A DNA stretch of 64,000 nucleotides from the NCBI RefSeq assembly GCF_000027125.1, contig NC_017626.1. One strand, written 5' to 3'. Source of the DNA: Escherichia coli 042 (lineage in GTDB: Bacteria > Pseudomonadota > Gammaproteobacteria > Enterobacterales > Enterobacteriaceae). Within the stretch, counting starts at the first letter, position 1, and each line of letters begins with the position of its first letter. A model generated the notes under the pieces. It searched no databases. It was not told where the DNA came from and saw only the letters and a list, made by a program, of their open reading frames with translations. Positions 1 to 64,000 of the stretch are shown here, one piece after another. The translations under genes were made by a program, and so were the position numbers.

Positions 1-154
1 ATACCGCATTCATGCTCCTCGTGGTTATGTCCTGACTAGTCTTTACACTCTTTACAGGAACCATTGTCGTACATGATGGCCCAACCAATTGAGTGTACCG
101 CTGTCGACATGGAATCTTCTGCGATACAACAATTCGTATCTACAGAAGGTAACT

Positions 155-1075
155 ATGTTTCCAAAATGCAAATTTTCCCGCGAGTTTCTGCATCCTCGCT
201 ACTGGCTCACATGGTTTGGGCTTGGTGTACTCTGGCTTTGGGTACAGCTTCCTTATCCTGTTCTCTGCTTTCTCGGCACACGTATCGGCACAATGGCGCG
301 ACCATTCCTGAAACGTCGTGAATCTATCGCCCGTAAAAACCTGGAACTTTGTTTCCCGCAGCATTCTGCTGAAGAGCGCGAGAAGATGATCGCCGAAAAC
401 TTTCGTTCACTCGGCATGGCGCTGGTAGAAACCGGCATGGCATGGTTCTGGCCCGACAGTCGCGTCCGTAAATGGTTTGATGTGGAAGGGCTGGATAACC
501 TTAAACGCGCACAAATGCAAAATCGCGGCGTAATGGTTGTCGGCGTCCATTTTATGTCGCTGGAACTGGGCGGCCGCGTGATGGGACTTTGTCAGCCAAT
601 GATGGCCACCTATCGCCCGCATAATAATCAGCTGATGGAATGGGTGCAGACCCGTGGTCGCATGCGCTCTAACAAAGCGATGATCGGCAGAAATAATCTG
701 CGCGGCATTGTCGGAGCACTGAAGAAAGGTGAAGCGGTATGGTTTGCTCCCGATCAGGATTATGGTCGTAAAGGCAGCTCCTTCGCGCCGTTCTTTGCGG
801 TAGAAAATGTCGCCACAACCAATGGCACCTATGTCCTCTCCCGTCTCTCTGGCGCAGCCATGTTGACCGTAACGATGGTAAGAAAAGCGGATTACAGCGG
901 ATATCGTTTGTTCATCACCCCAGAAATGGAAGGCTACCCGGCAGATGAAAATCAAGCCGCTGCCTATATGAACAAGATTATCGAGAAAGAGATCATGCGC
1001 GCGCCGGAGCAGTACCTCTGGATCCACCGTCGCTTTAAAACGCGCCCGGTGGGTGAATCGTCGTTATACATTTAA
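155..1075 (+). CDS. lpxP: Kdo2-lipid IVA palmitoleoyltransferase (cold-induced lipid A acyltransferase)
   Basis: ORF 89..1075 translation recognised as LpxP; start placed at internal ATG 155 (MFPKCKF...) with GAAGG SD upstream, giving 306 aa. Confidence 0.85.
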   Translation: MFPKCKFSREFLHPRYWLTWFGLGVLWLWVQLPYPVLCFLGTRIGTMARPFLKRRESIARKNLELCFPQHSAEEREKMIAENFRSLGMALVETGMAWFWPDSRVRKWFDVEGLDNLKRAQMQNRGVMVVGVHFMSLELGGRVMGLCQPMMATYRPHNNQLMEWVQTRGRMRSNKAMIGRNNLRGIVGALKKGEAVWFAPDQDYGRKGSSFAPFFAVENVATTNGTYVLSRLSGAAMLTVTMVRKADYSGYRLFITPEMEGYPADENQAAAYMNKIIEKEIMRAPEQYLWIHRRFKTRPVGESSLYI

Positions 1076-1429
1076 CAAACTGCTCTTACTCTTTCCCTCC
1101 TCAAATCAGCCATAATAACCTCATGGTTTTTATGGCTTTTTTCTTAAGGTTTTTTCCTTCGCTGAATCTCTAATTATTACCGTCAGAAATTAAACTGTCG
1201 CCGATATGAGACACCTGTAAGTTACTAAAAGTAAATAAGAAAATGCCTCTTGTCTCGTTTCAGTTTTAGGCGTACATTAGCGCCGTCTCGAGCAGTTTAG
1301 CTCAGAATTCTGGGGTGATGCCCACGGTAAAATACGGACTTTCAATGTCGTTTTGCCCGGTGTCAACTCACTGTATCAGGTGTAATGAAGTCATTCAGGC
1401 GTAACAGTAATTACGCGGAGAGATGTAAA

Positions 1430-1501
1430 GTGAAATATTTCTTTATGGGCATTTCTTTTATGGTCATCGTTTGGGCCGGTACTTTTGCCCTGATGATCTA
1501 A
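1430..1501 (+). CDS. ypdK: small hydrophobic membrane protein, 23 aa
   Basis: GTG-initiated 24-codon ORF encoding VKYFFMGISFMVIVWAGTFALMI, a single TM helix; matches my recollection of K-12 YpdK; not in the ORF track because of its size. Confidence 0.55.
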   Translation: MKYFFMGISFMVIVWAGTFALMI

Positions 1502-1520
1502 AAGCAAACTGTGCAATGAA

Positions 1521-1546
1521 AAACAGGAGCCATCTGGCTCCTGTTT
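1521..1546. terminator. bidirectional stem-loop between convergent ypdK and alaC
   Basis: inverted repeat acaggagcc-atct-ggctcctgt flanked by A-run on one side and T-rich tract on the other. Confidence 0.5.
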
Positions 1547-1566
1547 GCATTTCTGACGACGATTTT

Positions 1567-2805
1567 TTATTCCGCGTTTTCGTGAATATGTTTGCTGCTG
1601 GCGGGTAGTAAACCGTCGGCACGGAACATCGCTTTAATCCCACGAATCGCCTGACGAATACGGTCTCGGTTTTCAATCAGTGCAAAGCGAACATGCGTGT
1701 CGCCGTAGTCGCCAAAGCCGATCCCCGGAGAGACACAGACCTTCGCTTCGTTAAGCAGTTTCTTGGCAAATTCCAGTGAGCCCATGGCCGCATATGGTTC
1801 CGGGATTTTCGCCCAGACATACATCGAAGCCTTCGGCATTTCGACCATCCAGCCCGCTTCATGCAGCCCTTTAACCAGTACATCGCGGCGGCGTTTGTAC
1901 TGTTCGGCAATGTCGCACACGCACTGTTGATCGCCCTCCAGCGCCGCAATTGCCGCTACCTGCAACGGCGTAAAGGTGCCGTAATCGTGATAGCTTTTAA
2001 TACGTGCCAACGCGCTGACCAGCGTTTTGTTACCGACCATAAAGCCGATACGCCAGCCCGCCATGTTGTAGCTTTTCGACAGCGTAAAGAACTCTACCGC
2101 CACATCGCGTGCGCCCGGCACCTGCATGATTGACGGCGCTTTCCAGCCATCGTAGACGATATCGGCATAGGCCAGGTCATGGACCACCAGCACATCGTAG
2201 CGTTTCGCCAGCGCCACAACCTTCTCAAAGAATTCCAGTTCCACGCATTGCGCGGTTGGGTTCGACGGGAAGCCGAGGAGCATCATCTTCGGTTTCGGAT
2301 AACTTTCACGAATGGCGCGTTCCAGTTCGTTGAAGAAATCGACACCTTCCACCAGCGGCACTGAGCGTACCTGCGCCCCGGCAATCACCGCGCCGTAAAT
2401 ATGAATCGGGTAGCTTGGATTAGGCACCAGTACAGTGTCACCATGATCCAGCGTCGCCAGCATCAGATGCGCCAGTCCCTCTTTCGAACCAATGGTGACG
2501 ATAGCCTCTGATTCCGGGTCGATCTCAACGTCGTAGCGATCCTGATACCAGCGGGAAATGGCGCGACGTAACCGCGGAATGCCGCGTGACGTGGAGTAAC
2601 CATGCGTGTCCGGGCGCTGGGCCACCGTACATAATTTTTCGACGATGTGCGGCGGAGTCGCACCGTCCGGGTTACCCATACTGAAATCGATAATATCTTC
2701 GCCGCGCCGACGCGCAGCCATTTTCAGTTCAGCGGTAATATTAAAAACGTAGGGCGGGAGACGATCAATGCGCGTAAAGCGACGTTCAGGGCGAGTGTCA
2801 GCCAT
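1567..2805 (-). CDS. alaC: glutamate-pyruvate aminotransferase (PLP-dependent class I aminotransferase)
   Basis: 412-aa ORF; translation recognised as AlaC/YfdZ. Confidence 0.9.
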
Positions 2806-3181
2806 AATTTCCTCAGATTAACGTTAGCGCCCGGACCGTCCGAGCGACGCTGCCACGATGGTGGCTGTTTTGAAAATAGCCTGATTAATTTCTGTCTGTC
2901 CAGCGTTTTAGAACATTTTTATCAATGGCTTTAAATGAGGAACTCTGCTTTAAAAACAGGAAATTTATCTATGCTAACAAGAAAATTACCACTCAAATTA
3001 TTAACATTATAATTTCAATAAATTTACCAATCAGAAGTGCATTATCAAGAGATGCATTGCTAATACACCATTTATCTTTCAATCCCCTTTTAAAATTGTG
3101 GTTTTTCCTCAAAAATGGCCTGCTGGTCATCAGCCTTCAGGTTACCTATCATAGAGGTTTAATCCTTATTCAGAGTCACCC

Positions 3182-4879
3182 GTGCACGAAATATTCAACA
3201 TGCTGCTAGCGGTCTTCGATCGGGCAGCGTTAATGCTTATCTGCCTGTTCTTTCTCATCCGTATCCGCCTGTTTCGCGAACTGTTGCACAAGTCGGCGCA
3301 CTCCCCAAAAGAGCTGCTCGCTGTTACCGCCATTTTCTCGCTGTTCGCCCTGTTCAGCACCTGGTCCGGCGTTCCCGTAGAAGGCTCGCTGGTGAACGTA
3401 CGTATTATCGCGGTGATGTCAGGCGGGATTCTGTTTGGCCCGTGGGTAGGCATTATTACCGGCGTGATCGCAGGTATTCACCGTTATTTAATTGATATCG
3501 GCGGCGTGACGGCGATCCCCTGCTTTATCACCAGCATTCTGGCGGGTTGTATATCGGGCTGGATCAACCTGAAAATCCCTAAAGCACAGCGCTGGCGCGT
3601 CGGTATTCTCGGCGGCATGTTATGTGAAACGTTGACCATGATTCTGGTGATTGTCTGGGCACCAACTACCGCATTGGGGATCGATATCGTCTCTAAAATC
3701 GGGATTCCAATGATCCTCGGTAGCGTCTGTATCGGCTTTATTGTGCTGCTGGTGCAAAGCGTTGAGGGCGAAAAAGAGGCCAGCGCCGCGCGGCAGGCCA
3801 AGCTGGCGCTGGATATCGCCAACAAAACGCTACCGCTGTTTCGCCATGTCAATAGCGAGTCATTACGCAAAGTTTGTGAAATTATTCGCGATGATATTCA
3901 CGCCGATGCGGTGGCGATTACTAATACCGATCATGTGCTGGCCTATGTCGGCGTGGGCGAACACAACTATCAGAATGGCGATGACTTCATTAGCCCGACT
4001 ACCCGACAGGCGATGAATTACGGAAAAATCATCATTAAAAACAACGATGAAGCCCACCGCACACCAGAGATTCATTCCATGCTGGTGATCCCATTGTGGG
4101 AGAAAGGCGTTGTGACCGGAACACTGAAAATTTACTACTGCCACGCGCATCAGATCACTTCCTCATTACAGGAAATGGCGGTCGGTCTGTCGCAAATCAT
4201 CTCCACGCAACTGGAGGTTTCGCGTGCCGAGCAGTTACGTGAAATGGCAAATAAGGCAGAGCTTCGCGCTCTGCAAAGCAAAATTAATCCCCATTTTCTG
4301 TTTAACGCTCTGAACGCTATTTCATCGTCAATCCGTCTGAATCCAGATACCGCTCGCCAGCTGATCTTTAATCTGTCGCGTTATCTGCGCTATAACATTG
4401 AATTAAAAGACGATGAGCAAATCGATATCAAAAAAGAGCTGTATCAAATTAAAGACTATATTGCCATTGAGCAGGCCCGCTTTGGCGACAAGCTGACGGT
4501 TATCTATGATATTGATGAAGAGGTGAATTGCTGCATTCCCAGCCTGCTGATCCAGCCGTTGGTGGAGAATGCCATTGTCCACGGTATCCAGCCTTGCAAA
4601 GGTAAAGGCGTTGTCACCATCAGCGTTGCAGAGTGCGGCAATCGGGTACGCATTGCGGTGCGAGATACCGGGCACGGCATCGATCCAAAGGTGATTGAGC
4701 GGGTCGAAGCGAATGAAATGCCGGGCAATAAAATTGGTCTGCTGAATGTCCATCATCGCGTGAAGTTATTGTATGGCGAGGGGCTGCATATCCGCCGCCT
4801 GGAACCAGGAACGGAAATTGCGTTTTACATTCCTAACCAACGCACCCCAGTCGCCTCACAGACTACGTTATTGCTTTGA
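3182..4879 (+). CDS. ypdA: LytS-type sensor histidine kinase (5TM-Lyt, GAF, HisKA/HATPase)
   Basis: 565-aa ORF with GTG start; multi-TM N-terminus and C-terminal kinase motifs; recognised as YpdA. Confidence 0.9.
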
Positions 4880-4893
4880 GCCGGAGTGATATT

Positions 4894-5628
4894 GTGAAAG
4901 TCATCATTGTTGAAGACGAATTCCTGGCACAACAGGAACTGAGCTGGCTAATTAAAGAGCACAGCCAGATGGAGATTGTCGGCACCTTTGACGACGGTCT
5001 GGACGTGTTGAAGTTTTTGCAGCATAACCGCGTCGACGCCATTTTTCTGGATATCAATATTCCGTCGCTGGATGGTGTGTTGCTGGCGCAAAACATCAGC
5101 CAGTTCGCCCATAAACCATTTATTGTGTTTATCACCGCGTGGAAAGAACATGCGGTAGAAGCGTTTGAACTGGAGGCGTTTGACTACATTCTCAAACCGT
5201 ATCAGGAGTCACGCATTACCGGGATGCTGCAAAAACTGGAAGCGGCCTGGCAACAACAGCAGACCAGCAGCACGCCTGCCGCGACGGTAACGCGTGAGAA
5301 TGACACCATTAATCTGGTGAAAGATGAGCGAATAATCGTCACGCCAATTAACGATATCTATTACGCCGAAGCGCACGAGAAAATGACCTTTGTCTATACG
5401 CGGCGTGAATCCTACGTAATGCCGATGAACATTACCGAATTTTGCAGCAAACTGCCGCCGTCGCATTTTTTCCGCTGCCATCGCTCATTTTGTGTCAATC
5501 TGAACAAAATCCGCGAGATCGAACCGTGGTTTAATAACACCTACATTCTGCGGCTGAAAGATCTGGATTTTGAAGTGCCAGTCAGCCGCAGCAAAGTTAA
5601 AGAATTCCGCCAGTTAATGCATCTTTAA
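4894..5628 (+). CDS. ypdB: LytTR-family response regulator
   Basis: ORF track starts at TTG 4876; preferred start GTG 4894 (MKVIIVEDE...) with GGAG SD 7 nt upstream; receiver domain plus LytTR; sits just downstream of ypdA stop. Confidence 0.85.
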   Translation: MKVIIVEDEFLAQQELSWLIKEHSQMEIVGTFDDGLDVLKFLQHNRVDAIFLDINIPSLDGVLLAQNISQFAHKPFIVFITAWKEHAVEAFELEAFDYILKPYQESRITGMLQKLEAAWQQQQTSSTPAATVTRENDTINLVKDERIIVTPINDIYYAEAHEKMTFVYTRRESYVMPMNITEFCSKLPPSHFFRCHRSFCVNLNKIREIEPWFNNTYILRLKDLDFEVPVSRSKVKEFRQLMHL

Positions 5629-5640
5629 TCGGGAACTTTC

Positions 5641-6498
5641 ATGAAAGCACCAGGCTTGCCCGCCGATCAACAATTTTTCGCCGATCTGTTCAGCGGCCTG
5701 GTGCTTAACCCGCAACTACTGGGGCGCGTCTGGTTTGCCAGCCAGCCTGCCTCGTTACCGGTGGGCAGTTTATGTATTGATTTTCCCCGTCTGGATATCG
5801 TGCTGCGCGGCGAATACGGCAATCTGCTGGAAGCAAAGCAGCAACGTATGGTTGAAGGAGAAATGCTGTTTATTCCAGCGCGCGCGGCTAATTTACCGAT
5901 CAACAACAAACCGGTGATGCTGTTAAGCCTGGTGTTCGCACCGACCTGGCTTGGGTTATCGTTTTACGATAGCCGTACCACGTCGTTGTTGCATCCTGCT
6001 CGCCAGATCCAACTTCCCAGCCTGCAACGCGGCGAAGGTGAAGCAATGCTTACTGCCCTCACCCATCTTAGCCGTTCGCCGCTGGAGCAGAATATCATTC
6101 AGCCACTGGTGTTAAGTTTGCTGCATCTTTGCCGCAACGTGGTGAATATGCCGCCGGGCAATTCGCAGCCGCGCGGCGATTTTCTTTATCACAGCATTTG
6201 TAACTGGGTTCAGGATAATTATGCGCAGCCGCTCACCCGTGAGAGCGTGGCGCAGTTTTTTAATATCACGCCCAATCATCTGTCAAAACTGTTTGCGCAG
6301 CATGGAACAATGCGTTTTATCGAATATGTGCGTTGGGTGCGAATGGCGAAGGCGAGGATGATTTTGCAGAAATATCATCTGTCGATTCATGAAGTGGCGC
6401 AGCGTTGCGGCTTTCCGGACAGCGACTATTTTTGTCGCGTCTTCCGGCGTCAGTTTGGCCTGACGCCGGGAGAGTACAGCGCCCGTTTTCAGGGCTAA
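5641..6498 (+). CDS. ypdC: AraC-family transcriptional regulator
   Basis: 285-aa ORF; C-terminal AraC HTH; recognised as YpdC. Confidence 0.85.
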   Translation: MKAPGLPADQQFFADLFSGLVLNPQLLGRVWFASQPASLPVGSLCIDFPRLDIVLRGEYGNLLEAKQQRMVEGEMLFIPARAANLPINNKPVMLLSLVFAPTWLGLSFYDSRTTSLLHPARQIQLPSLQRGEGEAMLTALTHLSRSPLEQNIIQPLVLSLLHLCRNVVNMPPGNSQPRGDFLYHSICNWVQDNYAQPLTRESVAQFFNITPNHLSKLFAQHGTMRFIEYVRWVRMAKARMILQKYHLSIHEVAQRCGFPDSDYFCRVFRRQFGLTPGEYSARFQG

Positions 6499-6500
6499 CG

Positions 6501-8996
6501 TCAGAAGGTTAATTCCGTTTCCAGCAGCGTCAGGATGCTTTGCGCATCTTGCGCGGCGAACAGCGACTGGCGGAAGTTTTTATTCACCAGTTTACGCGCC
6601 AGCTGCGAGAAGACTTTCACATGATTCATCCCTTCGTTAGCGCCCAGTGTCAGCATGATCACCAGTTCGACTTCGCCCATTTCTGACTGCCAGTCAACCG
6701 GTTTCACCAGCCGGGCAATGCTGATACTGGAATGACGGATCCACTGAGATTTGGTATGCGGGATCGCTACGCCAAAACCAACGCCAGTAGTAACAATCTC
6801 TTCCCGCTGCCAGACATCTTCTTCCAGCTCAAACGGATGTTCAGTACGCCCGTTAACACCAAGGTTGCCGCACAGGAACTGGATCGCCTGCTCTTTATTA
6901 CTAAAGTCCTGATCAACAAAGATATTCTCCAGCGCCAGCAGTGGGCGAACGTCTTCTTCCGGCGTAAAGGCGGTGAGTAACGCTTCAATTTCCTGCGCAC
7001 TGCGGCATTCACATGCCTGACGCGCCAGTTCCCGACACGCCTCGCTATCCAGTTGACGAAGCTGGCTTTTCACCGCCGGAATGCGCGGGCTACTCATGCT
7101 TAACTCGTCCAGGCCCAGCCCAAGCAGTAGAGGCAGATAACGACTTTCACCGCCTAGTTCACCGCAAATACCTACCCATTTGCCGCGCTGATGCGCAGTG
7201 GTAACAATCTGCTGCAACATGCGCAGGAACGATGGCGTAATCGGGTTATACAGCGGCGATACGCGCGGGTTATTACGATCGACCGCATACAGATACTGGG
7301 TCATATCGTTAGAACCGATACTGAAGAAATCGACCTCATCGCAGAAGTGGTCGATGATGTAGCACACCGACGGCACTTCCACCATGATACCCAGCGTAAT
7401 CGTCTCTGCATGACGCAGACCATCGCGTTTAAGCTCAACGATCGCTTTTTGGATCTCACCCTTCACCCATAAGATCTGATCGAGGCTGTGAACCATCGGG
7501 ATCATCAGCTGGGCGTTGCCGAAACTGGCGGCACGCAAAATAGCCCGCAGTTGAGTGCGGAACAGGCCAGCAAATTCCGGGTAAATTCGTACCGCACGAT
7601 AGCCGAGGAACGGGTTCTCTTCCTGGGGAATGTTGAGGTAAGGAATGCTTTTATCGCCGCCGATGTCCATTGTGCGGAAGATAATCGGCTTGTCGCCCGC
7701 GGCCAGTAGCACCTGCTGGTAGGCTTCAAATTGCTCCTGCTCGTCCGGCGCGCTGTCGCGATCCATATAGAGCATTTCAGTACGGAACAGCCCAACACCT
7801 TCCGCGCCGTTGGCAAACGCGCCAGGCGCTTCCAGAGCAGTGCCAATATTCGCCGCAATATCAATGCGCTTGTTATCACGGGAATAGGCCAGCTGCGCGG
7901 CGGCCTGCGCCTGTTGTTGCTGACGTTTATCCGCCAGCGTCTGCGCAACCTGATAATAACCGCTCACCGCGTCATCAGGATTAATCGCCAGCACGCCGCA
8001 CTGGGCGTCAAGCACCGCCGGTTGCCCGGCATAACGGGCAATCGCATCCAGCGGCAGGCCGCTAAGAACCGGGATCGCCGAGGCGCGGGCCAGAATCAGT
8101 GTATGCGAGGTGCGCCCGGTTTTCTCCAGAATCATGCCCGCAAGATTTTTTAAATCGAGGCTTAAAAACTGGCTTGGGGTTAAATCTTCAGCCACCAGAA
8201 TGGTCGGTTTTTCAAGCACCAGATTGTTGCGCGGCTTCAGTTCCGGCCAGGTGATATGCAGCAACTGTTCGCTGATATCGCGAATGTCGCTAACACGCTC
8301 GCGCAGATAATCGCTGGCAGAAGCAGATAGTTTGGCGCAAACCTGCTCCATATTGCTGATGATCGCCGCCCCCAGCCCCTGATGCTGTTCTGCCATCAGG
8401 CGACGGATATTGCCCGCAAATTCATCATCCTGGATCAGCGACAAATGGGCGCTGAGGATAGTTTTGCTTTCTCCGTCACGCTCACGCAATTGCTGGTTCA
8501 GTTGCTCGGCAAGCGTTGCCAGGCTGTGCTCCAGCAGGGTGGAATCTTGCGCACTGGCGGGGATTGCCCGATAACTATCGAGGCTGTCGCTCTGTAACAG
8601 GGTCAGCGTACCCACGCCGACGCCGCTTGCCAGCACATTGCCGTACAGTAAATCAGGATTCAGACGGCTTAATGAACGCGGCAGCGGATGCGCCGTCAGT
8701 TTTGCCTGTGTTGGCTGGATGCTGTCGCTGTCGATAAAGCGCACCTGGATGTACTCTTCCAGCACGCGCCGCGCCTGCTCTTCATCGCTGCCGCTAATGT
8801 TCAGGCTGCAACTGTCATTAAATAAAGTGCCAGTGCCAATCAGCGCCAGCGAGCTTTTGGCATCTGCCTTTGCGTTCTGGCGATGGTTAATAAAAGTGAT
8901 TTCGCTTTGCCACTGGTTGCACTGTTCTTTAAGTTCCCACGCCGGACGAGCATGCAGACCGTTTGGCAAAGGACAGAGAAATTGAATCGTTAACAT
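6501..8996 (-). CDS. fryA: PTS multiphosphoryl transfer protein (HPr-like, Enzyme I-like and EIIA domains)
   Basis: 831-aa ORF; N-terminal HPr-like segment, central EI PEP-utilising domain, C-terminal EIIA-like region. Confidence 0.9.
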   Translation of the reverse strand: MLTIQFLCPLPNGLHARPAWELKEQCNQWQSEITFINHRQNAKADAKSSLALIGTGTLFNDSCSLNISGSDEEQARRVLEEYIQVRFIDSDSIQPTQAKLTAHPLPRSLSRLNPDLLYGNVLASGVGVGTLTLLQSDSLDSYRAIPASAQDSTLLEHSLATLAEQLNQQLRERDGESKTILSAHLSLIQDDEFAGNIRRLMAEQHQGLGAAIISNMEQVCAKLSASASDYLRERVSDIRDISEQLLHITWPELKPRNNLVLEKPTILVAEDLTPSQFLSLDLKNLAGMILEKTGRTSHTLILARASAIPVLSGLPLDAIARYAGQPAVLDAQCGVLAINPDDAVSGYYQVAQTLADKRQQQQAQAAAQLAYSRDNKRIDIAANIGTALEAPGAFANGAEGVGLFRTEMLYMDRDSAPDEQEQFEAYQQVLLAAGDKPIIFRTMDIGGDKSIPYLNIPQEENPFLGYRAVRIYPEFAGLFRTQLRAILRAASFGNAQLMIPMVHSLDQILWVKGEIQKAIVELKRDGLRHAETITLGIMVEVPSVCYIIDHFCDEVDFFSIGSNDMTQYLYAVDRNNPRVSPLYNPITPSFLRMLQQIVTTAHQRGKWVGICGELGGESRYLPLLLGLGLDELSMSSPRIPAVKSQLRQLDSEACRELARQACECRSAQEIEALLTAFTPEEDVRPLLALENIFVDQDFSNKEQAIQFLCGNLGVNGRTEHPFELEEDVWQREEIVTTGVGFGVAIPHTKSQWIRHSSISIARLVKPVDWQSEMGEVELVIMLTLGANEGMNHVKVFSQLARKLVNKNFRQSLFAAQDAQSILTLLETELTF

Positions 8997-9020
8997 AACC
9001 GCTCCGGGTTAATCAGGAGA

Positions 9021-10058
9021 TCATCTGAAATCCGTCAGTTGAACAACCGTCTCACGCGTAAGACGTTGAATAAGGGCAGATAAAAGCTGCTGCATCTGCA
9101 AAATGTCACGGCAATCGGCAATCGATGCGGCGCAATGTCCGTGGCGGGTCGCAGGCCCCATCACCACTGTGGGTACGCCAGTGCCGGTTAAGTGCACCGC
9201 CCCACCGTCCGTGCCACCGTTGCTGAACATATCTGCCTGTAACGGCACGCTAATTTCTGCCGCCACGGTTTCAATCCACGCGGTAAGTTTTGGCGGCGCA
9301 ATCAGCGATTTATCGCTTAACACCAGCATCGGGCCGTTACCAATCTGACGATGGTTAGCCGCGCCATAATCAAAGTTTTTCGCCCAGCAGGCGGTATCCA
9401 GCACAATCGCAACGTCCGGTGAAACCGCACGGGTAGCGGTTTGCCCGCCGCGTAAGCCGACCTCTTCGCTGGAGCTGGCCACCAACCACACTTCCGCAGG
9501 CAGTTCGGCATCGTGCAGCTCACGTAGTAAGGTAACTAACAGGTAGCAACCGAGGCGATCATCAAAGGCTTTCCCCATCACTCGCTGGTGAGGGAGAACC
9601 TGAAAAGTGGTATCAAAGGTGACGCGATCGCCTGGACGAATTCCCGCCTGCATCACTTCGTCATACGAGCGAGCGCCAATGTCCACGCGCATGGCGCTGA
9701 CGTCATTCCCCTGCCGGTCGCCGTCAAGCAGGCCAGGTATTTTGCACTCTTCACGGGTGGTGATCCGCACCGGCTGAAGCTGTCGGGCAGCCATGCGCAC
9801 GTTGCCAACTGGCAGCACATCAATCGCCCCTTCGCGGGAGATGCTGCGCACCATAAATCCCACTTCGTCCATATGCGCACAGATCATCACCTTCGGACCT
9901 GTCGATTCATTGAGGCGGATCAGCACCGATCCCAGCCCATCAAATCGCACTTCTTTTTGCAGGCGATCCGCTTCTTCCAGCAGGATCTGCCGTACTTCCT
10001 GTTCCGAGGAGGCGATCGCATCTGCCTCGCTCAACGCTTTTAGTAACGATAAATCCAT
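9021..10058 (-). CDS. ypdE: M42-family aminopeptidase
   Basis: 345-aa ORF recognised as YpdE. Confidence 0.85.
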
Positions 10059-11143
10059 TATGCCTCTCCCGTGAGCAACACTGTTTTCGGCATGGCGTAG
10101 AGCACTTCTGCGCCTTGCGGGGTGACCAGCACAACATCTTCGATGCGCACGCCCCCTTGCCCTGGCAAATAAATCCCCGGCTCCACGGTCAGTAACATGC
10201 CTGGCTGTAGCGTCGTGGTATCCCGCGGTGAAAAACGCGGCTCTTCATGGACTTCAATGCCGATAGCATGACCGGTGTTATGACCGAAATAGTCGCCATA
10301 ACCTGCTTCTGTAATGACCCGGCGCGCGGCATCGTCAACCTGCTGGCAGCGCACGCCGGGGCGAATCGCGGAGATTGCTGCGAGCTGTGCCTGCAGGACA
10401 ATCTGATAGACGTTAAACAGCGGGTGAGATTCGGCGCTCACCCCTTCGCCATTCACCAGCAAGGTGCGCGTCATATCAGAGCAGTACCCCTGATAGAGCG
10501 CACCAAAATCAAGAGTGACAAACTCGCCCGCTGCAACAATCTTGTCGCTGGCTTTACCGTGCGGCAGCGCGCCACGCCAGCCGCTGGCGACAATGGTGTC
10601 AAAAGAAGCTTTTTCTGCGCCCTGCTGGCGCATAAACCACTCCAGTTCAGCGGCTATCTCGCGCTCGCTCATCCCCGCCTGAATAAAGCGGCGAATATGC
10701 TCAGCACCGCGATCGGCAATCCCACAGGCGAGGCGGATTTTCTCCACCTCCTCTGGCGTTTTGATTTGCCGCAGCACATCCGGCGTGGCGCTAACCAGTT
10801 TCGCATTGAGTTCAGACTGCCAGCGGTGCGCGGTTTCCCAACTCACCTGCTGGCCCTCAAAACCGAGCGTTTGCAACTGCTCATCGGCAATGATTTGATT
10901 GACGATAGTGGTAAGCGTGTTCGTCGCGTCAAGCAAATGCAGCTGGTAGCCTTGCGTGCGGGCTTCTACATCCGCGTAATAGCGCGAATCCACCAGAATG
11001 TGCGCACTTTCACGGCTAATCACCACATAGCCTGATCCGGTGGAGATCCCCAGATGCGGCTGTTTGTTCTGCCGTGAGGAGAGAAGCACCGCATCCAGTT
11101 GTTGCGCCTTAAGCCAGTCGCGCAGCGAAGCGAGTAATGTCAT
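10058..11143 (-). CDS. ypdF: Xaa-Pro aminopeptidase (M24 family)
   Basis: 361-aa ORF recognised as YpdF; stop overlaps ypdE start by 1 nt. Confidence 0.85.
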
Positions 11144-11157
11144 CTGGATTTTCCTTC

Positions 11158-12405
11158 TTACAGGCTATCGATTAACAATTTGCCTTTACGGAACATCATC
11201 AGACGCAGGAACACCACCATCAGCGCAGTAATGACTGCCCCCAACGCGATCCCCGCCATGTAGACGCCGAGGTTAGTGACCAGCGGCCATGCCCAGATAG
11301 CGGACTCCGGGAACCATTGCACTGCGCCCAGCCAGACTGCAGCGGTTGAGCCGACAATCGCGCCGACCATATAGGACGGAATGGCGGTGATGGGGCTTTC
11401 CAGTGCAAACGGAATCGCACCTTCACTGATCCCCATAAACGCCAGGAACATGGCGGTTTTACCCTGCGGATAAAGCTGAGCACTGAACAGACGTTTGCCG
11501 GTTAAACGGCGGTCGATAATGGTCGCCAGACCCAGACCAATCGGCGGAATAACGATAGCGATAGAACGTGCGGTGACCGGTAATACGTGGTCCGTGGTAA
11601 AGCTGAAGGCAACGAAACCAGCTGCTTTGTTGATCGGGCCACCAAGGTCAATTGCTGTCGCCGCGGCGATCCCCATCGCGTACATCAGCGCGCCCTTCTC
11701 ACCTGCGGCAGTCAGCACGGTACGGATACCGCCGTTGATCCAGCCGCCAAAGGGGGTGATGACGTAGTACATCGCCAGCATGACAAAAATGGCGGAAAGA
11801 ATCGGTAGCAAAAATGTGGTTTTGAACGCTAACAGGAAATCCGGTAACTGGATTTTCTGGTTCATCCATTTCACAAGGTAACCAGCAACGATAGAAATAA
11901 TCAGGGCACCAATGAAGGTGGACGGCACCGGCGAAGAGGTCGCCCATTGCATAGTGCTGGGATCGAAGTTCAGCAGTTGCGTCGGCTGGGTAGACATCAA
12001 GCCGCCAATAAAACCAGCCGGGAACGCCAGTTTGCCGCCGATAGAGTTCGCCACAAAAGCGGCAAACATCGGAATGGCGAAACCAAACAACACGCCGCCG
12101 AAGGACTGCGACAGCCAGGCAAATTTCAGTAAGGAAAGGTCGAAACCGGAGAATTTCCCGCTATTAAGAGCATCCATGATGCCGATATCAGCAGGAATTT
12201 TAAGCCAGCTATAAGCAATCAGCTGGCTGAAAGCGAGGATCACACCGCCCATAATTAAGGTCGGCACCATGCGTGAAATCCCTGACATCACATGCTGCGG
12301 GAGTTCACCCCAGAAGCTGCTTTTAGAGGCCTGCGGATTCTTAACTGCCGCTGCCGCACCGGATGCGCCAGGCACAACGGTTGCACTGCGTTTTTTAATG
12401 GCCAT
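11158..12405 (-). CDS. fryC: PTS fructose-like EIIC component
   Basis: 415-aa polytopic membrane ORF recognised as FryC. Confidence 0.85.
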
Positions 12406-12426
12406 AACAATTATCCCTGTCGAATA

Positions 12427-12753
12427 TTACTGTTGTTCAGAGGCAATCATCTCTTCGATTTCTTTGATGATGCCCGCAGCGTTTTTAATTGCGTCCTGCA
12501 AAGTGATTTCATAAACGTCGCGTGATTCGAAACGTTCGTTATCTTCCGGGGTAACCGCCACGGAGTGGATGATGATGGTCGCTTCGGCGATATCCTGCGC
12601 GGTCAGGCGATTCTGGATGCCGTCCGCGCCCTGAGTTTCAATTTTCACTTCATAGCCTGCTTCCACCGCCGCTTCTTCCAGCGCCTGGGCAGCCATAAAG
12701 GTGTGAGCCAGACCCATCGGGCAGGCACATAAAGCAATCAGTTTCTTACTCAT
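12427..12753 (-). CDS. fryB: PTS fructose-like EIIB component
   Basis: ORF 12427..12804; start trimmed to ATG 12753 (MSKKLIALCACPMG...) giving 108 aa; Cys-containing EIIB motif. Confidence 0.8.
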   Translation of the reverse strand: MSKKLIALCACPMGLAHTFMAAQALEEAAVEAGYEVKIETQGADGIQNRLTAQDIAEATIIIHSVAVTPEDNERFESRDVYEITLQDAIKNAAGIIKEIEEMIASEQQ

Positions 12754-12935
12754 CGTTAATTCCTCGTTCAGTGATAGTTGACGAGTGAAATTATGAACGT
12801 GCAAAACAAATCGCCGTTACCAGACAAATAATGCATTTACTGGAGAATTAATCCCGCTGCACGGAAGTGTGACGCAGGTCGGCCTTGTGAGGGGACACAA
12901 AGGAAAATTGAATTAACTGTATGATTTAAAAGATT

Positions 12936-12957
12936 ATCGGGAGAGTTACCTCCCGAT
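12936..12957 (-). terminator. probable glk terminator hairpin
   Basis: perfect 8-bp inverted repeat atcgggag/ctcccgat 15 nt downstream of glk stop; U-tract is weak. Confidence 0.35.
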
Positions 12958-12971
12958 ATAACAGGAAGGAT

Positions 12972-13937
12972 TTACAGAATGTGACCTAAGGTCTGGCGTA
13001 AATGTGCACCGGAACCGAGAAGACCCGGATTGTCATGGACGATGAGATACACCGGAATATCATGGACATATTCTTTAAAGCGCCCTTTATCTTCAAATGC
13101 GGCACGGAAACCGGAGGCTTTGAAGAACTCAAGGAAGCGCGGCACGATACCACCCGCAATAAACACGCCGCCAAATGTCCCGAGATTGAGCGCCAGATTG
13201 CCGCCAAAACGGCCCATAATGACGCAAAACAGCGACAACGCGCGGCGGCAATCGGTGCAGCTGTCAGCCAGCGCACGTTCGGTAATATCTTTTGGCTTGA
13301 GATTTTCTGGCAGGCGGTTGTCGGCTTTCACAATCGCGCGATACAAATTCACCAGCCCAGGACCAGAAAGCACGCGCTCTGCCGAAACATGACCAATTTC
13401 TGCACGCAGTATTTCGAGGATAATGCCCTCTTCTTCACTATTCGGCGCAAAATCAACGTGACCGCCTTCGCCTGGCAAGCTTACCCAACGCTTATCTACA
13501 TGGACCAGATGCGCAACCCCAAGCCCCGTTCCGGCACCGTAAACCGCAATAGGCTTACCTTCGACCGGTTCTGCGCCACCAAACTGAATCAGATGCTCTT
13601 TTTTCAGCATCGGGATCGCCATCGATACAGCGGTAAAATCGTTAATAATTTCCAGATGGCTAAAACCGAGATTCTTTTTCATTTCGGCAATTGAGAACGC
13701 CCAGGTATGGTTGGTCATTGCCACCCAGTCACCGGTAATTGGGCAAGCGATGGCAATACAGCCGTCTTTCACCTCGACCTTATGTTCTTCAAGATAAACG
13801 CGAATGACCGCTTCGAGGCTGGGGTAATCAAGCCCTGAATAGGTCTTAGCCTGCGAGATTTCACCACTGGCAATATCACACAGAGCAAGACGTGCGTTGG
13901 TGCCGCCCACATCACCGACTAATGCATACTTTGTCAT
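12972..13937 (-). CDS. glk: glucokinase
   Basis: 321-aa ORF recognised as Glk. Confidence 0.92.
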
Positions 13938-14140
13938 TCTTCAACTGCTCCGCTAAAGTCAAAATAATTCTTTCTCACACTGTAAATACCTGGGGGCATA
14001 ACAACAACGCCGGAAAGGCAGGCTCCCTGTAAATATCGATCTGGGTCACACAATTACTTTATCGTTTCAGCACCAATTGCAGCGATGCCTTTTTGCAAGC
14101 TGGGCAAACTAAGTATCTGACCCCGCATAAGGAATAGAAT

Positions 14141-15397
14141 ATGCTCCATCCGCGAGCCAGAACCATGTTGTTATTATCGCTCCCCGCCGTGGCAATTGGG
14201 ATTGCGTCCAGTCTTATTCTGATTGTGGTGATGAAAATCGCCTCGGTATTACAGAATTTGCTCTGGCAACGACTGCCGGGAACTCTGGGGATAGCCCAGG
14301 ATTCACCTTTCTGGATCATCGCCATATTAACGCTAACAGGTATTGCGGTGGGGTTGGTTATCCGTTTCAGCCAGGGGCATGCCGGACCAGACCCCGCCTG
14401 TGAACCGCTGATCGGCGCACCAGTTCCGCCCTCTGCGCTACCAGGACTTATCGTAGCATTAATTCTCGGTCTTGCTGGCGGCGTCAGCCTGGGGCCGGAA
14501 CATCCGATCATGACCGTCAATATCGCCCTTGCGGTTGCCATTGGCGCTCGTCTGTTACCGCGCGTCAACCGAATGGAGTGGACTATTTTAGCCTCTGCCG
14601 GCACCATCGGCGCGCTGTTTGGCACACCTGTTGCGGCGGCGTTGATATTTTCGCAAACCTTAAATGGCAGTAGTGAAGTTCCGCTATGGGATCGTCTTTT
14701 TGCGCCATTAATGGCGGCAGCAGCTGGTGCACTTACTACCGGATTATTTTTCCATCCCCATTTTTCACTGCCCATTGCGCATTACGGACAGATGGAAATG
14801 ACCGATATTCTCAGCGGTGCAATTGTCGCGGCGATTGCCATCGCAGCAGGGATGGTCGCCGTATGGTGCTTACCACGGTTGCACGCGATGATGCATCAAA
14901 TGAAAAATCCGGTGCTCGTGCTGGGTATTGGCGGATTTATTCTCGGTATTCTGGGGGTTATGGGTGGACCAGTTTCGCTGTTTAAAGGGCTGGATGAGAT
15001 GCAGCAGATGGTGGCAAATCAGGCTTTCAGCACCAGCGATTACTTTTTGCTGGCGGTGATTAAACTTGCCGCCCTGGTCGTTGCTGCCGCCAGTGGCTTT
15101 CGCGGTGGACGAATCTTCCCGGCAGTGTTTGTCGGCGTGGCATTAGGGTTGATGCTGCATGAGCACGTTCCCCCCGTTCCAGCGGCAATAACCGTTTCCT
15201 GCGCTATTCTCGGCATCGTGCTGGTGGTAACACGCGATGGCTGGTTAAGTCTTTTTATGGCGGCAGTCGTTGTACCCAATACCACATTGCTACCGCTGCT
15301 CTGTATCGTCATGCTTCCGGCATGGCTGTTATTAGCAGGTAAGCCGATGATGATGGTCAATCGTCCGAAGCAACAGCCACCCCACGATAACGTTTAG
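14141..15397 (+). CDS. yfeO: putative ion-channel/transport membrane protein
   Basis: 418-aa polytopic ORF recognised as YfeO. Confidence 0.85.
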
Positions 15398-15511
15398 CAA
15401 AAAATGCTCTCCTTTATGATTTAAGAGTTATGGCGATGATACGGGGCTTTACCTCCCCGTAATATTGCGTTAACAGGCCGCTGACGGCTTCGATCGTGAA
15501 GGAGAATAACA

Positions 15512-15838
15512 ATGTTCAGGTCACTGTTTCTGGCGGCCGCCCTGATGGCATTTACCCCGCTTGCGGCAAACGCAGGTGAAATCACCCTACTGCCATCAAT
15601 CAAATTACAAATTGGCGATCGCGATCATTACGGTAATTACTGGGACGGTGGTCACTGGCGCGACCGTGACTACTGGCATCGCAATTATGAATGGCGTAAG
15701 AACCGCTGGTGGCGTCATGATAATGGCTACCATCGTGGCTGGGATAAGCGTAAAGCGTATGAGCGTGGCTATCGTGAAGGCTGGCGCGATCGTGACGATC
15801 ATCGCGGAAAAGGCCGCGGACATGGACATCGCCATTAA
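15512..15838 (+). CDS. ypeC: small secreted protein rich in His/Arg/Asp/Trp/Tyr (DUF2502-like)
   Basis: 108-aa ORF with signal peptide ([21 protein letters not shown]) followed by low-complexity RDxxYW / HRGW repeats. Confidence 0.8.
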
Positions 15839-15862
15839 ACGCGTCCGTCAATGGAGCACAAT

Positions 15863-15951
15863 GCCTGATGCGACGCTAGCGCGTCTTATCAGGCCTACAA
15901 ACCGTCTCTTTAACGCGTAGGGCGGATAAGGCGTTTTACGCCGCATCCGCC
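15863..15951. repeat. REP pair (BIME-like) between ypeC and mntH
   Basis: gcctgatgcgacgctagcgcgtcttatcaggcctac and gggcggataaggcgttttacgccgcatccgcc, canonical REP palindromes. Confidence 0.7.
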
Positions 15952-15979
15952 AATGGTGCCAGATGCGACACCAGCTGAA

Positions 15980-17227
<1,248 letters not shown>

Positions 17228-17230
17228 CTA

Positions 17231-17252
17231 AAACATAGCCTTTGCTATGTTT
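17231..17252. promoter_or_regulatory. MntR operator upstream of mntH
   Basis: dyad AAACATAGC-N4-GCTATGTTT, 13 bp upstream of the mntH start codon. Confidence 0.7.
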
Positions 17253-17267
17253 CATGCTATGCCAAAC

Positions 17268-17289
17268 GAGAATGATTATCAAATTCATT
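17268..17289. promoter_or_regulatory. Fur box upstream of mntH
   Basis: gagaatgattatcaaattcatt resembles Fur consensus GATAATGATAATCATTATC. Confidence 0.55.
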
Positions 17290-17553
17290 TAAATGGGTTG
17301 TGGTGATTTCTCTGATAGACCAGGATTATGACTACGAAAAGATTGATGACTTGAATGTTATGGTTATGTTTAATGTTAGCACATTTACATAACTTTCAGC
17401 TTCCATACACAACATAGCAGAAATGTATGACAGCTCACTATTTTTGAAGCTGGTCACAGGACGTCATTATAGTGTGTGTCAGATCTCGTTTTCCTTAACC
17501 ATGTTACATAGAATGTGCACGGAAATTTAACCTGCCTCATATTTGGAGCAAAT

Positions 17554-18756
17554 ATGGACCGCGTCCTTCATTTTGTACTGGCACTTGCCGTTGTTGCGAT
17601 TCTCGCACTGCTGGTAAGCAGCGACCGCAAAAAAATTCGTATCCGTTATGTTATTCAACTGCTTGTTATCGAAGTGTTACTGGCGTGGTTCTTCCTGAAC
17701 TCCGACGTTGGTTTAGGCTTCGTGAAAGGCTTCTCCGAAATGTTCGAAAAACTGCTCGGATTTGCCAACGAAGGGACTAACTTCGTCTTTGGTAGCATGA
17801 ATGATCAAGGCCTGGCATTCTTCTTCCTGAAAGTGCTGTGTCCAATCGTCTTTATCTCTGCACTGATCGGTATTCTCCAGCACATTCGCGTGTTGCCGGT
17901 GATTATCCGCGCAATTGGTTTCCTGCTCTCCAAAGTCAACGGCATGGGCAAACTGGAATCCTTTAACGCCGTCAGCTCCCTGATTCTGGGTCAGTCTGAA
18001 AACTTTATTGCCTATAAAGATATCCTTGGCAAAATCTCCCGTAACCGTATGTACACCATGGCAGCAACGGCGATGTCCACCGTGTCGATGTCCATCGTTG
18101 GTGCATACATGACCATGCTGGAACCGAAATACGTCGTTGCAGCGCTGGTACTGAACATGTTCAGCACCTTTATCGTGCTGTCGCTGATCAACCCTTACCG
18201 TGTTGATGCCAGCGAAGAGAACATTCAGATGTCCAACCTACACGAAGGTCAGAGCTTCTTCGAAATGCTGGGTGAATACATTCTGGCAGGTTTCAAAGTT
18301 GCCATTATCGTTGCCGCAATGCTGATCGGCTTTATCGCCCTGATCGCCGCGCTGAACGCACTGTTTGCTACCGTGACTGGCTGGTTTGGCTACAGCATCT
18401 CCTTCCAGGGCATCCTGGGCTACATCTTCTATCCGATTGCATGGGTGATGGGTGTTCCTTCCAGTGAAGCACTGCAAGTGGGCAGTATCATGGCGACCAA
18501 ACTGGTTTCCAACGAGTTCGTTGCGATGATGGATCTGCAGAAAATTGCTTCCACGCTCTCTCCGCGTGCTGAAGGCATCATCTCTGTGTTCCTGGTTTCC
18601 TTCGCTAACTTCTCTTCTATCGGGATTATCGCCGGTGCGGTTAAAGGCCTGAATGAAGAGCAAGGTAACGTGGTTTCTCGCTTCGGTCTGAAGCTGGTTT
18701 ACGGCTCTACCCTGGTGAGTGTGCTGTCTGCGTCAATCGCAGCACTGGTGCTGTAA
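17554..18756 (+). CDS. nupC: nucleoside:H+ symporter
   Basis: ORF 17515..18756; start trimmed to ATG 17554 ([13 protein letters not shown]...) giving 400 aa. Confidence 0.9.
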
Positions 18757-18766
18757 GACCATACAT

Positions 18767-18798
18767 AAAAAAGCCGGGGATCATTCCCCGGCTTTTTT
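18767..18798. terminator. bidirectional rho-independent terminator between nupC and pdeA
   Basis: aaaaaagccgggga-tcat-tccccggctttttt, perfect hairpin with A/T runs on both sides. Confidence 0.8.
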
Positions 18799-18805
18799 AC
18801 GCCTG

Positions 18806-20995
18806 TTAATCAGCTAATGGCTGCGGGCGACCAATCAAATACCCTTGCAGATATTGCACCCCGAGCTTATGCAATAGCGCCTGCTGCTGTTGCGTCTCGA
18901 CAAACTCCGCGACCACACTCAATGACTTCGCTTTCGCCAGATCGGTAATTGATCTCACAATCATCGCATCCAGCGTATTCGTGACGATATCTTTCACAAA
19001 GACGCCATCAATTTTGATGATATCAGCCTGCAAACGCTTTAACCGTTCGTAGTTGGCATAACCGGTGCCAAAGTCATCAATCGCAATCCGGAAACCAAAC
19101 TTATGCAGTTGCTCGATGTTGTACATGCTGCTTTCTGCGTTAGAAAACGCCTGCTCCTCGGTGATCTCAAGAATGACCGCCTGCGGGGAGATGTTATAAC
19201 GCTTAAACAGACGAATAATCCGCCCGGCAATATTCTTTTGCAGCAGCGTGAGCGGCATTAAATTGACTGAAAAGCGCGGGCCTTTTTTGTCGCAAGGATG
19301 TGTTGCCAGCCACTTCAACAGGGATTCCAGCACTTGCAAATCAAAACGCGCGCTAAGGTTAAACTGAGCAATAAGGGGCAGAAACTTATCCGGGGTCATA
19401 ATGCCACCGTCATATTTCAGTCGCGCGAGGATCTCATCATAACCTTCACCCTCTTTGTTGCGAATTGGCTGGGCGTAGAGCAGCAAATCACCCTGATCTA
19501 ACGCCGTGCGAATGGTATTCAGCAATAGCACCTGTTTAGTGGTCTGCCCGGAAACCATCTCCTCTCTGCTATCCAGCGCCAGCACATGGTGATGTGCGCA
19601 GGATTGCTCCGCCAGCCAGCTTAACTGCCCCAACAAGGGTTGCAGGGTTTCCTGATTTCCATCAAAACGCCCCCAGGCAGCACCATAGCCCATATCCAGC
19701 CCGGTATTGTTCCAGTGAATTTGCCGACTATTCAGGATGTTAACCATATGCTGGAGTCGCCCTTCCGTTTCCGGCCCACTCAGCACTAACAGCAGTTCAC
19801 TACCCGGCAATTGATACAACTTTTCATTTTCCTGCATCAACGGCAGCAGCGTACGGTAAATTGATCGGATACAGTGAACGCGCATCATTAAGCCGTAATG
19901 ACGACTCATAAACTCAAGATTATCAATGCGCAGGCAGCAAAAACTCTTGCCCGCCTCTTGCTCCGGCGCTTGTTCTAACGCACGAAAGTTGGGTAGGAGC
20001 GTTAACGGATCGGTCAGCGCCTGCAAATGCCAGCGGCGATTAAGCCATTCACTGCGATGATAAATGCGCACCATATAGAGCAGGCAAACGCTAAAGGAAA
20101 TCAGCACCGCGAGAATAAATGCCAGCGAATATTCGGTTTCCACCCCTTGCAAAAAGTTCTGGTTGTAATTCAGAAGGCAAAGCGTTGAAACAGCCCAGGT
20201 GAGATTTAAAAACGGATAGCGGAGCTTACCGACCCCGAGGGTAAAGATAATGAAGAAAACGGGCACCAGGTAACCGGCAATAAAGTCATTTTCATACGGT
20301 GTGCACAGCAGAAGTAGCAGCACGCTTAACGCTGCCAGCCAGCTTAAGGTAAATGCGCGTTTCTCTTTGCCCAACGACGGAGCGATATCCCTGCGCCACA
20401 ATATCTGCGCAAAGTGGGGACTTACAATCATGCGAGTGAGATAGTAGAAAAGCATGTTGTAAATCAGCACAGCGGTGAAAAGGCTTAGCAAATCAACGAC
20501 CGTGAAAATGGCATCCGCATCGCCGAAAAAGGTGGATATCTTTAGCGGGAAATCAAAGAAGCTCCCCACAAGATACATGCTGCATTTGATGCCGATCGGC
20601 GTCACCAAACCAAGCCAGAACAGACGTTGCCAGACATATCGGCTGGTCAATCCATAACGCCAACGCGTCCCCAGCTGCCAGCGTAATATTGCGCAGGCAC
20701 ACAACACGACAAACGTCTGGCTGCCGAGCATGACCGCAGTCTGTAAAAAAGAGAGATGAAAGTTCCACAGATTGGTGCAAAACATCCCGCATAAAACGGG
20801 AACGACACCGCGCCAGCCAAAGATAAACAAGATTGACAGCATTACGCACAGTGGCATCCACGCCAGAAAGATATAACTGGAATGGATAATGGCAAGTGGC
20901 GAAATAAAACGGGATAGCTGAATAAGTACCACGGTGAGCGTAAACGCTAGTGTGAATATCTTGATATTTTTTATCAGGTTATGCTCCACAAACAT
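18806..20995 (-). CDS. pdeA: c-di-GMP phosphodiesterase (MASE1, GGDEF-like and EAL domains)
   Basis: ORF 18806..21055; start trimmed to ATG 20995 (MFVEHNLIKN...) giving 729 aa; recognised as YfeA/PdeA. Confidence 0.85.
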   Translation of the reverse strand: MFVEHNLIKNIKIFTLAFTLTVVLIQLSRFISPLAIIHSSYIFLAWMPLCVMLSILFIFGWRGVVPVLCGMFCTNLWNFHLSFLQTAVMLGSQTFVVLCACAILRWQLGTRWRYGLTSRYVWQRLFWLGLVTPIGIKCSMYLVGSFFDFPLKISTFFGDADAIFTVVDLLSLFTAVLIYNMLFYYLTRMIVSPHFAQILWRRDIAPSLGKEKRAFTLSWLAALSVLLLLLCTPYENDFIAGYLVPVFFIIFTLGVGKLRYPFLNLTWAVSTLCLLNYNQNFLQGVETEYSLAFILAVLISFSVCLLYMVRIYHRSEWLNRRWHLQALTDPLTLLPNFRALEQAPEQEAGKSFCCLRIDNLEFMSRHYGLMMRVHCIRSIYRTLLPLMQENEKLYQLPGSELLLVLSGPETEGRLQHMVNILNSRQIHWNNTGLDMGYGAAWGRFDGNQETLQPLLGQLSWLAEQSCAHHHVLALDSREEMVSGQTTKQVLLLNTIRTALDQGDLLLYAQPIRNKEGEGYDEILARLKYDGGIMTPDKFLPLIAQFNLSARFDLQVLESLLKWLATHPCDKKGPRFSVNLMPLTLLQKNIAGRIIRLFKRYNISPQAVILEITEEQAFSNAESSMYNIEQLHKFGFRIAIDDFGTGYANYERLKRLQADIIKIDGVFVKDIVTNTLDAMIVRSITDLAKAKSLSVVAEFVETQQQQALLHKLGVQYLQGYLIGRPQPLAD

Positions 20996-21165
20996 GAGTA
21001 CACTACTCTCACTGATCGGGGTTTTCAGGCACACAAATAATAAGTTTATTCGCATCGCGAAGCAAACAGGGGCCAGCCTGTTGCCGATTTTTCATCCAAT
21101 GATGCTTTCACCAGGCGGCACTAACCCGGACGTAGACTGTATTACAAAAGCGGCAAAAAGCAGAG

Positions 21166-21194
21166 ACAAAAAACCCCCGCTTTGCAGCGAGGGT
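21166..21194 (-). terminator. probable terminator of the alaW-alaX tRNA operon
   Basis: GC hairpin (cccccgc / gcgaggg, one mismatch) followed on the minus strand by a U6 tract, 9 nt past the tRNA 3-prime end. Confidence 0.5.
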
Positions 21195-21202
21195 TGGAAA
21201 TT

Positions 21203-21278
<76 letters not shown>

Positions 21279-21317
21279 ACGATGCGTTTACGTACCAAAT
21301 TTGCTGGGTGCAAAATT

Positions 21318-21393
<76 letters not shown>

Positions 21394-21425
21394 GTCACGT
21401 AAAGCTTGTCGAGTTGACGGGCGGC

Positions 21426-21454
21426 ATCATATGAATTCCGCCCGAATGTGTCAA
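21426..21454 (-). promoter_or_regulatory. sigma70 promoter of the alaW-alaX operon
   Basis: minus strand reads TTGACA-17 bp-TATGAT followed by GC-rich discriminator GCCGCCC, about 30 nt upstream of alaW. Confidence 0.55.
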
Positions 21455-21628
21455 CGGCAAAATGCAGCGTGTAGTTTCAATCGCTGAAAAATCAGGCAAA
21501 TGAACAATTTTGGAAAACCGCTCGCATTCAGTAGTTATTCATGTCACGGTTTCCTGTAAAGTGGTGTTATAAAATGAACTACTAATAGACCCACATACAT
21601 TCAGGGAATTGTTATGTTCAAGGAGAGG

Positions 21629-21973
21629 ATGACACCAGATGAACTTGCCAGATTGACCGGCTATAGCCGCCAGACCATCAATAAATGGGTACGCAAGGAA
21701 GGCTGGACAACGTCACCAAAACCAGGCGTCCAGGGTGGCAAAGCCCGACTGGTTCACGTCAATGAACAGGTTCGTGAATATATTCGCAATGCTGAACGTC
21801 CAGAAGGTCAGGGAGAAGCGCCTGCCCTGTCTGGTGATGCGCCGCTTGAAGTGTTGCTGGTGACACTGGCGAAAGAGATGACGCCAGTTGAACAAAAACA
21901 GTTTACATCCTTGCTTCTGCGGGAAGGGATTATCGGATTGTTACAACGCTTAGGGATTCGCGATAGCAAATAA
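21629..21973 (+). CDS. yfeC: small putative DNA-binding protein (YfeC/YfeD family)
   Basis: ORF 21614..21973; start moved to ATG 21629 (MTPDELARL...), which has the AGGAG SD; 114 aa. Confidence 0.75.
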   Translation: MTPDELARLTGYSRQTINKWVRKEGWTTSPKPGVQGGKARLVHVNEQVREYIRNAERPEGQGEAPALSGDAPLEVLLVTLAKEMTPVEQKQFTSLLLREGIIGLLQRLGIRDSK

Positions 21974-21974
21974 T

Positions 21975-22367
21975 ATGAAAAGATTACGCAATAAAATGAC
22001 CACCGAAGAACTGGCTGAATGCCTCGGTGTGGCTAAACAAACTGTTAACCGTTGGATCAGAGAAAAAGGCTGGAAAACGGAAAAATTTCCTGGCGTGAAA
22101 GGCGGTCGTGCCAGACTTATTCTGGTCGATACGCAAGTTTGTGAGTTTATTCAGAACACGCCAGCCTTCCATAACACGCCGATGCTTCTGGAAGCCGAAG
22201 AACCCCTTGCCGAATACGCACCGGGTATTCGCACCCCTGCTTATCGGCAAATCATCAGCGCAATAGACAACATGACTCATAGCGAGCAGGAAAAAGTTGC
22301 GCAATTTTTGTCACGCGAAGGAATTCGTCATTTCCTTGCTCGTCTCGACATAGATGAATCAGCATAA
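21975..22367 (+). CDS. yfeD: small putative DNA-binding protein, paralog of yfeC
   Basis: 130-aa ORF; aligns along its length with YfeC (MTTEELAECLGVAKQTVNRWIREKGW... versus MTPDELARLTGYSRQTINKWVRKEGW...). Confidence 0.8.
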   Translation: MKRLRNKMTTEELAECLGVAKQTVNRWIREKGWKTEKFPGVKGGRARLILVDTQVCEFIQNTPAFHNTPMLLEAEEPLAEYAPGIRTPAYRQIISAIDNMTHSEQEKVAQFLSREGIRHFLARLDIDESA

Positions 22368-22370
22368 ATT

Positions 22371-22409
22371 AAAAACGGCAGGGGTATCTCTCCTGCCGTT
22401 TATCTTTTT
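22371..22409. terminator. bidirectional terminator between yfeD and gltX
   Basis: aaaaa-acggcagg-ggtatctct-cctgccgt-ttatcttttt. Confidence 0.7.
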
Positions 22410-22418
22410 ACACGCTAA

Positions 22419-23834
22419 TTACTGCTGGTTTTCGCGTTCAGCAATAAAAGCCAGCGCTTTGTTGATACGCTCGATACTGCGGGTCTTACCGATTGCGTGA
22501 ACAGTAACATCCAGCGCCGGAGACTGCCCCGCACCGGTTACGGCGACACGCAGCGGCATACCAACTTTACCCATACCCACTTCCAGCTCATCCGCCGTCG
22601 CCTGAATAGCGTGATGAACGTTTTCAGCGGTCCAGTCAGTAATCGCAGTCAGTTTGTCACGAACCACTTCCAGCGGCTGACGCGCTACTGGGCGCAGATG
22701 TTTTTTCGCGGCGTCGGCATCGAACTCAGCAAAATCTTCGTAGAAATAGCGGCAGCTCTGTGCCATCTCTTTCAGCGTCTTGCAGCGTTCACCCAGCAGT
22801 TTCACTAGATCAGCCAGCTGCGGGCCGTTACGGGTATCGATATTTTCCTGCTCAATGTGCCACTGTAAGTGAGTAGCAACATACTCCGGCGGCAGCGCGT
22901 TAATGTAGTGATGGTTCAGCCACAGCAGCTTGTCGGTGTTGAACGCACTGGCAGATTTGCTGACGGCATTCAGAGTGAAGTATTTGATCATCTCTTCACG
23001 AGTGAAGATTTCCTGATCGCCGTGGGACCAGCCCAGACGCACCAGATAGTTCAGCAGTGCTTCTGGCAGATAACCGTCATCACGATACTGCATTACGCTG
23101 ACCGCCCCGTGACGTTTGGACAGTTTTTTACCGTCATCGCCGTTGATCATAGAAACGTGTGCGTAAACCGGTACCGGCGCTTTCAGAGCCTTAAGAATGT
23201 TGATCTGGCGCGGTGTGTTGTTGATATGGTCTTCGCCACGGATAACGTGGGTGATTTCCATATCCCAGTCATCGACAACCACACAGAAGTTATAGGTTGG
23301 GGAACCATCGGTACGGCGAATGATCAGATCATCCAGTTCCTGGTTGCTGAACTCGATCGGACCACGGATCTGATCGTCAAAAACAACAGAACCTTCCTGC
23401 GGGTTAGCAAAACGTACAACGCACGGTTCATCATCAGCATGATGATCATGGCTGTGGCGGCAGCGACCGTCATAACGCGGCTTCTCACCTTTCGCCATTT
23501 GCTCTTCGCGCAGCGCTTCCAGGCGCTCTTTAGAACAATAGCATTTATAAGCTGTGCCCTCTTCCAGCATCTGATCGATCACCGCGTTGTAGCGATCAAA
23601 ACGTTTGGTCTGGTAGTACGGACCTTCATCCCACTCCAGGCTCAGCCAGTTCATGCCATCCATAATGGCTTCGATAGCTTCCGGCGTGGAACGCTCAAGA
23701 TCGGTGTCTTCAATACGCAGCACGAACTCACCGCCGTGGTTACGTGCAAAAAGCCAGGAGTAAAGAGCAGTACGCGCGCCGCCAACGTGCAGATAGCCTG
23801 TTGGGCTTGGCGCGAAGCGAGTTTTGATTTTCAT
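22419..23834 (-). CDS. gltX: glutamyl-tRNA synthetase
   Basis: 471-aa ORF recognised as GltX. Confidence 0.95.
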
Positions 23835-24047
23835 GAAATGGCCTTACGTTTAGAAAGATGCCGACAACCGGCAAATCCTGGAAAAATTGAGTGGGCGATA
23901 TTCTATCACTCCCGCCTGATTCCTCAATGTAGTTCGGGTTGCAACCTTACGCATTATTGTTTTCGTTGACAAATTGCGCAACACGGTCTGTTTTGCGATC
24001 ATCTTGCTTAAATTTACGACGAACGAACAATTTCTTTAGAAAATGCG

Positions 24048-24075
24048 TTGACTCATTTTGAACTCTCCCTATAAT
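24048..24075 (+). promoter_or_regulatory. sigma70 promoter of the valU-valX-valY-lysV tRNA operon
   Basis: TTGACT-16 bp-TATAAT followed by GC-rich discriminator gcgactcc; first tRNA starts 18 nt downstream. Confidence 0.65.
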
Positions 24076-24092
24076 GCGACTCCACACAGCGG

Positions 24093-24168
24093 GGGTGATT
24101 AGCTCAGCTGGGAGAGCACCTCCCTTACAAGGAGGGGGTCGGCGGTTCGATCCCGTCATCACCCACCA
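24093..24168 (+). tRNA. valU: tRNA-Val (UAC)
   Basis: GGGTGATTAGCTCAGCTGGGAGAGCACCTCCCTTACAAGGAGGGGGTCGGCGGTTCGATCCCGTCATCACCCACCA; anticodon loop CUUACAA. Confidence 0.95.
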
Positions 24169-24212
24169 ACTACTTTATGTAGTCTCCGCCGTGTAGCAAG
24201 AAATTGAGAAGT

Positions 24213-24288
24213 GGGTGATTAGCTCAGCTGGGAGAGCACCTCCCTTACAAGGAGGGGGTCGGCGGTTCGATCCCGTCATCACCCACCA
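24213..24288 (+). tRNA. valX: tRNA-Val (UAC)
   Basis: identical second copy. Confidence 0.95.
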
Positions 24289-24334
24289 CTTTCTCGCCAG
24301 CTAAATTTCTTGTAACAATGTGAAGTACCGAAGT

Positions 24335-24410
24335 GGGTGATTAGCTCAGCTGGGAGAGCACCTCCCTTACAAGGAGGGGGTCGGCGGTTCGATCCCGTCA
24401 TCACCCACCA
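24335..24410 (+). tRNA. valY: tRNA-Val (UAC)
   Basis: identical third copy. Confidence 0.95.
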
Positions 24411-24414
24411 CTTC

Positions 24415-24490
24415 GGGTCGTTAGCTCAGTTGGTAGAGCAGTTGACTTTTAATCAATTGGTCGCAGGTTCGAATCCTGCACGACCCACCA
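24415..24490 (+). tRNA. lysV: tRNA-Lys (UUU)
   Basis: GGGTCGTTAGCTCAGTTGGTAGAGCAGTTGACTTTTAATCAATTGGTCGCAGGTTCGAATCCTGCACGACCCACCA; 4 nt after valY. Confidence 0.95.
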
Positions 24491-24494
24491 ATGT

Positions 24495-24521
24495 AAAAAA
24501 GCGCCCTAAAGGCGCTTTTTT
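24495..24521 (+). terminator. rho-independent terminator of the tRNA operon
   Basis: aaaaaagcgccc-taaa-gggcgctttttt immediately after lysV. Confidence 0.85.
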
Positions 24522-24609
24522 GCTATATGCGGTTTGTAAGATTGATTTTTCTTCTCAAGTTCCTTGTTCTTCTGCCGATATTACCTCGTACAGTGACGAG
24601 GACTGAACA

Positions 24610-24951
24610 ATGGCCACTATCTCTCCAACTTCAATTCCTTCCATACAAACACAGAGTAGTAACAGGGCATCAGAAGGTAGCGATGTTGCTTCACAAATTG
24701 CGCGGATAAGTCAGCAAATCATCAAACTCACTCAACAAATTAAAGAGATTGCAGACACTAGCGGCAGTGCTGAAGACAAGCAAAAACAGGCCGAATTGAT
24801 TCAGCAGCAAATCACCCTACTGGAAACACAACTGGCGCAGTTGCAAAGACAGCAGGCAGAAAAAGCGCAGGAGAAAGAGCAGCGTTTGTCTCTGAATGCA
24901 TCCCTTCCAAATCCTGTTGAAAAAACGACTCAGATCGATATCTATATCTGA
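24610..24951 (+). CDS. orphan Q/E-rich coiled-coil protein, possibly FlxA-like (113 aa)
   Basis: ORF with GAGGA SD 7 nt upstream; Ser/Thr-rich N-terminus, heptad-like Q/L/I repeats, C-terminal QIDIYI; FlxA-like call is from memory only. Confidence 0.5.
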
Positions 24952-25868
24952 TACAGCGGATCCCCTTCCCGCCCAGCCATTAGAGCACGGCCCTGGCCTC
25001 GTACCACGTCCCATAACGCTTGTGCGGCGGTGGAAAGTGAACGGTTCTTCCTGCGCACCAGCATCAACTGGCGTTCCACCACCGGCGTAATGCGCTTTAC
25101 CACCAGCGGGCTACCTTCAGGTAACGGCAGCGCCAGTGCGGGAAGAATACTAATGCCGATGCCTGCGGCTACCATCGGGAACAGCGTCGCCGGATGTCCA
25201 ATCTCCTGCACAATATTCGCCTGAATACCATTGCGCGCCAGCGCTGCGTCAATCAGCGGTCGGCTGCCTGACGCGTAATCCTGCAACACCAATTTCGCTC
25301 CCTGTAATGCCTGCCAGGGTACATAATCTTCCGCGGCCAAAGCGCTATCGCGATGGCAAAGCAAGAAGAAAGGCTCGGAAAGAATCGCTTCACATTGCAG
25401 ATCGCCCACTGGGCCTGGATCGATGACGATGCCAAAATCGACATCTCCCTGGCGAATACTTTCCATCACCCACTGCTGCGGACGATCGTGCAGGATAAAC
25501 TGAATATCTGGATAGCGGCGATGGCTTTCAGCAATGCATTGCGGAATAAGATGCGCGGAAATGGTCTGGCTGGCAGCGACCCGAACTTTTCCGCTCAGTT
25601 GTTGCCCCATACGCCCGGTATCGCGCAACGTGCTGTTAAGTTCATCCAGCAGTCGCTCAAGACGCAAAGCCAACTGCTGCCCTGCATCTGTAAGCACCAC
25701 TTCACGCGTGGTTCTGTCCAGCAGGCGAACACCAGTATGATTTTCCAGCTCCTTCACACTGTGACTTACTGCCGACTGACTCAGGCCGATACGCTCTCCT
25801 GCACGACTAAAACTTTTCTCCTGCGCTACTGTGACGAAAACCTTTAATTGTTTTAAAGAATAATTCAT
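24942..25868 (-). CDS. yfeR: LysR-family transcriptional regulator
   Basis: 308-aa ORF; N-terminal LysR HTH ([13 protein letters not shown]); recognised as YfeR. Confidence 0.88.
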
Positions 25869-25957
25869 CTGTTTTATTCATGAATGGATGCAATAAATCA
25901 ATTTTATTTCTCAAACTGGAAGAAGCACAATAGAACCATCGATCATCTGGAGTCTTT

Positions 25958-26956
25958 ATGAAACTTTTTCGTATCCTCGATCCTTTCACCTTAACCCTGA
26001 TCACGGTGGTGTTGCTGGCCTCTTTCTTTCCGGCCAGAGGCGATTTCGTCCCCTTCTTTGAAAATCTGACCACTGCAGCTATTGCCCTGCTGTTCTTTAT
26101 GCACGGCGCGAAGTTGTCGCGTGAGGCGATTATTGCTGGCGGTGGGCACTGGCGACTGCATTTGTGGGTAATGTGCAGCACCTTCGTATTGTTTCCGATT
26201 CTGGGCGTGCTGTTTGCCTGGTGGAAACCGGTAAATGTCGACCCGATGCTCTACTCCGGTTTTCTCTACTTGTGCATTCTCCCCGCTACCGTGCAGTCTG
26301 CAATCGCCTTTACTTCAATGGCGGGCGGTAACGTCGCGGCAGCGGTTTGTTCTGCGTCAGCATCCAGCCTGTTGGGGATTTTCCTTTCACCATTGCTGGT
26401 TGGTCTGGTGATGAATGTTCACGGTGCAGGGGGCAGCCTTGAGCAGGTCGGTAAAATTATGCTGCAACTGCTGCTGCCGTTTGTGTTGGGGCATCTTTCC
26501 CGGCCGTGGATTGGTGACTGGGTGTCGCGCAATAAAAAATGGATTGCGAAAACTGACCAGACGTCCATTCTGTTGGTGGTTTATACAGCGTTCAGCGAAG
26601 CCGTCGTTAATGGTATCTGGCATAAAGTTGGCTGGGGATCATTGCTGTTTATCGTGGTGGTCAGCTGCGTTCTTCTGGCTATCGTGATCGTAGTTAACGT
26701 CTTTATGGCACGCCGACTGGGCTTCAATAAGGCAGATGAAATTACTATCGTCTTTTGTGGTTCGAAAAAGAGTCTGGCAAATGGCATCCCGATGGCAAAC
26801 ATTCTTTTCCCCACATCGGTGATCGGTATGATGGTGCTGCCTCTGATGATTTTCCATCAGATCCAATTGATGGTCTGTGCGGTGCTGGCGCGTCGATACA
26901 AACACCAGACCGAACAGTTACAGGCGCAGCAGGAAAGCCGCGCCAATAAAGCTTAA
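25958..26956 (+). CDS. yfeH: putative Na+-dependent solute symporter (BASS-like)
   Basis: 332-aa polytopic ORF recognised as YfeH; divergent from yfeR. Confidence 0.85.
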   Translation: MKLFRILDPFTLTLITVVLLASFFPARGDFVPFFENLTTAAIALLFFMHGAKLSREAIIAGGGHWRLHLWVMCSTFVLFPILGVLFAWWKPVNVDPMLYSGFLYLCILPATVQSAIAFTSMAGGNVAAAVCSASASSLLGIFLSPLLVGLVMNVHGAGGSLEQVGKIMLQLLLPFVLGHLSRPWIGDWVSRNKKWIAKTDQTSILLVVYTAFSEAVVNGIWHKVGWGSLLFIVVVSCVLLAIVIVVNVFMARRLGFNKADEITIVFCGSKKSLANGIPMANILFPTSVIGMMVLPLMIFHQIQLMVCAVLARRYKHQTEQLQAQQESRANKA

Positions 26957-27171
26957 AGAGGACGCTTCAGGGGCTGGACCAGTTGCGTCAGCCCCTCAGT
27001 TTTAATCAGCAGCGTGATTTGCATTAGCTCACCGAGCTTCCCTGCCGGGAACTCATCTTTGCGGGCAAACCACAGAAGATACTCCTCCGGCAGGTCGATT
27101 AAGCGACGCCCTTTGTATTTGCCAAACGGCATTATCGTATTGGCTATTTCAATCAGCTGCTCTTTTTCCAT
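26953..27171 (-). CDS. ypeB: small conserved protein (DUF3820-like)
   Basis: ORF 26953..27264 trimmed to ATG 27171 (MEKEQLIEIANTIMPFGKYKGRR...), 72 aa, starting right after ligA stop. Confidence 0.7.
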   Translation of the reverse strand: MEKEQLIEIANTIMPFGKYKGRRLIDLPEEYLLWFARKDEFPAGKLGELMQITLLIKTEGLTQLVQPLKRPL

Positions 27172-27172
27172 C

Positions 27173-29197
<2,025 letters not shown>

Positions 29198-29205
29198 TCA
29201 ATGCT

Positions 29206-29230
29206 AAAAACCCCCGACAAGCGGGGGTTC
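29206..29230 (-). terminator. rho-independent terminator downstream of zipA
   Basis: minus strand reads gaacccccgc-ttgt-cgggggttttt. Confidence 0.75.
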
Positions 29231-29258
29231 GAAGAGGAGTTAATTTGCCTTAAGTGTA

Positions 29259-30257
29259 TCAGGCGTTGGCGTCTTTGACTTCGCGGATGATGTCCTGGTA
29301 CTCGCGCAATTTCTGCGGAGTCATCATACGGCGCTGATCGTCAAGCACTACACCGCCCACTTCATCGGCAATATGCTGCGCAGATTGCAGCATCAGCTTG
29401 AAGTTCTGCAGCTCGTCACCGTAAGACGGTACCTGCATAAAGATAGTGACACCCGGAGTAGTGAAATCCTTCATTTCAGGATCAAAGGTTCCCGGTTTCA
29501 CCATATTCGCCAGGCTGAATAACGCCGGGCCGCTGCCATCCGGGCTAAGATGACGATGGTAAATATTCATATCGCCAAAAATGAAGCCCGCTTGTTGAAT
29601 GCTGTTAAGAAGCAGTTCACCGTTTAGCTCGCTACCGTGATGCGCCGCGACGTTCATGATAATCACCGCTTCTTTGCGCTTCGGTTTATCCATAACTGGA
29701 GCCGGTTCCGCTACAGGCTCAGGCTGTGGTGCCGCTACAGGCTCTGCAGGCTGGAAAGCCTGTTGTGCCGGTTGCGGTGCTGAATGCACTGGCTGCGGCG
29801 CTGATGCGACCTTTGGCGAAACTGGCTGCTGCAACGGCTGTTCAGGCTGCGGCTGATAGGCAGGCTGCTGCACGGGTTGCTGCACCGGCTGCGCTGGACG
29901 CGGAGCATGTTGCGGCGGTACCTGCGCTTCAGGCGGCGGCTGGACCGGTTGACGCGGCTGCGCAGACGCATAAGGCGGTTGGTACTGGTGTTGCGGCGAC
30001 GGACGAGCAGCCTCATGCTCCTGGGCGTTAGCCGGGGCATGATTCACGCGGTGAACACGAACCTCACCAACGCCCTCATCATCTTCGACATCCTCGTCAT
30101 AAGAATCGTCGTCACGTTTTGACTTCATTCGTTTTAGTGGCCGATCGCGGAACATAGAAGATCGTTCTTTACGGCTGGTCCAGAAACCATGTACCAGTAA
30201 AGCGATTATGGCGATCGCGCCAACAATGATTAATATCAGACGCAAATCCTGCATCAT
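29259..30257 (-). CDS. zipA: cell-division protein ZipA (FtsZ membrane anchor)
   Basis: ORF 29259..30308 trimmed to ATG 30257 ([16 protein letters not shown]...); TM anchor, long P/Q-rich linker, C-terminal FtsZ-binding domain. Confidence 0.88.
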
Positions 30258-30486
30258 TATATTCTCTGTTGTTCTAACACCTTGCCACCACGGCAAACAT
30301 TTACTCACTAAGAGTATTTGCCGATTACCTCAAGTGCAAGTGCACTATTAACTTTCACAGCACAAAGATAGATGAAATCGTGCTTTTTGCTGTTTTTTCG
30401 AACATATCCTAACTGTCCATTGCGCAATTACCCGGTAAAATACGCAGAATTTTCCTGGGATTGGTCAAAAGGAGCTCATCCTGATT

Positions 30487-31248
30487 ATGGTTTCATCATT
30501 CACATCTGCCCCACGCAGCGGTTTTTACTATTTTGCGCAAGGCTGGAAGCTCGTCTCGCAACCTGGGATTCGGCGTTTCGTTATTTTACCGCTGCTGGTC
30601 AATATTTTGTTGATGGGGGGCGCATTCTGGTGGCTCTTTACGCAACTCGATGTCTGGATCCCGACTCTCATGAGTTATGTTCCGGACTGGTTACAATGGC
30701 TGAGCTATCTGTTGTGGCCTCTGGCAGTCATCTCCGTGCTGTTAGTGTTTGGCTATTTCTTCTCAACGATTGCTAACTGGATTGCCGCTCCGTTTAACGG
30801 TTTATTGGCTGAACAACTGGAAGCACGATTGACTGGCGCTACACCGCCAGATACCGGGATTTTCGGTATCATGAAAGATGTGCCGCGAATCATGAAACGC
30901 GAATGGCAAAAATTTGCCTGGTATCTGCCGCGCGCAATTGTATTACTAATTCTTTACTTCATCCCTGGTATTGGGCAAACCGTCGCGCCGGTACTGTGGT
31001 TCCTGTTTAGCGCCTGGATGTTAGCCATCCAGTATTGCGATTACCCCTTCGATAACCACAAAGTGCCGTTTAAAGAGATGCGCACCGCCCTGCGCACACG
31101 CAAAATCACCAATATGCAGTTTGGTGCTTTAACCAGCCTGTTTACGATGATCCCGCTGCTTAATCTGTTCATCATGCCCGTTGCCGTTTGTGGTGCGACG
31201 GCGATGTGGGTCGATTGCTATCGCGATAAACACGCGATGTGGCGGTAA
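30487..31248 (+). CDS. cysZ: sulfate transporter CysZ
   Basis: 253-aa membrane ORF recognised as CysZ. Confidence 0.9.
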
Positions 31249-31432
31249 CAATCTACCGGTTATTTTGTAAACCGCTTGTGTGAAACAGGGGTGGCTTATG
31301 CCGCCCCTTATTCCATCTTGCATGTCATTATTTCCCTTCTGCATATAGATATGCTAAATCCTTACTTCCGCATATTCTCTGAGCGGGTATGCTAGCTGTT
31401 GTATCCCAATTTCATACAGTTAAGGACAGGCC

Positions 31433-32404
31433 ATGAGTAAGATTTTTGAAGATAACTCGCTGACTATCGGTCACACGCCGCTGGTTCGCCTGAATCGCAT
31501 CGGTAACGGACGCATTCTGGCGAAGGTGGAATCTCGTAACCCCAGCTTCAGCGTTAAGTGCCGTATCGGTGCCAACATGATTTGGGATGCCGAAAAGCGC
31601 GGCGTGCTGAAACCAGGCGTTGAACTGGTTGAACCAACCAGCGGTAATACCGGGATTGCACTGGCCTATGTCGCTGCCGCTCGCGGTTACAAACTCACCC
31701 TGACCATGCCAGAAACCATGAGTATTGAACGCCGCAAGCTGCTGAAAGCGTTAGGTGCAAACCTGGTGCTGACCGAAGGTGCTAAAGGCATGAAAGGCGC
31801 AATCCAAAAAGCAGAAGAAATTGTCGCCAGCAATCCAGAGAAATACCTGCTGCTGCAACAATTCAGCAATCCGGCAAACCCTGAAATTCACGAAAAAACC
31901 ACCGGTCCGGAGATCTGGGAAGATACCGACGGTCAGGTTGATGTATTTATTGCTGGCGTTGGGACTGGCGGTACGCTGACCGGCGTCAGCCGCTACATTA
32001 AAGGCACCAAAGGCAAGACCGATCTTATCTCTGTCGCCGTTGAGCCAACCGATTCTCCAGTTATCGCCCAGGCGCTGGCAGGTGAAGAGATTAAACCTGG
32101 CCCGCATAAAATTCAGGGTATTGGCGCTGGTTTTATCCCGGCGAACCTCGATCTCAAGCTGGTCGATAAAGTCATTGGCATCACCAATGAAGAAGCCATT
32201 TCTACCGCGCGTCGTCTGATGGAAGAAGAAGGTATTCTTGCAGGTATCTCTTCTGGAGCAGCTGTTGCTGCGGCGTTGAAACTACAAGAAGATGAAAGCT
32301 TTACCAACAAGAATATTGTGGTTATTCTACCGTCATCGGGTGAGCGTTATTTAAGCACCGCATTGTTTGCCGATCTCTTCACTGAGAAAGAATTGCAACA
32401 GTAA
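31433..32404 (+). CDS. cysK: cysteine synthase A (O-acetylserine sulfhydrylase A)
   Basis: 323-aa ORF recognised as CysK. Confidence 0.95.
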
Positions 32405-32426
32405 TGCCAGCTTGTTAAAAATGCGT

Positions 32427-32455
32427 AAAAAAGCACCTTTTCAGGTGCTTTTTTG
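32427..32455 (+). terminator. rho-independent terminator after cysK
   Basis: aaaaaagcacc-ttttca-ggtgcttttttg. Confidence 0.8.
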
Positions 32456-32787
32456 TGGCCTGCTTCAAACTTTCGCCCCTCCTGGCATTGATTCAGCCTG
32501 TCGGAACTGGTATTTAACCAGACTAATTATTTTGATGCGCGAAATTAATCGTTACAGGAAAAGCCAAAGCTGAATCGATTTTATGATTTGGTTCAATTCT
32601 TCCTTTAGCGGCATAATGTTTAATGACGTACGAAACGTCAGCGGTCAACACCCGCCAGCAATGGACTGTATTGCGCTCTTCGTGCGTCGCGTCTGTTAAA
32701 AACTGGCGCTAACAATACAGGCTAAAGTCGAACCGCCAGGCTAGACTTTAGTTCCACAACACTAAACCTATAAGTTGGGGAAATACA

Positions 32788-33045
32788 ATGTTCCAGCAAG
32801 AAGTTACCATTACCGCTCCGAACGGTCTGCACACCCGCCCTGCTGCCCAGTTTGTAAAAGAAGCTAAGGGCTTCACTTCTGAAATTACTGTGACTTCCAA
32901 CGGCAAAAGCGCCAGCGCGAAAAGCCTGTTTAAACTGCAGACTCTGGGCCTGACTCAAGGTACCGTTGTGACTATCTCCGCAGAAGGCGAAGACGAGCAG
33001 AAAGCGGTTGAACATCTGGTTAAACTGATGGCGGAACTCGAGTAA
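32788..33045 (+). CDS. ptsH: PTS phosphocarrier protein HPr
   Basis: 85-aa [26 protein letters not shown]..., canonical HPr. Confidence 0.97.
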
Positions 33046-33089
33046 TTTCCCGGGTTCTTTTAAAAATCAGTCACAAGTAAGGTAGGGTT

Positions 33090-34817
33090 ATGATTTCAGG
33101 CATTTTAGCATCCCCGGGTATCGCTTTCGGTAAAGCTCTGCTTCTGAAAGAAGACGAAATTGTCATTGACCGGAAAAAAATTTCTGCCGACCAGGTTGAT
33201 CAGGAAGTTGAACGTTTTCTGAGCGGTCGTGCCAAGGCATCAGCCCAGCTGGAAACGATCAAAACGAAAGCTGGTGAAACGTTCGGTGAAGAAAAAGAAG
33301 CCATCTTTGAAGGGCATATTATGCTGCTCGAAGATGAGGAGCTGGAGCAGGAAATCATAGCCCTGATTAAAGATAAGCACATGACAGCTGACGCAGCTGC
33401 TCATGAAGTTATCGAAGGTCAGGCTTCTGCCCTGGAAGAGCTGGATGATGAATACCTGAAAGAACGTGCGGCTGACGTACGTGATATCGGTAAGCGCCTG
33501 CTGCGCAACATCCTGGGCCTGAAGATTATCGACCTGAGCGCCATTCAGGATGAAGTCATTCTGGTTGCCGCTGACCTGACGCCGTCCGAAACCGCACAGC
33601 TGAACCTGAAGAAGGTGCTGGGTTTCATCACCGACGCGGGTGGCCGTACTTCCCACACCTCTATCATGGCGCGTTCTCTGGAACTGCCTGCTATCGTGGG
33701 TACCGGTAGCGTCACCTCTCAGGTGAAAAATGACGACTATCTGATTCTGGATGCCGTAAATAATCAGGTTTACGTCAATCCAACCAACGAAGTTATTGAT
33801 AAAATGCGCGCTGTTCAGGAGCAAGTGGCTTCTGAAAAAGCAGAGCTTGCTAAACTGAAAGATCTGCCAGCTATTACGCTGGACGGTCACCAGGTAGAAG
33901 TGTGCGCTAACATTGGTACGGTTCGTGACGTTGAAGGTGCAGAGCGTAACGGCGCTGAAGGCGTTGGTCTGTATCGTACTGAGTTCCTGTTCATGGACCG
34001 CGACGCGCTGCCCACTGAAGAAGAACAGTTTGCTGCTTACAAAGCAGTGGCTGAAGCGTGTGGCTCGCAGGCGGTTATCGTTCGTACCATGGACATCGGC
34101 GGCGACAAAGAGCTGCCATACATGAACTTCCCGAAAGAAGAAAACCCGTTCCTCGGCTGGCGCGCTATCCGTATCGCGATGGATCGTAAAGAGATCCTGC
34201 GCGATCAGCTCCGCGCTATCCTGCGTGCCTCGGCTTTCGGTAAATTGCGCATTATGTTCCCGATGATCATCTCTGTTGAAGAAGTGCGTGCACTGCGCAA
34301 AGAGATCGAAATCTACAAACAGGAACTGCGCGACGAAGGTAAAGCGTTTGACGAGTCAATTGAAATCGGCGTAATGGTGGAAACACCGGCTGCCGCAACA
34401 ATTGCACGTCATTTAGCCAAAGAAGTTGATTTCTTTAGTATCGGCACCAATGATTTAACGCAGTACACTCTGGCAGTTGACCGTGGTAATGATATGATTT
34501 CACACCTTTACCAGCCAATGTCACCGTCCGTGCTGAACTTGATCAAGCAAGTTATTGATGCTTCTCATGCTGAAGGCAAATGGACTGGCATGTGTGGTGA
34601 GCTTGCTGGCGATGAACGTGCTACACTTCTGTTGCTGGGGATGGGTCTGGACGAATTCTCTATGAGCGCCATTTCTATCCCGCGCATTAAGAAGATTATC
34701 CGTAACACGAACTTCGAAGATGCGAAGGTGTTAGCAGAGCAGGCTCTTGCTCAACCGACAACGGACGAGTTAATGACGCTGGTTAACAAGTTCATTGAAG
34801 AAAAAACAATCTGCTAA
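33090..34817 (+). CDS. ptsI: PTS Enzyme I
   Basis: 575-aa ORF recognised as PtsI. Confidence 0.97.
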
Positions 34818-34857
34818 TCCACGAGATGCGGCCCAATTTACTGCTTAGGAGAAGATC

Positions 34858-35367
34858 ATGGGTTTGTTCGATAAACTGAAATCTCTGGTTTCCGACGACA
34901 AGAAGGATACCGGAACTATTGAGATCATTGCTCCGCTCTCTGGCGAGATCGTCAATATCGAAGACGTGCCGGATGTCGTTTTTGCGGAAAAAATCGTTGG
35001 TGATGGCATTGCTATCAAACCAACTGGAAACAAAATGGTCGCGCCTGTAGACGGCACCATTGGTAAAATCTTTGAAACCAACCACGCGTTCTCTATCGAA
35101 TCTGATAGCGGCGTTGAACTGTTCGTCCACTTCGGTATCGACACCGTTGAACTGAAAGGCGAAGGCTTCAAGCGTATTGCTGAAGAAGGTCAGCGCGTGA
35201 AAGTTGGCGATACTGTCATTGAATTCGATCTGCCGCTGCTGGAAGAGAAAGCCAAGTCTACCCTGACTCCGGTTGTTATCTCCAACATGGACGAAATCAA
35301 AGAACTGATCAAACTGTCCGGTAGCGTAACCGTGGGTGAAACCCCGGTTATCCGCATCAAGAAGTAA
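34858..35367 (+). CDS. crr: glucose-specific PTS EIIA (EIIA-Glc)
   Basis: 169-aa ORF recognised as Crr. Confidence 0.97.
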
Positions 35368-35381
35368 TTCTTGCCGCAGTG

Positions 35382-35410
35382 AAAAATGGCGCCCATCGGC
35401 GCCATTTTTT
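35382..35410. terminator. bidirectional terminator between crr and pdxK
   Basis: aaaaatggcgcc-catc-ggcgccatttttt. Confidence 0.8.
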
Positions 35411-36260
35411 ATGCTTCCGCCAGCGGCGGCAAAATCAATTCATCGCTCTCATGCTGCTGGGTGTAGCGCATCACTTCCAGTACGCGCAACCCCGCACGGT
35501 GCACCGCATCGTTTAACGCCTTCCCTTTCAGCAAACCACTGATAAGCTGAGCACAAAACAGGTCGCCAGTCCCTTTCAGGTCGGTTTTTACCCGTGAATG
35601 GGAAATGACATTCACGCTGTCGGCAGTGACCACCACCACCTGCATCTCCTGATTTTCTTCATTACCGGAGGCGCTGGTAATCACCACCCATTTTAATGTG
35701 TCTGAAAGCAGACTTTTTGCGGCAGCAATGGCACTGTCGAGATCGCGGCAATTTTTACCGGTCAGGATTTCCAGCTCAAAAATATTGGGGGTAATTCCCT
35801 GCGCCAGCGGCAGTAAATATTGTCGATACGCCTCGGGAAGGTCAGGTTTGACATAAATTCCGCTATCAATATCGCCAATCACTGGATCGACCATGATCAA
35901 TAGGTCAGGATGATCTTTGCGTAGCGCAGTCAGCCACTCGGCAAGGATTTTGATTTGCGATGCCGTTCCCATATAGCCCGTGGTTACAGCACGAAGTTGG
36001 CGCAACGCATCACGCTCCTGAAGCGCACGCAAATAGCCGCTAAACCATTCGTCCGGAATCGCACCACCGTAGAAAGTGTCATAATGCGGTGTATTGCTCA
36101 GCAATACAGTCGGCACGGCAAAGACATTCAAGCCGTTCTGTTTGATAGCAGGCACGGCAATGCTGTTGCCTACGCTGCCGTACACTACCTGCGACTGCAC
36201 GGCGACGATATCCGCCTGCAATGCCCTGCTCTTATCGTTAAACAACAACAAACTACTCAT
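35409..36260 (-). CDS. pdxK: pyridoxal/pyridoxine/pyridoxamine kinase
   Basis: 283-aa ORF recognised as PdxK. Confidence 0.92.
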
Positions 36261-36273
36261 TTAATTTTTTCTC

Positions 36274-36339
<66 letters not shown>

Positions 36340-36364
36340 CACAAAACAAGGATAAGGTAATTCA

Positions 36365-36739
36365 ATGAAGAAAATCATTTGTCTGGTCATTACGCTGCTA
36401 ATGACACTCCCCGTTTACGCGAAGTTAACTGCCCATGAAGAAGCCCGTATCAACGCCATGCTGGAGGGATTAGCACAGAAAAAGGATTTGATATTTGTGC
36501 GTAACGGCGATGAACACACCTGTGATGAAGCGGTTTCCCACCTGCGTCTGAAGCTCGGCAACACGCGCAACCGCATTGACACCGCCGAGCAGTTTATTGA
36601 TAAGGTGGCCTCGTCGTCATCGATTACCGGGAAGCCGTATATCGTGAAGATGCCCGGTAAAAGCGATGAGAACGCACAACCTTTTTTACATGCGCTAATT
36701 GCGCAGACGGATAAAACGGTGCCTGCGGAAGGGAATTAA
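36365..36739 (+). CDS. yfeK: uncharacterised secreted protein
   Basis: 124-aa ORF with signal peptide [19 protein letters not shown]; recognised as YfeK. Confidence 0.8.
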
Positions 36740-36771
36740 TCCGCTCTGGCAAGGTAGTTACAGGAGGTAAC

Positions 36772-37506
36772 ATGAAAAAATGCTTTATTTATAACGATGA
36801 AAAATCGAATAAATTTTGGTGGATAGATTACAAAGAGGATAGTTTAGCGGTCAACTATGGCAAGGTAGGTAGTATTGGTAAATTCCAGACAAAAGAGTTC
36901 GATAATGAAGAACAGTGTCTGAAAGCAGCCAGTAAATTGATTGCCGCAAAAATGAAGAAAGGCTATCAAGAAGATCCAAACGTTAACTTCATGGATCGCT
37001 ACTATTTTGATGATGAAGAAATTGGGTTACATGTTAAAACGTCACACCCAAACTTCCAGTGCCATTTTACTGATCCACTTTATATGTGTTGCTGGGATGA
37101 AGAATCTCCTTTTGGCAGCGATGAAGGTGCTGATGCTCTAAACGTTCTTGAAAATAGCCTCCGTAAAGAGCCGGATCTGGACTGTGCTGATTTCCCTCAA
37201 ATGTTAATTGAAACTGTGTGGGGTATGAAATACATCGCTATGGACAGTATTCTTGAAGAGGATGTTCGTGCGCAATTACTAGTCGATGAAATGAGCACTA
37301 TCCAGAGCAATATGATTACCTACGCGACTGCATTCGGTCAGATTAAAGTCATGGGTAAAATCTCCCATAAACTTAAAAAGATGGGACTCAATGCACTAGC
37401 GCGTCATCAGCTTACCGCAAAAATTCTTCAATGGGGTGACGGTCAGGACTCACCAATACTTCAAAAAATGATTGACGATCTAACCGCTTTTCCACACGAA
37501 AATTAA
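36772..37506 (+). CDS. yfeS: WGR-domain protein of unknown function
   Basis: 244-aa ORF recognised as YfeS; coding sequence is visibly AT-rich. Confidence 0.8.
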   Translation: MKKCFIYNDEKSNKFWWIDYKEDSLAVNYGKVGSIGKFQTKEFDNEEQCLKAASKLIAAKMKKGYQEDPNVNFMDRYYFDDEEIGLHVKTSHPNFQCHFTDPLYMCCWDEESPFGSDEGADALNVLENSLRKEPDLDCADFPQMLIETVWGMKYIAMDSILEEDVRAQLLVDEMSTIQSNMITYATAFGQIKVMGKISHKLKKMGLNALARHQLTAKILQWGDGQDSPILQKMIDDLTAFPHEN

Positions 37507-37557
37507 ATACTGTATTTGCCGGCAGCAACAACTGTTGACAAAGTGCGCTCTGTTTAT

Positions 37558-37655
37558 GCCGGATGCGGCGCAAACGCCTTATCCGGCCTACAAAATCATG
37601 CTAATTCAATATATTGCAGAAATATCGTAGGCCTGATAAGCGTAGCGCATCAGGC
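37558..37655. repeat. REP pair (BIME) between yfeS and cysM
   Basis: gccggatgcggcgcaaacgccttatccggcctac and gtaggcctgataagcgtagcgcatcaggc. Confidence 0.7.
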
Positions 37656-37694
37656 AGTTTTGCATTTGTCATCAATCTCAAGTGCTATTAATCC

Positions 37695-38606
37695 TTAAAT
37701 CCCCGCCCCCTGGCTAAAATGCTCTTCCCCAAACACCCCGGTAGAAAGGTAGCGATCGCCGCGATCGCAGATGATCGCGACCACCACCGCGCCGGGGTTA
37801 GCTTTTGCCACGCGCAGTGCTCCGGCAACCGCGCCGCCGGAGCTGACGCCACAGAATATTCCTTCCCGCACTGCCAGTTCGCGCATGGTGTTTTCCGCTT
37901 CTCGCTGATGAATATCCAGCACCTCATCCACCAGAGAAGCGTTGAAAATCCCCGGCAGATATTCCGCAGGCCAGCGGCGAATGCCGGGAATGCTACTGCC
38001 CTCTTCCGGCTGCAGGCCAACAATGGTCACCGGTTTGGATTGTTCGCGCATAAAGCGTGAAACGCCGGTGATAGTGCCGGTTGTTCCCATGCTGGAGACA
38101 AAATGGGTAATGCGCCCGCCAGTTTGCTGCCAGATTTCCGGCCCGGTGGTGGTGTAATGGGCGTAGGGATTATCAGGATTATTGAACTGATCGAGCAGCT
38201 TTCCTTCACCACGATTCGCCATCTCCAGCGCCAGATCGCGCGCACCTTCCATGCCCTGCTCTTTGGTGACAAGAATCAGTTCCGCACCATAAGCACGCAT
38301 CGCCGCACGGCGTTCCTGGCTCATGTTGTCGGGCATCAGCAATTTCATGCGATAGCCTTTAAGCGCGGCAATCATTGCCAGCGCAATGCCGGTGTTACCA
38401 CTGGTGGCTTCGATCAGCACGTCCCCCGGTTTAATTTCCCCGCGCTTTTCCGCCTCGACGATCATCGAAAGTGCCGCACGATCTTTTACCGAACCTGCCG
38501 GGTTATTGCCTTCCAGTTTCAACCAGATTTCACTGCCGTTATTCGGCCCCATTCGCTGCAACTTCACCAGAGGCGTATTGCCAATTGTTTGTTCTAATGT
38601 ACTCAC
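37695..38606 (-). CDS. cysM: cysteine synthase B (O-acetylserine sulfhydrylase B)
   Basis: ORF 37695..38684 trimmed to GTG 38606 (MSTLEQTIGNTPLV...) giving 303 aa. Confidence 0.88.
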   Translation of the reverse strand: MSTLEQTIGNTPLVKLQRMGPNNGSEIWLKLEGNNPAGSVKDRAALSMIVEAEKRGEIKPGDVLIEATSGNTGIALAMIAALKGYRMKLLMPDNMSQERRAAMRAYGAELILVTKEQGMEGARDLALEMANRGEGKLLDQFNNPDNPYAHYTTTGPEIWQQTGGRITHFVSSMGTTGTITGVSRFMREQSKPVTIVGLQPEEGSSIPGIRRWPAEYLPGIFNASLVDEVLDIHQREAENTMRELAVREGIFCGVSSGGAVAGALRVAKANPGAVVVAIICDRGDRYLSTGVFGEEHFSQGAGI

Positions 38607-38629
38607 GATCTCTATCCATACGTGGTGTT

Positions 38630-38665
38630 GCCTGATGCGACGCTTACGCGTCTTATCAGGCTTAC
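38630..38665. repeat. single REP element between cysA and cysM
   Basis: gcctgatgcgacgcttacgcgtcttatcaggcttac. Confidence 0.65.
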
Positions 38666-38739
38666 AGGTTACAAACCTTGCCATTAAAAAGCCCGGATCG
38701 CGGGAAGCGCCTCCGGGCGTTTAACATTCACTCAACCTA

Positions 38740-39837
38740 TCAGGCGCTTTGTGCGAGAGCAAGTTCCTCATCGCGGGTTTCAATACGCTCGTCGCCGTTA
38801 TACAGCCGCGCATGTTGCAGACCAACGAATAAACGCTCGCCACGTTGCGGGGCGTCGTCGCCGTGCATCACGACCGTCAGCGCTTCGTTGTACCACCCCA
38901 GCGGCTGCACGACTAATTGGGTGTAGTGGCCTTTCGGGCTGGCTTCCAGTACCTGTACCGGCAGCGGCGAATCGAGGCTGGTACGGCGGCTGATATCCAC
39001 TTCCCAAGGGCGCAGGAAGAGATCCACCGGCCCCTGATACGCAGGTGTGTAGCCCAGCGGCCAGCGATGCGCGCCAACATGGAACTGCCCGCCGCGAATG
39101 GTTCCCTGCAGGCGGTTCACTTCGCCCATAAATTCGAGCACAAAGCGGGTCGCTGGTTCGCGCCATACCTGATCCGGCGCATCAGACTGCTCGATATTGC
39201 CCTGGCTCATCACCACTACACGATCGGCTACTTCGGTCGCTTCTTCCTGGTCATGGGTAACGAATACGCTGGTAAATTTCAGTTCTTCATGCAGTTGACG
39301 CAACCAGCGACGCAGCTCTTTACGCACCTGCGCATCCAGCGCGCCAAACGGTTCATCAAGCAGCAGAATTTGCGGTTCCACAGCCAGCGCACGCGCCAGC
39401 GCCACGCGCTGTTTCTGCCCGCCGGAAAGCTGTGCCGGATAACGATCCGCCAGATGCGCAAGCTGCACCATCTCCAGCAATTTTGTCACTTTCGCTTTGA
39501 TGGCTGCGGCATTCGGGCGCTCGCGACGCGGCAGCACCGTCAGGCCAAAAGCGATATTGTCGAATACCGTCATATGACGGAACAGCGCGTAATGCTGGAA
39601 CACGAAACCGACTTTGCGATCGCGCGCGTGCAGACGGCTGACGTCGGTGCCGTGGAAGCGAATATGCCCGCTGGTTTGATGCTCCAGCCCAGCAATAATG
39701 CGCAGCAGCGTGGTTTTCCCGGAACCAGACGGCCCCAGCAATGCGACCATCTGACCAGAAGGAATATCCAGTGAGATATCGTTCAGCACCTGGGTGCGAC
39801 CAAAAGACTTCTTAATATTGGCAATCTCAATGCTCAT
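38740..39837 (-). CDS. cysA: sulfate/thiosulfate ABC transporter ATP-binding protein
   Basis: 365-aa ORF with Walker [10 protein letters not shown]; recognised as CysA. Confidence 0.95.
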
Positions 39838-40702
39838 GATGCTCCTCCTGCTGCGCGCGTTTTTCCTGATTCTCCAGACGCCACTGCAACATACTCTTTA
39901 AAAACAGGGTGATAATCGCCATCAGCGTCAACAACGCGGCAGCGGTAAAGGAGCCGACGGTGTTGTAGTCTTGCTCCAGCAATTCAATCTGTAACGGCAG
40001 CGAAAGTGTTTCGCCGCGAATCGAGCCGGAAACCACCGACACCGCACCAAACTCGCCAATCGCGCGGGCGTTGGTCAGCACCACGCCATAAAGCAGCGCC
40101 CAGCGAATGTTCGGCAATGTGACGCGGCGAAACATCTGCCAGCCAGACGCGCCAAGCAAAATCGCCGCTTCGTCTTCCTGGCTGCCCTGGCTTAACATCA
40201 CCGGCACCAGCTCGCGCACCACAAACGGACACGTCACAAAGATGGTGACCAGCACCATTCCCGGCCAGGAGAACATAATTTGCAGATTATGTTCATCCAG
40301 CCAGCCACCGAGCGGGCCGTTAGAGCCGTAAAACAGCAGATACACCAGACCGGCTACCACAGGCGACACGGCAAACGGAATGTCCAGCAGCGTCAGCAGT
40401 AACTGGCGTCCAGGGAAGTTAAAGCGCGTCACCAGCCAGGCCAGCAGAATGCCGAACACCAGGTTTACCGGTACGGCAATCAGCGCGATCATCACCGTCA
40501 GCCAGATGGCGTGCAGCATGTCCGGATCGGCCAGATTCTGTAAAACCGGCATCAGCCCTTTGCTGAACGCCTGTACGAAGATATAAATCATCGGCACCAG
40601 CAGGATGAACGCCGAAACCAGCATCCCGATACCAATCAGAAACCACTTGCCCCAGTTAATCGGGCGCGCGCCATAACGCTTCAATTGGGTAACTTCCGCC
40701 AT
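39827..40702 (-). CDS. cysW: sulfate/thiosulfate ABC transporter permease
   Basis: 291-aa ORF; overlaps cysA start by 11 nt. Confidence 0.95.
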
Positions 40703-41535
40703 TAATGACCTACCACACGCCGACCAAAGCGACTTTGCAGAGTGTTAATTGAGAACAACAGCAGCAGGGATGCCGCGAGGATCACCGAAGCAATCGCGCT
40801 CGCCGCCGGGTAATCAAACTCCTGCAAGCGCACAAAAATCATCAGCGACGTCACTTCCGTCTTCCAGGCGATGTTCCCGGCGATAAAAATCACCGCGCCA
40901 AACTCACCAAGACTACGAGTAAACGACAGCGCCACGCCCGCCACCAGCGCCGGAGAAAGTTCCGGCAGCACCACTTTGCAGAAACTCTGCCAGCGCGTTG
41001 CACCAAGCGTTTCTGCAGCTTCTTCATATTCCGGGCCTAACTCTTCCAGCACCGGCTGCACGGTACGCACCACAAACGGAATACTGGTAAAAGCCATCGC
41101 CACCGCAATCCCCAGCCAGGTATAGGTAACTTTGATATCAAACTTCGCCAGCCATTCACCGTAAAAACCGTTCACGGAAAAGAGCGAGGCCAGCGTTAAA
41201 CCGGCGACTGCCGTTGGCAGCGCAAAGGGTAAATCCATCAGCGCATCAAGCAGCGTGCGGCCCGGAAAGCGATAACGGGTTAAGATCCACGCCATCAGCA
41301 GGCCGAAAACGCCGTTAAAAATTGATGCCACAAACGCCGACAGCAGCGTCACTTTGTAGGCCGCGACCACCTGCGGGTTGGTGATCACCTCCCAGTACTG
41401 CGCCCAGCTCATCTCAGAGAGCTGCATCACCAGCGCGGAGAGCGGCAGCAGCAAAATCAGGCACACAAACAGCAGACTGGTGCCGAGGCTTAAGGTAAAG
41501 CCCGGCAGCACGCGTCTTGATGAAACTGCAAACAT
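40702..41535 (-). CDS. cysU: sulfate/thiosulfate ABC transporter permease
   Basis: 277-aa ORF; 1-nt overlap with cysW start. Confidence 0.95.
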   Translation of the reverse strand: MFAVSSRRVLPGFTLSLGTSLLFVCLILLLPLSALVMQLSEMSWAQYWEVITNPQVVAAYKVTLLSAFVASIFNGVFGLLMAWILTRYRFPGRTLLDALMDLPFALPTAVAGLTLASLFSVNGFYGEWLAKFDIKVTYTWLGIAVAMAFTSIPFVVRTVQPVLEELGPEYEEAAETLGATRWQSFCKVVLPELSPALVAGVALSFTRSLGEFGAVIFIAGNIAWKTEVTSLMIFVRLQEFDYPAASAIASVILAASLLLLFSINTLQSRFGRRVVGH

Positions 41536-42551
41536 TAATTACGCCCCGCCGCTAACAGCTTGTCTAACTCGCCGCCGCTGGTGAAGTGGGTTTTCATCAC
41601 TTCCGGCCAGGAGCCAAATTTGTCTTCCACGCGGAACAGTTCGGTCTGCGGGAATTTGTCTTTCAGTTTGTCCATGACTTCCGGGTTATTTACGCGGTAG
41701 TAATAGTCGGTGATGATGGTTTGCGCCTGCGGGCTGTAGAGCCAGTTCAGGTAAGCTTTTGCTGCTTTTTCCGTACCGTTGGCCTGCACATTTTTATCGA
41801 CCCACGCCACCGGGAATTCCGCAAGAATGTTAGTTTTCGGAATAACTACTTCGAAGCCCTGCGCTTCATACTGTTTACGAATGTTGTTCACTTCCGATTC
41901 GAAGCTAATCAGCACATCGCCCAGCCCGCGCTCGGCAAAGGTGGTGGTCGCGCCACGGCCACCGGTATCGAACACTTCAACGTTTTTCAGGAACTGGGTC
42001 ATAAACTGTTCGGTTTTGGCTTTGTCGCCACCGTCAGCTTTATCCGCTGCGCCCCATGCCGCCAGATAGGTGTAACGTGCGTTACCCGACGTTTTCGGGT
42101 TCGGGAAAATCAGCTTCACGTCGGAGCGCACCAGATCGTTCCAGTCGTGGATATTTTTCGGGTTGCCCTTACGCACCAGGAAACCCATGGTGGAGTAGAA
42201 CGGCGAGCTGTTATTCGGCAGGCGCGTTTGCCAGTCGGCCGGGATCAGCTTGCCTTTGTCGTGCAGGATTTGTACGTCAGTCACCTGGTTATAAGTGACA
42301 ACGTCGGCTTTTAAGCCCTGCAAAATCGCCAACGCCTGTTTTGATGACCCGGCATGAGATTGTTTTATCGTCAGTTTGTCGCCGCCGTTATCTTTGGCCC
42401 ATTGTTGCTCAAACGGCGGGTTCAGGGCGGCAAACAGCTCGCGGGAGACGTCATAAGAACTGTTCAGCAGTTCCGTTGCCTGTACATGGCCCGCCAGCAG
42501 CAGAGAAGCGACCAGCGCGAGTGAGTTCTTTTTCAGTAAGTTAACGGCCAT
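41535..42551 (-). CDS. cysP: thiosulfate-binding periplasmic protein
   Basis: 338-aa ORF with signal peptide; recognised as CysP. Confidence 0.95.
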
Positions 42552-42721
42552 TGCGCACCCTTATAAATTTAATGACTTTCTAATAGCCATCATATTTATA
42601 ACGGACGTGAAAGGAGTAACGGTTTTATATACCGTTTGGTGATTTGGAAGTTGAAAAGGGAATAAGAACCGGGTTCAAGACGAAATCCTCCCCACAAATG
42701 CAGGGAGGAAACAGAGGTGAA

Positions 42722-43513
42722 TCAGATGCCGACGCTAACCGTCTCCGGCAGTGTGCTGCCGCCATCAATCACATTCTGTGTACCGGTTAAATAACTTGAT
42801 TCATCCGATGCGAGGAAGGCTGCCAGTTCGCCGACTTCCAGCGGATCGGCGAGGCGACGCATCGGGATTGCTTTTGCCATTTCAGTCAGCACCGATTCTG
42901 GATCTTCCGGGTTCGACTGGCGGGCAATGCTTTCCGCCATTGGCGTGCGTACGTATCCCGGGCAGATGGCGTTAACGCGAATACCAGACCGCGCGTACTC
43001 CACCGCCAGCGATTTAGTCAGGCCAACAATCGCCGCTTTCGTTAAGGCATACGCCGTTTCACCCGGATCGGCCACCATATCGCCAGTGACTGAAGACATC
43101 ATCACAATGCGACCATCTTTGCGGGCAATCATCTCCGGCAGCACCGCCTTCGTGACGTTCCATACACCTTTAATATTGATATCAATATGGAAATCGCGAT
43201 CTTCATCGCTCATATCGAGGAAACTGCCCAGACGACAAACGCCTGCGTTATTCACCAGGATATCAATGCGCCCTTCTTTTTCCTTCGCGCGCTTGATAGC
43301 TGCGGCGACCGACGCCGGGTCACGCACATCGGCGACAACCGCCGTACAGCGATGACCACGACCACACAGTTCGTCCGCCAGCTTTTCGATCTCAGGGGAG
43401 ATATCCAGCAAGATTAGGTTTGCGCCATGACGCGCAAAAGTTCTGGCAATTCCTTCGCCAATTCCCTGCAATGCGCCCGTAATCAGTGCTGTCTTGCCCG
43501 TGAGTTTACCCAT
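42722..43513 (-). CDS. ucpA: short-chain dehydrogenase/reductase
   Basis: ORF 42722..43579 trimmed to ATG 43513 (MGKLTGKTALITGALQGIG...) with AGGAGA SD; 263 aa. Confidence 0.88.
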   Translation of the reverse strand: MGKLTGKTALITGALQGIGEGIARTFARHGANLILLDISPEIEKLADELCGRGHRCTAVVADVRDPASVAAAIKRAKEKEGRIDILVNNAGVCRLGSFLDMSDEDRDFHIDINIKGVWNVTKAVLPEMIARKDGRIVMMSSVTGDMVADPGETAYALTKAAIVGLTKSLAVEYARSGIRVNAICPGYVRTPMAESIARQSNPEDPESVLTEMAKAIPMRRLADPLEVGELAAFLASDESSYLTGTQNVIDGGSTLPETVSVGI

Positions 43514-43641
43514 TTTAATGCTCTCCTTGTTAATACAGAGCGTTACACTCCATTCCCTCTGAAAATACAGGATAAACAAAATATTGCTGCGGATCAGCTC
43601 ACTAATTCAGGAAAATCTCAATTCAGTCGCTGCTTTATGCA

Positions 43642-44499
43642 TCATTTCAGGCGTTGCGTTAGCTCACTGCTGCGCTCAATCATTTTCAATGACTCCACAT
43701 CATTGAGTTGCACAAGGCCAACAAACAGTAAATCGGTAACAGAATTTTGCGCCGTGCGGGTAGACATCGACGAGCTACGCCATTCGGTTTCACCGGAAAC
43801 GGTATCGAGCGTGAAATGCGCCAGCCGCCGCAGCGGAGAATCGGTTAACGAGGTAATGGCAATCACCGTTGCCCCCTGCTTTCGTGCTGCCTCGGCGCAC
43901 AAGACAATCTCTTTTTTACTGCCGCTGTAAGAGATAGCGATTTGTACATCGCCTTTTTTTAGCGCCTGAGAAACGGTGGCTTGTACGTGCGTGTCGGCTT
44001 CACAGGCCACGCGATAGCCAATTTTCATCAGTTTGAACGACAGATCGCGCCCCACCAGCGCCGACCCGCCCAGGCCCGTTATCTGGATAAACGGTGCTTT
44101 ACTGATGGCCTCAATGATTTTTTGCAGCCGCGCGTAGTCGAACAACGCGCAGGTTTGCTCCAGCGCCAGCTCTTTTTCGCGATTCAGTTTGCGGGCAATC
44201 ACTTCCAGCGAATCATCACTGGTAATCGAACTGTGCAGGTGCAGCGCCGTGGCATTCGTTTTCTCCCGGCTGGCACTGTATTCGCCAATTAACGCCATAC
44301 GCAATTCAGTAAATCCTTGCGCGCCGAGCTTCTGGGCAAACTTCACAATACTCGACTGACTGATGCCGAGCTGTTTCGCCATCTTGCGCGAAGAGACAGA
44401 TTTCAGCTCACTCACGTTGGCCCGCAGAAAGTCAGCAATTTTTTGCTCGTTCCCGGTAAATTCACTTTCCGCATTGCGTATTTTCGTCAGGTACAACAT
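43642..44499 (-). CDS. murR: RpiR/SIS-family repressor of MurNAc catabolism
   Basis: ORF 43642..44832 trimmed to ATG 44499 ([14 protein letters not shown]...) giving 285 aa; the longer reading would overlap murQ. Confidence 0.85.
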
Positions 44500-44662
44500 C
44501 TTCCACTCTCCTGGGCTGGCAGCAAAAATTCCGCTTAAGTTCTTATGACGCTCTTCACACTCTGCGAGTGTAGACTCAATGATTCCTTTAAGTCTGTCAA
44601 TTCGGGATATATGATTCCATACATCTGCAATTATTTGATCGTAAATAGTAAGGTCACCACCG

Positions 44663-45559
44663 ATGCAACTTGAAAAGATGATTACCGAAGGCTCGAACGC
44701 CGCCTCGGCTGAAATTGACCGCGTATCAACGCTGGAAATGTGCCGGATTATCAACGATGAAGATAAAACCGTGCCGCTTGCCGTTGAGCGCGTACTGCCG
44801 GATATCGCCGCGGCGATCGATGTTATCCACACCCAGGTAAGCGGCGGCGGGCGTCTGATTTATCTCGGTGCGGGAACATCCGGTCGTCTGGGGATTCTGG
44901 ATGCCAGCGAATGTCCGCCCACCTACGGCGTGAAACCAGGCCTGGTAGTTGGATTAATTGCTGGCGGCGAATATGCCATTCAGCACGCGGTGGAAGGCGC
45001 GGAAGATAGCCGGGAAGGTGGTGTTAACGATCTGAAAAATCTTAATTTAACGGCACAGGATGTGGTGGTTGGGATTGCGGCCAGCGGACGCACGCCGTAT
45101 GTGATTGCCGGACTGGAATACGCGCGCCAGCTCGGCTGCCGCACAGTGGGAATTTCCTGTAATCCGGGGAGCGCCGTTTCAACCACCGCAGAGTTTGCCA
45201 TTACACCGATTGTAGGTGCCGAAGTAGTCACCGGTTCTTCGCGAATGAAAGCAGGCACGGCGCAGAAACTGGTGCTCAATATGCTTTCCACCGGGCTGAT
45301 GATTAAATCCGGCAAAGTGTTCGGCAACCTGATGGTCGATGTGGTCGCCACCAACGAAAAACTGCATGTGCGCCAGGTCAATATCGTCAAAAACGCTACC
45401 GGATGTAGCGCAGAGCAAGCGGAAGCGGCATTGGTTGCCTGCGAGCGCAACTGTAAAACGGCCATTGTGATGGTGCTGAAAAATCTCGATGCCGCAGAAG
45501 CTAAAAAACGCCTGGATCAACACGGCGGCTTTATTCGTCAGGTTTTAGACAAGGAATAA
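44663..45559 (+). CDS. murQ: N-acetylmuramic acid 6-phosphate etherase
   Basis: 298-aa ORF with SIS domain; recognised as MurQ. Confidence 0.92.
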
Positions 45560-45562
45560 CCC

Positions 45563-46987
<1,425 letters not shown>

Positions 46988-46991
46988 TAAT

Positions 46992-47081
46992 ATGAAACGG
47001 ACAATGCTCTGTCTTTCTCTGCTGGCTGTCAGCTGTAGCGTCAGCGCCGCAAAATACCCTGTTCTGACAGAAAGTAGTTGA
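46992..47081 (+). pseudogene. 29-codon remnant ORF, possibly the 5-prime end of yfeW (PBP4B)
   Basis: ATG 4 nt after murP stop encodes MKRTMLCLSLLAVSCSVSAAKYPVLTESS then stop (signal-peptide-like); K-12 has the ~430-aa yfeW here (from memory). Confidence 0.4.
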
Positions 47082-47109
47082 TCAAGTGTATGCGGCGTTA
47101 AAGCAGTAA

Positions 47110-47146
47110 TAAAAAGGCCAGTCAGTTGTGATACTGGCTGGCCTTT
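47110..47146 (-). terminator. rho-independent terminator of yfeX
   Basis: minus strand: hairpin aaaggccagccag/ctgactggccttt with one G-U pair, followed by a U-tract. Confidence 0.6.
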
Positions 47147-47166
47147 AATCATCGAATCAGAAACGA

Positions 47167-48150
<984 letters not shown>

Positions 48151-48161
48151 TCAGACGCAAA

Positions 48162-48737
48162 TTAACGCCGCCAGATAATTTTACTGACTTTCCAGTTTTT
48201 CAGGGTATCGTCCGAAGGCATTAACCCTTCAGGACCACTCCATTCCCCGCTGAACTGGTAGCTAATATGTTGACTGCCTTCGGCTTTACATTCGACGGCA
48301 CGATTATCATCACCATCAGCTTTTTGGCAATTGCCAAATGCTTTGCTGTAAAGGTCGCTAAACGGTGTACCGATTTTAACACCGGTGTCAGCAGGAATAT
48401 CGCTATCCAGCACATCAATGCGGCTGATCGTACCCTGATCGCCGTTAATCACCATCGCCACGTTGTCGCCTTTCATCACTTCAAAAAAGCGCACCACGTT
48501 GCCGTTCGCGGTTTTCATTCCGCTGCGCAGGCGATAATCGCCATCAAGCGCATCGGCAATGGGTTGTTCTTGCAGTGGTGTGGACGCCGTTAATTCACCA
48601 ACGCCCTGCTCGCTCACTTTGGTGGACGACCCAAACCAGTTCCACGGGTTAGCGGCAGACCAGTTAACTGACGACATCGTGGAACAGCCGGTCAGCATCA
48701 GCGGCATAGCGCATAACATTAAACGCAGCGATTTCAT
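48162..48737 (-). CDS. yfeY: lipoprotein
   Basis: 191-aa ORF with lipobox LTGC; recognised as YfeY. Confidence 0.85.
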   Translation of the reverse strand: MKSLRLMLCAMPLMLTGCSTMSSVNWSAANPWNWFGSSTKVSEQGVGELTASTPLQEQPIADALDGDYRLRSGMKTANGNVVRFFEVMKGDNVAMVINGDQGTISRIDVLDSDIPADTGVKIGTPFSDLYSKAFGNCQKADGDDNRAVECKAEGSQHISYQFSGEWSGPEGLMPSDDTLKNWKVSKIIWRR

Positions 48738-48797
48738 GTCACTTCCTTTGGTTATTCAATAACGTTGCTTGGAGTGCAAATTCACCAAAAAGTGCCG

Positions 48798-49247
48798 TTA
48801 TTCTTTTTCTTCATTAAAACAAGCGCGTAAACGTCGATTGGTCAGCAGCCAGATTAACGCCACAATATCCGCCACTACCAGCGCCAGCCCGATACCGCTA
48901 ACGGATTCACCGTTCAGCCACAGCCACGGTTGCCAGCAAAGTAAAACCACTTGCGCCAACAGCAACAGAAAATAGAGCACATGCCAGATACGGGGAAATG
49001 AAGCCCGCCGACCACTCAGCAAAAACGCCAGCACCGCCGGAATGCCGGGAATCAACCCCAGCCAGAAATTATCGTGATCGGGATAAAACAGATTTAGCAG
49101 CGCAGTACCCTGCTCGCGCGACGCACCGGCAATGACAAACAGCACCCAGGTTCGCGCCTGAAGCAATAGCACAAGCCAGAAGAGCAAGGGTAAACGCAGG
49201 CGACCGTGCGCATCATAATGGACAGGATGAAACTCAGTACTCTTCAT
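48798..49247 (-). CDS. yfeZ: inner-membrane protein
   Basis: ORF 48798..49253 (TTG) trimmed to ATG 49247 ([15 protein letters not shown]...), 149 aa. Confidence 0.8.
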
Positions 49248-49659
49248 CTTCAATCAAACGCTTACCCAGACTTAGCACGTCGGCGTGTTCATATCCCAGG
49301 CGTTCATACATTCCGAGCACCATGTCGTTATCTTCCGGCACGTTGATCTGAATTTTCGGGCAGCCGCGAGCAATCAGCTTTTTCTCCAGCCGATTAAGCA
49401 ACGCATTAGCAATCCCACGCCCACGAAACTCTGGATGCACGCCAAGATAATAAGCAGACCCGCGATGCCCGTCATAACCGCCCATCACCGTTCCGACCAC
49501 TTCACCGTTTACCTCAGCGACCAGAAACAAACTGACGTCATGGTTCATCTTACGCTCGATGTCCATTTCCGGATCGTTCCACGGACGCAGCAAGTCGCAA
49601 CGCTCCCAAAGGGTGATGACCTCTTCGAAATCTTCCTGGCGAAATACGCGTATCTCCAT
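49234..49659 (-). CDS. ypeA: GNAT-family N-acetyltransferase
   Basis: ORF 49234..49770 trimmed to ATG 49659 ([14 protein letters not shown]...) giving 141 aa. Confidence 0.85.
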
Positions 49660-49872
49660 GGTATTCGTTACCTTTTTGCGGGTTAAAAGGCTGATTATGG
49701 CGTGAACGGTCGAATTAGCCAATATCTGACGAAAATCGGTTGAAAAAGTGGCATAATGAGGAGTTGTCAACTATTGAAATGAAAAGTAAAACAATTCTCA
49801 ACAGCAAACGGTCGTAACGGATTACGCGATACGATATAACATCTGGAACTTTATTATTACAACTCAGGCCGT

Positions 49873-50742
49873 ATGAGCACTTTTAAACCACTAAAAACAC
49901 TCACTTCGCGCCGCCAGGTGCTGAAAGCCGGTTTGGCTGCCCTGACGTTGTCAGGAATGTCGCAAGCCATCGCCAAAGACGAACCTTTAAAAACCAGCAA
50001 CGGACACAGCAAGCCGAAAGCTAAAAAATCTGGCGGCAAACGTGTCGTTGTTCTCGATCCAGGCCACGGCGGGATTGATACCGGAGCGATCGGGCGCAAC
50101 GGTTCGAAAGAAAAACATGTGGTGCTGGCGATTGCTAAAAACGTCCGTTCCATTTTGCGTAATCATGGGATTGATGCGCGTTTAACGCGTTCTGGCGATA
50201 CGTTTATCCCACTTTACGATCGCGTTGAAATCGCCCATAAACATGGCGCAGATCTGTTTATGTCAATTCATGCCGATGGCTTTACCAACCCGAAAGCTGC
50301 CGGTGCTTCGGTATTTGCCCTCTCTAACCGTGGGGCAAGTAGCGCAATGGCGAAATACCTGTCTGAACGCGAAAACCGCGCCGATGAAGTTGCCGGTAAA
50401 AAGGCGACTGACAAGGATCACCTATTGCAGCAAGTGCTGTTTGATCTGGTGCAAACCGATACTATTAAAAACAGCCTGACGCTCGGCTCGCATATTCTGA
50501 AAAAGATTAAGCCGGTGCATAAACTGCACAGCCGCAACACCGAACAAGCCGCGTTTGTGGTGTTGAAATCGCCGTCGGTTCCTTCGGTGCTGGTGGAAAC
50601 CTCGTTTATCACCAACCCGGAAGAAGAGCGGCTGTTAGGCACGGCAGCATTTCGCCAGAAAATCGCCACAGCGATTGCCGAAGGCGTGATCAGTTATTTT
50701 CACTGGTTTGACAACCAGAAAGCACACTCGAGAAAGCGGTAA
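49873..50742 (+). CDS. amiA: N-acetylmuramoyl-L-alanine amidase A (Tat-exported)
   Basis: 289-aa ORF with twin-arginine signal (TSRRQVLKAGLAALTLSG). Confidence 0.92.
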   Translation: MSTFKPLKTLTSRRQVLKAGLAALTLSGMSQAIAKDEPLKTSNGHSKPKAKKSGGKRVVVLDPGHGGIDTGAIGRNGSKEKHVVLAIAKNVRSILRNHGIDARLTRSGDTFIPLYDRVEIAHKHGADLFMSIHADGFTNPKAAGASVFALSNRGASSAMAKYLSERENRADEVAGKKATDKDHLLQQVLFDLVQTDTIKNSLTLGSHILKKIKPVHKLHSRNTEQAAFVVLKSPSVPSVLVETSFITNPEEERLLGTAAFRQKIATAIAEGVISYFHWFDNQKAHSRKR

Positions 50743-51645
<903 letters not shown>

Positions 51646-51650
51646 CTCCC

Positions 51651-52703
51651 TCACCCCCATTCCCGCATCCGCTGATGCAGCGTCAACGACGGCTTCTCGG
51701 CAAACAGCTGCTGGTAATCCGTGGCAAATTGCCCCAGATGCCAGAATCCCCACTGCATGGCGGCGTCTTTTACCGTTGTGCTTTGCGACCAAGGGCTTAT
51801 CAGTTCGCGGCGTACGGCGTTCAGGCGAATGCGTTTCAGCCACGCATTTGGGCCAATGCCTAAAATAGCGTGAAACGCGTTTTGTAGCGTGCGGCGGCTG
51901 ACATGCAGTTGATTACACAAGTCCAGCACCGTCACCGGTTCGGACATGTTTTCCAGCACATATTCACGGGCGCGGGAAAGCAACCGACGGTAACTCTGAT
52001 GACTGATGCTTTCCGCCGTCACCATTGGCTGCGCTTCTTCCAGCATCGCCCCCATCGCCATGAGCAAATTATCCCCCAGCACTTTACGCACAGCAGGCTG
52101 ATGAAGATTTTCCGGGTTCTCGCAAAATGTCGCCAGCGCCTGTTGGACAAAGCCCCACAGCGCGGCTTTATGCTGTTCTTTCACTTCCAGCGCCGACTGG
52201 CTACGCAGCATATGTAATACCCGATCCGGATTATGCAAAAAGTTAGCCTGACGGGTGATGACATCTTCAGAAAGCACTACGCCCAGGATCGTGTAATCGT
52301 CCGGCGTACTTAATTCAAACTCGGTTCCACCGGGGCGCGTCGCTATTTCTGCGCTTCCCAGACATTGCGAACCGATAAATCCCTGCTCACCGCGCGTCGC
52401 CGGAATGCCAAACCAGAACGAGTTCGGCCAGACCAGGCACGACTGACGCAGCGCCAGACCGGTGTATTCACGAAAAACCTGAATATCATCGAGTAGAATT
52501 TCCGTAAATTCACCATGAAACTTGCCCGGATGCAGCTGATCGTAAATCTGCTGCCAGGCGGTAATCGTTAAAGCATGTTCATAGACATCCGTTGTCTGTC
52601 GTTGATGAACATTATCCACTTCGACCTTCGGCGTGAGCTTCAGGTTTTCGGGTAAGGGTTCATGATAAAGATGGTGCAAATTGGCTGTACGGGTCTTTTT
52701 CAT
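51651..52703 (-). CDS. eutR: AraC-family activator of the eut operon
   Basis: 350-aa ORF recognised as EutR. Confidence 0.92.
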
Positions 52704-52748
52704 GATGTTAATGCCGGGTGTTGTAGGACACCCGGCACCTCCGACAGG

Positions 52749-53249
52749 TTAATGGGGCTTGAGACGATAACGACTACTGCGTTTACGTAACGTCCCGGCA
52801 GAAAAGAGCTGTTCGAGCGCATTTCTGGCTTTTTCGAGCGGCCAGCCAAAGTGGGCTGCCACTTCTCCTGCCGTCATTCCCTGACGTACTGATGTTAACA
52901 GCGCCAACAACTCGTCAGCAGATTCCGCGACGATAACTGGCGCGTCGGGTTCCTTTACGGGTTGCTTCGGCTGGCGGTTAAAGCCAGTAACCAGCCACTG
53001 GATGTCATCGTCTGGCCGACCGATCTCCTTGCGGCTGATGACACGCCCGGTACGCATCGCGGCAGCACAACCTGCGTCCAGCGCCGCACGACACGCCGCC
53101 AGATCGCCTTCCACCACCAGCGTTAGGCGACCAGGGTCAAGCACTTCGTGACTGAGCAGACGAACGTTAGCTGCTTTGAGCATGGCATCAGCTGCATCTA
53201 TCGCGGCGACCATGCCGTCCACTTCCAGCAATCCCAGTGCATTGATCAT
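52749..53249 (-). CDS. eutK: microcompartment shell protein EutK
   Basis: ORF 52749..53255 (TTG) trimmed to ATG 53249 (MINALGLLEV...); BMC domain plus C-terminal extension. Confidence 0.88.
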   Translation of the reverse strand: MINALGLLEVDGMVAAIDAADAMLKAANVRLLSHEVLDPGRLTLVVEGDLAACRAALDAGCAAAMRTGRVISRKEIGRPDDDIQWLVTGFNRQPKQPVKEPDAPVIVAESADELLALLTSVRQGMTAGEVAAHFGWPLEKARNALEQLFSAGTLRKRSSRYRLKPH

Positions 53250-53261
53250 CGGCAACCTCCG

Positions 53262-53921
53262 TTACGCACGCTGGATAGGATTACGCGCGATTTCCAGCAC
53301 TGCATCGGTAAAGGCGTTACAGGCTGCTTTACACGCTGCCTGGCTACCGGTTAAAAATGCTGCCGAGTAGTTGGTTTCAGACGGTGGCGGGACATAGGTC
53401 ACCAGCTGTACGTCGGCAGATTTCAGGGCTGCATCAATGCCATAGGTCGCTTCCAGCGGCGGTGCCACCAGATACGCCATCGGATCGCCAAGCGTGATCC
53501 CGGCGGTTGATGAGAGATAAGAACCGGTACGCGAAACTACATGTGCCAGGAAGGCTGTATTTTCTGCGTCATTAGCCCACTGGAAAGCAGCGCCATTTTC
53601 AATATGCGCAACCATCGCATCCAGACCAGCACGCACTTCCGCCGGGTTTGGCCCACCGAGCATAATCAGCACTTCACCGGCAGTCGGTGACGGTCCGTGT
53701 GCAGCGCCCGCATACAGCGAGCGGCCATACACCACTTCGACCATCGCCTGCTTGGTCGCTTCGTCAGCCGCAATGTAGGTGACGTCATCGGAATCAGCAG
53801 AAATCAGCCCGAGGCTACGAATATGCGGCGGCAATTTCAGTTCACGCGCAAATTCGGCGTTAACGGAGGCAATCACCCGCATGGCGGTGACCGACGGTCG
53901 AATCAAATCTAAAGCTGGCAT
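53262..53921 (-). CDS. eutL: microcompartment shell protein EutL (tandem BMC)
   Basis: 219-aa ORF recognised as EutL. Confidence 0.92.
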
Positions 53922-53930
53922 GATGCCTCC

Positions 53931-54818
53931 TTATCGGGTCATGTTGATGCCGGATGCTTTCTGCTCCAGCATACGTTTCGCCAAATCCACAATGACGGCT
54001 GCGGCTTCAACCGGCGGCGTGCCGCCCTGGTGAATGTTAGAAATACAGGTGCGATCGGCCTCAACGGTGGTCGCCATACGCGGCGAGTAAACGGCGTAGC
54101 AGGAGAGGCTTTCTGACTGCCCTAATCCCGGGCGTTCCCCCACCAGCAGGATCACTACTTTCGCGCCGAGGATCTCACCGATCTGATCTTCAATCTTCAC
54201 GCGACCATAACGAACAAAGAATGGCGTACCGACTTTCAGCCCGGCCTGTTTCAGGCCCGCCATCAGCGGCGGCAGGATCTCTTCGTAGTTCACGGTGATC
54301 GCATCAGTTGACAGGCCATCAGAAATAACGACCTGCACGTCCGGATTAGCAACACACTGTGCTTTCAGCGCTTCAACAGCTTCTGCACACAGGCGGCGGC
54401 CCATATCCGGACGAGTCAGGTAGAGATTTTTGTCGCTAATTTCAGAGCGGACTTCCAGCAAGCCCTGCGCTTTCACCCACTCTTCTGGCACTTCTTTCAG
54501 TACGGTATCTTTCGAACGAGAGTGATCGGCCAGGAAACGCAGCAACGCCTGGGTACGCGGACGCGGACCGGCACGACCGGTACAAACGCGGGCCACGGTG
54601 CTGCGACGCAGTTCTGTTAATACGTCTGCGCGATGCGGGTTTTCAACGCCAATCCACGCTTTTGCTTCCGCAGAGCCTAAATCCAGCGCGCAGCTTTCCG
54701 AGGTCACCGGTGCCGCACAGGTGGTGGTGGCGCACTTTGCTTCTGACGGCGCGGGGGCCGCTTGTCCCATTGACGCCATCACGCTGCGTACAATTTCTTC
54801 AATCTGTTTTTGATCCAT
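53931..54818 (-). CDS. eutC: ethanolamine ammonia-lyase small subunit
   Basis: 295-aa ORF recognised as EutC. Confidence 0.95.
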
Positions 54819-54838
54819 GATGTGTTATCTCCGCGTCA

Positions 54839-56200
54839 TCAGAAGAACAGTGACGGATCGCCCGCCCGTTTGGTCAGGCGACCGTTTGCCATAATGCCCA
54901 TGCTTTCCAGCCAGCGTTCAAACTCCGGTGACGGGCGCAGGTTGAGTAACTGACGCACAGTGGCGGTATCGTGGAAGGCGGTGGTCTGGTAGTTGAGCAT
55001 GATGTCATCACCCAGCGGCATCCCCATGATGTAGTTACAGCCTGCGGTGGCGAGCAGGATCATCAGGTTTTCGTTGAGGTTCTGGTCAGCGTCAGCGTGG
55101 TTGGTGTAGCAGCAGTCACAGCCCATAGAGATGCCGCTCAGCTTACCCATAAAGTGATCTTCTAAGCCCGCACGGATAATCTGGCGGTCGTTGTAGAGAT
55201 ACTCCGGCCCAATAAAGCCGACCACGGTGTTGACGATAAACGGATCGTAATGACGCGCCAGCCCATAGTTACGCGCTTCCATCGTCACCTGGTCAGCGCC
55301 GAAGTTCGCGCCAGCGGACAGCGCAGAACCCTGCCCGGTTTCGAAGTAGAGGCAGTTTTCCCCGGCGATACGGTTGAACTCCGCGCCCACTGCGCGTGCT
55401 TCATCGAGCATCGCCAGCTCCACGCCAAATTCTTTCAGCCCTTTTTCGCTGCCGCAGATACTCTGGAAAATCAGCCCGCCTGGTGCGCCACGACGGATCG
55501 CTTCAATCTGGGTGGTGACGTGCGCCAGCACGCAGCCCTGGGTCGGAATGTTGAATTTGTCGATCACGCCGCAAATGGTGTCCAACACGCGGCTTAAGTT
55601 TTCCACGTCGTCAGTCACCGGGTTAACGCCGATCACCGCATCGCCCACCCCGAAGGAAAGCCCTTCGTAGATTTGCGCGGCGATACTTTGCACGTCGTCA
55701 CGGGTGTCGTTTGGCTGCAAGCGGGCGCTGAAGGTGCCCGGAATACCGATGGTGGTATTGGCCTTTTTGATCACCGGCATTTTCTTCGCGCCGTAGATCA
55801 GGTCCGCGTTGGAGCAAATCTTCGCTACCGCCGCGACCACTTCCGAGGTCAGCCCTTTGCGGGTAAAGGCAATGTCGTCCACGCTGGTTTCATCGCTCAG
55901 CACATACTCACGCAGTTCGCTGATGCTCCAGTTTTTAATCTGGTTGTAGGCCGTTTCGTTAACGTCGTCCTGAATCAGCCGCGTCACGCAGTCATCTTCA
56001 TAGGCAATCACCGGATTATTGCGGATGTCCGCTACGGTCATTTCCGACAACACCTGCTTTGCCGCCACGCGCTCTTGTGAGCTTGCCGCTGCAACGCCCG
56101 CCAGCACATCCCCCGAACGCAGTTCGTTGGCTTTAGCCAGCACCTCTTTTACATCCTTAAACTGATATACATTGCCGAACAATGTGGTCTTTAGTTTCAT
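54839..56200 (-). CDS. eutB: ethanolamine ammonia-lyase large subunit
   Basis: 453-aa ORF recognised as EutB. Confidence 0.95.
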   Translation of the reverse strand: MKLKTTLFGNVYQFKDVKEVLAKANELRSGDVLAGVAAASSQERVAAKQVLSEMTVADIRNNPVIAYEDDCVTRLIQDDVNETAYNQIKNWSISELREYVLSDETSVDDIAFTRKGLTSEVVAAVAKICSNADLIYGAKKMPVIKKANTTIGIPGTFSARLQPNDTRDDVQSIAAQIYEGLSFGVGDAVIGVNPVTDDVENLSRVLDTICGVIDKFNIPTQGCVLAHVTTQIEAIRRGAPGGLIFQSICGSEKGLKEFGVELAMLDEARAVGAEFNRIAGENCLYFETGQGSALSAGANFGADQVTMEARNYGLARHYDPFIVNTVVGFIGPEYLYNDRQIIRAGLEDHFMGKLSGISMGCDCCYTNHADADQNLNENLMILLATAGCNYIMGMPLGDDIMLNYQTTAFHDTATVRQLLNLRPSPEFERWLESMGIMANGRLTKRAGDPSLFF

Positions 56201-56211
56201 AAGTCGTTCCC

Positions 56212-57615
56212 TCAGGAAGGAAATGCGAGTGATTTCACCGTCACCGGCACAACCGATCCGCCAAAAAGAGGCGTACCAATGTCGATATAGTCCCCCGCGC
56301 GGACAATCACTTCGTCAATGACTGCCAACGGGAGTTGCTGTAGCTGTGGGCGCAACAACATGCCCAGAGCTTTACCAAAGTCCTGCCCGGCCACCACCAG
56401 CAGGGGATGCGGATTCGGAAAACGCGCGACGAAATCGACCAGCGCGTTGATGACCGTCAGTACCGCGGCGTAACGCACAGGCAGCGAGGCGGGAAGCGCC
56501 AGCACGTACGCGTCAGTTTTGGGGCAAAGATCCAGCTGAATCAGCGCCTGTTGCCAGGCACTCACCAGATCCGTTTCATCAATTGGGATCGCCACCGGCA
56601 AATTGCGCAGCGGCAGTTGTACGCCCTCCAGCCAGATTGTGCTGCCAGAGAGCGAAAGGGTATGTGCACCCGCGCCAATCACCGTGGCACGTACGGTTTG
56701 CGCTGGAAACTGCACGTTCATCTCACGCAGGCGCGGATGGTCATGCAGCGCCGTTGCCAGAAGCGGGCCGATATCGGCAAAACAGAACGGATCGGCGGGC
56801 TGGTGGCGATAACATTCGCCCACGCCGCCAGAAAGCGTAATGATTTCGGGCGTAACACCTGCGGGCAGCAAACCGGTTTGCATCAATGCCTGCGCGAGCG
56901 GCGAGAGCGTTCCGTCGATCACTTCGACAATCAGCTCTGCCATCCGGCGGGTAACCTGCACCAGCTGCGCGCCGGTCAGCGAACGGGCGTCAGTGCCAGC
57001 ACCGAAGCACTCATCCACAATCATCTGCCCCGGTTTATGAGCGTAAACCACGCGCCCCTGGCTGTCGGTTTCCAGCAGGCGACCGCCGACGTTGAGGCAG
57101 GCGGTGCCGCTGATTTTTCCGGCATCGAACAGGGCGTAGTTCGCGGTGCCACCGCCGATATCGATATTCAGTACCCGACACAACCGTTGTTCAGAAAGGG
57201 TTTGCGCCCCGGCACCGTGACCGGCGATCACGGATTCGAGATGCGGCCCGGCGCTGGCGACGACAAAATCGCCCAGCGATTGGGAGAGCGTCATCACCGC
57301 CGGGCGAGCATTGCGGGTTTTCGCGCTTTCACCGGTGATGATGATGGCACCAGAATCAACGCTTTCCGGCGCAATGCCCGCAGCCTGGTATTGCTCGAGG
57401 ATTAAGGTTTTCAGTTCCGCTTCTTTTAAACCACCCTGTTTATCGACAGGGGTAAAGAACACCGGGCTTTGCCAGCTAATTTCGCGTTTGATGAATTCGT
57501 AGCGCGGCACCTGCGACACCGCCGCACGGTTAACCAGCTCCAGGTGGGAGAAGATCACCTGGGTGGTGGTGGTGCCGATATCGATACCGACGCTCAGTAG
57601 CTGGCGAGTGTTCAC
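56212..57615 (-). CDS. eutA: ethanolamine ammonia-lyase reactivating factor
   Basis: 467-aa ORF recognised as EutA; ends 11 nt upstream of eutB start. Confidence 0.95.
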   Translation of the reverse strand: MNTRQLLSVGIDIGTTTTQVIFSHLELVNRAAVSQVPRYEFIKREISWQSPVFFTPVDKQGGLKEAELKTLILEQYQAAGIAPESVDSGAIIITGESAKTRNARPAVMTLSQSLGDFVVASAGPHLESVIAGHGAGAQTLSEQRLCRVLNIDIGGGTANYALFDAGKISGTACLNVGGRLLETDSQGRVVYAHKPGQMIVDECFGAGTDARSLTGAQLVQVTRRMAELIVEVIDGTLSPLAQALMQTGLLPAGVTPEIITLSGGVGECYRHQPADPFCFADIGPLLATALHDHPRLREMNVQFPAQTVRATVIGAGAHTLSLSGSTIWLEGVQLPLRNLPVAIPIDETDLVSAWQQALIQLDLCPKTDAYVLALPASLPVRYAAVLTVINALVDFVARFPNPHPLLVVAGQDFGKALGMLLRPQLQQLPLAVIDEVIVRAGDYIDIGTPLFGGSVVPVTVKSLAFPS

Positions 57616-58838
57616 GATTGTGCCTCCGCTTCGGTTTTAGCCGCGGTCGCGTCTTCTTTTGGCACCAGCATCATCGCCACGCCAATCGCCGTTACGCCGC
57701 CGATCAATTTGCCGACAATCATCGGGAAAATCATGGCGTTCATGTTGGCAGCGGCGAAGCCTAAGTGGTCGCCCAGGGCGAAAGCAGCGGAAACGGCGAA
57801 GGCGCAGTTGATGACTTTGCCGCGGGTATCCATCTGCTTCATCATGCCGAACATCGGGATGTTGTTAGCAAGCGTTGCCACCATGCCAGCTGCCGCGATG
57901 TTGTTCATATTCAGCACTTTACCGACGCTCATCAGCGGTTTTTCAAACCAGCGGGTCAGCAGCAGCACCATCGGGTACGCCCCTAACAGAACGCAGGAGA
58001 TAGAACCGATAACTTCAATGGCGCGCATCACTTCACCGGGTTTGTCGCCAGGGGCCATAAAGATAGGATCCAGACCGGGGATCAGTTCCCAGCCAAGGAG
58101 GAATTTCACTACCGCGGCAGCAAGACCGAGGGTGATCAATGCAACGAGGAATTTGGCGAAGATCTGGAAGCCGTTGATCATTTTTTCCGGGATGAATTTC
58201 AGCCCCAGCGCCACCAGCACCGCAACGATAAGTACCGGGATCATGTTCATCAGGATCAGCGCAAAGGTGAATTCCACCGGCTGACCGTTGATCTGCACAC
58301 CGGAGTACATAGCAACCAGACCACCAGCAATACAGCCAATCGGAATGGTCACAATGCCCGCCAGCACGCCGAGCGCCAGATAACGACGGTCAGAAGGTTC
58401 GATAATGCCGAGCGCCACCGGAATGGAAAACACAATCGTTGGCCCCATCATCGACCCGAGAATTAACCCAGAGTATAGCCACGCTGCTACGTCGCCGCCC
58501 GCCAGCTCTTTGGCGAGGAAGAACCCGCCCATATCGCACGCCAGCAGTGTTCCGGCGAACATCGATGGGTTTGCGCCGAGCATTTCGTAAACCGGGATAA
58601 TCACCGGTCCGAGTACGTGGGCCAGAACAGGTGCCAGCGCGGTCATACCAACCATCGCCAGGCCCAGTGCGCCCATCGCCATAAAGCCTTCTTCAAACTG
58701 CCCGCCGGATCCTTCGATACTTTTACCGAACTTACCGAGGAAACGAGCAGAACCGCCGAACTGCGACAGGATCCTGTCTACGGCAGCTATCAGCATAAAG
58801 AACATCATGATGTACATGATGATTTCGTTAATTCCCAT
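57612..58838 (-). CDS. eutH: ethanolamine permease
   Basis: 408-aa polytopic ORF; 4-nt overlap with eutA start. Confidence 0.95.
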   Translation of the reverse strand: MGINEIIMYIMMFFMLIAAVDRILSQFGGSARFLGKFGKSIEGSGGQFEEGFMAMGALGLAMVGMTALAPVLAHVLGPVIIPVYEMLGANPSMFAGTLLACDMGGFFLAKELAGGDVAAWLYSGLILGSMMGPTIVFSIPVALGIIEPSDRRYLALGVLAGIVTIPIGCIAGGLVAMYSGVQINGQPVEFTFALILMNMIPVLIVAVLVALGLKFIPEKMINGFQIFAKFLVALITLGLAAAVVKFLLGWELIPGLDPIFMAPGDKPGEVMRAIEVIGSISCVLLGAYPMVLLLTRWFEKPLMSVGKVLNMNNIAAAGMVATLANNIPMFGMMKQMDTRGKVINCAFAVSAAFALGDHLGFAAANMNAMIFPMIVGKLIGGVTAIGVAMMLVPKEDATAAKTEAEAQS

Positions 58839-58868
58839 CGCCTTTACTCCCTGTTAGTTGTTATTTAT

Positions 58869-59351
<483 letters not shown>

Positions 59352-59353
59352 AT

Positions 59354-60541
59354 TTATTGTGCCGCTGCGTACAGGCCGACAATCTGCTCCAGGCTGGCGG
59401 TACGCGGGTTGCTGCGCAGACAAATATCTTCCAGCGCGGCCTGCGCCCATGCGCCGTAATGTCCGGTGGTTGCGCCCACGTCTGCCAGCCGCTTGTTGAT
59501 CCCGACTTCCGCAATCAGCTCACTTACCGCGTTAATAGCGTCACGATCGTCGGATTTTTTAGTTCGCAGCGCCCGACCAATCTGACTAAAGCGTTCACGA
59601 CAAACCATCCGGTTAAATTCCATCACCGTTGGCAGCAACATGGCGTTCGCCAGACCGTGCGGAATATGCAGCGCCGCCCCCGTTTGATGCGCCATCGCGT
59701 GGCATATCCCAAGCCCCGCACTGGAAAACGCCATTCCCGCCATGCATGAAGCCAGCAACATACTCTCGCGCGCGGCAAGGTCGTGACCGTAGCCCACCGC
59801 TTTCGGCAGTGATTTACCAATCATCGCGATTGCGCCAATCGCCAGGCTGTCGGTAAACGGTGTAGCGTTCAGCGCGCTGTACGCTTCAATGGCATGGGTT
59901 AACGCATCAATGCCAGTCATCGCCGTGACATGCGACGGCACGCCTTCGGTCAGCGCGGCGTCGAGGATCGCCACATCCGGCATCAACGAGGCATGTGCTA
60001 ACACCTGCTTGCGCCCGCTCACCGCGTCGATAATCACCGTTACGTTGGTGGTTTCAGAACCGGTTCCGGCAGTAGTTGGAATGGCAATCAGCGGCAGGCG
60101 CGGTTGCAGAACGCTGGTTTCTGACATTTCTGCCAGCGTGCTATCCGGGTTCGTCACCAGTAGTGCCACCGCTTTCGCCGCATCCAGCACCGAGCCGCCG
60201 CCAAACGCAATCACCCCATCGCACCCCGATTCACGCAACTGCGCCACGGCTGCACACACGTCGGTGATGCACGGTTCGCCCACCGGACATGACCAGAGCG
60301 TCATGGCGATACCTTTAACGGCCAGGCTACGCGTCAGCCCGGCGGTCATCCCTGCCTGATGCAAAAAGCTGTCTGCCATCACGAACAGATGTTTCAGCCC
60401 ACGCGTTTGCGCTTGCTGTCCGCAACTGCTCACCGCGCCCGGACCGCAAAGCGTCACCGGTGGAACGCTAAATGTTTTTACCCGTTGCAGATTCAGGGTA
60501 TCGAACGCCTGAAAGAGCGCGGTCTGCAATTCATTTTGCAT
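59354..60541 (-). CDS. eutG: iron-containing alcohol dehydrogenase of the eut pathway
   Basis: 395-aa ORF recognised as EutG. Confidence 0.93.
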   Translation of the reverse strand: MQNELQTALFQAFDTLNLQRVKTFSVPPVTLCGPGAVSSCGQQAQTRGLKHLFVMADSFLHQAGMTAGLTRSLAVKGIAMTLWSCPVGEPCITDVCAAVAQLRESGCDGVIAFGGGSVLDAAKAVALLVTNPDSTLAEMSETSVLQPRLPLIAIPTTAGTGSETTNVTVIIDAVSGRKQVLAHASLMPDVAILDAALTEGVPSHVTAMTGIDALTHAIEAYSALNATPFTDSLAIGAIAMIGKSLPKAVGYGHDLAARESMLLASCMAGMAFSSAGLGICHAMAHQTGAALHIPHGLANAMLLPTVMEFNRMVCRERFSQIGRALRTKKSDDRDAINAVSELIAEVGINKRLADVGATTGHYGAWAQAALEDICLRSNPRTASLEQIVGLYAAAQ

Positions 60542-61367
60542 AGATCCCCTCCGCTTTCTCTCGCCCGCTACTGGCGATCGCCAGCGGGGTCATAAACAAA
60601 CTGTGCTGCGGTAGATGCACCTGTAACGCCGGGAATTGTTTGCAAAACAGTTCCGCTACGCCCGGTTGCATACAGGAGCCGCCCGCCAGCCATAAATCAG
60701 TAATGCCCTGCCCTTCAATATGCCGGGCGACAATGTCCGCCATTTTTTCGTACACCGGTTTCACCGCAGGCCAAATCTCTTCACCGTGACCGCGCTTGTA
60801 CTGCTCCGCCTCTTCCAGCGAAATACGGCGATTTCCGGCGAGAGTCAGAGAGATGTGATGTCCGCCAGTGGCTTCATCCGCCGAGTACGTCACCTTGCCC
60901 TTTTTCACGATGGCAATGCCGGTGGTGCCGCCGCCGATATCCACTACGCCTGCGTTGTCCAGTTGCAGCAGATCCGCGACTGCGGTTGGCTCATCCAGCA
61001 CATGGCTCACTTCCAGTCCAGCAGACTCCAGCACGTTGATGGAAATACGCGGGTCCGTACCTGGAGGAAATGAGGTCGCCGCATGGCTAAAACGGCGACC
61101 GAATTGCTGCTCAAGAGTGTCGAGATGGCGACGAACAATGGTGACCGCACCGAAGAAATCCCAGACGATGCCGTCGCGGACCACATCGGCCCAGTCGAGA
61201 CATACCGCCACCGGCTGACCGTCGCAGTCGACAACCATCGACACCACATCGCAGGTGCCCAGATCCACCCCCAGCCACAGCGGAGATTCCGTTGCGGCAG
61301 GTGTCTGGTTACACAGCGTTGCCGCCGTTTGCAGACGCGGGGTGAGCCATTGTTCGTCGTGCGCCAT
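60531..61367 (-). CDS. eutJ: EutJ chaperone-like protein (actin/Hsp70 fold)
   Basis: 278-aa ORF; overlaps eutG start by 11 nt. Confidence 0.93.
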   Translation of the reverse strand: MAHDEQWLTPRLQTAATLCNQTPAATESPLWLGVDLGTCDVVSMVVDCDGQPVAVCLDWADVVRDGIVWDFFGAVTIVRRHLDTLEQQFGRRFSHAATSFPPGTDPRISINVLESAGLEVSHVLDEPTAVADLLQLDNAGVVDIGGGTTGIAIVKKGKVTYSADEATGGHHISLTLAGNRRISLEEAEQYKRGHGEEIWPAVKPVYEKMADIVARHIEGQGITDLWLAGGSCMQPGVAELFCKQFPALQVHLPQHSLFMTPLAIASSGREKAEGIYAK

Positions 61368-61377
61368 CGGTTACTCC

Positions 61378-62781
61378 TTAAACAATGCGAAACGCATCAA
61401 CTAATACACAGCGACGCAGACGGACAAACGTACGCGCGCTGGTTACCCCTTCACCGGTTGGCGTGGTGATGGTCATGGTGGTCCAGCCTTCCCCGCCCAG
61501 CCCCAGCCCGGCAATGCACGGTCCGTTCTTAACGAAAATGCTGGTATCAATGGCGTTCGCCATCTGGTTCATGTTCTCGATGTTGCGCGAGTGCATTGCC
61601 GCCGTGTGATGGCAACCGCCTTCCAGTTTCACCGCCAGCGCAATGGCATCCGCCACGTTGGCGACGCGCACGACGGGCAGCACCGGCATCATCAGTTCGG
61701 TCACGGCAAACGGATGTTCTGCAGTGGTTTCCACAAACAGCAAACGCGTTTCTTGCGGCACGTTCAGGCCGATTGCCGCCGCGATTTTCGCCGCATCGCG
61801 ACCTACCCAGTCACGGCTGACGGTGCCTTTTCCGCGCTCGTCGATATTTTTCAGCAACACCGGTTGCAGCTGCTGCGCCTGTTCTGCGGTCAGTTTCACC
61901 GCGTGCTGGCCTTCCATCAGACGCATCAGTTCATCGGCTACGCTATCAACAACAATCAGTACCTTTTCGTCGGCACAAATGATGTTGTTATCGAAAGAAG
62001 CGCCTTTGACGATGGACTGAGCGGCACGGGCGAGGTCGGCGGTTTCATCCACCACTACCGGCGGGTTGCCAGCGCCTGCGGCAATCAGACGTTTATTGGT
62101 GTGTTTACGCGCCGCTTCTACTACCGCTTCGCCGCCCGTCACCACCAAAAGGCCGATGCCCGGAAACTTGAATAAGCGTTGCGCGGTTTCGATATCCGGA
62201 TTTGCCACAGTAACCAGTAAGTTTTCCGGCCCGCCTGCGGCAACAATCGCCTGGTTGAGCAGCGTGATCGCCCGCTGGGAGACTTTTTTCGCCGCCGGAT
62301 GCGGGGCAAAAATGACGCTGTTGCCCGCGGCAATCAGGCTGATGGCGTTGTTAATTACGGTTGCCGCCGGGTTAGTGGAAGGCGTCACCGAAGCCACCAC
62401 GCCCCAGGGCGCGTTTTCAATTAAAGTCAGGCCGTTGTCGCCGGTCAGCACCTGTGGTGAGAGGCACTCAACGCCTGGTGTGCCGCACGCCTGAGCGACG
62501 TTTTTGGCAAATTTATCTTCGACGCGGCCCATGCCGGTTTCACTGACGGCAAGTTCCGCTAAATCTCTGGCGTGTTTTTCGCCTGCCTCACGAATGGCAG
62601 CAATGGCTAACTGGCGCATTGCCACGCTTTTTAACCCTTGCTGGGCAATTTTGGCTGCCGCAACGGCGTCATCCAGGGACGCGAAAACGCCCATCTCATG
62701 AACGGCGGCGGGCGGCGTATCACTGCTTTGCATTTTCAGCAGTACCGCTTTCACCACCTGTTCAATATCCTGTTGATTCAT
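61378..62781 (-). CDS. eutE: CoA-acylating acetaldehyde dehydrogenase
   Basis: 467-aa ORF recognised as EutE. Confidence 0.95.
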   Translation of the reverse strand: MNQQDIEQVVKAVLLKMQSSDTPPAAVHEMGVFASLDDAVAAAKIAQQGLKSVAMRQLAIAAIREAGEKHARDLAELAVSETGMGRVEDKFAKNVAQACGTPGVECLSPQVLTGDNGLTLIENAPWGVVASVTPSTNPAATVINNAISLIAAGNSVIFAPHPAAKKVSQRAITLLNQAIVAAGGPENLLVTVANPDIETAQRLFKFPGIGLLVVTGGEAVVEAARKHTNKRLIAAGAGNPPVVVDETADLARAAQSIVKGASFDNNIICADEKVLIVVDSVADELMRLMEGQHAVKLTAEQAQQLQPVLLKNIDERGKGTVSRDWVGRDAAKIAAAIGLNVPQETRLLFVETTAEHPFAVTELMMPVLPVVRVANVADAIALAVKLEGGCHHTAAMHSRNIENMNQMANAIDTSIFVKNGPCIAGLGLGGEGWTTMTITTPTGEGVTSARTFVRLRRCVLVDAFRIV

Positions 62782-62792
62782 GATGTTCTGCC

Positions 62793-63080
62793 TTATTTGT
62801 GGAAAATTACCTGACCGCCAGACACCACCTCATCGACGATGCCAATCACGCACAGATCGACCGGTGACGTTTCGCTTTTATGCGCCTGGCGGGCGGAACT
62901 GCCACTCACCAGCAACACCCACTCCCCGGTTCCCGCGCCAATATTGTCGATTGCGACGGCGCATTGCCCGTCAGGATTACCTTGTGGATCAATCATTTCC
63001 ACCATCAGCAATTTGTCATGCGCCAGTCCGTGATGGCGTACGGTACAAACAATTTGTCCAGTGACGACTGCCAGTTTCAT
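62793..63080 (-). CDS. eutN: microcompartment vertex protein (EutN/CcmL family)
   Basis: 95-aa ORF MKLAVVTGQIVCTVRH... Confidence 0.93.
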   Translation of the reverse strand: MKLAVVTGQIVCTVRHHGLAHDKLLMVEMIDPQGNPDGQCAVAIDNIGAGTGEWVLLVSGSSARQAHKSETSPVDLCVIGIVDEVVSGGQVIFHK

Positions 63081-63186
63081 ACCCGCCTCCGTGGCGTATT
63101 TCAGGTAAAAGCTCCCCCTACCCTCCGCGGAAGGTAAACTGAAAAATGAGAGAGCGTGACGCCCGAATCGACGTCACACAGGGTGA

Positions 63187-63480
63187 TTACAGGTTGCTGC
63201 TATCGCCTTTCAGGCCGATCGGGAAGACTTCTTCCAGGTCGCCGTGCGGACGCGGGATAACGTGTACAGATACCAGCTCGCCGATACGCTGTGCCGCTGC
63301 AGCACCTGCGTCGGTCGCGGCTTTACAGGCTGCAACATCACCACGAACCATGGCAGTACACAGGCCGCCGCCAATCTGCTTAACACCAACCAGCTTGACG
63401 CGCGCAGCTTTCACCATCGCGTCAGAAGCCTCAATCAGTGCAACCAGGCCCCGGGTTTCGATCATTCCTAATGCTTCCAT
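63187..63480 (-). CDS. eutM: major microcompartment shell protein EutM (BMC domain)
   Basis: ORF 63187..63522 trimmed to ATG 63480 ([18 protein letters not shown]...) with AGAGGA SD; 97 aa. Confidence 0.93.
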
Positions 63481-63518
63481 TGTGCTTTCCTCTTTATCAG
63501 GGTCCAGAACGGGACCGT

Positions 63519-64000
63519 TCATTCAACCAGTGTTTGTAAACTGCTTTCGCGGTTCACTTCTGTCTGACGCGGCACAGCTGCCACCAGCGCCAGTTCGATA
63601 ATTTCCTGCACGCTACAACCACGAGAGAGATCGTGCATCGGCGCGGCAAGTCCTTGTATCAATGGCCCGACGGCACGATATCCGCCGAGTCGTTGTGCGA
63701 TTTTGTAGCCAATATTTCCGGCTTCCAGCGACGGAAAAACCATCACATTGGCCTTGCCTTGTAGCGGGCTGGCAGGCGCTTTTTGCGCCGCCACTTCCGG
63801 CACGAAGGCGGCGTCAAACTGCAACTCGCCATCGACTACCAACTGCGGCGCGCGCTCACGGACGATTTCTGTCGCCTGCTGGACATTGGCAACGCAGGGG
63901 TGACGGGCGCTGCCGTTACTGGAAAACGACAACATCGCCACGCGCGGCTCTTCTCCGGTGATGGCGCGCCAGGTTTCGGCGCTGGCAAGCGCGATATCCG
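63519..64000 (-). CDS. eutD: phosphotransacetylase, 3-prime portion only (gene continues past the window edge)
   Basis: open frame from stop at 63519 to the window edge; C-terminal Pta-like sequence ([24 protein letters not shown]...). Confidence 0.85.

Follow-up and report, generated by a model that had tools for sequence, protein, structure and literature searches.

The genes alaC, for an alanine transaminase, and ypdA are transcribed divergently from an intergenic region near the start of the 64-kb stretch of DNA that we analyzed (hereafter, the window). The main features were:

1567..2805, minus strand: alaC open reading frame, with the ATG at 2805-2803
2806..3181, no strand assigned: alaC-ypdA intergenic region, 376 bp, 36.7% GC
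3001..3027, no strand assigned: central conserved island, TTAACA..(T)GATATCA..TTAC, from conserved columns of a 48-species alignment and midway between the start sites
from 3182, plus strand: ypdA open reading frame, with GTG as the start codon

The ends of the open reading frames place the divergent gap exactly where an earlier note on this DNA had put it. Both genes are annotated at the matching locus in 5,415 of 5,426 complete E. coli genomes. The gap was also said to be longer than most, and it ranked second among the roughly 65 gaps annotated in the closest genome, with ptsH-cysK (383 bp) the single longer one. Divergent synteny and a gap length of 375-392 bp are kept in about 45 species from many genera of the Enterobacteriaceae, indicating that the length is not a chance trait of this strain.

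The composition of the gap was not uniform. The description of the region as AT-rich holds for the gap as a whole (compared to 52.7% GC for the entire window) but not for its alaC side, where the 64 bp from 2806 to 2869 are 58% GC; the rest (2870-3181) is 32% GC. Only 0.14% of the 376-bp segments in the 64 kb are as GC-poor as the gap, and the poorest of them (35.4%) begins at 2870, inside it. There are ten runs of A or T of at least four bases, in agreement with the A/T tracts reported before. In the multi-species alignment, the sequence of the AT-rich centre was mostly poorly conserved, and much of it would be length-conserved spacer carrying one conserved island. This island bears a loose resemblance to the consensus of an IHF site. 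Two small open reading frames in the gap (94 amino acids on the plus strand and 45 on the minus strand) were set aside; they span non-conserved AT-rich DNA and the ypdA start. The most constrained section of the gap is the GC-rich leader of alaC rather than the AT-rich DNA, a point that the earlier note missed.

As a promoter region, the gap is ordinary and largely known already. The following elements were located:

2866 (A), minus strand: alaC transcription start site from a published table (NC_000913.2 position 2496378, 1217 reads, 5'UTR of 61 nt)
2873..2878, minus strand: alaC -10 hexamer, TATTTT, from a consensus scan, the spacing to the mapped start and cross-genus conservation
2897..2902, minus strand: alaC -35 hexamer, TGGACA, from a consensus scan, with an 18-bp spacer
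2932..2945, minus strand: SgrR-type box 1, GAGTTCCTCATTTA, at -79..-66 of alaC, with a position weight matrix (PWM) score of 16.04, the second-best in the window
2952..2965, minus strand: SgrR-type box 2, AATTTCCTGTTTTT, at -99..-86 of alaC, with a PWM score of 17.96, the best in the window
3079..3092, plus strand: TCAATCCCCTTTTA, a block shared by at least 80% of species and lying at about -80..-67 relative to the predicted start of ypdA
3099..3112, plus strand: GGTTTTTCCTCAAA, a block that is conserved in the alignment and precedes the -35 of ypdA
3124..3152, plus strand: predicted ypdA promoter from a consensus scan, with -35 TGGTCA at 3124-3129, a 17-bp spacer and -10 TATCAT at 3147-3152

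alaC is transcribed from a sigma-70 promoter with its start at 2866. The published entry lists the upstream sequence as ...GGCTATTTTCAAAACA, the start is 7 nt past the -10 hexamer, and the two hexamers, the spacing between them (16-18 bp for this class) and the mapped start are all those of a sigma-70 promoter. In most other genera the -35 hexamer reads TCGACA; the -35 region (CTCGACAG/CTGGACAG) is nearly invariant in the Enterobacterales and is also present in Pseudomonas-like contigs. The expectation that both promoters lie in the gap was supported for alaC by the published start and the hexamers; for ypdA, a conserved promoter is predicted there.

Two boxes upstream of the alaC promoter are likely binding sites for SgrR. 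They are in tandem and in the same orientation, with box 2 located 20 bp upstream of a conserved box 1, and a tandem copy was also apparent in Citrobacter and Shimwellia. With a matrix built from 41 distinct orthologous alaC boxes and about 128,000 positions scanned in the 64-kb window, boxes 2 and 1 were the top two matches and every other position scored 13.74 or less. In the K-12 sgrR-sgrS gap, GAGTTCCCCTTTTA at -68..-55 of sgrS scored 18.09, above any position in the window. A review, citing Vanderpool and Gottesman 2007, states that SgrR activates alaC, and SgrR is a published activator of sgrS as well. The assignment of the boxes to SgrR comes from the motif common to the sgrS upstream region together with this published activation of both genes, and the statement in the earlier note that alaC is under SgrR control agrees with both the literature statement and the boxes. 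As in the SgrR-activated promoters of sgrS/setA, the box (G)TTCC(Y)(C)TTTT is found upstream of the -35. The arrangement differs: the alaC boxes are a tandem pair at -66..-99, oriented like the gene, whereas the single sgrS box, at -55..-68, is oriented against its gene.

The ypdABC genes would start from the conserved promoter at 3124-3152, with the conserved blocks upstream of it. The best conserved columns on this side of the alignment were CTGGTCAT and TATCAT, and the start is predicted near 3159, corresponding to NC_000913.3 position 2498648, which would put about 22 nt of leader ahead of the GTG at 3182. One published table of start sites has no ypdA start within the gap, the only candidate that it lists being a 6-read start inside alaC. 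Transcripts enter ypdA, because Term-seq 3' ends were found at +39 and +51 of the gene. The block at 3079..3092 matches the SgrR-type box only weakly (PWM score 8.94) and forms an inverted repeat with box 1 (2932..2945).

We also looked for sites of other regulators. Indirect evidence that H-NS might occupy the gap consists of the 32% GC of its larger part and of two of the window's ten near-matches to an H-NS motif (TCGATAAATT), each matching at 9 of 10 positions. The GGCATTTCAT-type direct repeat, the YpdB (PyrR) motif as at yhjX, had no match with two or fewer mismatches inside 2806-3181. An EcoCyc-derived table lists Lrp and Nac beside 'ilvE alaC', with the two genes not separated. FabR was rejected as a candidate since its published ChIP peak in Salmonella is at the convergent lpxP(ddg)/alaC 3' side, outside the gap. 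CsrA was likewise rejected; the supplementary files of a transcriptomics study do not name alaC, and b2379 appears there only in an enrichment list.

The alaC leader contains two hairpins, P1 and P2, and an RNA end mapped in vivo. The features of the leader were:

2806..2866, minus strand: alaC 5' leader, 61 nt, from the transcription start to the base preceding the ATG
2811..2814, minus strand: alaC Shine-Dalgarno sequence, GAGG, unpaired in the E. coli minimum free energy (MFE) fold
2817, minus strand: in vivo RNA 3' end from published Term-seq (NC_000913.3 position 2498307), 12 nt upstream of the alaC ATG
2821..2850, minus strand: P2, 13-bp hairpin RCGUC-GCUCGGA-CGG-UCCGGGC-G-CUN-ACGU at +17..+46, from the RNAalifold consensus and the MFE fold
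2852..2865, minus strand: P1, 5-bp hairpin GCCAC / CAUC / GUGGC at +2..+15, from covariation

P1 is a covarying hairpin. In an alignment fitted to the model, both bases had changed at each of its five pairs (78 cells), and pairing was retained in 98.2% of cells. The covariation score was 0.217, in comparison to 0.074 for shuffled alignments (0 of 500 reached the observed value) and at most 0.052 for slid controls. Terminator-like calls on the plus strand at 2849-2881 were set aside, since they represent P1 and the alaC -10 region read on the opposite strand; in a published table, a single plus-strand start is listed near there, with 6 reads.

P2 is capped by a CGG triloop, and its stem contains a 3-nt bulge (C, U, N) and an invariant U.G wobble (U 2843, G 2831). 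Its predicted folding energy is -15.2 kcal/mol alone, and that of the 50-nt RNA described below is -23.9 kcal/mol. For its composition, the folding energy of the leader is unexceptional (z = -1.07). The Term-seq end at 2817 was detected in two of three growth conditions and classified as 'orphan / upstream ORF -12 alaC'. Together with the published start, this end implies a 50-nt leader RNA (2866 to 2817) made up of P1, P2 and the tail UAAU, with the 3' end 4 nt past the base of P2.

The sequence of P2 is conserved almost letter for letter. Its 29-nt core was invariant in 75 of 81 Enterobacterales, and the other six differed at one or two positions; in comparison, identity between the window and genera other than Escherichia was 41-59% at fourfold-degenerate sites of alaC. 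Twelve of the 13 pairs were unchanged or nearly so. The basal pair alone covaried (GU 91, AU 53, UA 4, GC 3, UG 2; 93% paired), and a double change from G-C to A-U was seen in two Kluyvera-group sequences. Loop variants (CGG, CGGU, CGGC, CGGA and UGG) all retained the stem. Among 165 distinct leaders the wobble was never C-G or U-A, and the flanks of the hairpin (the C ahead of the core and the ACG past the bulge), which are outside the search pattern, were identical in all 165 distinct sequences. A stem this close to invariant yields little covariation.

P2 is found well beyond the Enterobacterales, and always with alaC. It was present on at least 120 metagenome contigs, of which 80 loci were analyzed; these loci were found by an exact core pattern, so that identity of the core among them is by construction. 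A homolog of AlaC (71-96% identity) followed P2 in 77 of 77 loci with sufficient downstream DNA, the remaining 3 of the 80 ending too soon past the hairpin; at one locus (L141) the match to AlaC was partial, at 55%. Hosts could be named for six of eight protein clusters and were Pseudomonas, Pandoraea, Collimonas, Duganella, Casimicrobiaceae and relatives, with hosts of 48-71% GC. AlaC is 89-99% identical within the Enterobacterales and 71-90% identical in the Pseudomonas and Burkholderiales-type contigs, and homologs of 55-71% identity do not have P2. A word search of the full database returned only AlaC relatives of at least 89% identity, so the range is not definable from that search. AlaC was the only gene that always accompanied P2. 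In Burkholderiales-type loci with readable neighbours, hom follows alaC.

The position of P2 is set relative to the gene. In 172 leaders the base of P2 was 0-19 nt from the start codon (median 16), and in about 90% of them 12-17 nt; the distance to the alaC -10 hexamer varied, placing P2 at about +8 to +17. In a Casimicrobiaceae-like, Burkholderiales-type group, P2 caps a longer helix in which the 5' end of the leader pairs with the Shine-Dalgarno region, and compensatory variants were seen in this outer helix.

P2 did not correspond to an element in Rfam 15 or in the annotation. An E. coli genome carries it at a median of one place, where nothing is annotated, and each locus gave one model match; this copy number shows that it is not a REP/BIME-like repeat. 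Rfam 15 gave nothing with E of 1 or less in window positions 1000-5000, nothing at gathering score in the window and nothing in 13 diverse loci that carry P2. Two candidates of another kind were rejected. An upstream open reading frame overlapping P2 (GTG GCA GCG TCG CTC GGA CGG TCC GGG CGC TAA) does not have a conserved start or stop (TAA becomes TCA or TTA), and constraint is the same at each position of its codons. A pairing between P2 and the beginning of the coding sequence was dismissed because the E. coli ACGTCGCT repeat at codons 7-10 varies synonymously in other species.

Based on these results, we believe that the gap is probably a conserved divergent control region consisting of the alaC promoter with its SgrR-type boxes, the ypdABC promoter, and a structured cis-regulatory leader RNA. 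Judged from its conservation and position alone, P2 is most likely a sequence-specific RNA operator that controls translation of alaC or the fate of its mRNA. The operator would be recognized by a trans-acting factor that is itself conserved and is most probably a protein. By binding beside the ribosome-binding site, this factor would govern translation initiation and thereby mRNA cleavage between P2 and the Shine-Dalgarno sequence. The stable 50-nt leader RNA detected by Term-seq would be what remains after this cleavage. Because the predicted E. coli fold leaves the Shine-Dalgarno sequence unpaired, control in this species would need a factor acting in trans; the outer helix of the Casimicrobiaceae-like group would represent the same logic, hard-wired.

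The identity of the factor can be narrowed only tentatively. The wobble of P2 and its neighbours (G-C, G.U, G-C, C-G) equal G2-C71, G3.U70, G4-C69 and C5-G68 of a tRNA-Ala encoded in the window, and P2 might therefore mimic the acceptor stem of tRNA-Ala and be read by alanyl-tRNA synthetase (AlaRS), although we regard this as very improbable. If AlaRS does read P2, then translation of the transaminase would be coupled to the charging state of alanine, and an operator of the ThrRS type would act on a biosynthetic gene and be kept across the beta- and gamma-proteobacteria. AlaC may with equal standing regulate its own synthesis through P2, since it is the sole constant companion of the hairpin and is unusually conserved.

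Several other explanations for P2 were weighed against an RNA operator. P2 could be an attenuator, with transcription stopping after the hairpin, the 50-nt RNA as the terminated product and read-through as the regulated step. A GC-rich 13-bp hairpin with a 3' end 4 nt past its base in two growth conditions fits such a view, and the Term-seq study ascribes many 3' ends in E. coli 5' UTRs to premature termination. However, P2 lacks a U tract (it is followed by UAAUCUGAGG in E. coli and by ACGUGAAAG, ACGUACUUCGAGG, GUGAAAG and similar tails elsewhere), the terminator scan made no call on the alaC strand, the stem is conserved but the tail is not, and there is no conserved antiterminator pairing, the 5' end of the coding sequence varying freely at synonymous sites. 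We consider attenuation unlikely. The constraint could also be on double-stranded DNA, with a dimeric transcription factor bound at P2 blocking elongation or initiation. The region is a 17-bp near-perfect palindrome (GCTCGGAC-G-GTCCGGGC, at +18..+47), sequence-specific recognition predicts a near-invariant helix, and AlaS, as an example, is annotated as a DNA-binding repressor. Yet the symmetry is lost precisely at positions where RNA can accommodate the departure (the constant U.G, and the basal pair, usually G.U), the centre is 3 or 4 nt and so shifts the spacing of the half-sites, the distance of P2 is fixed to the start codon and not to the -10 hexamer, and an RNA 3' end is found just past it. 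Transcription-factor sites are also rarely so unchanged from the Enterobacterales to the Burkholderiales, making a DNA operator quite unlikely. Binding by AlaS in particular was not supported, as nothing resembling P2 is present in the promoter region of alaS.

A small-molecule riboswitch, in which P2 is an aptamer gating the ribosome-binding site in response to, for example, alanine, pyruvate, glutamate, 2-oxoglutarate or PLP, seems to us about as doubtful as the DNA operator. It would account for a conserved leader of a metabolic gene near the Shine-Dalgarno sequence, for the invariant unpaired bases (C and U of the bulge, CGG of the loop) and for the one clade whose outer helix sequesters the Shine-Dalgarno region. 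In known aptamers the junction and loop bases are kept and the stems covary, whereas 12 of the 13 pairs of P2 barely change. Furthermore, its only irregularities, the 3-nt bulge and the 3-4-nt loop, leave little space for a pocket, and 14 loci gave no Rfam match even at E of 1 or less. The discrete 50-nt species implied by the start site and the Term-seq end, along with other 5'UTR fragments that the Term-seq study shows to act as sponges, would suit a leader that works in trans as a 5'UTR-derived small RNA or sponge, with P2 as its pairing or protein-titrating surface. This is improbable in view of the more than 170 leaders in which P2 directly precedes alaC at a fixed distance from the start codon, which indicates a role in cis; in addition, P2 is fully base-paired with little free for pairing, and alaC is not among the genes named in the CsrA files. 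Finally, the hairpins might do nothing more than shield the 5' end of the mRNA, the gap being a plain promoter pair in AT-rich spacer. Stem-loops at 5' ends commonly stabilize mRNAs, the folding energy of the leader is no outlier, and much of the AT-rich centre is poorly conserved. But a passive hairpin would covary as P1 does, and P2 instead stays near letter-identical next to freely diverging fourfold-degenerate sites, extends into hosts of widely differing GC content, and never replaces its wobble with C-G or U-A, so we judge this explanation extremely improbable.

An RNA operator in the alaC leader would bear on how alanine synthesis is controlled, which to our knowledge is poorly understood. 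If alaC has a post-transcriptional switch of its own, this would provide a direct handle on that control and on what alaC does in the SgrR stress response, which a review describes as unknown. Where hom follows alaC, as in the Burkholderiales-type loci, P2 may also gate homoserine and threonine synthesis. If the partner of P2 is AlaRS, AlaC or a metabolite, it would define a new regulatory class. E. coli K-12 has been the subject of two decades of searches for cis-regulatory RNAs. We found no mention of the P2 hairpin in the searchable literature, it is absent from the RefSeq annotation, and the sole earlier trace of the leader RNA is the unnamed Term-seq 3' end in a supplementary table.

P2 shares features with three kinds of known elements. 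Like intrinsic terminators and 5'UTR attenuators, it is a GC-rich hairpin that is followed within a few nucleotides by an RNA 3' end; it differs from them in having neither a U tract nor a conserved alternative pairing. Like the preQ1-I, guanidine-II/mini-ykkC and NMT1/xanthine riboswitches, it is about 30 nt long and directly upstream of the Shine-Dalgarno sequence, with conserved loop and bulge bases, and its apex ACGG resembles the ACGR loops of guanidine-II. In contrast to these small hairpin riboswitches, P2 is one conserved hairpin only, with near-invariant stems and no Rfam match, and the constraint on it exceeds that of most riboswitch cores. The thrS operator (ThrRS), ribosomal-protein leaders and the MS2 coat-protein hairpin are, as P2 is, short sequence-constrained hairpins in the 30S footprint, and P2 is located within the ribosome footprint of alaC. 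Protein-read translational operators also resemble P2 in being in the leader of a single gene and in keeping a helix pair (the U.G wobble in P2) as an identity element. Since alaC encodes a metabolic enzyme and not, as with those operators, a component of translation, the likeness of P2 to them would be one of working mode only.

As a promoter region, the gap between alaC and ypdA is ordinary. Its ends are set by the two divergent genes:

1567-2805, minus strand: alaC coding sequence
3182, plus strand: GTG start codon of ypdA (pyrS is its present name in MG1655)

These coordinates make the gap (2806-3181) exactly 376 bp, and the divergent 376-bp spacing described in the earlier note was borne out. 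The gap was also AT-rich, as described there (36.7% GC versus 52.7% for the window, with the lowest-GC 376-bp stretch of the 64 kb inside it), had ten runs of A or T of at least 4 bases, matching the several A/T tracts that had been seen, and ranked second in length among approximately 65 gaps in the annotation of the closest genome, in keeping with the remark that it was longer than most. The GC-rich exception is the 64 bp adjoining alaC (58% GC). Overall, the observation in that note was confirmed and its interpretation partly supported. The window is E. coli other than K-12, and region 2400-3600 matched 5,415 of 5,426 complete E. coli genomes at 95-99% identity, with alaC and ypdA annotated there. 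The gap is annotated as 375 bp in MG1655 and is 376 bp in DH5alpha and the window. In the genome closest to the window (NZ_CP033635.1, L208 8393-9126), ypdB is annotated as a frameshifted pseudogene.

The gap contains the alaC promoter, as had been proposed, and likely sites for SgrR:

minus strand: alaC promoter, TGGACA-18-TATTTT (consensus scan)
2932-2945, minus strand (alaC orientation): SgrR-type box 1, matrix score 16.04
2952-2965, minus strand (alaC orientation): SgrR-type box 2, matrix score 17.96

The promoter hexamers lie at the correct distance from a published start site. A transcription start table (Kim et al. 2012, PMC3415461, supplementary file 2) places the yfdZ/alaC start at NC_000913.2 2496378 (-), supported by 1217 reads and giving a 5'UTR of 61 nt; the sequence upstream is ...GGCTATTTTCAAAACA. 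This start is the A at window 2866, with the -10 hexamer 7 nt upstream. Both hexamers are conserved, with TCGACA at -35 in most other genera. A box that reads (G)TTCC(Y)(C)TTTT is conserved upstream of the -35. Using 41 distinct orthologous copies of this box, we built an SgrR-type position weight matrix and scored every window position on both strands. Boxes 1 and 2, which are 20 bp apart, had the top two scores in the 64-kb window (the third-best was 13.74), and the same alaC-derived matrix gave 18.09 to GAGTTCCCCTTTTA, at -68 to -55 of sgrS in the K-12 sgrR-sgrS gap. According to a review, sgrS, setA, and alaC are all activated by SgrR, with the part played by alaC in the stress response unknown. 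This statement and the boxes shared with sgrS support the suggestion, in the earlier note, that SgrR controls alaC, and allow us to place the likely SgrR sites, judged by sequence, at 2952-2965 and 2932-2945.

Tight pairing of alaC with ypdA is specific to a subset of the Enterobacteriaceae. A protein-guided scan with one genome per species yielded 80 loci; across the Enterobacterales AlaC was 89-99% identical, versus 70-99% for YpdA at the same loci. In approximately 45 species, including Escherichia, Citrobacter, Klebsiella, Raoultella, Enterobacter, Leclercia, Lelliottia, Kluyvera, Phytobacter, Yokenella, and Trabulsiella, ypdA was divergently upstream of alaC across a gap of 375-392 bp. 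There was no ypdA within 3 kb upstream of alaC in L024 (Salmonella enterica subsp. diarizonae), L044, L046, L053, L058, L059, L061, and others, all of which retained the alaC leader and promoter, and in Buttiauxella, Pantoea, and Serratia ypdA was 0.85-2.2 kb from alaC; it is these distant or absent copies that limit the 375-392 bp arrangement to a subset. Across 48 aligned gaps, identity to the window averaged 58%, conserved columns clustered in discrete blocks, and the AT-rich centre was largely weakly conserved.

The ypdA side of the gap contains a predicted promoter and three conserved blocks:

3001-3027: conserved block (species alignment)
3079-3092: conserved block, a weak match to the SgrR-type box (score 8.94)
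3099-3112: conserved block (species alignment)
3124-3152, plus strand: predicted ypdA promoter, TGGTCA-17-TATCAT (consensus scan)

The promoter-like match coincides with CTGGTCAT and TATCAT, the columns that are best conserved towards ypdA, and would place the ypdA start near 3159. The sole ypdA start in the table of Kim et al. 2012 (PMC3415461) has 6 reads and lies inside alaC, at window ~2767 on the plus strand, 414 nt upstream of ypdA. Together with terminator-like hairpins on the plus strand at 2849-2881, it hints very weakly at an antisense RNA of ~100 nt that would cover the start and leader of alaC. Term-seq 3' ends at ypdA +39 and +51 (PMC7815308; three growth conditions), at window 3221 and 3233 on the plus strand (NC_000913.3 2498710 and 2498722), are within ypdA, indicating that transcripts enter the gene; these ends could reflect early premature termination or processing. 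Two of the window's 10 near-matches to an H-NS-type motif are in the gap, the AT-rich part of which is 32% GC, and DNA of this composition would be of the kind preferred by H-NS. The YpdB repeat known from yhjX was absent from the gap.

The 61-nt alaC leader (2866 to 2806, minus strand) is predicted to form two hairpins:

2852-2865, minus strand (leader +2 to +15): P1, a 5-bp hairpin (folding)
2821-2850, minus strand: P2, a 13-bp hairpin directly after P1, with a CGG triloop, a 3-nt bulge and a U.G wobble (folding)

RNAalifold and single-sequence folding were concordant. P2 is followed by roughly 8 unpaired nucleotides, then by GAGG (the Shine-Dalgarno sequence) and the ATG. For 81 Enterobacterales, among them Pantoea, Erwinia, Serratia, Pectobacterium, Lonsdalea, and Mixta, we aligned the 155 nt that precede alaC. 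CGTCGCTCGGACGGTCCGGGCGCTNACGT was invariant in 75 of the 81 leaders; the six variants had CGAACGGTTCG (two) or GGATGG (four). In contrast, when the window was compared with other genera, identity at fourfold-degenerate sites in the alaC coding sequence was only 41-59%, and synonymous sites were near saturation despite the high conservation of AlaC. A covariance model made from the alignment matched every locus exactly once (66-96 bits) and matched nothing in the window besides the leader. In the model-fitted alignment, in which counts of covariation are biased towards structure, all five P1 pairs changed on both sides, with a score of 0.217 versus 0.074 for shuffles (0 of 500 reached 0.217) and at most 0.052 for slid controls. 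P1 variants were also readable straight from the unfitted alignment (GCCAC/GUGGC, GCUGC/GCAGC, GGUCAC/GUGACC, GACCAG/CUGGUC). Apart from G.U/A-U at the base and a single double change (G-C to A-U), P2 was constant in the fitted alignment. E. coli is polymorphic in the P1 loop (window 2856): the window and the MG1655 Term-seq sequence have CAUC, and DH5alpha (L001) and one metagenome contig (L120) have CAUU.

P2 extends well beyond the Enterobacterales. A representative search identified a metagenome-contig AlaC homolog (76% identity), followed by hom, with GACGTCGCTCGGACGGTTCCGGGCGCTTACG upstream (32 bits). We scanned metagenome contigs with the DNA pattern GTCGCTCGGA-N(3-5)-TCCGGGCGCT, obtained matches in at least 120, and analysed 80 of these loci. 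P2 was directly upstream of an AlaC homolog (71-96% identity) in 77 of the 77 with enough downstream DNA, among them L141, in which the AlaC match was only partial (55%); in the other three the contig stops too soon past P2. P2 was absent upstream of AlaC homologs at 55-71% identity. The P2-bearing contigs ranged from 48% to 71% GC, and exact-sequence look-ups assigned their AlaC proteins to clusters whose named members come from Pseudomonas, Paucimonas, Pandoraea, Collimonas, Janthinobacterium, Undibacterium, Noviherbaspirillum, Duganella, Rugamonas, and Casimicrobiaceae; AlaC identity was 71-90% in Pseudomonas and Burkholderiales-type contigs. Identity of the P2 core in these matches is by construction, from the exact search pattern, and the flanking C and NACG, outside the pattern, were identical in 165 of 165 distinct sequences. 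In the same sequences, the pair beneath NACG covaried (GU 91, AU 53, UA 4, GC 3, UG 2) and the loop varied (CGG 82, CGGT 73, TGG 6, CGGA 2, CGGC 2) on a constant stem. In both non-enteric loci with neighbours read (L085, L086), hom (homoserine dehydrogenase) directly follows the alaC homolog, so at L085, which has the leader, an alaC-hom operon may be under its control; in one cluster the two were called as a single fused product.

Five observations favour P2 acting as RNA rather than DNA. Its asymmetries are exactly those tolerated by wobble pairing, its centre varies in length, its distance to the start codon is kept (0-19 nt, median 16, in 172 leaders) while that to the -10 hexamer is not, and in a Casimicrobiaceae-like group it tops a longer helix joining the leader 5' end to the purine-rich Shine-Dalgarno region, with compensatory variants in the outer helix (CUUCU/AGGAAG, UUUCU/AGAAA, CUUG/CAAG, CUGCG/CGCAG). 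The fifth is that, in the transcribed leader, an RNA 3' end lies just after P2. Adams et al. 2021 (PMC7815308) place this end, in their Term-seq tables, at NC_000913.3 2498307 (-) in two of the three growth conditions, classed as 'upstream ORF -12 alaC'; the text of that paper does not mention it. The position is window 2817, 4 nt past the base of P2, and with the start at 2866 defines a 50-nt RNA consisting of P1, P2 and UAAU.

An almost invariant helix, a fixed wobble, and a position within the ribosome footprint of a single gene, in hosts with otherwise different neighbouring genes, are the signature of a sequence-specific operator, and we therefore propose that a trans factor, most likely a protein, binds P2. 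The bound factor would set translation initiation and then mRNA fate. Were P2 instead a DNA operator, it would face the five observations that favour RNA, and this explanation fails on at least one tested feature. The same is true of P2 as an attenuator or a riboswitch, of the leader as a trans-acting RNA, and of its hairpins as a passive stabiliser, each failing on at least one tested feature. All five are less likely readings than the proposed operator. For the proposed factor there are two leads, neither of which is evidence. One is autoregulation by AlaC: hosts carrying P2 have no neighbouring gene in common other than alaC, and AlaC is unusually conserved. The other is recognition by AlaRS, from a comparison with the acceptor stem encoded in the window:

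21203-21393, minus strand: two tRNA-Ala(GGC) genes, 18 kb from alaC

The four pairs around the P2 wobble equal G2-C71, G3.U70, G4-C69, and C5-G68 of this tRNA-Ala.

A second long AT-rich gap, on the lpxP-ypdK-alaC 3' side (1076-1566; 355 bp for lpxP-ypdK by proxy annotation), holds the 23-aa ypdK and tpke70, a candidate sRNA that the Term-seq table (PMC7815308) names; in Salmonella, a FabR ChIP peak has been published at the convergent ddg/yfdZ region (lpxP-alaC 3' side), and a weak Rfam match at 1452-1546 (Plastid-psbJ-2, E = 0.16) is probably due to chance. Rfam matches at the gathering score were as follows:

37592-37634, plus strand: one ES036 (CssrF) element
58919-59299, minus strand: three tandem naRNA4 (CssrE) copies

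For the leader, neither the window nor 13 diverse loci gave an Rfam 15 match at E<=1, and nothing reached the gathering score. RefSeq has no feature annotated under P2 in 5,423 E. coli records, and full-text searches of non-subscription papers, on the alaC leader and on the sequence itself, returned nothing relevant. We regard the leader of alaC as a strong candidate for a cis-regulatory RNA that is widely conserved and undescribed.

Follow-up and report, generated by a model that had tools for sequence, protein, structure and literature searches.

Gene content of the fry locus

The window analysed here is a stretch of 64,000 nucleotides from Escherichia coli 042. Between positions 6501 and 12753 it holds five intact minus-strand open reading frames, fryB, fryC, ypdF, ypdE and fryA, with ypdC on one side and glk on the other. 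Genes and predicted sites are listed in order of position.

3182-4879, plus strand: ypdA
4894-5628, plus strand: ypdB
5641-6498, plus strand: ypdC, AraC-family regulator (Pfam HTH_18 and HTH_AraC)
6501-8996, minus strand: fryA, fused HPr-EI-EIIA phosphoryl-transfer protein (five Pfam domains)
9021-10058, minus strand: ypdE, M42 (TET-type) aminopeptidase (Pfam Peptidase_M42, 2.6e-85)
10058-11143, minus strand: ypdF, M24B Xaa-Pro-type metallopeptidase (Pfam Creatinase_N and Peptidase_M24, 1e-73)
11158-12405, minus strand: fryC, PTS EIIC membrane permease (Pfam PTS_EIIC)
12427-12753, minus strand: fryB, PTS EIIB of the fructose type, first gene of the operon (Pfam PTS_IIB, 1.1e-19)
12790-12795, minus strand: predicted fryB -10 hexamer, CATAAT, without a good -35 hexamer
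12817-12846, minus strand: predicted YpdC operator, a direct repeat of TCTCCAGTAA (12846-12837) and TGTCTGGTAA (12826-12817)
12868-12883, minus strand: CRP-like site GCCGA-N6-TCACA, centred about -92.5 from the predicted start
12935-12958, minus strand: terminator-like hairpin after glk, a ten-pair stem followed by a T-rich tail
12972-13937, minus strand: glk

The junctions from fryB to fryA measure 21 bp, 14 bp, a 1-nt overlap (TAATG) and 24 bp. Together with the gene coordinates, they confirm the single minus-strand operon with tight or overlapping junctions given in a preliminary description of this DNA, which had also correctly placed ypdC (5641-6498) and ypdAB (3182-5628) beside it on the plus strand. 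The same description spoke of a PTS fused to peptidases; the two are co-operonic only. ypdC is convergent with fryA, the two stop codons being separated by 2 bp, and no terminator was found between these genes. The hairpin just downstream of the glk stop (12972) divides glk from the fry promoter region.

The locus is already known and named, and the structures of both YpdF (PDB 5CNX) and YpdE (PDB 1YLO) have been solved. A literature search that included synonyms and b-numbers found no paper assigning a substrate, and a 2017 paper states that the substrate of FryABC is unknown. The earlier statement that this is a recognised locus whose substrate has no definition in the literature thus holds.

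PTS proteins and peptidases

FryA carries the Pfam domains PTS-HPr, PEP-utilisers_N, PEP-utilizers, PEP-utilizers_C and PTS_EIIA_2, and its phospho-site motifs (GLHARPA, GRTSHTLILARA, GICGELGG and GVAIPH) are all intact. GRTSHTLILARA and GICGELGG provide the EI active-site His/Cys set, and the EI domain scores 503.4 against TIGR01417 (cut-off 341.7). The EIIA part, with its C-terminal GVAIPH, scores 142.3 against TIGR00848 (cut-off 103.5). RefSeq gives the gene the symbol ptsP, an identity that its scores do not support at equivalog level (PtsP 349, cut-off 583), nor do they support an assignment to PtsI (475, cut-off 824). Pfam finds no GAF domain in FryA, and the architecture is HPr-EI-EIIA, a fusion that is confined to the Enterobacterales among 80 loci with a Fry-like EIIC.

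FryB contains the Cys motif ACPMGLAHT and scores 92.2 against TIGR00829 (cut-off 76.85). FryC is a fructose-type EIIC (PF02378) that barely exceeds the cut-off of TIGR01427 (157.7 against 157.55) and reaches that of no equivalog model (FrwC, MngA, FruA, FrvB). Its family is narrow: at E<=1e-30, a set of 1.84 billion representatives yields 54 clusters.

Both peptidases score well above their equivalog cut-offs. YpdF (NF007310, 818.8 against 393) combines PF01321 with PF00557, the 'pita-bread' domain with five metal ligands; these residues (D212, D223, H292, E321, E335) align to the ligands of Pfu prolidase, and their conservation across 58 operon-linked homologs is 97% or higher. YpdE (NF007421, 680 against 412; PF05343) has the M42 fold with dinuclear metal ligands, and 46 operon-linked homologs show conservation of 97% or more at H62, D166, E198, E199, D221 and H308.

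A conserved candidate operator upstream of fryB

YpdC has HTH_18/HTH_AraC domains, and its gene lies beside fry in 29 of the 31 EI-fusion loci of Enterobacterales, whatever the chromosomal setting. Where ypdAB is missing, genes for YpdC orthologs (61% and 47% identity) directly adjoin fryA. The ypdAB genes themselves are adjacent in only 11 of the 31 loci, and their proximity to fry, noted in the preliminary description, appears to be a lineage-specific accident with no functional tie.

The predicted YpdC operator spans roughly -63 to -34, abutting the -35, and consists of two repeats with a 20-bp spacing. Upstream of it, a GA-N6-T(C/G)(A/G)CA skeleton keeps a constant offset of -38 relative to the putative operator in 35 of 37 sequences; by comparison with the TGTGA-N6-TCACA consensus, GCCGA-N6-TCACA is a candidate CRP site. 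The predicted -10 hexamer (CATAAT in 34 sequences, CATACT in 2) begins 20-21 nt after the putative operator in 36 of the 37, and was missed by a generic sigma-70 scan because the -35 is poor. This composite of CRP-like site, direct repeat and CATAAT is unique in the window, where 0.00 chance matches are expected. Each of the 36 enterobacterial loci has a single copy, in the same position and on the same strand, and its geometry is fixed; 44 other loci lack it at that position.

Adjacency in 29/31 loci combined with the repeat in 36/36 makes YpdC very probably the local regulator of fry, as had been suggested. A published ChIP-exo study saw no YpdC peaks under the conditions tested, which counts against this part of the model.

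Conservation and fitness

Several E. coli chromosomes match the region at 100% identity. Of 5426 complete genomes of the species, 5424 contain the locus, and in 5415 its coverage is 80% or more. It belongs to the E. coli core genome, an observation far beyond chance. Across genera, all six genes are under purifying selection (dN/dS 0.015-0.18). The transport genes are the most constrained of the cassette (fryB 0.015-0.04; fryC 0.02-0.07), with a constraint equal to that of glk. Published phenotypes include altered fitness of a fryA in-frame deletion in LB, mild Cpx-linked induction, and the loss of a UTI89 ypdE deletion in competition in the mouse bladder (competitive index 0.297). The word cryptic, used of this operon beforehand, does not fit in the sense of decay, given the purifying selection and the bladder defect.

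Relatives of the cassette

The fry cassette occurs with ypdC in several unrelated chromosomal settings. The fry operon and the convergent ypdC are inherited together, as an evolutionary unit of six genes.

The 80 loci with a Fry-like EIIC divide into 63 that are peptidase-coupled and 17 that are GH38-coupled. In the former, E. coli included, Fry-like EIIB and EIIC genes are followed in the same order by genes for an M24 peptidase and for one of the M42 (or M20) type, the M20 partners in sister operons being Sapep-type dipeptidases; 25 of the 63 also encode a MalY/PatB beta-lyase. The closest FryBC relatives, in Clostridia, lie in operons for a PRD regulator, EIIA, EIIB, EIIC, M24, M42 and a MalY/PatB-type beta-lyase. 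In a simple neighbour-joining tree of EIICs, drawn without support values, the E. coli clade is sister to this Clostridial EIIA-B-C-M24-M42-lyase clade, and branches with GH38 partners are interspersed with those that have peptidase/lyase partners. Each of these sets of partners is self-contained, and their flanks are unrelated.

Scores of fry-linked lyases fall around the cut-off of 340 for the PatB C-S lyase subfamily (348.7, 357.0, 342.7 and 339.8), and E. coli MalY is their best match. The presence of RidA in one operon (L006) led to the prediction that its 'aminotransferase' would be a beta-eliminating lyase, and this proved correct. Within the Enterobacterales a lyase is seen in a single fry operon (L044), whose last gene encodes a MalY ortholog (596 bits against PDB 1D2F); the other 30 of 31 versions have neither lyase nor glycosidase. 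A tblastn search of the whole window with the L044 MalY-like protein gave no match with E<1. No glycosidase was found among the open reading frames and Pfam matches at 5641-12972, GH38 being present in sister loci only, and no SIS-type deglycase was seen in any of the 80 loci.

Proposed function

We favour, on balance and with some reserve, a reading of fry as a selectively maintained six-gene catabolic cassette that, with YpdC as its regulator, imports and trims a conjugate of a sugar with an amino acid or peptide. The cargo would be a sugar, probably a hexose, whose covalent partner is either a single amino acid or a short peptide that contains proline. FryA would serve as the cassette's own EI-HPr-EIIA chain, passing phosphate from PEP to Cys11 of FryB, and FryC would translocate the conjugate while phosphorylating its sugar moiety. 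In the cytoplasm, YpdE, as a broad M42 aminopeptidase, and YpdF, as a Xaa-Pro M24 peptidase, would strip amino-acid residues. In the Clostridial sisters and the one enterobacterial operon, the MalY/PatB-type PLP beta-lyase would then cut the sugar phosphate from the beta-position of Cys or Ser; E. coli would have to rely for this step on an enzyme acting in trans, for which MalY is the candidate, or else end the pathway at the trimmed product. Transcription would need YpdC on the direct repeat together with the CRP-like site.

A conjugate of this general kind had been put forward in the preliminary description, and it gains comparative support from the lyase, the Sapep-type dipeptidase and the GH38 swaps of sister operons. 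Against it stands the lack of a sugar-releasing enzyme in the E. coli operon and in 30/31 enterobacterial versions, which leaves sugar release without an explanation. Aminopeptidases require a free N-terminus, which excludes many glycoconjugates. To our knowledge, there is no characterised precedent for a PTS carrying a peptide conjugate.

A bolder extension, possible but in our view doubtful, is that Fry-type cassettes form a widespread, undescribed route in which the PTS takes up a hexose O- or S-linked to Ser, Thr or Cys in a short proline-containing peptide, M42/M20 and M24 peptidases trim it, and a MalY-type PLP enzyme beta-eliminates the sugar phosphate. Fragments of mucin, yeast mannoprotein or plant extensin are possible sources.

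Alternative explanations

The substrate might instead be a glycated (Amadori-type) peptide or an aminoacyl-amino sugar, not a Ser/Cys-linked glycopeptide. Peptides with epsilon-fructosyl-lysine, for example, could be phosphorylated on the fructosyl group and reduced by YpdE and YpdF to fructoselysine-6-phosphate, with the separate frl deglycase finishing the pathway; in a variant, the aminopeptidases would themselves cut an aminoacyl-NH-sugar amide, aminoacyl-amides being compounds that aminopeptidases hydrolyse. Such a cargo would suit FryB, FryC and the EIIA domain, all of the fructose-type PTS family, as well as the enterobacterial operons without lyase or glycosidase, in which the peptidases or an enzyme encoded elsewhere must complete the pathway. 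We nevertheless judge it unlikely, as the beta-lyase of 25/63 peptidase-coupled loci has no obvious role on lysine- or amide-linked sugars and the 80 loci are devoid of a SIS-type deglycase.

Still less probable to us is that the peptidases do not act on PTS cargo at all, and that Fry imports or senses an ordinary sugar or polyol as a nutritional-coupling or regulatory PTS. YpdE and YpdF would then be general cytoplasmic peptidases, merely co-expressed or controlled via FryA phosphorylation. YpdE was reportedly characterised as an aminopeptidase by Zheng et al. in 2005, said to be the source of the specificities of both enzymes, and on that basis the pair could indeed be plain general peptidases, a point against the conjugate model. 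FryA forms a complete private phosphorelay, as in regulatory PTS branches, and its deletion shifts LB fitness without any known substrate. Set against this, Enterobacterales and Clostridia share the order in which the M24 and M42 genes come after FryBC, although their regulators and EI/EIIA arrangements differ, and the glycoside-cleaving GH38 fills the post-EIIC position in sister lineages, which suggests that the enzyme at that position processes the imported molecule. The strongest constraint falls on the transport proteins FryB and FryC, and an independent Lac-family PTS in L. sakei is likewise accompanied by two aminopeptidases and MalY.

That fry is a functionless relic in E. coli, silent under all natural conditions, would accord with the lack of a reported inducing condition or substrate in the literature searched, the negative ChIP-exo result, the promoter without a recognisable -35 hexamer and the missing lyase of relatives, yet it is very improbable in view of its retention in 5415/5426 genomes, the low dN/dS across genera, the fully intact catalytic residues, the conserved regulatory site, the bladder defect of the ypdE deletion and the Cpx-linked induction.

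Implications

fry is one of several orphan PTS operons of E. coli, its function has been open for about 25 years, and its products include two structurally solved peptidases to which no physiological role has been assigned. Should the conjugate model prove correct, sugar-peptide conjugates would be a new kind of PTS cargo, the repeated presence of M42 'aminopeptidases' in PTS operons would be accounted for, and a natural substrate for MalY-type beta-lyases would be indicated; the bladder-colonisation defect of the uropathogenic ypdE mutant might also be explained. The O-/S-linked glycopeptide route, if true, would give a physiological role to MalY of E. coli and to the M42 proteins of this species, three in number and PTS-linked. 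For further work, the analysis offers a predicted operator and promoter with defined positions, YpdC as candidate regulator, MalY as a lyase that may act in trans, and a seven-gene operon from Clostridia.

Comparison with known systems

MngA/MngB-type systems of E. coli pair a fructose-family PTS with a GH38 alpha-mannosidase that acts on 2-O-alpha-mannosyl-D-glycerate. They and the Fry-like operons coupled to GH38 import a sugar conjugate and not a free sugar, as proposed for fry. There, a single downstream enzyme releases the sugar phosphate, whereas fry has no glycosidase and two metallopeptidases hold the post-EIIC position. The GH38-coupled EIICs are 50-62% identical to FryC and interleaved with peptidase-coupled EIICs in the tree, while FryC reaches no more than 102 bits with the MngA equivalog model (cut-off 763).

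A MalY-type lyase is encoded with PTS components in E. coli malXY and in the malY cluster of L. sakei LT-13, the latter also with two aminopeptidases and PRD regulators. Their PTS families differ from that of fry (Glc for MalX, Lac in L. sakei), and the window is without malY. The M42 homologs FrvX and SgcX presumably belong to the orphan PTS operons frvABXR and sgc, which we take to resemble fry in joining an orphan PTS to an M42 protein and to differ from it in having no M24 partner, no EI fusion and different regulators.

At araBAD and rhaBAD, an AraC-family activator binds direct repeats overlapping the -35, with CRP upstream. The predicted fryB promoter is similar, with two 10-bp direct repeats 20 bp apart ending beside the -35 position, a weak -35, a good -10 and a CRP-like site centred near -92.5.

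The Clostridial cassette (L048, L050-L062, L088) differs from fry in its PRD-type regulator in place of the AraC-type YpdC, in a separate EIIA with general EI and HPr in place of the FryA fusion, and in a beta-lyase in cis, which E. coli fry is without. The B-C-M24-M42 order is identical in both, and the Clostridial proteins share 57-67% identity with E. coli FryC, 70-80% with FryB and 40-48% with YpdF and YpdE.

Gene content of the fry locus

The RefSeq annotation and a mechanical ORF listing concur on the coordinates of the operon genes, and Pfam domains were assigned to the products of these genes and of the regulatory genes alongside.

Genes of the fry locus, with window coordinates for the operon and Pfam domains
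12427-12753, minus strand: fryB, EIIB
11158-12405, minus strand: fryC, EIIC
10058-11143, minus strand: ypdF, Creatinase_N and M24
9021-10058, minus strand: ypdE, M42
6501-8996, minus strand: fryA, HPr, EI (three domains) and EIIA_2
Alongside, plus strand: ypdC, AraC-type HTH
Alongside, plus strand: ypdA/ypdB, LytS/LytTR-type two-component system

In operon order, the junctions measure 21 bp, 14 bp, a 1-nt overlap and 24 bp, and the phosphorylation motifs of the Fry PTS proteins are all intact. Because gene calls, Pfam domains and phosphorylation motifs match, the five-gene minus-strand operon of the preliminary description is confirmed. YpdE and YpdF each match their own NCBIfam equivalog and have crystal structures (1YLO and 5CNX, respectively); YpdE is reportedly a broad aminopeptidase and YpdF Xaa-Pro-specific. 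FryA scores below the equivalog cut-offs for PtsP and PtsI, and its domains run HPr-EI-EIIA with no GAF domain. The gene symbol given to fryA by RefSeq/PGAP, 'ptsP' (window 6501-8996), is misleading. A 262-aa ORF lies antisense within ypdF (window 10247-11035, plus strand), as similar ORFs do in other loci, and probably reflects codon usage rather than a real gene.

Window positions 6001-13500 are 100% identical to several E. coli strains and present in 5424 of 5426 complete E. coli genomes, at 80% coverage or more in 5415. The locus has been annotated for a long time, and the question it raises has already been noted: a 2017 paper leaves fryA without an assigned function and gives the FryABC substrate as unknown. 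No paper found under current or older gene names (ypdD/G/H) or b-numbers assigns a substrate, in agreement with the earlier statement that the transported substrate is not defined. The 2017 paper also describes a 48-bp in-frame fryA deletion that improves growth after prolonged LB culture. The operon is listed as a single transcription unit and is mildly induced, 1.5-1.9-fold, by Cpx activation. A UTI89 ypdE deletion loses competition in the mouse bladder (competitive index 0.297). A 2012 paper counts three M42 proteins in E. coli and credits Zheng et al. 2005 with characterising YpdE activity.

The evolutionary unit includes ypdC and excludes ypdAB

A FryC-family alignment scanned against one genome per species gave 80 loci, whose gene content was surveyed by tblastn. 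Among the 31 Enterobacterales loci with an EI-HPr-EIIA fusion, ypdC is adjacent in 29 and ypdAB in 11. Thus ypdC is a member of the fry unit, and a neighbouring ypdAB is confined to Escherichia, Citrobacter and Pseudocitrobacter. This redefines the cassette: of the two neighbouring regulatory systems named previously, ypdC stands as the fry partner and ypdAB drops out as a functional neighbour, the adjacency counts (11/31 vs 29/31) leading us to reject a functional tie to pyruvate-sensing ypdAB. Two FryC orthologs (71% and 76% identity) lie in loci ordered fryB-fryC-M24-M42-fryA, where an AraC gene converges on fryA and directly adjoins it, and the flanks are wholly unlike those of E. coli; both AraC genes encode YpdC orthologs over the full length, at 61% and 47% identity. 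Disruptions of ypdF or ypdE suggested in six loci by the first ORF picking were rejected after tblastn and translation showed the genes intact.

The stop codons of ypdC and fryA converge 2 bp apart (window 6496-6503), and no terminator-like hairpin was found between the two genes in the window; their transcripts must therefore overlap antisense at the 3' ends, which could allow mutual interference. Other genera show similarly close convergence, the gaps being 0-29 bp, including the Fry-like loci L002 (15906/15907) and L004 (15948/15978). E. coli ypdC begins 12 bp after ypdB (window 5628-5641) and so looks co-transcribed with ypdAB; elsewhere it mostly stands alone beside fry. This arrangement may have placed the fry regulator gene under ypdAB promoter control in E. 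coli. One locus titled 'Chryseobacterium sp. 18061' (L034, CACSKA010000002.1) carries a typical Enterobacteriaceae fry-ypdC cassette with FryC 75% identical, and in the EIIC tree its FryC groups with L037, a Pluralibacter locus; this probably reflects a mislabelled or contaminated assembly.

Relatives of FryC and their partner enzymes

The FryC family is narrow, with 54 clusters at E<=1e-30 among 1.84 billion representatives, and the 80 loci fall into five classes.

Classes of FryC-family loci among the 80 sampled
GH38 class, 17 loci: EIIA-B-C then GH38 alpha-mannosidase, no other conserved gene
Clostridial class, 14-15 loci: PRD regulator, EIIA, B, C, M24, M42, PLP enzyme
M24 + PLP enzyme class, 9 loci: M20 peptidase too in 5
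Rahnella class, 3 loci: M24, without PLP enzyme; M20 peptidase too in 2
Enterobacterial fry type: the remaining class

The Clostridial class comprises Hungatella, Enterocloster, Breznakia, Caproiciproducens, Lachnospiraceae and Ruminococcaceae, and the large upstream gene of its operons encodes an HTH-Mga-PRD-EIIA regulator; C. difficile, Pelosinus and Lucifera are in the M24 + PLP enzyme class. No conserved sugar-catabolic or other neighbours were found around the Clostridial and GH38 operons, whose flanks are unrelated. Scored against the PatB C-S lyase subfamily, the operon PLP enzymes reach its cut-off; the M20 peptidases belong to the Sapep family of dipeptidases. The Rahnella loci (L086, L087, L089) are a second, distant enterobacterial variant with FryC 53% identical. 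A LacI-family regulator precedes the series Sapep-type M20, FryB, FryC, M24 in these loci, and none of EIIA, M42, EI fusion or lyase was found nearby.

A metagenomic sister operon, L006, encodes a fused EIIABC (54% identical to FryC) beside RidA, an AlaDH-like enzyme, an RpiR regulator, M24, M20 and a PLP enzyme. Because RidA was present, the L006 'aminotransferase' was predicted beforehand to be a beta-eliminating lyase; the prediction held, NCBIfam placing it in the PatB family (307 bits vs 93 for the next family).

In a neighbour-joining EIIC tree, the E. coli clade and the Clostridial M24+M42+lyase clade are sisters, and GH38-coupled and peptidase/lyase-coupled lineages interleave. The slot after the transporter therefore holds either a glycoside hydrolase or a peptidase (+ lyase) set. 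This alternation argues that both sets free a sugar phosphate from an aglycone and, from gene content, that the fry-type aglycone would be an amino acid or peptide.

The lyase also ties fry to MalY. In an Enterobacterales MAG (L044), a lyase gene at 16030-17202 lies 57 bp downstream of fryA, and its product is an ortholog-level match to E. coli MalY (596 bits to PDB 1D2F, about two-thirds identity over 387 residues). For the Clostridial operon lyase, too, E. coli MalY is the best match, and B. subtilis PatB comes behind it. The literature describes an L. sakei cluster in which MalY accompanies PRD regulators, a Lac-family PTS and two aminopeptidases, with its role given as unknown. The L044 and Clostridial matches suggest that MalY and Fry-type PTS operons are functionally connected. 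More amidohydrolase-type genes precede the L044 fry operon at 1889-8228; they encode an M20 peptidase, an ectoine-hydrolase-like M24, a Zn hydrolase of the carbamoylase family and a dehydrogenase of the Ldh_2 family, and may form a broader island for breaking down modified amino acids.

A model for Fry function

Gene context leads us to propose that phosphate from PEP would enter at FryA and pass through its EI, HPr and EIIA domains to FryB Cys11, while FryC would import a sugar-amino acid or sugar-peptide conjugate and phosphorylate its sugar moiety. YpdE would then remove N-terminal residues, and YpdF would cleave Xaa-Pro bonds refractory to YpdE. In the relatives, the MalY-type lyase would split the remaining Cys/Ser link by beta-elimination, with RidA, where encoded, handling aminoacrylate. 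No MalY/PatB-like gene was found in the whole window; the lyase step would not be encoded in cis in E. coli, and MalY might supply it. No version of the cassette holds a dedicated sugar-catabolic enzyme, so the released sugar phosphate should enter central metabolism directly. The GH38 sister systems hint that the sugar may be mannose.

We consider the general conjugate model somewhat better than an even bet, and its Ser/Cys-linked glycopeptide version a tentative refinement at about one chance in four. Conjugate import had been put forward before; the conserved partner sets of the sister operons now narrow its substrate class, and the literature leaves the exact substrate unassigned. Amadori-type or aminoacyl-amino sugar compounds as Fry substrates seem unlikely to us beside these partner sets. 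That the peptidases are unrelated to the Fry cargo, or that the PTS is regulatory, we hold to be if anything more doubtful.

A silent relic is very improbable. Compared between the window and E. whittamii, Citrobacter, Salmonella, Superficieibacter and Enterobacter, dN/dS is 0.015-0.04 for fryB, 0.02-0.07 for fryC, 0.02-0.15 for ypdE, 0.04-0.13 for fryA, 0.06-0.18 for ypdC and 0.13-0.17 for ypdF, with 0.02-0.03 for the comparison gene glk. Conservation is at least 97% both for the five M24 metal ligands, over 58 operon-linked homologs, and for the M42 metal and catalytic residues, over 46. By these measures the fry operon is not decaying. The fastest-evolving cassette gene is ypdF (window 10058-11143; orthologs in L011, L018, L023, L025 and L029), with 70-76% amino-acid identity vs 88-96% for FryB/FryC in the same genome pairs.

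Predicted promoter and operator upstream of fryB

Phylogenetic footprinting of fryB upstream regions from 16 loci in differing chromosomal settings left only four conserved elements: a ribosome-binding site and the three listed here.

Conserved elements upstream of fryB in the 16-locus alignment (window coordinates)
12883-12868: CRP-like site, GA-N6-TCACA
12846-12817: direct repeat, TCTCCAGTAA + TGTCTGGTAA, 20 bp apart
12795-12790: CATAAT (predicted -10 hexamer)

The composite repeat pattern occurs once in the 64-kb window (chance expectation 0.00) and once, in the same place, in 36/36 enterobacterial loci; it is absent from the corresponding place in 44 other loci. Spacing is constant: of 37 sequences, 36 have the -10 hexamer beginning 20-21 nt past the repeat and 35 have the CRP-like skeleton at offset -38. 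A third exact match to the half-site TNTCYRGTAA, far from fry (window 63916-63925), is probably meaningless, as about 0.85 are expected by chance. The operator pattern was also sought upstream of ypdC as a sign of autoregulation, and none was found. ChIP-exo recorded zero YpdC binding sites under the conditions tested.

A generic sigma-70 scan did not detect the fryB promoter. A predicted activator-dependent promoter without a -35 element would explain both this miss and the apparent laboratory silence of the fry operon. The result is a precise promoter and operator model for fryB that is open to test. With the start site placed 7 nt past the -10 hexamer, the repeats would occupy about -63 to -34, and the centre of the CRP-like site would fall near -92.5. 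The araBAD and rhaBAD promoters have the same layout of repeats and CRP site, and the elements predicted upstream of fryB share it.

What the first reader, a model, noticed from the sequence alone, without database searches (positions are those of the whole stretch)
15512..15838. ypeC: secreted low-complexity His/Arg/Asp/Trp/Tyr repeat protein
Seen: after a signal peptide the 108-aa protein is almost entirely short repeats ([72 protein letters not shown]). Inference: this composition would suit metal (His) or polyanion binding in the periplasm; it sits next to the mntH regulatory region (MntR and Fur boxes), but that adjacency may be coincidental.
Basis: partly seen in the sequence, partly recalled or inferred. 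Interest (0 to 1): 0.2.

Follow-up and report, generated by a model that had tools for sequence, protein, structure and literature searches.

The report
ypeC: known envelope-stress secreted protein
This is the already-annotated E. coli gene ypeC, a small exported protein of unknown function (family DUF2502) that published work shows is switched on by envelope and drug stress, and nothing here ties it to the manganese transporter gene beside it.

Summary
The ORF is real: 15512-15838 (+), 108 aa, with the quoted sequence. It is E. coli ypeC, Pfam DUF2502 (E=3e-24), present in 5420 of 5426 complete E. coli genomes and under strong purifying selection (dN/dS 0.04-0.12).

"Almost entirely short repeats" is only partly right. 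The composition is extreme (R+D+H+W+Y+G = 83% of the 72-aa core against 24% background), but internal repeats do not beat composition-preserving shuffles. The family shows a conserved ~45-aa module after the signal peptide (IGDRDxxGxYWDGxxWRDxxWW). AlphaFold2 predicts it confidently, and it has no PDB match. A tail follows whose sequence varies across the family but is always His-rich.

The mntH argument is wrong in detail. mntH is convergent, so ypeC abuts its 3' end and REP hairpins. The MntR box (17231-17252) lies on the far side of mntH. The adjacency holds in 66 of 80 loci, but YaaX and relatives outside that block lack an Nramp neighbour.

ypeC has its own conserved promoter carrying the published MarA/SoxS marbox (15393-15407). 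Published transcriptomes show strong Rcs dependence (-24x in an rcsB mutant, +42-60x on LolCDE inhibition).

Best reading: a stress-induced periplasmic binder. Metal binding by the His tail stays possible but untested. Already known; low interest.

The parts
15393..15407 (-). marbox (GCATTTTTTGCTAAA), the MarA/SoxS binding site, in backward orientation relative to ypeC; it overlaps the yfeO stop codon
   Evidence: It is identical to the ypeC MarA ChIP-seq motif in PMC5684230, scored +++ there, and to the SoxS site in Salmonella in PMC10268841. It is the only match to GCAYNNWNNRYYAAA in the 64-kb window. It is conserved across genera even where the upstream gene differs.
15421..15429 (+). conserved upstream element TTAAGAGTT; a candidate RcsB half-site (TAAGA), unproven
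   Evidence: Phylogenetic footprint across 24 sequences. The full RcsB box TNRGAN4TCYNA (PMC7913699) is not matched here with up to 1 mismatch.
15460..15465 (+). inferred -10 hexamer TAATAT with no recognisable -35, as expected for an activator-dependent promoter
   Evidence: Conserved in the footprint. The consensus sigma-70 scan finds no full promoter. The assignment is inferred; no TSS data were used.
15475..15490 (+). conserved GC stem-loop in the inferred 5' UTR (AGGCCG-CTGA-CGGCTT)
   Evidence: MFE fold. The GCC...GGC arms are conserved in 19 of 20 genera but with 0 compensatory changes, so the structure is not proven.
15499..15504 (+). Shine-Dalgarno sequence AAGGAG, 7 nt before the ATG
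   Evidence: Read from the sequence; conserved.
15512..15574 (+). signal peptide, residues 1-21 ([21 protein letters not shown])
   Evidence: Translation. The A-x-A site is conserved in orthologs. Judged by inspection; no predictor was available.
15575..15721 (+). DUF2502 core module, residues 22-70, motif P-x5-IGDRDxxGxYWDGxxWRDxxWW
   Evidence: Invariant or at least 90% conserved: P28, I34, G35, D36, D38, G41, Y43, W44, D45, G46, W49, R50, W55. AlphaFold2 pLDDT is 85-93 over residues 31-68 and 82 on average for the trimmed module. The unit is duplicated in tandem in 8 distant members.
15722..15838 (+). C-terminal Arg/Gly/Asp/Tyr/Trp-rich tail ending GHGHRH, residues 71-108, plus the stop codon
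   Evidence: pLDDT is below 50 for residues 73-108. The sequence is not conserved family-wide, but the tail is always His-rich. Within Enterobacteriaceae, residues 71-98 are strongly conserved.
15863..15951 (.). two REP-type hairpins (15863-15894 and 15921-15951) filling the tail-to-tail ypeC-mntH spacer
   Evidence: RNA fold -58.8 kcal/mol, z = -3.95. No canonical intrinsic terminator was found on the + strand.
15980..17218 (-). mntH (Nramp), convergent neighbour; context only, not part of the ypeC unit
   Evidence: ORF, annotation and synteny.
17231..17252 (+). MntR box of the mntH promoter (AAACATAGCCTTTGCTATGTTT); context that shows where the mntH regulatory region really lies
   Evidence: Single match in the window; sequence read.

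Best explanation
The feature is E. coli ypeC, a monocistronic gene for an 87-residue mature protein that is predicted to be exported by Sec. The protein belongs to the small family DUF2502, found in Enterobacterales with a few members in Chitinibacteraceae. It has two parts. The first is a compact Trp/Tyr/Arg/Asp-rich module of about 45 residues. The second is a flexible, basic, His-terminated tail. Published ChIP-seq shows that MarA and SoxS bind a marbox in the ypeC promoter region, and published transcriptomes show strong Rcs dependence. I infer that the conserved -10 element belongs to ypeC's own promoter. The protein is therefore made when the envelope is damaged or xenobiotic or oxidative stress is sensed, not under mntH/MntR/Fur control. 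From its size, its lack of catalytic motifs, pI of about 10 and aromatic-plus-Arg chemistry, I infer that it acts as a stoichiometric periplasmic binder. In this reading the module docks on an anionic envelope component such as LPS or phospholipid head groups, peptidoglycan or another glycan. The His-rich tail would add pH- or metal-dependent binding. Shown here or in papers: gene identity, conservation, module-plus-tail architecture, marbox, Rcs/Mar/Sox responsiveness and the tail-to-tail arrangement with mntH. Inferred: export, promoter assignment, periplasmic binder role and ligand.
For: Identity: Pfam DUF2502 at E=3e-24; annotated ypeC in 5420 of 5426 genomes; dN/dS 0.04-0.12. Architecture: conserved motif; AlphaFold2 pLDDT 85-93 for residues 31-68 and below 50 for residues 73-108; the module is duplicated in 8 distant members. 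Physical chemistry: pI about 10, net charge +7.6 at pH 7 and +17 at pH 5, GRAVY -2.1. Regulation: the marbox is identical to the published MarA site and unique in the window; it is a SoxS target in E. coli and Salmonella. Transcript levels rise 42- to 60-fold on LolCDE inhibition and fall 23.7-fold in an rcsB-disrupted O157 strain. The paralog yaaX is an RcsB regulon member. A Serratia DUF2502 promoter serves as an Rcs reporter and needs rcsB. Promoter elements are conserved across genera whatever gene lies upstream. Independence from mntH: convergent orientation, the MntR box only at 17231-17252, and family members elsewhere without an Nramp neighbour.
Against: No biochemical or genetic function is reported in any searchable paper. 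No canonical RcsB box lies upstream with up to 1 mismatch, so Rcs control could be indirect or act through a half-site. Net charge is not conserved in the family (-14 to +11), which weakens a purely electrostatic polyanion-binding model. The fold has no match in the PDB and no profile match to PDB sequences or to other Pfam families, so no ligand can be transferred by homology. Residues 71-98 are strongly conserved in Enterobacteriaceae yet predicted disordered, so the two-part picture may be too simple.
Confidence: 0.55

Rival explanations
1. One reading: YpeC is a periplasmic metal-binding or buffering protein that works through its His residues and is functionally tied to MntH and manganese or iron homeostasis.
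For: The His-rich C-terminus is the most conserved compositional trait of the family: tail His 8-32%, and 3-6 His in the last 12 residues of most members. ypeC-mntH adjacency is conserved in 66 of 80 Enterobacteriaceae loci and in Yersiniaceae. One published Rcs transcriptome study used zinc excess at low temperature as a condition (cited in PMC2731931).
Against: The genes are convergent with separate promoters. The MntR and Fur boxes are on the far side of mntH, and none lies upstream of ypeC. The YaaX, Rouxiella, Deefgea, Jeongeupia and metagenomic family members, and the P0181 locus, have no Nramp or metal gene nearby. Insertions between ypeC and mntH are tolerated. No paper found reports metal-dependent expression. 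There is no homology to RcnB beyond the signal peptide. The conserved module carries no Cys and no invariant His.
Confidence: 0.15
2. The DUF2502 module is a small glycan-binding domain for peptidoglycan or a chitin-like GlcNAc polymer. It would use a Trp/Tyr platform and shield or stabilise the cell wall when Rcs senses wall damage.
For: There are 6-8 aromatic residues with conserved Asp and Gly in about 45 residues. Published work reports induction of yaaX and other Rcs-regulated genes by colicin M, which arrests peptidoglycan synthesis. All members found outside Enterobacterales are in Chitinibacteraceae.
Against: No sequence or fold similarity to any carbohydrate-binding module. The idea rests on composition and taxonomy only.
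Confidence: 0.12
3. YpeC is a largely disordered hydrophilic stress protein of hydrophilin or holdase type, and protects periplasmic proteins or membranes non-specifically.
For: GRAVY -2.1 and Gly 14%. The tail is predicted disordered. It appears among genes up-regulated under several stressors, in a signal-peptide gene group that also lists ypfG, yjfN and yqjC.
Against: The N-terminal module is predicted to fold with high confidence and has invariant residues. The whole sequence, not only its composition, is under strong purifying selection.
Confidence: 0.1
4. The ORF is a chance open frame in low-complexity DNA, not a gene.
For: Biased sequence leaves other frames open: 119 aa in another + frame, and 83 and 76 aa on the minus strand.
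Against: dN/dS of 0.04-0.12 in the annotated frame, conserved ATG, Shine-Dalgarno and signal peptide, the Pfam family match, and strong regulated transcription in papers.
Confidence: 0.01

Closest known systems
YaaX (E. coli b0005), the DUF2502 paralog
   Same: Signal peptide plus the same module ([34 protein letters not shown]) and a His-rich tail; 52% identity. It is also an Rcs regulon member.
   Different: It sits at a different locus (thrC / yaaA, no mntH). Its tail is Pro/His-rich rather than Arg/Trp/Tyr-rich. The simple pattern scan of its 140-bp upstream region found no marbox.
Small Rcs-induced envelope proteins of E. coli (OsmB, Spy, Bdm, YmgD/YmgG, YpfG, YaiY, Ivy)
   Same: Co-induced with ypeC or yaaX by LolCDE inhibition or colicin M, or down-regulated with ypeC in the rcsB mutant; several are small proteins described as periplasmic, lipoprotein or membrane-associated.
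   Different: No sequence or fold relationship. Those with known roles act as a chaperone (Spy) or a lysozyme inhibitor (Ivy; from my own knowledge). YpeC has no assigned activity.
mar/sox/rob regulon promoters with an upstream, backward-oriented marbox (class I type; classification from my own knowledge of Martin et al. 1999)
   Same: Marbox consensus match, backward orientation, upstream of the -35 region, and MarA and SoxS ChIP binding.
   Different: The TSS was not determined here, so the exact spacing class is inferred. The gene product is not an efflux, porin-control or redox function like the classic members.
RcnB (YohN), a periplasmic protein involved in Ni/Co export
   Different: hhalign aligns only the signal peptides (probability 23%, 10 columns). 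rcnB sits beside its partner rcnA on the same strand, whereas ypeC is convergent with mntH.
Hydrophilins / LEA-like stress proteins (criteria recalled from Garay-Arroyo et al. 2000: Gly above 6% and high hydrophilicity)
   Same: Gly 14%, GRAVY -2.1, stress-induced.
   Different: YpeC is exported, Trp-rich and has a conserved module that is predicted to fold; typical hydrophilins are cytoplasmic and lack aromatic residues.

Membership tests
Pfam DUF2502 (PF10697) | HMM score above the gathering threshold over the full model | tested here: met
   85.4 bits against a cut-off of 27, E=3.1e-24, model positions 1-90 of 90. All 30 aligned relatives also hit only this family.
Pfam DUF2502 (PF10697) | N-terminal signal peptide followed by the IGDxDxxGxYWDGxxWR motif | tested here: met
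   P28, G35, G41 and W44 are invariant; I34, D36, D38, Y43, D45, G46, W49, R50 and W55 are at least 90% conserved.
Rcs regulon | Expression depends on RcsB or rises on Rcs activation | not tested
   From papers only: -23.7x in rcsB-disrupted O157 and +42/+60x on LolCDE inhibitor. The Serratia homolog's promoter requires rcsB.
Rcs regulon | RcsB box TN(G/A)GAN4TC(T/C)NA in the promoter (PMC7913699) | tested here: not met
   No match with up to 1 mismatch in 15300-15600. Only a conserved left half, TAAGA, lies within TTAAGAGTT at 15421-15429. Control may be through a half-site, a heterodimer, or indirect.
mar/sox/rob regulon | Marbox matching the consensus upstream of the promoter | tested here: met
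   GCATTTTTTGCTAAA at 15393-15407 (-), the unique match in the window, conserved across genera.
mar/sox/rob regulon | In vivo binding by MarA or SoxS | not tested
   From papers: MarA ChIP-seq peak scored +++ and listed among SoxS ChIP-exo targets; SoxS ChIP-seq peak in Salmonella.
MntR / Fur (mntH) regulon | MntR box or shared regulatory region with mntH | tested here: not met
   The single MntR box is at 17231-17252, beyond the mntH start. ypeC and mntH are convergent.
MntR / Fur (mntH) regulon | Family-wide gene linkage with Nramp | tested here: not met
   Linkage holds only in the ypeC ortholog block (66 of 80 loci). It is absent for YaaX, P0181, Rouxiella, Deefgea, Jeongeupia and a metagenomic member.
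His-rich periplasmic metal-binding proteins | Clustered His residues available as ligands | tested here: met
   C-terminus GHGHRH; tail His has a median of 17% across the family.
His-rich periplasmic metal-binding proteins | Demonstrated metal binding or metal-dependent expression | not testable with these tools
   No report found.
Tandem-repeat protein | Internal repeats that score above composition-matched controls | tested here: not met
   N-core vs C-part p=0.83; best segment pairs p=0.05-0.06. True tandem duplication of the module exists only in distant homologs.

The most novel reading that the evidence does not exclude
The DUF2502 module may be a previously unrecognised mini-fold of about 45 residues, with no PDB match, that binds a specific envelope polymer such as peptidoglycan, another GlcNAc glycan or the LPS core. 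Its His-rich tail would make that binding pH- or metal-switchable. YpeC and YaaX would then be dedicated effectors of the Rcs damage response that physically protect the wall or outer membrane.
Probability: 0.12. Interest if true: 0.5.

Novelty: already known. Interest (0 to 1): 0.2.

Why it matters
ypeC is one of the E. coli genes that are still uncharacterised. According to published transcriptomes it is also among the genes most strongly induced when the Rcs envelope-damage pathway fires, and it is a direct MarA/SoxS target. Learning what it and its paralog YaaX bind would fill a gap in how enteric bacteria protect the envelope under antibiotic, lysozyme or lipoprotein-trafficking stress. 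The present analysis does not reveal a new system. It corrects the proposed link to mntH and sharpens the description to a conserved module that is predicted to fold, followed by a His-rich tail.

Tried and rejected
1. Link to the mntH regulatory region. Rejected: the genes are convergent and the MntR box is at 17231-17252 only.
2. Functional coupling inferred from synteny. Rejected as evidence: the whole glk-(yfeO)-(ipdC-gpr)-ypeC-mntH-nupC block is conserved, and family members outside it lack an Nramp neighbour.
3. True internal repeats. Not supported against shuffles.
5. Remote sequence homology. The profile search against PDB sequences found nothing. A Pfam scan of 30 members at E up to 10 found only DUF2502. 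NCBIfam found nothing. A profile search of 5.8 billion proteins listed only DUF2502 proteins among its top 120.
6. Relation to RcnB. Only the signal peptides align.
7. Canonical RcsB box. Not found.
8. 5' UTR hairpin as a proven RNA structure. There are no compensatory changes.
9. Resemblance of the motif to YXWGXW repeats or choline-binding repeats, recalled from memory. Not tested by profile comparison, and neither appeared in the Pfam scans.
10. Literature searches for b2390 and STM2407 gave nothing useful.

Full report
**Observation**

The window is an E. coli chromosome segment with the gene order glk(-), yfeO(+), ypeC(+), mntH(-), nupC(+), pdeA(-). It starts with a typical Sec signal peptide, [21 protein letters not shown], with an A-N-A cleavage motif and no lipobox; this is by inspection.

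The mature 87-residue protein is R 18.6%, G 14%, D 11.6%, H 10.5%, W 9.3% and Y 8.1%. It has a pI near 10, net charge +7.6 at pH 7 and +17 at pH 5, and GRAVY -2.1. In the 72-aa core, R+D+H+W+Y+G make up 83%. The long ORFs of the window average 23.6%, and no other 72-aa stretch exceeds 46%. The compositional oddity is therefore real.

The word "repeats" is not well supported. WRDRD (twice) is the only repeated peptide of 5 or more residues. Self-alignments do not beat composition-preserving shuffles: p=0.83 overall, and 0.05-0.06 for the best segment pairs.

**It is a real, known gene**

- It matches Pfam DUF2502 over the full model (E=3.1e-24). NCBIfam has no model for it.
- The 701-bp region is present in 5420 of 5426 complete E. 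coli genomes and is annotated "DUF2502 domain-containing protein YpeC".
- Against orthologs in 11 genera, dN/dS is 0.04-0.12 in the annotated frame. This includes residues 71-98, which excludes a chance ORF despite open alternative frames.

**Family anatomy**

The family is small. There are 85 representatives at 50% identity among 1.84 billion proteins, and 409 loci in 100,044 species genomes. Named members are Enterobacteriaceae, Yersiniaceae, Erwiniaceae and a few Chitinibacteraceae (Deefgea, Jeongeupia, Chitiniphilus).

Alignments show that the conserved unit is not the low-complexity stretch as a whole. It is a module directly after the signal peptide: P28, I34, G35, D36, D38, G41, Y43, W44, D45, G46, W49, R50 and W55 are invariant or at least 90% conserved. 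In eight distant members the unit G(D/E)RDxxGxYWDGxxW occurs twice in tandem.

After the module the sequence diverges across the family. Net charge ranges from -14 to +11, but His stays at 8-32% (median 17%), usually clustered at the very C-terminus.

AlphaFold2 predicts the module with confidence:
- In the full-length model, pLDDT is 85-93 for residues 31-68.
- In the trimmed construct, mean pLDDT is 82 and pTM 0.58, and the mean pLDDT of all five models lies between 80 and 82.
- The predicted fold has short strands, one helix and a beta-hairpin.
- Residues 73-108 score below 50.

**Relation to mntH**

mntH (15980-17218) is on the opposite strand and convergent. ypeC therefore faces the mntH 3' end across a 141-bp spacer filled by two REP-type hairpins. 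The only MntR box in the window is at 17231-17252, just upstream of the mntH start. A sequence I read as the Fur box follows it. The statement that ypeC sits next to the mntH regulatory region is therefore incorrect.

Adjacency itself is conserved. Of 80 loci, 66 are tightly convergent, 4 have a 0.4-1.5 kb gap, and 6 Citrobacter loci carry a ~5.2 kb sugar-kinase and ABC-transporter insertion. The same block occurs in Chimaeribacter (Yersiniaceae) and in two unnamed relatives at 44-47% identity. In Pantoea a methyltransferase gene is inserted.

This is conservation of a whole block, ipdC-gpr-ypeC-mntH-nupC. DUF2502 genes elsewhere show no Nramp or metal genes nearby:
- YaaX, next to thrC and yaaA
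- the P0181 locus
- Deefgea, Jeongeupia, a metagenomic member and Rouxiella

Synteny thus gives no evidence of functional coupling.

**Regulation**

A footprint of the ypeC upstream region was made across 24 sequences. The upstream gene differs among them: yfeO in Escherichia, and the aldo-keto reductase gpr in most other genera. Conserved blocks are:
- TTTAGCAAAAARTGCT (15393-15408)
- TTAAGAGTT (15421-15429)
- a TAATAT -10 (15460-15465) with no recognisable -35
- a GC stem (15475-15490)
- AAGGAG (15499-15504)

The first block is the reverse complement of GCATTTTTTGCTAAA. That is exactly the marbox reported for the ypeC MarA ChIP-seq peak (scored +++) and listed among SoxS ChIP-exo targets (PMC5684230). 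It is also a SoxS ChIP-seq site in Salmonella (PMC10268841). It is the only match to the marbox pattern in the 64 kb.

Published transcriptomes show strong Rcs-linked responses:
- ypeC rises 42- and 60-fold on LolCDE inhibition (PMC5105897).
- ypeC falls 23.7-fold in an rcsB-disrupted O157 isolate (PMC5343319).
- yaaX is in the RcsB overexpression regulon and is induced by colicin M.
- A Serratia DUF2502 promoter is used as an rcsB-dependent reporter (PMC8470065).

I could not find the canonical RcsB box TN(G/A)GAN4TC(T/C)NA (PMC7913699) upstream of ypeC with up to 1 mismatch. Only the half-site TAAGA inside the conserved TTAAGAGTT is present. Direct RcsB binding is therefore unproven.

The 5' UTR stem is conserved but shows no compensatory changes. 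No paper in the searchable library reports metal-dependent regulation or any phenotype.

**Interpretation**

The best-supported reading is that YpeC is an exported, non-enzymatic stress protein made on envelope damage (Rcs) and xenobiotic or oxidative stress (MarA/SoxS). It consists of a folded aromatic and charged module plus a flexible His-ended tail.

I infer that it acts by binding an envelope component. The His tail could add pH- or metal-dependence to that binding. My confidence in identity, architecture and regulation is high. My confidence in the binder mechanism is roughly one in three.

A tie to mntH is unlikely. Alternatives are a glycan or peptidoglycan-binding module and a hydrophilin-like protectant.

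**Novelty**

The gene, its Pfam family and its regulators are already in databases and papers. What is added here is descriptive:
- the split into a module and a tail
- tandem duplication of the module in distant members
- conservation of tail His across the family
- the lack of any PDB match for the predicted fold
- a correction of the mntH argument

Interest is low.

Noticed in passing
L002 (whole); L055:1-12288: Two loci from the GTDB genome set look mislabelled or contaminated. A 398-bp 'Rhizobium wenxiniae' contig is 100% identical to E. coli ypeC. A 'Chryseobacterium sp. 18061' contig carries the full enterobacterial glk-yfeO-ypeC-mntH-nupC block.
   Followed up: partly
L009:6330-11480 (also L013, L014, L017, L073, L074): In six Citrobacter loci a ~5.2 kb operon lies between ypeC and mntH. 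It encodes a DeoR-HTH/PfkB kinase, a periplasmic sugar-binding protein, an ABC ATPase and a permease. The adjacency can therefore be broken with both genes still present.
   Followed up: yes
window 15393-15407 vs yfeO stop at 15395-15397: In Escherichia the ~3 kb holding ipdC and gpr, found between yfeO and ypeC in 60 of 80 loci, is absent. As a result the ypeC marbox overlaps the yfeO stop codon.
   Followed up: partly
window 15839-15979: The ypeC-mntH spacer is filled by two strong REP-type hairpins (z = -3.95), with no canonical intrinsic terminator on the + strand. Whether strongly induced ypeC transcription reads antisense into mntH is untested.
   Followed up: no
window 15475-15490: A conserved GCC...GGC stem lies near the inferred 5' end of the ypeC mRNA. 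It is conserved in 19 of 20 genera but has no compensatory substitutions.
   Followed up: yes
window 17515-17556: The mechanical ORF list starts nupC at GTG 17515. The tblastn matches to nupC orthologs were made with an ORF starting at ATG 17554.
   Followed up: no
window 58919-59299; 37592-37634; 21206-21393; 24093-24487: Rfam hits elsewhere in the window: three tandem naRNA4 (CssrE) copies, one ES036 sRNA match, two tRNAs on the minus strand and four on the plus strand.
   Followed up: no
P0213 (Pantoea stewartii DUF2502 protein): UniRef names one member 'Zinc ABC transporter substrate-binding protein'. The protein is a 116-aa DUF2502 member, so the name looks like a mis-annotation and is not evidence for metal binding.
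   Followed up: no
L093, L094; P0307: All DUF2502 members found outside Enterobacterales belong to Chitinibacteraceae (Deefgea, Jeongeupia, Chitiniphilus), a chitin-degrading betaproteobacterial family. This suggests horizontal transfer and is possibly a hint about the ligand.
   Followed up: partly

Follow-up and report, generated by a model that had tools for sequence, protein, structure and literature searches.

Insertion sequence IS186 inserts almost only at sites of the form 5'-GGGG(N6/N7)CCCC-3', which it can enter in either orientation (Lee et al. 2016, PMC5009759). The K-12 genome has only 54 such sites, some of which are hit repeatedly (PMC5009759). The lon promoter is an IS186 hot spot (SaiSree et al. 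2001, cited in PMC3045373), and the lon, fimA and menC hot spots have received the element in both orientations at one position. A second group of described systems comprises the bidirectional terminators of convergent genes (Ju et al. 2019, as presented in bioRxiv 10.1101/2022.10.23.513370; predicted sets in PMC1852404), in which, as far as these sources describe them, a convergent pair shares one hairpin bordered by mirrored A and T runs, and both transcripts end in a U-tract.

The junction between nupC and pdeA (yfeA) in the 64-kb stretch of DNA that we analyzed, hereafter the window, resembles both groups. It has the convergent gene pair, the single hairpin and the mirrored runs of the terminators of Ju et al., and differs from these, as they are presented in the sources above, in that it is predicted from sequence and is destroyed by IS186 in K-12. 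Like the known IS186 targets (PMC5009759), it contains the exact motif, with an N6 core, and like lon, fimA and menC it has been entered in both orientations at one position. Unlike them, the target lies within a predicted terminator hairpin between convergent genes and not in a promoter or coding sequence, and the evidence comes from natural isolates, whereas the known hot spots come from laboratory transposition events. The IS186C copy of K-12 (NC_000913.3) occupies the same locus between the same flanking genes; compared with the reconstructed K-12 allele, the window is unoccupied, its loop is TCAT instead of TAAT, and its right arm has GGC instead of GGT. The literature that we searched contained no mention of an IS186 site at nupC-pdeA, and no paper containing both 'IS186' and 'nupC'. 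We consider it highly probable that the spacer is one Rho-independent terminator common to nupC and pdeA that doubles as an IS186 target and is empty here.

The spacer and its hairpin

The sequence-only reading of this DNA had placed the last base of nupC at 18756 and the pdeA stop from 18806, with 49 bp between them containing a single perfect hairpin with A/T runs on both sides; the list of open reading frames, the spacer sequence and our folds all agree with this (Table 1). The nupC stop codon is TAA (18754-18756), and the pdeA stop codon occupies 18806-18808 on the minus strand. The longest open reading frame of nupC begins upstream, at a GTG at 17515, and the RefSeq homologues of pdeA are 2,190 nt long, which would place its start near 20995. 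Both gene names are taken from the annotation of a RefSeq chromosome that is 100% identical to the window over 1,049 bp. Pfam matches are consistent with these names: the nupC product has the Nucleos_tra2_N, Gate and Nucleos_tra2_C domains (E = 2e-62 for the C-terminal domain), and the pdeA product has MASE1 (3e-67) and EAL (2.5e-59) domains, together with a GGDEF match that falls under Pfam's cut-off.

Table 1. Coordinates of the features at the nupC-pdeA junction of the window
Feature	Position	Strand	Sequence or size	Basis
nupC, nucleoside:H+ symporter	17554..18756	+	400 codons plus stop	ORF list
Spacer between the two convergent stop codons	18757..18805		49 bp, gaccatacatAAAAAAGCCGGGGAtcatTCCCCGGCTTTTTTacgcctg	
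A6 run, U-tract of the predicted pdeA terminator on minus-strand RNA	18767..18772			sequence
Stem-loop, predicted bidirectional intrinsic terminator hairpin	18773..18792		GCCGGGGA-TCAT-TCCCCGGC	folds and synteny
IS186 target motif GGGG(N6)CCCC, unoccupied	18776..18789		GGGGATCATTCCCC	motif per Lee et al. 2016, PMC5009759
10 bp duplicated around IS186 in CH4796 and CB209	18778..18787		GGATCATTCC	junction sequences
T6 run, U-tract of the predicted nupC terminator on plus-strand RNA	18793..18798			sequence
pdeA (yfeA), MASE1-GGDEF-EAL c-di-GMP phosphodiesterase	18806..21055	-		longest-ORF coordinates

The spacer is laid out as gaccatacat-AAAAAA-GCCGGGGA-tcat-TCCCCGGC-TTTTTT-acgcctg. The left arm of the stem-loop (18773-18780) and the right arm (18785-18792) form a perfect 8-bp stem of seven G-C pairs and one A-T pair around a 4-nt loop (18781-18784), and the stem reaches 14-15 bp once the A and U runs pair. 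The minimum free energy of the 49-nt spacer RNA was -25.0 kcal/mol on the plus strand and -30.8 kcal/mol on the minus strand (z = -7.18 and -7.59, respectively), values that none of 200 shuffled sequences equaled, and the stem-loop by itself folded at -17.0 and -16.1 kcal/mol. These dimensions fall within those of intrinsic terminators, which have a GC-rich stem of about 5-14 bp and a loop of 3-8 nt. UUUUUU lies directly 3' of the stem on both strands (18793-18798 on the plus strand, 18772-18767 on the minus strand), and the hairpin sits shortly downstream of each stop codon, the stem beginning 16 nt past the nupC stop and 13 nt past the pdeA stop. The two genes, nupC on the plus strand and pdeA on the minus strand, thus converge on an A6-stem-loop-T6 arrangement of the kind expected for a bidirectional terminator. 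The transcript of either strand would fold the same 8-bp GC-rich stem and 4-nt loop, with six U residues directly after the stem, and the same hairpin would end nupC transcripts on the plus strand and pdeA transcripts on the minus strand. We therefore infer from these features that termination would occur in both directions. The earlier description of a shared bidirectional terminator holds as regards a single hairpin with two-way intrinsic features, while termination itself is a prediction.

A simple terminator scan called the hairpin on the plus strand only, in a truncated 5-pair form. Its total of 7 calls compared with 5.2 in shuffled sequences adds little, and we relied on the explicit folds instead. 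A promoter-like match on the minus strand at 18780-18809 (TTAACA, an 18-nt spacer and AATGAT, 9/12) overlaps the pdeA stop codon and the hairpin; it is probably a chance match, as the scan returned 8 sites where 5.6 were expected from shuffled sequences. An Rfam search of 18400-19200 gave hairpin-centered matches to SpF25, ar35, STnc390 and mir-1992, all far under the gathering scores, and we rejected these as generic terminator matches.

A different role for the hairpin can be envisaged, in which it mainly causes converging RNA polymerases to pause and to terminate on collision, or, as a 3' stem-loop, shields both mRNAs from exonucleases. Stable 3' hairpins stabilize mRNA, and this general background favors a protective role. 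The collision role draws on bidirectional terminators of convergent E. coli genes that reportedly terminate poorly in one-way transcription and need polymerases to collide where the hairpin makes them pause (bioRxiv 10.1101/2022.10.23.513370). Unlike those terminators, the nupC-pdeA site has full canonical intrinsic features both ways, with an 8-bp stem of -16 to -17 kcal/mol and six U residues right after it, and we consider it unlikely that pausing or protection is its main role. Pausing at collisions, protection and intrinsic termination are not mutually exclusive; because the hairpin has the canonical intrinsic features, a collision role is possible, but would not be required.

The palindrome could also have arisen by chance or belong to a dispersed repeat family of the REP/BIME kind, and would then have no function particular to this locus. 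REP/BIME elements do adjoin the hairpin in some genomes (our loci L005 and L018, described below), and its 21-nt pattern was found in 15 unrelated bacterial genomes. However, no shuffled sequence among the 200 folded as well, and the palindrome is kept at the syntenic position in species that are 7% diverged. Most E. coli have it at a single place and none at more than two (median 1 and maximum 2 per genome for a 73-bp junction query), on which basis we rejected membership in the REP/BIME family. The matches in unrelated taxa share nothing except the hairpin with the window, as expected of generic GC-rich terminator stems. The probability that we give to a chance or repeat origin is close to negligible, and a terminator specific to this locus is the reading that we retain.

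The species in which the hairpin occupies the syntenic position are E. whittamii and Escherichia sp. E1V33, both about 93% identical to the window. Our scan of genome contigs used a hairpin pattern so strict that E. albertii, E. fergusonii, E. marmotae and other genera were missed, and returned 18 loci: two syntenic Escherichia loci, one E. coli-like contaminant contig, and the 15 others. Hairpin alleles vary at the second loop base, which is A or C, and at the outermost stem pair, where the GGC of the window is GGT in K-12-type alleles, a change that yields a G-U pair on one strand and A-C on the other. In E1V33 the variant position (GGCA) adjoins the stem on its 3' side. Among the alleles compared, none showed compensatory changes within the stem; conservation and energetics support the predicted structure, short of proof by covariation. 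The exact 73-bp junction of the window is a minority allele, with 53 records at 99% identity or more.

Several genomes show other arrangements at this junction. In E. coli MFDS1019527 (L005, 1500-1650), a variant nupC-pdeA spacer has two hairpin copies around a REP/BIME-like insert of about 60 bp, and E. whittamii Sa2BVA5 (L018, 9235-9455) has the same architecture around an insert of about 150 bp. The U-tract of each copy in these spacers is good solely for the far-side gene, and each transcript would therefore cross the REPs before reaching a proper terminator. A BIME-like element elsewhere in the window (37533-37685) is 83% identical to the E. whittamii insert between the hairpins (L018, 9276-9427). 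E. coli ST2747 (NZ_CP007394.1; L004, 3150-3520) is without nupC entirely: the sequence that follows mntH/ypeD runs into pdeA some 70 bp short of the 3' end of that gene, the match to the window starts only at about 18875, and the annotated pdeA product has a C-terminus that is longer and different. The contaminant contig (L020, NZ_VLXZ01000152.1), a 289-bp record in an assembly of Alkalicoccobacillus porphyridii, is 98.3% identical to window positions 18606-18894 and has an empty hairpin allele of the K-12 type; in this Bacillales assembly it is almost certainly a contaminant from E. coli.

The IS186 target and its occupation in K-12

The GGGG(N6)CCCC motif inside the hairpin is the only one in the 64-kb window, and no N7 version was found in the same 64 kb. 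The G4/C4 core of the hairpin thus doubles as a canonical recognition site for the IS186 transposase. At the homologous position an insertion with a target-site duplication is documented. The sequence-only reading stated that K-12 has an IS186 copy between nupC and yfeA, and the annotation of MG1655 (NC_000913.3) bears this out, with IS186C (2514273-2515617; insL3, b2394) lying between nupC (b2393) and pdeA (b2395), as does alignment of the window to the K-12 interval. What that reading overlooked is that IS186C lies inside the hairpin. The K-12 junctions read ...GCCGG-GGATAATTCC-CATAAGCGC...GCGCTTATG-GGATAATTCC-CCGGTTTTTTT, or, more widely, ...AAAAAAGCCGG-GGATAATTCC-IS186-GGATAATTCC-CCGGTTTTTTT..., where GGATAATTCC is the duplicated sequence. 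The element measures 1,339 bp between the outer ends of its terminal repeats, and 10 bp covering the loop and inner stem are repeated on either side of it; as the element terminates in C...G, a length of 10-12 bp would fit the duplication. With IS186 and one duplicate taken out of the K-12 sequence, the hairpin re-forms, and strain AS19, which has an empty K-12-type allele, is identical to the sequence so obtained.

In occupied genomes, the 1,339-bp element has entered the loop and inner stem, duplicating 10 bp and parting the two stem arms, which leaves neither gene with a terminator-like hairpin. The predicted folds of K-12 are consistent with this outcome: transcripts across its junctions fold like shuffled sequences (z = -0.93 and +0.23), and the remnant hairpins, at -6.0 and -5.1 kcal/mol, are followed by no U-tract. 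Since the arms are 1.3 kb apart, the folds are shuffle-like and the weak remnants are without a U-tract, K-12 probably no longer has the native terminator of either nupC or pdeA. K-12, which is used for nearly all mapping of transcript ends in E. coli, is atypical at this locus, and because both predicted native terminators have been lost to IS186C, nupC and pdeA 3' ends obtained from K-12 ought not to be generalized to the species.

The window itself is free of IS186 at this junction, as had been claimed. A search of the window for the 23-bp terminal inverted repeat CATAAGCGCTAACTTAAGGGTTG, which the earlier reading had proposed as a check, gave no matches even with 3 mismatches allowed, and the complete IS186C, compared with the window by blastn, returned only chance matches of 13-17 nt; the terminal inverted repeats and IS4-family transposase gene by which IS186 is recognized are thus absent from the window. 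The intact target would stay open to insertion if IS186 is present elsewhere in the same genome.

Recurrence and frequency of the insertion

Four occupied strains, K-12, EC17CM12, CH4796 and CB209, each carry a 1,339-bp element with a 10-bp duplication. The K-12 insertion is in one orientation (A) and duplicates GGATAATTCC, the allelic form of the window's sequence. EC17CM12 has IS186 at the K-12 position with an identical duplication, but there the element points the other way (orientation B). CH4796 and CB209 carry it in orientation B and duplicate GGATCATTCC, which corresponds to the loop allele of the window. Because both orientations and two duplication/hairpin alleles are represented, at least three independent insertions of IS186 at the nupC-pdeA hairpin are distinguishable from the junction sequences.

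To count occupied sites, junction-specific 400-bp queries were run against 5,426 complete E. coli genomes. IS186 was found at the junction in 937 genomes (about 17%), 472 in the K-12 orientation and 465 in the opposite one, and the junction was intact in 4,460 of 5,424 genomes (about 82%); these counts are raw across clonal sampling, and the set includes many K-12 laboratory derivatives. IS186 was present somewhere in 2,210 of the 5,426 genomes, and about 42% of the genomes bearing it have the nupC-pdeA site filled. The site is a clean natural case of the GGGG(N6)CCCC rule for IS186, and indicates that a GC-rich terminator stem is able to present the motif.

The parallel insertions might reflect selection, acting on 3'-end processing of nupC and pdeA, on antisense read-through or on c-di-GMP signaling, and not target preference alone. 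This idea takes its basis from the persistence of the insertions in at least three backgrounds and in the above share of IS186-bearing genomes, and from the removal of the predicted terminator from both genes at once; we judge it distinctly unlikely. The K-12 orientation sets the transposase gene on the same strand as nupC, directly downstream of it.

Lineage of the window and origin of the empty site

The window is colinear with MG1655 2,495,491-2,570,000 at 97.1% identity, and it lacks four K-12 features: IS186C, the xapR-xapB-xapA-yfeN block, yfeW, and the CPZ-55 prophage in eut. The sequence-only reading had pointed to a non-K-12 Escherichia lineage on account of differences in eut, xap and yfeW together with the empty junction. 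Alignment to MG1655 confirms these differences, and the identity and indels bear out the lineage. The best match over 25 kb among the 5,426 complete E. coli genomes was 99.5%, and only 13 records reached 99% or more; judged by these sequence comparisons, the window is from E. coli of a sparsely sampled non-K-12 lineage. The empty junction as a sign of lineage fared less well. It excludes K-12 but says little else, because the empty state is that of the majority and is polymorphic within the window's own lineage, and the non-K-12 inference is carried by sequence identity and the other indels, not by the absence of IS186. As the insertion recurs independently and varies within lineages, its presence or absence at nupC-pdeA is unfit as a lineage marker. 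The finding is the common state of a well-known locus, and is of little importance beyond careful annotation.

The closest complete-genome relative of the window, CH4796 (99.5% over 25 kb), is itself occupied, and its duplication is of the window's own allele. An ancestor of the window could accordingly have carried IS186 as CH4796 does, and precise excision, which would yield exactly the window's sequence, could have restored the hairpin. Against this, LSC52, 2021CK-01784, CB6837, ECA64 and strain 135, all of the 99.5% group, each gave one uninterrupted query-length alignment and are thus without the insertion. The junction is also empty in sister species as well as in the large majority of E. 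coli, being intact in O157:H7, O111:H8, O25b:H4-ST131 and strain 536 among the matches listed, and excision is rare, with one excision in 857 IS events in mutation-accumulation lines (PMC5009759). It is simpler to suppose that the element inserted within the CH4796 sub-lineage, and restoration by excision seems to us highly improbable. Because sister species and diverse E. coli are empty and excision is rare, the empty state would most simply be ancestral, with the insertion arising inside the CH4796 sub-lineage.

The other differences from K-12 lie as follows. At 24536-24941, just after the valU-lysV tRNA cluster, the 4.4-kb K-12 block xapR-xapB-xapA-yfeN (NC_000913.3 2521530-2525929) is replaced by about 400 bp of unrelated sequence with short ORFs only. 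At 47074-47115, downstream of murP, about 40 bp stand in place of the 1.4 kb containing yfeW (penicillin-binding protein 4B; K-12 2548184-2549594). At 42673-42678, the window is without about 128 bp that K-12 has between cysP and ucpA (2543655-2543783). The cryptic prophage CPZ-55 (K-12 2558709-2565481) is absent at 56212-56234, so that eutB directly adjoins eutA in an unbroken eut operon; about 23 bp there are shared by the two BLAST segments and probably represent the attachment-site repeat. In the eutH-eutG spacer (58869-59352), a tandem 100-bp BIME-like unit of paired REP palindromes is present in 4.8 copies with a 97% match, compared with about 185 bp of this unit in the same spacer of K-12.

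Follow-up and report, generated by a model that had tools for sequence, protein, structure and literature searches.

The two small genes considered here are yfeC and yfeD of Escherichia coli, annotated in K-12 as b2398, "DNA-binding transcriptional dual regulator YfeC", and b2399, "putative DNA-binding transcriptional regulator YfeD". In a ChIP-exo study in which both proteins were tagged, 50 YfeC and 43 YfeD entries were listed (Gao et al. 2021, PMC8464067). The study gives the YfeC motif as TTC-rich inverted repeats and reports 205 genes altered in a yfeC knockout as well as 20 direct YfeC targets (including rpmH, rpmB, rpsU, lpp, grxC, panD and chaB), 16 of which are repressed. A few YfeC peaks stand out as very strong and sharp, with signal/noise values of 2057 at chaB-chaC and 209 in mukF; 40% of the YfeC peaks are intragenic, 40% of the bound genes changed in the knockout, and the authors found no coherent pathway among the scattered functional categories. 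The YfeC homodimer of that paper is a SWISS-MODEL inference. In the yfeC knockout, yfeD mRNA was up 20-fold, which could reflect either derepression or an effect of the deletion construct. As for phenotypes, an earlier study, as told in PMC8464067, connected loss of yfeC with a change in extracellular DNA production; a K1 strain mutated in yfeC showed reduced lethality and poor colonisation of the small intestine of neonatal rats, and yfeC deletion in EHEC left LEE1 expression unaffected. Extracellular DNA release and K1 gut colonisation are, at present, phenotypes without a mechanism. The original prediction on this DNA had called the targets of the two proteins unknown; this is outdated, since sites of both have been mapped (PMC8464067) and the K-12 RefSeq record calls YfeC a dual regulator.

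The window, i.e., the whole 64,000-nucleotide stretch of E. coli 042 DNA that was analysed, carries the pair in the following setting.

21203-21278, minus strand: tRNA-Ala(GGC) gene 1, divergent from yfeCD
21318-21393, minus strand: tRNA-Ala(GGC) gene 2, divergent from yfeCD
21614-21973, plus strand: yfeC coding sequence, 119 aa from the ATG at 21614 (ORF list, RefSeq; PF07037 E=3.6e-51)
21971-21977, plus strand: junction of the yfeC stop and the yfeD start, TAA-t-ATG (sequence)
21975-22367, plus strand: yfeD coding sequence, the fast-evolving downstream paralogue, 130 aa (RefSeq; PF07037 E=6.8e-61)
22373-22401, no strand assigned: hairpin terminator between the convergent yfeD and gltX, a 12-bp stem with 7 GC pairs followed by a T-run
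22419-23834, minus strand: gltX, convergent with yfeD

Positions 21100-22500 of the window (a 1401-base query) are 100% identical to E. coli strain Ecol_316, whose RefSeq annotation names the two ORFs yfeC and yfeD, and are present in 5425 of 5426 complete E. coli genomes. Compared with the K-12 proteins, YfeC is 100% identical and YfeD 93% identical. The tRNA scan, the ORFs and RefSeq all place the pair between the tRNA-Ala genes and gltX, as originally described, and an Rfam scan returned six tRNAs and nothing else. The two ORFs are adjacent on the plus strand with a 1-nt spacing, the yfeC TAA (21971-21973) being followed by a single T (21974) and the yfeD ATG (21975), and the peptide strings quoted for them match the translations exactly. 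Of the two lengths first given, 130 aa stands, whereas 114 aa does not describe the ORF from 21614, which encodes 119 aa; it is the length of the K-12 form that starts at 21629. The strong terminator hairpin begins 6 nt past the yfeD stop and ends 18 nt ahead of the gltX stop. Elsewhere in the window, the pdeA (yfeA) ORF at 18806-21055 is called mechanically as 749 aa from the ATG at 21055 and is 729 aa in RefSeq, so its real start is probably 60 nt downstream. A FlxA-like ORF of 113 aa (24610-24951) follows the valU-valX-valY-lysV tRNA cluster; at its position K-12 carries a xapR-xapB-xapA-yfeN block instead, and Cedecea and Cronobacter carry an unannotated ORF of similar size.

YfeC and YfeD are paralogues. 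BLASTP aligns them with 46 identities in 124 positions (37%, E=2e-26), covering both protein ends and spanning the N-terminal helix-turn-helix (HTH) region as well as a C-terminal REGI..L.RL motif, a similarity far beyond chance that bears out the proposed full-length likeness and local duplication. The proposed search with the DUF1323 model shows both to be full-length members of PF07037, "YfeC-like" (formerly DUF1323), with 173 bits for YfeC and 204 bits for YfeD against a gathering score of 22.9 bits, each match covering positions 1-122 of the 122-position model. The two-part architecture of the family, an N-terminal HTH followed by C-terminal REGI..L.RLGI, is seen in a 48-member alignment and in the AlphaFold2 (AF2) models. 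With a significant alignment and a predicted DNA-binding fold, the pair is, as anticipated, a tandem duplication of small HTH DNA-binding regulators. The finding holds but is an ordinary one: databases and one ChIP-exo study already cover the genes, their paralogy and family, and their DNA binding.

The family is tiny, comprising 211 of 1.84 billion 50%-identity clusters at E<=1e-3, and many of these 211 are fragments or unrelated multi-HTH proteins. The YfeC/YfeD profile also matches proteins of ~280-2931 aa that contain 5-12 tandem copies of the HTH segment. Named members come from the Enterobacteriaceae (Escherichia, Citrobacter, Salmonella, Klebsiella, Enterobacter, Leclercia, Kosakonia, Kluyvera, Lelliottia, Atlantibacter, Cedecea, Cronobacter and Scandinavium) and, outside this family, from Chimaeribacter (Yersiniaceae). 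The order pdeA, yfeC-like, yfeD-like, gltX is found at all 35 loci of a species-genome scan wherever the contig is long enough, and likewise at the Cedecea and Cronobacter loci; the tandem pair is thus present at 37 of 37 Enterobacteriaceae loci examined, with pdeA, tRNA-Ala and gltX as neighbours in every genome examined. Chimaeribacter has a single copy directly adjoining gltX, which looks like the pre-duplication state. This single copy, set against the pair at all 37 Enterobacteriaceae loci, argues for one old tandem duplication. Rooting a neighbour-joining tree on the Chimaeribacter copy places the upstream copies in one tight clade and the downstream copies on long branches; those of Atlantibacter and Cedecea branch near the base, which could result from a slower rate or from gene conversion. 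Within the same genomes, identity to the E. coli orthologue is 67-86% for YfeC and 35-73% for YfeD, and a 2012 paper listed yfeD (DUF1323) among the E. coli-Cronobacter cases in which bidirectional best hits break down. With dN/dS at 0.03-0.09, both genes evolve under purifying selection. A tblastn search of 50,697 phage records gave no YfeC or YfeD homologue, and of 13 "plasmid" matches most are records of chromosome size or seem to be pieces of a chromosome. In Escherichia sp. MOD1-EC7003 (locus positions 3889-3999), an in-frame deletion between two ATGACNCC (Met-Thr-Pro) repeats removes the whole winged-HTH domain of yfeC, leaving a 36-aa C-terminal remnant beside an intact yfeD.

Within E. 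coli, the 3' part of yfeD occurs in two haplotypes. Over ~22114-22414 (~300 bp, covering the yfeD 3' part and the terminator) the window is only 80-87% identical to K-12, against 96-100% elsewhere. In the same comparison dS is 1.5 for the yfeD 3' patch, versus 0.05 for the yfeD 5' half, 0.06 for yfeC and 0.11 for gltX, and the patch has a dN/dS of 0.056. Genome records are bimodal: among 5426, 2240 are at least 95% identical to the window allele, 3184 lie at 80-90%, and 2 fall between. The K-12 patch is about equally far (82-84%) from the alleles of the window, Escherichia sp. MOD1 and E. albertii, and this near-equal distance suggests that the K-12-type patch came in by introgression from a more divergent lineage.

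Upstream of and between the two genes, conservation among 16 genera points to the following signals.

21543-21573, plus strand: probable yfeCD promoter, GTCACGGTTTC (21543-21553) plus extended -10 TGtTATAAA (21565-21573)
21603-21607, plus strand: Shine-Dalgarno-like AGGGA, 6 nt ahead of the ATG at 21614 (sequence)

The start of yfeC differs between annotations: PGAP begins at 21614 (119 aa) and K-12/UniProt at the in-frame ATG 21629 (114 aa), 15 nt apart. These 15 nt stay in frame in 16 of 16 genera; within them the Arg codon varies synonymously (AGG/CGG/CGA/AGA), as does the Glu codon (GAG/GAA), and codon 2 is always hydrophobic. An AGGA/GGGA/GGAG element 6-8 nt before the first start is likewise kept in all 16 genera despite diverged flanks. 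Because the frame is always kept, the Arg and Glu changes are synonymous and the Shine-Dalgarno element before the first ATG is conserved, comparative evidence favours the 119-aa form; an AAGGA ahead of the second ATG is also invariant across the 16 genera, which makes dual initiation possible. The most conserved intergenic stretch upstream of yfeC in these genera, GTCACnnTTTC...TGCTATAAnATGAAC (window 21543-21579), probably represents a promoter of the extended -10 type, accompanied by a further conserved element. A consensus promoter scan gave no sigma-70 site for yfeC, the candidate being missed because of its poor -35, so the proposed promoter draws on conservation only. Between the yfeC stop and the yfeD start, 15 of 16 genera have anything from a 4-nt overlap to a 9-nt gap, the exception being Cedecea, with a 47-nt spacer and its own Shine-Dalgarno sequence. 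The E. coli yfeD ATG has no Shine-Dalgarno sequence within normal distance; this, together with the tight stop/start junctions, makes translational coupling of yfeD to yfeC likely.

Both proteins are predicted to have three parts, a disordered linker joining two folded ones, which lie as follows.

21629-21793, plus strand: N-terminal Mu-type winged helix-turn-helix of YfeC, DNA-binding domain
21845-21949, plus strand: C-terminal two-helix hairpin of YfeC, ..EMTP.EQK..TSLLLREGI.GLLQRLGI (AF2)
21993-22157, plus strand: N-terminal winged helix-turn-helix of YfeD, residues 7-61 (fused AF2 model)
22236-22343, plus strand: C-terminal two-helix hairpin of YfeD, residues 88-123 (fused AF2 helices 237-247 and 251-272)

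The AF2 model of YfeC, run on the 48-sequence family alignment, has a mean pLDDT of 79. It places helices at residues 3-10 and 14-24, a beta-hairpin (28-30, 40-42) and a helix at 46-54, followed by a disordered linker (residues 59-67, pLDDT <50) and two C-terminal helices (73-83 and 86-107) in a block with pLDDT 81-94. YfeD was modelled within a fusion, YfeC-(GGGGS)6-YfeD, using a 28-row species-paired alignment; in fusion numbering its domain comprises strand 156-158, helices 159-166 and 170-180, strands 184-186 and 196-199, and helix 202-210. The two N-terminal domains align column for column. In the C-terminal hairpins, YfeC R98, G100, L105, R107 and L108 are near-invariant in the family alignment and the YfeD counterpart conserves a REGI..FL.RL motif; we infer that the hairpin is an oligomerisation module and that it may mediate dimerisation.

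The N-terminal topology (helix, helix, beta-hairpin wing, helix) matches that of HTH Mu-type domains. Against the PDB, the family profile matches the I-alpha domain of MuA (1TNS, E=4e-5) and the Mu repressor (1G4D, E=0.013), and hhalign of the family with the Mu domain gives a probability of 96.6% (E=5.9e-10). The signature common to the family and the Mu domains, GW..(R/T)...GVKGGKA, corresponds to the wing. Orthologues already carry the name "HTH Mu-type domain-containing protein" in UniRef. Single-sequence PDB searches gave no match for YfeD and only a marginal MuA match for YfeC (E=0.013), so the family profile is needed to see the link. The Pfam model PF02316 (HTH_Tnp_Mu_1) scores YfeC at 14.6 bits, below its gathering threshold of 23.3, and does not list YfeD; the relationship is therefore one of remote homology rather than of Pfam-family membership. 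At that level, the profile comparisons indicate homology of the YfeC and YfeD N-terminal domain with the I-alpha domain of MuA and with the DNA-binding domain of the Mu repressor.

We re-checked the published ChIP-exo peaks after converting their coordinates from NC_000913.2 to NC_000913.3 (+1978), a conversion supported by agreement between the gene names at twelve converted sites and the published table. Gibbs sampling on the 12 strongest YfeC peaks returned a motif core, TTCCGGAA or GGAAAnTTCC-like, that is centred on the peaks and is seen as TTTCGGAAACTTCCGGAAC in mukF and ATTCCGGAAACTTC in fdoG. Only a width of 14 gave a centred palindrome-like core, the motifs at widths 18 and 22 being uncentred and of low value. 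At ~10 bits the information content of the recovered motif is low, though the core is compatible with binding as a dimer. The peak published under the name yfeC (2516052-2516085) falls at window 21192-21225; this interval covers the alaX 3' end with its terminator and lies ~350 bp upstream of the yfeC promoter. The signal could represent genuine binding or be artefactual, and is treated with caution because this tRNA gene is highly transcribed and duplicated. When TTCCGGAA was searched for, allowing 1 mismatch at most, the window proved to contain no exact copy and the yfeC promoter no match; one-mismatch matches in the window number 37, against 26.7 expected. With no such site in the promoter and the "yfeC" peak lying on alaX, autoregulation of yfeC is not established. 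Some YfeC peaks are common to unrelated factors of the multiplexed experiment (e.g., mdtL with YdhB) and, together with the 40% of peaks that are intragenic, this indicates that some YfeC "targets" may be artefacts.

Collectively, we favour, with a probability of about 0.8, the reading of yfeC and yfeD as an operon of paralogous Mu-type winged-HTH transcription factors that arose by one tandem duplication beside gltX. Paralogy, membership of an Enterobacteriaceae-restricted YfeC-like family (PF07037), the DNA-binding fold, the history of duplication and purifying selection are shown for the two genes, and DNA binding in vivo is published; dimerisation through the hairpin, translational coupling and the promoter are the inferred parts of this reading. 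The Mu-type winged helix-turn-helix of each protein would contact DNA; behind it come a linker that is disordered and variable and then a hydrophobic hairpin of two helices that most likely pairs two chains, so that short inverted repeats would be bound by a dimer. A single gene already located beside gltX would have been duplicated once in tandem. The upstream copy, YfeC, would have kept the ancestral sequence and would mostly repress scattered genes, while the downstream copy, YfeD, would have diverged fast, mainly in the linker and the C-terminal part, and would now occupy largely different chromosomal sites.

One alternative concerns the oligomeric state. In line with the original suggestion of heterodimers, YfeC and YfeD might act mainly as an obligate heterodimer, in which the hairpins pair and asymmetric sites are read by the two slightly different winged helices. 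The two genes adjoin each other without exception and are kept together at all Enterobacteriaceae loci examined, their stop/start junctions favour coupled and co-localised synthesis, the REGI..L.RL hairpin motif is kept in both proteins, and YfeD's strongest ChIP-exo peak lies exactly on a YfeC peak (3332954). However, this is the only coincident site among ~50 YfeC and 43 YfeD entries. The C-terminal 8xmyc tags used for ChIP might themselves have interfered with pairing. Where strains differ at 9 YfeD residues, located in the linker and C-terminal part, their YfeC proteins are 100% identical, i.e., YfeC shows no compensatory change. Furthermore, the fused AF2 model reached a pTM of only 0.35 with a mean pLDDT of 67.6, and hairpin pLDDT fell below that of the monomer model instead of rising, a weak test because the model gives no inter-chain error. 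We therefore regard an obligate heterodimer as unlikely.

The paralogous-transcription-factor reading must also be weighed against the view that both proteins are low-specificity binders of the nucleoid-associated type, whose ChIP peaks define no regulon. The large intragenic share (40% for YfeC), the ~10-bit motif, the scattered categories and the recurrence of some peaks for unrelated factors all speak for such binding. It fits poorly, however, with the few very strong and sharp peaks (chaB-chaC and mukF), which have a central palindromic core in common, or with the expression changes of 40% of the bound genes in the knockout, and we consider it distinctly improbable.

The position at which the two ChIP-exo lists coincide, 3332954 (NC_000913.2), deserves a comment in its own right. 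It is the only common position, and in NC_000913.3 it spans 3334932-3334961, that is, +24 to +53 of sfsB, within the first 60 nt of the gene; its YfeD peak has a signal/noise of 57.6. SfsB (Nlp) is clearly homologous to the Ner protein of phage Mu (PDB 1NEQ, E=2e-22). The c repressor of Mu binds operators in front of ner. Proteins of the Mu-repressor type bound at a Ner-type gene would suggestively parallel the immunity region of Mu. One may extend the analogy and see in YfeC/YfeD and SfsB/Nlp what is left of a Mu-like immunity circuit that was domesticated; in addition, the two yfeD 3' haplotypes could be functionally distinct linker/hairpin variants. We would give such an extension very little weight.

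A more literal phage reading, in which the pair is a remnant of a Mu-like prophage, of the immunity-repressor type, rather than host regulators, could invoke the homology of the N-terminal domain to the Mu repressor and to the MuA enhancer-binding domain, as well as weak PHROG matches to phage DNA-binding, terminase-small-subunit and excisionase families. It is contradicted by the nil result in the phage records given above, by the lack of phage genes nearby and a pdeA-tRNA-yfeCD-gltX order that is constant across genera, by purifying selection on both genes, and by a C-terminal hairpin that has no phage counterpart. A prophage origin of this kind is highly improbable, and the phage link amounts at most to the ancient domestication of a domain.

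Finally, a type II toxin-antitoxin module, which is suggested by two small adjacent genes with a 1-nt spacer, the first with an HTH like many antitoxins, by weak sub-threshold matches to the "YdaS_toxin" model, and by RASTA-Bacteria (2007), which ranked yfeD/yfeC as a high-confidence new pair, a claim repeated in a 2018 TraDIS paper (PMC5847654), is rejected as having next to no probability, since the proteins share one architecture and are paralogous members of a single DNA-binding family, no toxin domain scores at threshold in Pfam, NCBIfam or PADLOC, the YdaS matches cover the HTH only, the ancestral state is a lone gene without a partner (Chimaeribacter, same locus), the core-genome position is fixed and not mobile, with no phage copies, and yfeC single-gene knockouts are viable. 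The PADLOC defence-system check gave only HTH-level matches to MADS1.

How, then, do YfeC and YfeD compare with the known HTH families? HTH_17 scores YfeD above its cut-off (31.4 bits against 27) and YfeC below it (20.9 bits), and TIGR01764 is below cut-off for both. Unlike the excisionase/AlpA HTH_17 proteins, BldC, RacA and pSK1 Par, YfeC and YfeD have no integrase or mobile-element context and possess an extra C-terminal domain. PGAP names YfeD "MerR family". MerR_1 (PF13411), however, gives YfeC and YfeD only 12.5-12.6 bits against a cut-off of 21.6. MerR proteins have a long antiparallel coiled-coil helix right after the wing and an effector-binding region, whereas the AF2 model of YfeC has a disordered linker and then a short 35-residue hairpin, and Pfam and NCBIfam searches found no effector domain. 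MerR proteins activate by distorting promoters whose spacers are 19-20 bp long. Given the Mu-type domain match, the sub-threshold MerR_1 score and the lack of a coiled-coil helix or effector domain, the "MerR family" label holds only at the superfamily level. For annotators, the corrections are that the "MerR family" and "toxin-antitoxin" labels are unsupported, that the domain is of the Mu type, that comparative evidence favours the 119-aa start of YfeC, and that the ChIP peak published as "yfeC" falls on alaX. The strain of the window differs from K-12 in the 3' half of yfeD, where it has the other of the two haplotypes. Among the closest known domains are the I-alpha domain of the Mu transposase and the Mu c repressor (1TNS, 1G4D/1QPM); YfeC and YfeD differ from these in lacking the transposase or repressor C-terminal region, in carrying instead a family-specific linker and two-helix hairpin, and in being encoded by chromosomal rather than phage genes.

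Follow-up and report, generated by a model that had tools for sequence, protein, structure and literature searches.

In Escherichia coli 042, a 113-aa reading frame lies between the lysine tRNA gene lysV and the convergent regulator gene yfeR, at a site where K-12 carries xapRBA and yfeN. The locus raises the question of whether this frame is a gene, how it came to stand beside a tRNA gene, and what transcribes it. Analysis of the surrounding 64,000-nt stretch (contig NC_017626.1; hereafter the window) identifies the frame as a genuine, already catalogued chromosomal gene of the FlxA family, probably transcribed as a monocistronic unit from a predicted FliA promoter (Table 1). The point new here is this putative sigma-28 promoter of its own.

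Table 1. Features of the lysV-yfeR interval, with window coordinates
Feature	Position	Strand	Evidence and remarks
tRNA-Lys(UUU) lysV	24415..24490	+	ARAGORN; Rfam tRNA 79.2 bits; last of valU-valX-valY-lysV cluster
Intrinsic terminator hairpin of the tRNA operon	24493..24523	+	A6-GCGCC-loop-GGCGC-T6; RNAfold -19.1 kcal/mol
Segment exchanged for RtT-xapR-DUF1427-xapB-xapA-yfeN in K-12-type genomes	24531..24940	.	Pairwise junction alignments
Predicted sigma-28 -35 element TCAAGTTC (consensus TAAAGTTT)	24555..24562	+	PWM 19.5-19.8 bits; conserved in orthologues
Predicted sigma-28 -10 element GCCGATAT (consensus GCCGATAA)	24574..24581	+	PWM; 11-nt spacer from -35
Inverted repeat CCTCGT-N6-ACGAGG	24584..24601	+	RNAfold -8.6 kcal/mol, z = -2.6; statistically weak
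Shine-Dalgarno GAGGA	24598-24602	+	Spacer to ATG 7 nt; direct reading of sequence
FlxA-like family protein CDS	24610..24951	+	113 aa, ATG start; ORF list, Pfam PF14282, RefSeq WP_000201400.1
Parts of the CDS (residues): disordered Ser/Thr-rich 1-21; helix 23-49; loop; helix 54-97; disordered tail with QIDIYI end			AlphaFold2, family alignment
A6 homopolymer within the CDS	24920..24925	+	Sequence comparison with P0001 and P0002
yfeR, LysR-family regulator, convergent	24942..25868	-	ORF list, RefSeq annotation

A FlxA-family gene next to lysV

The original prediction, made from the letters alone, described the frame with its Shine-Dalgarno sequence and spacer, Ser/Thr-rich N-terminus, QIDIYI end and 10-nt overlap with yfeR, and all of these were recovered, the overlap at 24942-24951 in the ORF list. 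The convergent, end-to-end layout with yfeR is kept in all orthologous loci. The prediction had also ventured a resemblance to FlxA, a guess that is borne out by Pfam family PF14282, matched over residues 15-92 at 55.7 bits (E = 5.9e-15; curated gathering score 26.3), and by 45% identity to K-12 FlxA over 74 aa (BLASTP, E = 3e-13). PF14282 is likewise matched by all 26 aligned relatives, among which Q67 is invariant and D110 and Y112 are retained in 90% or more. The protein has the layout of the FlxA family (about 105-120 aa; an N-terminus of low complexity followed by two long helices, with (I/V)D(I/V)Y(I/V) at the C-terminus) and shares its terminal IDIY(I/V) with K-12 FlxA. WP_000201400.1 was already named 'FlxA-like family protein' by NCBI's pipeline.

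The label 'orphan' did not survive. An exhaustive search of 1.84 billion representatives, which replaced a word-indexed search with 8 matches, retrieved 89 representative clusters of relatives, and in E. coli the gene is present in roughly a quarter of complete genomes. NCBIfam gave coiled-coil noise and no model specific to the family; domain searches of the protein detected nothing for c-di-GMP, chemotaxis or transport; and the PADLOC defence models gave nothing meaningful, the single match being of coiled-coil type (PbeC, E = 0.0056, 13.4 bits). A literature search returned zero papers under 'FlxA-like', zero under WP_000201400.1 and none giving FlxA a function.

AlphaFold2 models the two helices at pLDDT 81-87 and residues 1-21 below 50, so that the protein is predicted to be a soluble antiparallel two-helix coiled-coil hairpin with disordered tails. 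The heptad-like Q/L/I/E repeats noticed in the sequence resolve into a clean heptad in helix 1, where V, I, I, I, L, I and I occupy the a/d positions and hydrophobic residues make up 88% of these positions vs 5% elsewhere. No signal peptide or transmembrane segment was found in the protein (15-residue hydropathy maximum 0.61). Foldseek returned no match in the PDB at E <=0.001, and a PDB sequence search with the family profile found just designed or generic coiled coils. The best Foldseek match, the FliJ-like type III secretion stalk protein CdsO (6wa9_M; E = 0.26, 11% identity), was judged non-specific.

Two alleles of one interval

K-12-type genomes align with the window in this region solely at 24491-24544 and from 24941 on, and in K-12 the interval consists of RtT, xapR, a DUF1427 ORF, xapB, xapA and yfeN. 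Junction alignments uphold the earlier claim of a swap of at least four genes relative to K-12 and reveal a clean replacement of the xapR...yfeN segment, whose left boundary is approximate and whose right boundary falls exactly at the yfeR stop. Among 5,426 complete E. coli genomes, 1,307 (about 24%, E. coli B and HS included) carry the FlxA-like allele and 4,099 (about 76%) carry xapR-xapB-xapA-yfeN at the same site; the two are essentially mutually exclusive. The E. coli FlxA-like gene itself is found as two or more haplotypes that differ by about 3%. The difference from K-12 amounts to an ordinary polymorphism with two alleles, whose alternation offers a convenient recombination marker for the locus. 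The reference strain K-12 lacks this copy of the gene; its presence in E. coli B and HS makes genetic tests straightforward.

The order gltX, val/lys tRNAs, flxA-like, yfeR, yfeH, ypeB, ligA recurs in Pseudocitrobacter, Kluyvera (six species with the gene at this site), Pluralibacter and more distant relatives (only 36-47% identical). No xap genes were found at the syntenic FlxA-like loci of other genera. The arrangement in the window is the widely conserved one, recurring by sequence comparison in at least three other genera, and is not an island-like novelty; the earlier claim of a difference from K-12 stands. The prediction had named as its own undoing a common conserved arrangement around an already characterised gene, a condition that applies in part: the arrangement is indeed common, but the gene, though catalogued, lacks a functional characterisation. 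The reported lack of an integrase or a duplicated tRNA 3' end holds in the ORF list and in a 64-kb search. The neighbours in the ORF list and RefSeq are gltX, tRNAs, yfeR, yfeH, ypeB and ligA, with no integrase or recombinase; the 22-nt 3' end of lysV has a single occurrence in the 64 kb at up to 3 mismatches; and no direct repeats were found flanking the segment. The conserved chromosomal home of the FlxA family appears to be the lysV-yfeR slot and not a prophage.

Two other accounts of the frame need weighing against this one. A chance opening in a low-complexity intergenic stretch would be short and biased in composition, and this ORF is both (Gln 17.7% of residues); its protein is also missing, by exact look-up, from the protein cluster collection. 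The comparative data refute this account, whose probability is negligible: the PF14282 score lies above threshold, the relatives fill 89 representative clusters, the start, Shine-Dalgarno, promoter site and C-terminal motif are all conserved, and dN/dS is far below 1 with saturated dS. The dN/dS values of 0.02-0.18 among syntenic orthologues indicate a real gene under purifying selection. Arrival in some E. coli lineages as an islet at the tRNA gene, instead of vertical retention, is unlikely, despite several features that speak for it; the donor would have been another enterobacterium, perhaps a Pseudocitrobacter-like one, with recombination within the tRNA and yfeR flanks displacing xapRBA-yfeN. 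Gene and promoter are 92-94% identical to a contig labelled 'uncultured Pseudocitrobacter' (L004), against 80-87% for the flanking yfeR, yfeH and ligA, and dS is 0.10 to L004 vs 0.55 to P. faecalis; the gene has 44% GC, its neighbours about 52-56%; it is confined to 24% of E. coli genomes; and a genome scan for exact 8-residue peptide patterns, which misses divergent copies, found it in no representative of another Escherichia species. However, the slot, with neither integrase nor duplicated tRNA end, is syntenic in at least four genera as well as in the distant relatives, the two or more E. coli haplotypes argue for long residence, and the low GC is accounted for by a Gln/Lys/Ile-rich composition. 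The exchange with L004 could also have run in either direction, and the L004 MAG may be chimeric.

A predicted sigma-28 promoter

A position weight matrix built from ChIP-seq-validated FliA sites (PMC4183435, Table 2) places its best site in the window, on either strand, directly upstream of the FlxA-like gene. This predicted promoter, TCAAGTTC-N11-GCCGATAT at 24555-24581, ends 28 nt before the ATG and scores 19.7 bits, above the runner-up (13.5) and the leave-one-out median of the ChIP-validated promoters (16.2); 0.023 such sites are expected per simulated 64-kb window. The matrix replaced a plain search for TAAAGTTT-N11-GCCGATAA with at most 3 mismatches because the single match of that search was not significant alone, at least one occurring in 27% of shuffles. 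The -10 octamer GCCGATAT is identical in the validated motAB and modA promoters, and the -35 half matches the TCAAGTCC half of the validated flgKL promoter (PMC4183435). By the rule derived from the aer promoter, in which transcription starts 6 bp downstream of the octamer (PMC2859248), the transcript is predicted to begin at about 24587-24588. The earlier suggestion to look into sigma-factor dependence thus leads, at the level of sequence, to a strong sigma-28 candidate; no sigma-70-like promoter was found in 24300-25100.

Comparison across genomes points the same way. In Pseudocitrobacter, Kluyvera, Pluralibacter and the syntenic orthologues of more distant relatives, the motif keeps its place 27-31 nt before the ATG amid diverging neighbouring bases. 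Of 19 distinct family genes from unrelated contexts, 18 carry a site scoring 8.5 bits or more within 20-45 nt upstream of the start, compared with 0.34% of 6,422 control positions; several orthologues score modestly (8.9-13 bits), and the family member L020 lacks a sigma-28 site. A family uncharacterised since 1997 yet preceded almost everywhere by a predicted sigma-28 promoter would rank among the most consistently FliA-linked of the gene families without an assigned role. FliA dependence, shown by experiment for K-12 flxA, is suggested for the gene in the window by its promoter sequence and these comparisons. Further counterpoints are carriage in E. coli B and the frameshifted copies in public assemblies, where one A missing from the A6 run gives 159-aa products (P0001 and P0002, compared with the window). 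E. coli B is non-motile, so the gene persists there although the presumed regulon is defective.

The predicted promoter stands just behind a transcriptional barrier. Three tRNA-Val genes precede lysV, Rfam finds four tRNAs and nothing else in 23900-25100, and the terminator hairpin that follows is strong (z = -5.78; 0/200 shuffles as stable by RNAfold) and also present in K-12. It isolates the FlxA-like gene from the tRNA operon and, being symmetric, could potentially act in both directions. Downstream of the -10 element, the predicted transcript start falls within the 5' arm of the inverted repeat, and the 3' arm of the repeat shares bases with the Shine-Dalgarno. Analogous leader repeats, spelled differently, occur in orthologues, with individual z-scores of -2.6 to +0.7; the hairpin counts as a side observation outside the main claim.

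Proposed role and comparison with K-12 FlxA

On the most probable account, a sigma-28/FliA-dependent class 3 flagellar promoter just past the lysV terminator would drive this gene alone, yielding a monocistronic mRNA whose leader, about 22 nt long, carries a good Shine-Dalgarno. Expression would coincide with that of late flagellar genes, after hook-basal body completion and FlgM export, a timing established by experiment for the K-12 paralogue flxA. Its product is probably accessory and, as is said of flxA, dispensable for motility. The preferred mechanism, a speculative one, is that the flagellar type III apparatus might export it as a late substrate, or that it might act as a small partner of that apparatus.

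Transcription might instead come from tRNA-operon read-through or an unrecognised sigma-70 promoter, with the sigma-28 match incidental. The short distance from lysV to the gene start (120 nt) and the non-significant plain consensus search would fit, but this is very unlikely given the strong terminator, the failure to find a sigma-70-like promoter in 24300-25100, and a sigma-28 motif whose position is conserved across genera and unrelated genomic contexts; in read-through RNA the inverted repeat would, moreover, sequester the Shine-Dalgarno. A role inside the cell in place of export is unlikely: the protein would then be a helical hairpin of the flagellar export or regulatory machinery, mimicking a FliJ/CdsO-like stalk, serving as a chaperone-like adaptor or partnering FliA or FlgM. 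The modelled two-helix architecture and the predicted co-regulation with late flagellar genes are compatible with this, as is the top Foldseek match, CdsO in complex with CdsV (probability 0.99, target-normalised TM-score 0.77). However, the E-value and identity of that match are poor, any antiparallel two-helix coiled coil matches in this way (LSD1 and designed proteins are in the same list), and Ide and Kutsukake 1997 (cited in PMC4183435) describe flxA in their title as dispensable for motility.

The export reading, put forward as a weak hypothesis by analogy, draws on an E. coli exoproteome, in which K-12 FlxA is up-regulated together with FlgK, FliD, FliC, FlgL, FlgM and FlgE (PMC6391000). 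The same table includes cytoplasmic proteins such as CheY (PMC6391000), and cell lysis together with raised expression of the regulon would account for FlxA there as well. At 42 C, where flagellar secretion is impaired, flxA showed opposite changes in protein and mRNA, the direction of the protein change being unstated in the paper (PMC6551532). The disordered N-terminus and lack of a Sec signal in the FlxA-like protein are compatible with export but not specific to it. Among known late export substrates, FlgM, FlgK, FlgL, FliD and FliC resemble it in class 3 timing, as predicted here, and in having no Sec signal, a disordered N-terminus, a helical coiled-coil core and a conserved C-terminal segment; by contrast, the FlxA-like protein has no homology to any of them and no known chaperone.

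A bolder synthesis would join three proposals: that the FlxA proteins form a sigma-28-controlled coiled-coil class for export or docking, that the lysV-yfeR copy is ancestral to prophage flxA, and that translation is promoter-selective. The conjunction is improbable. Were it true, the family would be an unrecognised class exported by, or docking onto, the flagellar type III apparatus, and the lysV-yfeR copy would be the chromosomal founder from which the prophage-borne K-12 flxA derived. An anti-Shine-Dalgarno arm upstream of the sigma-28 start would then leave only FliA-initiated transcripts translatable and silence read-through RNA from the tRNA genes.

The closest known system is K-12 FlxA itself (b1566), the founder of PF14282, which is carried by the Qin cryptic prophage. 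At 110 aa it is nearly the length of the protein in the window, to which it is 45% identical over the helical core, and it too starts Ser/Thr-rich, continues through two helices and ends in a C-terminal IDIY(V/I). Its promoter, TAAAGATT-N11-GCCGATAG, stands 23 nt before the ATG and has the same 11-nt spacer. Deletion of fliA reduces K-12 flxA expression from 280 to 2 (PMC4183435), and in a separate study flxA fell 28-fold without fliA (PMC1935009); FlxA was still listed as uncharacterised in 2024 (PMC11551758). The two genes differ in setting: K-12 flxA sits in a prophage beside relBE/hokD, whereas the gene in the window occupies a core slot syntenic across genera. PHROG 11044 matches K-12 FlxA at 1.8e-71 but the FlxA-like protein of the window at 1.4e-9, and tblastn of the latter against 50,697 phage records gave no match. 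The non-structural genes of the FliA regulon (ycgR, yhjH/pdeH, ynjH, yjcZ and modA) offer a second comparison. Their proteins bear no sequence relationship to the FlxA-like protein. Like the gene in the window, however, they lie outside the flagellar clusters behind promoters of the TAAAGTTT-N11-GCCGATAA type, and the validated modA site, TCAACTTCCTGCTTTTCCTGCCGATATT, closely resembles the promoter predicted here.

The FlxA-like gene and its family

The ORF between lysV and yfeR belongs to the FlxA family. Its product (WP_000201400.1) matches PF14282 (FlxA-like protein, Pfam) at E = 5.9e-15, with 55.7 bits vs a gathering score of 26.3, and is 45% identical to K-12 FlxA over 74 residues (E = 3e-13), confirming the guess in the original prediction that it is FlxA-like. 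The NCBI annotation pipeline names it 'FlxA-like family protein'; the same accession occurs on identical DNA of strain 118UI, and a second E. coli haplotype, WP_000201405.1, occurs in E. coli B and HS. The label 'orphan' did not survive: 1.84 billion representative proteins, searched exhaustively, yielded 89 homologue clusters at E <= 1e-3, and 1,307 of the 5,426 complete E. coli genomes carry the gene. Comparison of syntenic orthologues gives a dN/dS of 0.02-0.18, indicating a real gene under purifying selection; together with the PF14282 match and the 89 clusters, this excludes a spurious ORF. The gene evolves faster than its neighbours, as Kluyvera FlxA-like proteins are 57-63% identical vs 83-94% for YfeR, YfeH, LigA, and GltX.

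PF14282 is matched by all 26 aligned family members, which share a Ser/Thr-rich N-terminus, two helices with a short Gly/Ser/Asp loop between them, a Gln (Q67) that never varies, and a C-terminal (I/V)D(I/V)Y(I/V) that is almost invariant. The window protein is 17.7% Gln, with a clean heptad in helix 1 (a/d = V,I,I,I,L,I,I) and no signal peptide or membrane segment found. AlphaFold2, supplied with the family alignment, predicts helices at residues 23-49 and 54-97 (pLDDT 81-87), with residues 1-21 and the tail disordered. A PDB sequence search for relatives with a solved structure returned only designed coiled coils, and Foldseek gave no match at E <= 0.001. The best Foldseek match, the FliJ-like type III secretion stalk CdsO (E = 0.26), was rejected because any two-helix hairpin would return such a match.

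All descriptive claims of the original prediction were borne out: the protein reads exactly as quoted, the Shine-Dalgarno has the stated spacing, and the 3' overlap with yfeR is present. Gene order around the ORF is that of E. coli (pdeA, two tRNA-Ala, yfeC, yfeD, gltX, three tRNA-Val, lysV, the ORF, yfeR, yfeH, ypeB, ligA).

Features of the lysV-yfeR interval in window coordinates
Feature	Position	Remarks
tRNA-Lys lysV	24415-24490	
Terminator	24493-24523	strong hairpin 3' of lysV; -19.1 kcal/mol, z = -5.8
Candidate sigma-28 promoter	24555-24581	TCAAGTTC-N11-GCCGATAT; ends 28 nt before ATG
Inverted repeat	24584-24601	CCTCGT-N6-ACGAGG; between sigma-28 -10 element and ATG
Shine-Dalgarno	24598-24602	GAGGA; 7 nt 5' of ATG
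flxA-like CDS	24610..24951 (+)	ATG start; 113 aa
A6 run	24920-24925	inside CDS
yfeR	end at 24942	convergent; 3' ends overlap 10 nt, 24942-24951

The A6 run is frameshift-prone. In public assemblies, two 159-aa products (P0001 and P0002) have lost one A and read on into yfeR antisense, and a 95-aa frameshifted variant (P0007) also occurs; such copies may stem from sequencing errors in the homopolymer or from occasional pseudogenisation. The convergent layout with yfeR is kept across genera, with coding ends that abut or overlap. No terminator lies between the two genes at the window or orthologous loci, so the 3' ends of their transcripts likely overlap in antisense.

Two alleles and a conserved slot

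K-12 differs at this interval, as the original prediction stated, and carries an RtT element, xapR, a DUF1427 ORF, xapB, xapA, and yfeN. The flxA-like segment (at least 80% coverage) accounts for the 1,307 genomes and the K-12-type xapR...yfeN segment for 4,099; their sum, 5,406 of 5,426, marks them as alternative alleles of a single interval that are essentially mutually exclusive. Likeness to the K-12 type ends shortly after the lysV terminator (at about 24530-24544) and resumes exactly at the yfeR stop codon (24941), and junction alignments reveal that K-12 retains nothing of the flxA-like gene.

The interval is variable in other respects. The RtT repeat 3' of lysV is an independent polymorphism, since some genomes carry both RtT and the flxA-like gene. 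RtT-like units, each a duplicate of the lysV 3' end and terminator, number zero in the window, one in K-12 (locus L002, 2431-2556), and two in HS (locus L029, 1237-1518), independently of allele. The tRNA array varies too, reading val-lys-val-lys in strain 118UI. The xapR...yfeN allele (L002 2600-6990) comprises two deeply divergent haplotypes (identity to K-12 of at least 99% in 2,434 genomes and of 90-95% in 1,642), suggesting that the polymorphism is old or that the locus has been exchanged repeatedly.

The order gltX, val-val-val-lys tRNAs, flxA-like, yfeR, yfeH, ypeB, ligA, without xap genes, recurs in Pseudocitrobacter (two genomes), Kluyvera (six species), and Pluralibacter (one genome), and around two further relatives of the window protein, P0011 (47% identity) and P0034 (36%). 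In this comparison of E. coli with Pseudocitrobacter, Kluyvera, Pluralibacter, and the two further relatives, the window thus has the widely conserved arrangement and K-12 the alternative. The conserved home of the FlxA family appears to be this slot between lysV and yfeR and not a prophage. An island or prophage origin was rejected, given the same slot in other genera and, as originally read, a single lysV 3' end in the window and neighbouring genes without an integrase.

On one contig (L004), assigned to 'uncultured Pseudocitrobacter sp.', the flxA-like gene and its candidate promoter (637-1103 vs window 24491-24951) are 92-94% identical to the window, vs 80-87% for the yfeR, yfeH, ypeB, and ligA flanks; dS of the gene is 0.10 to this contig vs 0.55 to P. 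faecalis. From these alignments, the difference suggests inter-genus homologous exchange of this segment alone, at least once and in either direction. Alternatively, the contig may be a chimeric MAG.

A predicted family-wide sigma-28 promoter

In K-12, flxA is a classic target of FliA (sigma-28). Its ChIP-seq FliA site is TAAAGATTTTTTTGTGCATGCCGATAGT, with expression of 280 in a motile strain vs 2 in a fliA deletion (Fitzgerald et al., PMC4183435), and flxA is down 28-fold in a fliA deletion (Zhao et al., PMC1935009). A plain consensus search of the window gave one match, but at least one match arose in 27% of shuffles; since this was unconvincing, a position weight matrix was built from high-confidence ChIP-seq FliA sites (PMC4183435). 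Depending on matrix version, the candidate site scores 19.5-19.8 bits, the top of about 128,000 positions (runner-up 12.9-13.5) and above the leave-one-out median of validated promoters (16.2). Sites reaching this score occur at 0.023 per window in 300 simulated 64-kb windows. Its halves resemble validated promoters, as flgKL has TCAAGTCC and motAB and modA have GCCGATAT (PMC4183435).

The comparative evidence is stronger than the single-window search. In every syntenic orthologue the motif keeps a distance of 27-31 nt from the ATG amid diverging flanks, and the E. coli B/HS haplotype has the form ACCGATAT, which the validated ycgR and fliD promoters share (PMC4183435). With flxA's own site left out of the matrix, 18/19 distinct family genes, from unrelated contexts that include non-enterobacterial contigs, have a site scoring 8.5 bits or more whose end lies 20-45 nt 5' of the start codon, vs 0.34% of 6,422 control positions. 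Distant FlxA-family genes lie in unrelated neighbourhoods and never in flagellar clusters (L016 3001-3336, LamB/TauE/LysR; L021 3001-3330, TsaD/PlsY/FolB; L024 3001-3348, lipase/acyltransferase; L025 3001-3321, MR_MLE/SDR/LysR); each of these four is preceded, 29-40 nt from its ATG, by a sigma-28-like site of its own.

Expression by read-through from the tRNA operon or from a sigma-70 promoter is unlikely, given the strong terminator 3' of lysV, the conserved sigma-28 sites, and a search of 24300-25100 in which no sigma-70-like promoter was found. By analogy with the aer promoter, where the mapped start lies 6 bp downstream of the octamer (PMC2859248), the sigma-28 transcript should start near 24587-24588, with a leader of about 22 nt. 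The 5' arm of the leader inverted repeat straddles this predicted start and the 3' arm covers the Shine-Dalgarno. Orthologues have repeats in the same place with other spelling (CCTTAT...ATAAGG in Kluyvera, CTTTT..AAAAG in K-12 flxA), although the statistics are weak (best z = -2.6). If real, the hairpin would form only in RNA reading through from the tRNA operon.

Possible roles of the FlxA-like protein

FlxA is still among the uncharacterised K-12 genes in 2024 (PMC11551758); Ide and Kutsukake (1997), as cited in PMC4183435, reported it as FliA-dependent yet dispensable for motility. The preferred mechanism, though weakly supported and on balance improbable, is that the FlxA-like protein would be exported late through the flagellar type III apparatus or would act as a small partner of that apparatus. 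Class 3 timing, the lack of a Sec signal, and the disordered N-terminus with a conserved C-terminal tail are consistent with such a role. K-12 FlxA is also up in an E. coli exoproteome with FlgK, FliD, FliC, FlgL, FlgM, and FlgE, but the same table includes cytoplasmic CheY (PMC6391000). Likewise, at 42 C, where flagellar secretion is impaired, flxA protein and mRNA change oppositely, but the protein change is given without direction (PMC6551532). The protein may instead have an intracellular FliJ-like or chaperone-like role.

The original finding is thus real and correctly interpreted, but ordinary. The analysis adds the predicted family-wide sigma-28 promoter and the lysV-yfeR slot as the apparent conserved family home; lesser additions are the inverted repeat in the leader, the A6 run prone to frameshifts, and the local similarity to the Pseudocitrobacter contig. 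The flxA-like gene is already catalogued; it belongs to a known, functionally uncharacterised family and occupies a common locus with two alleles.
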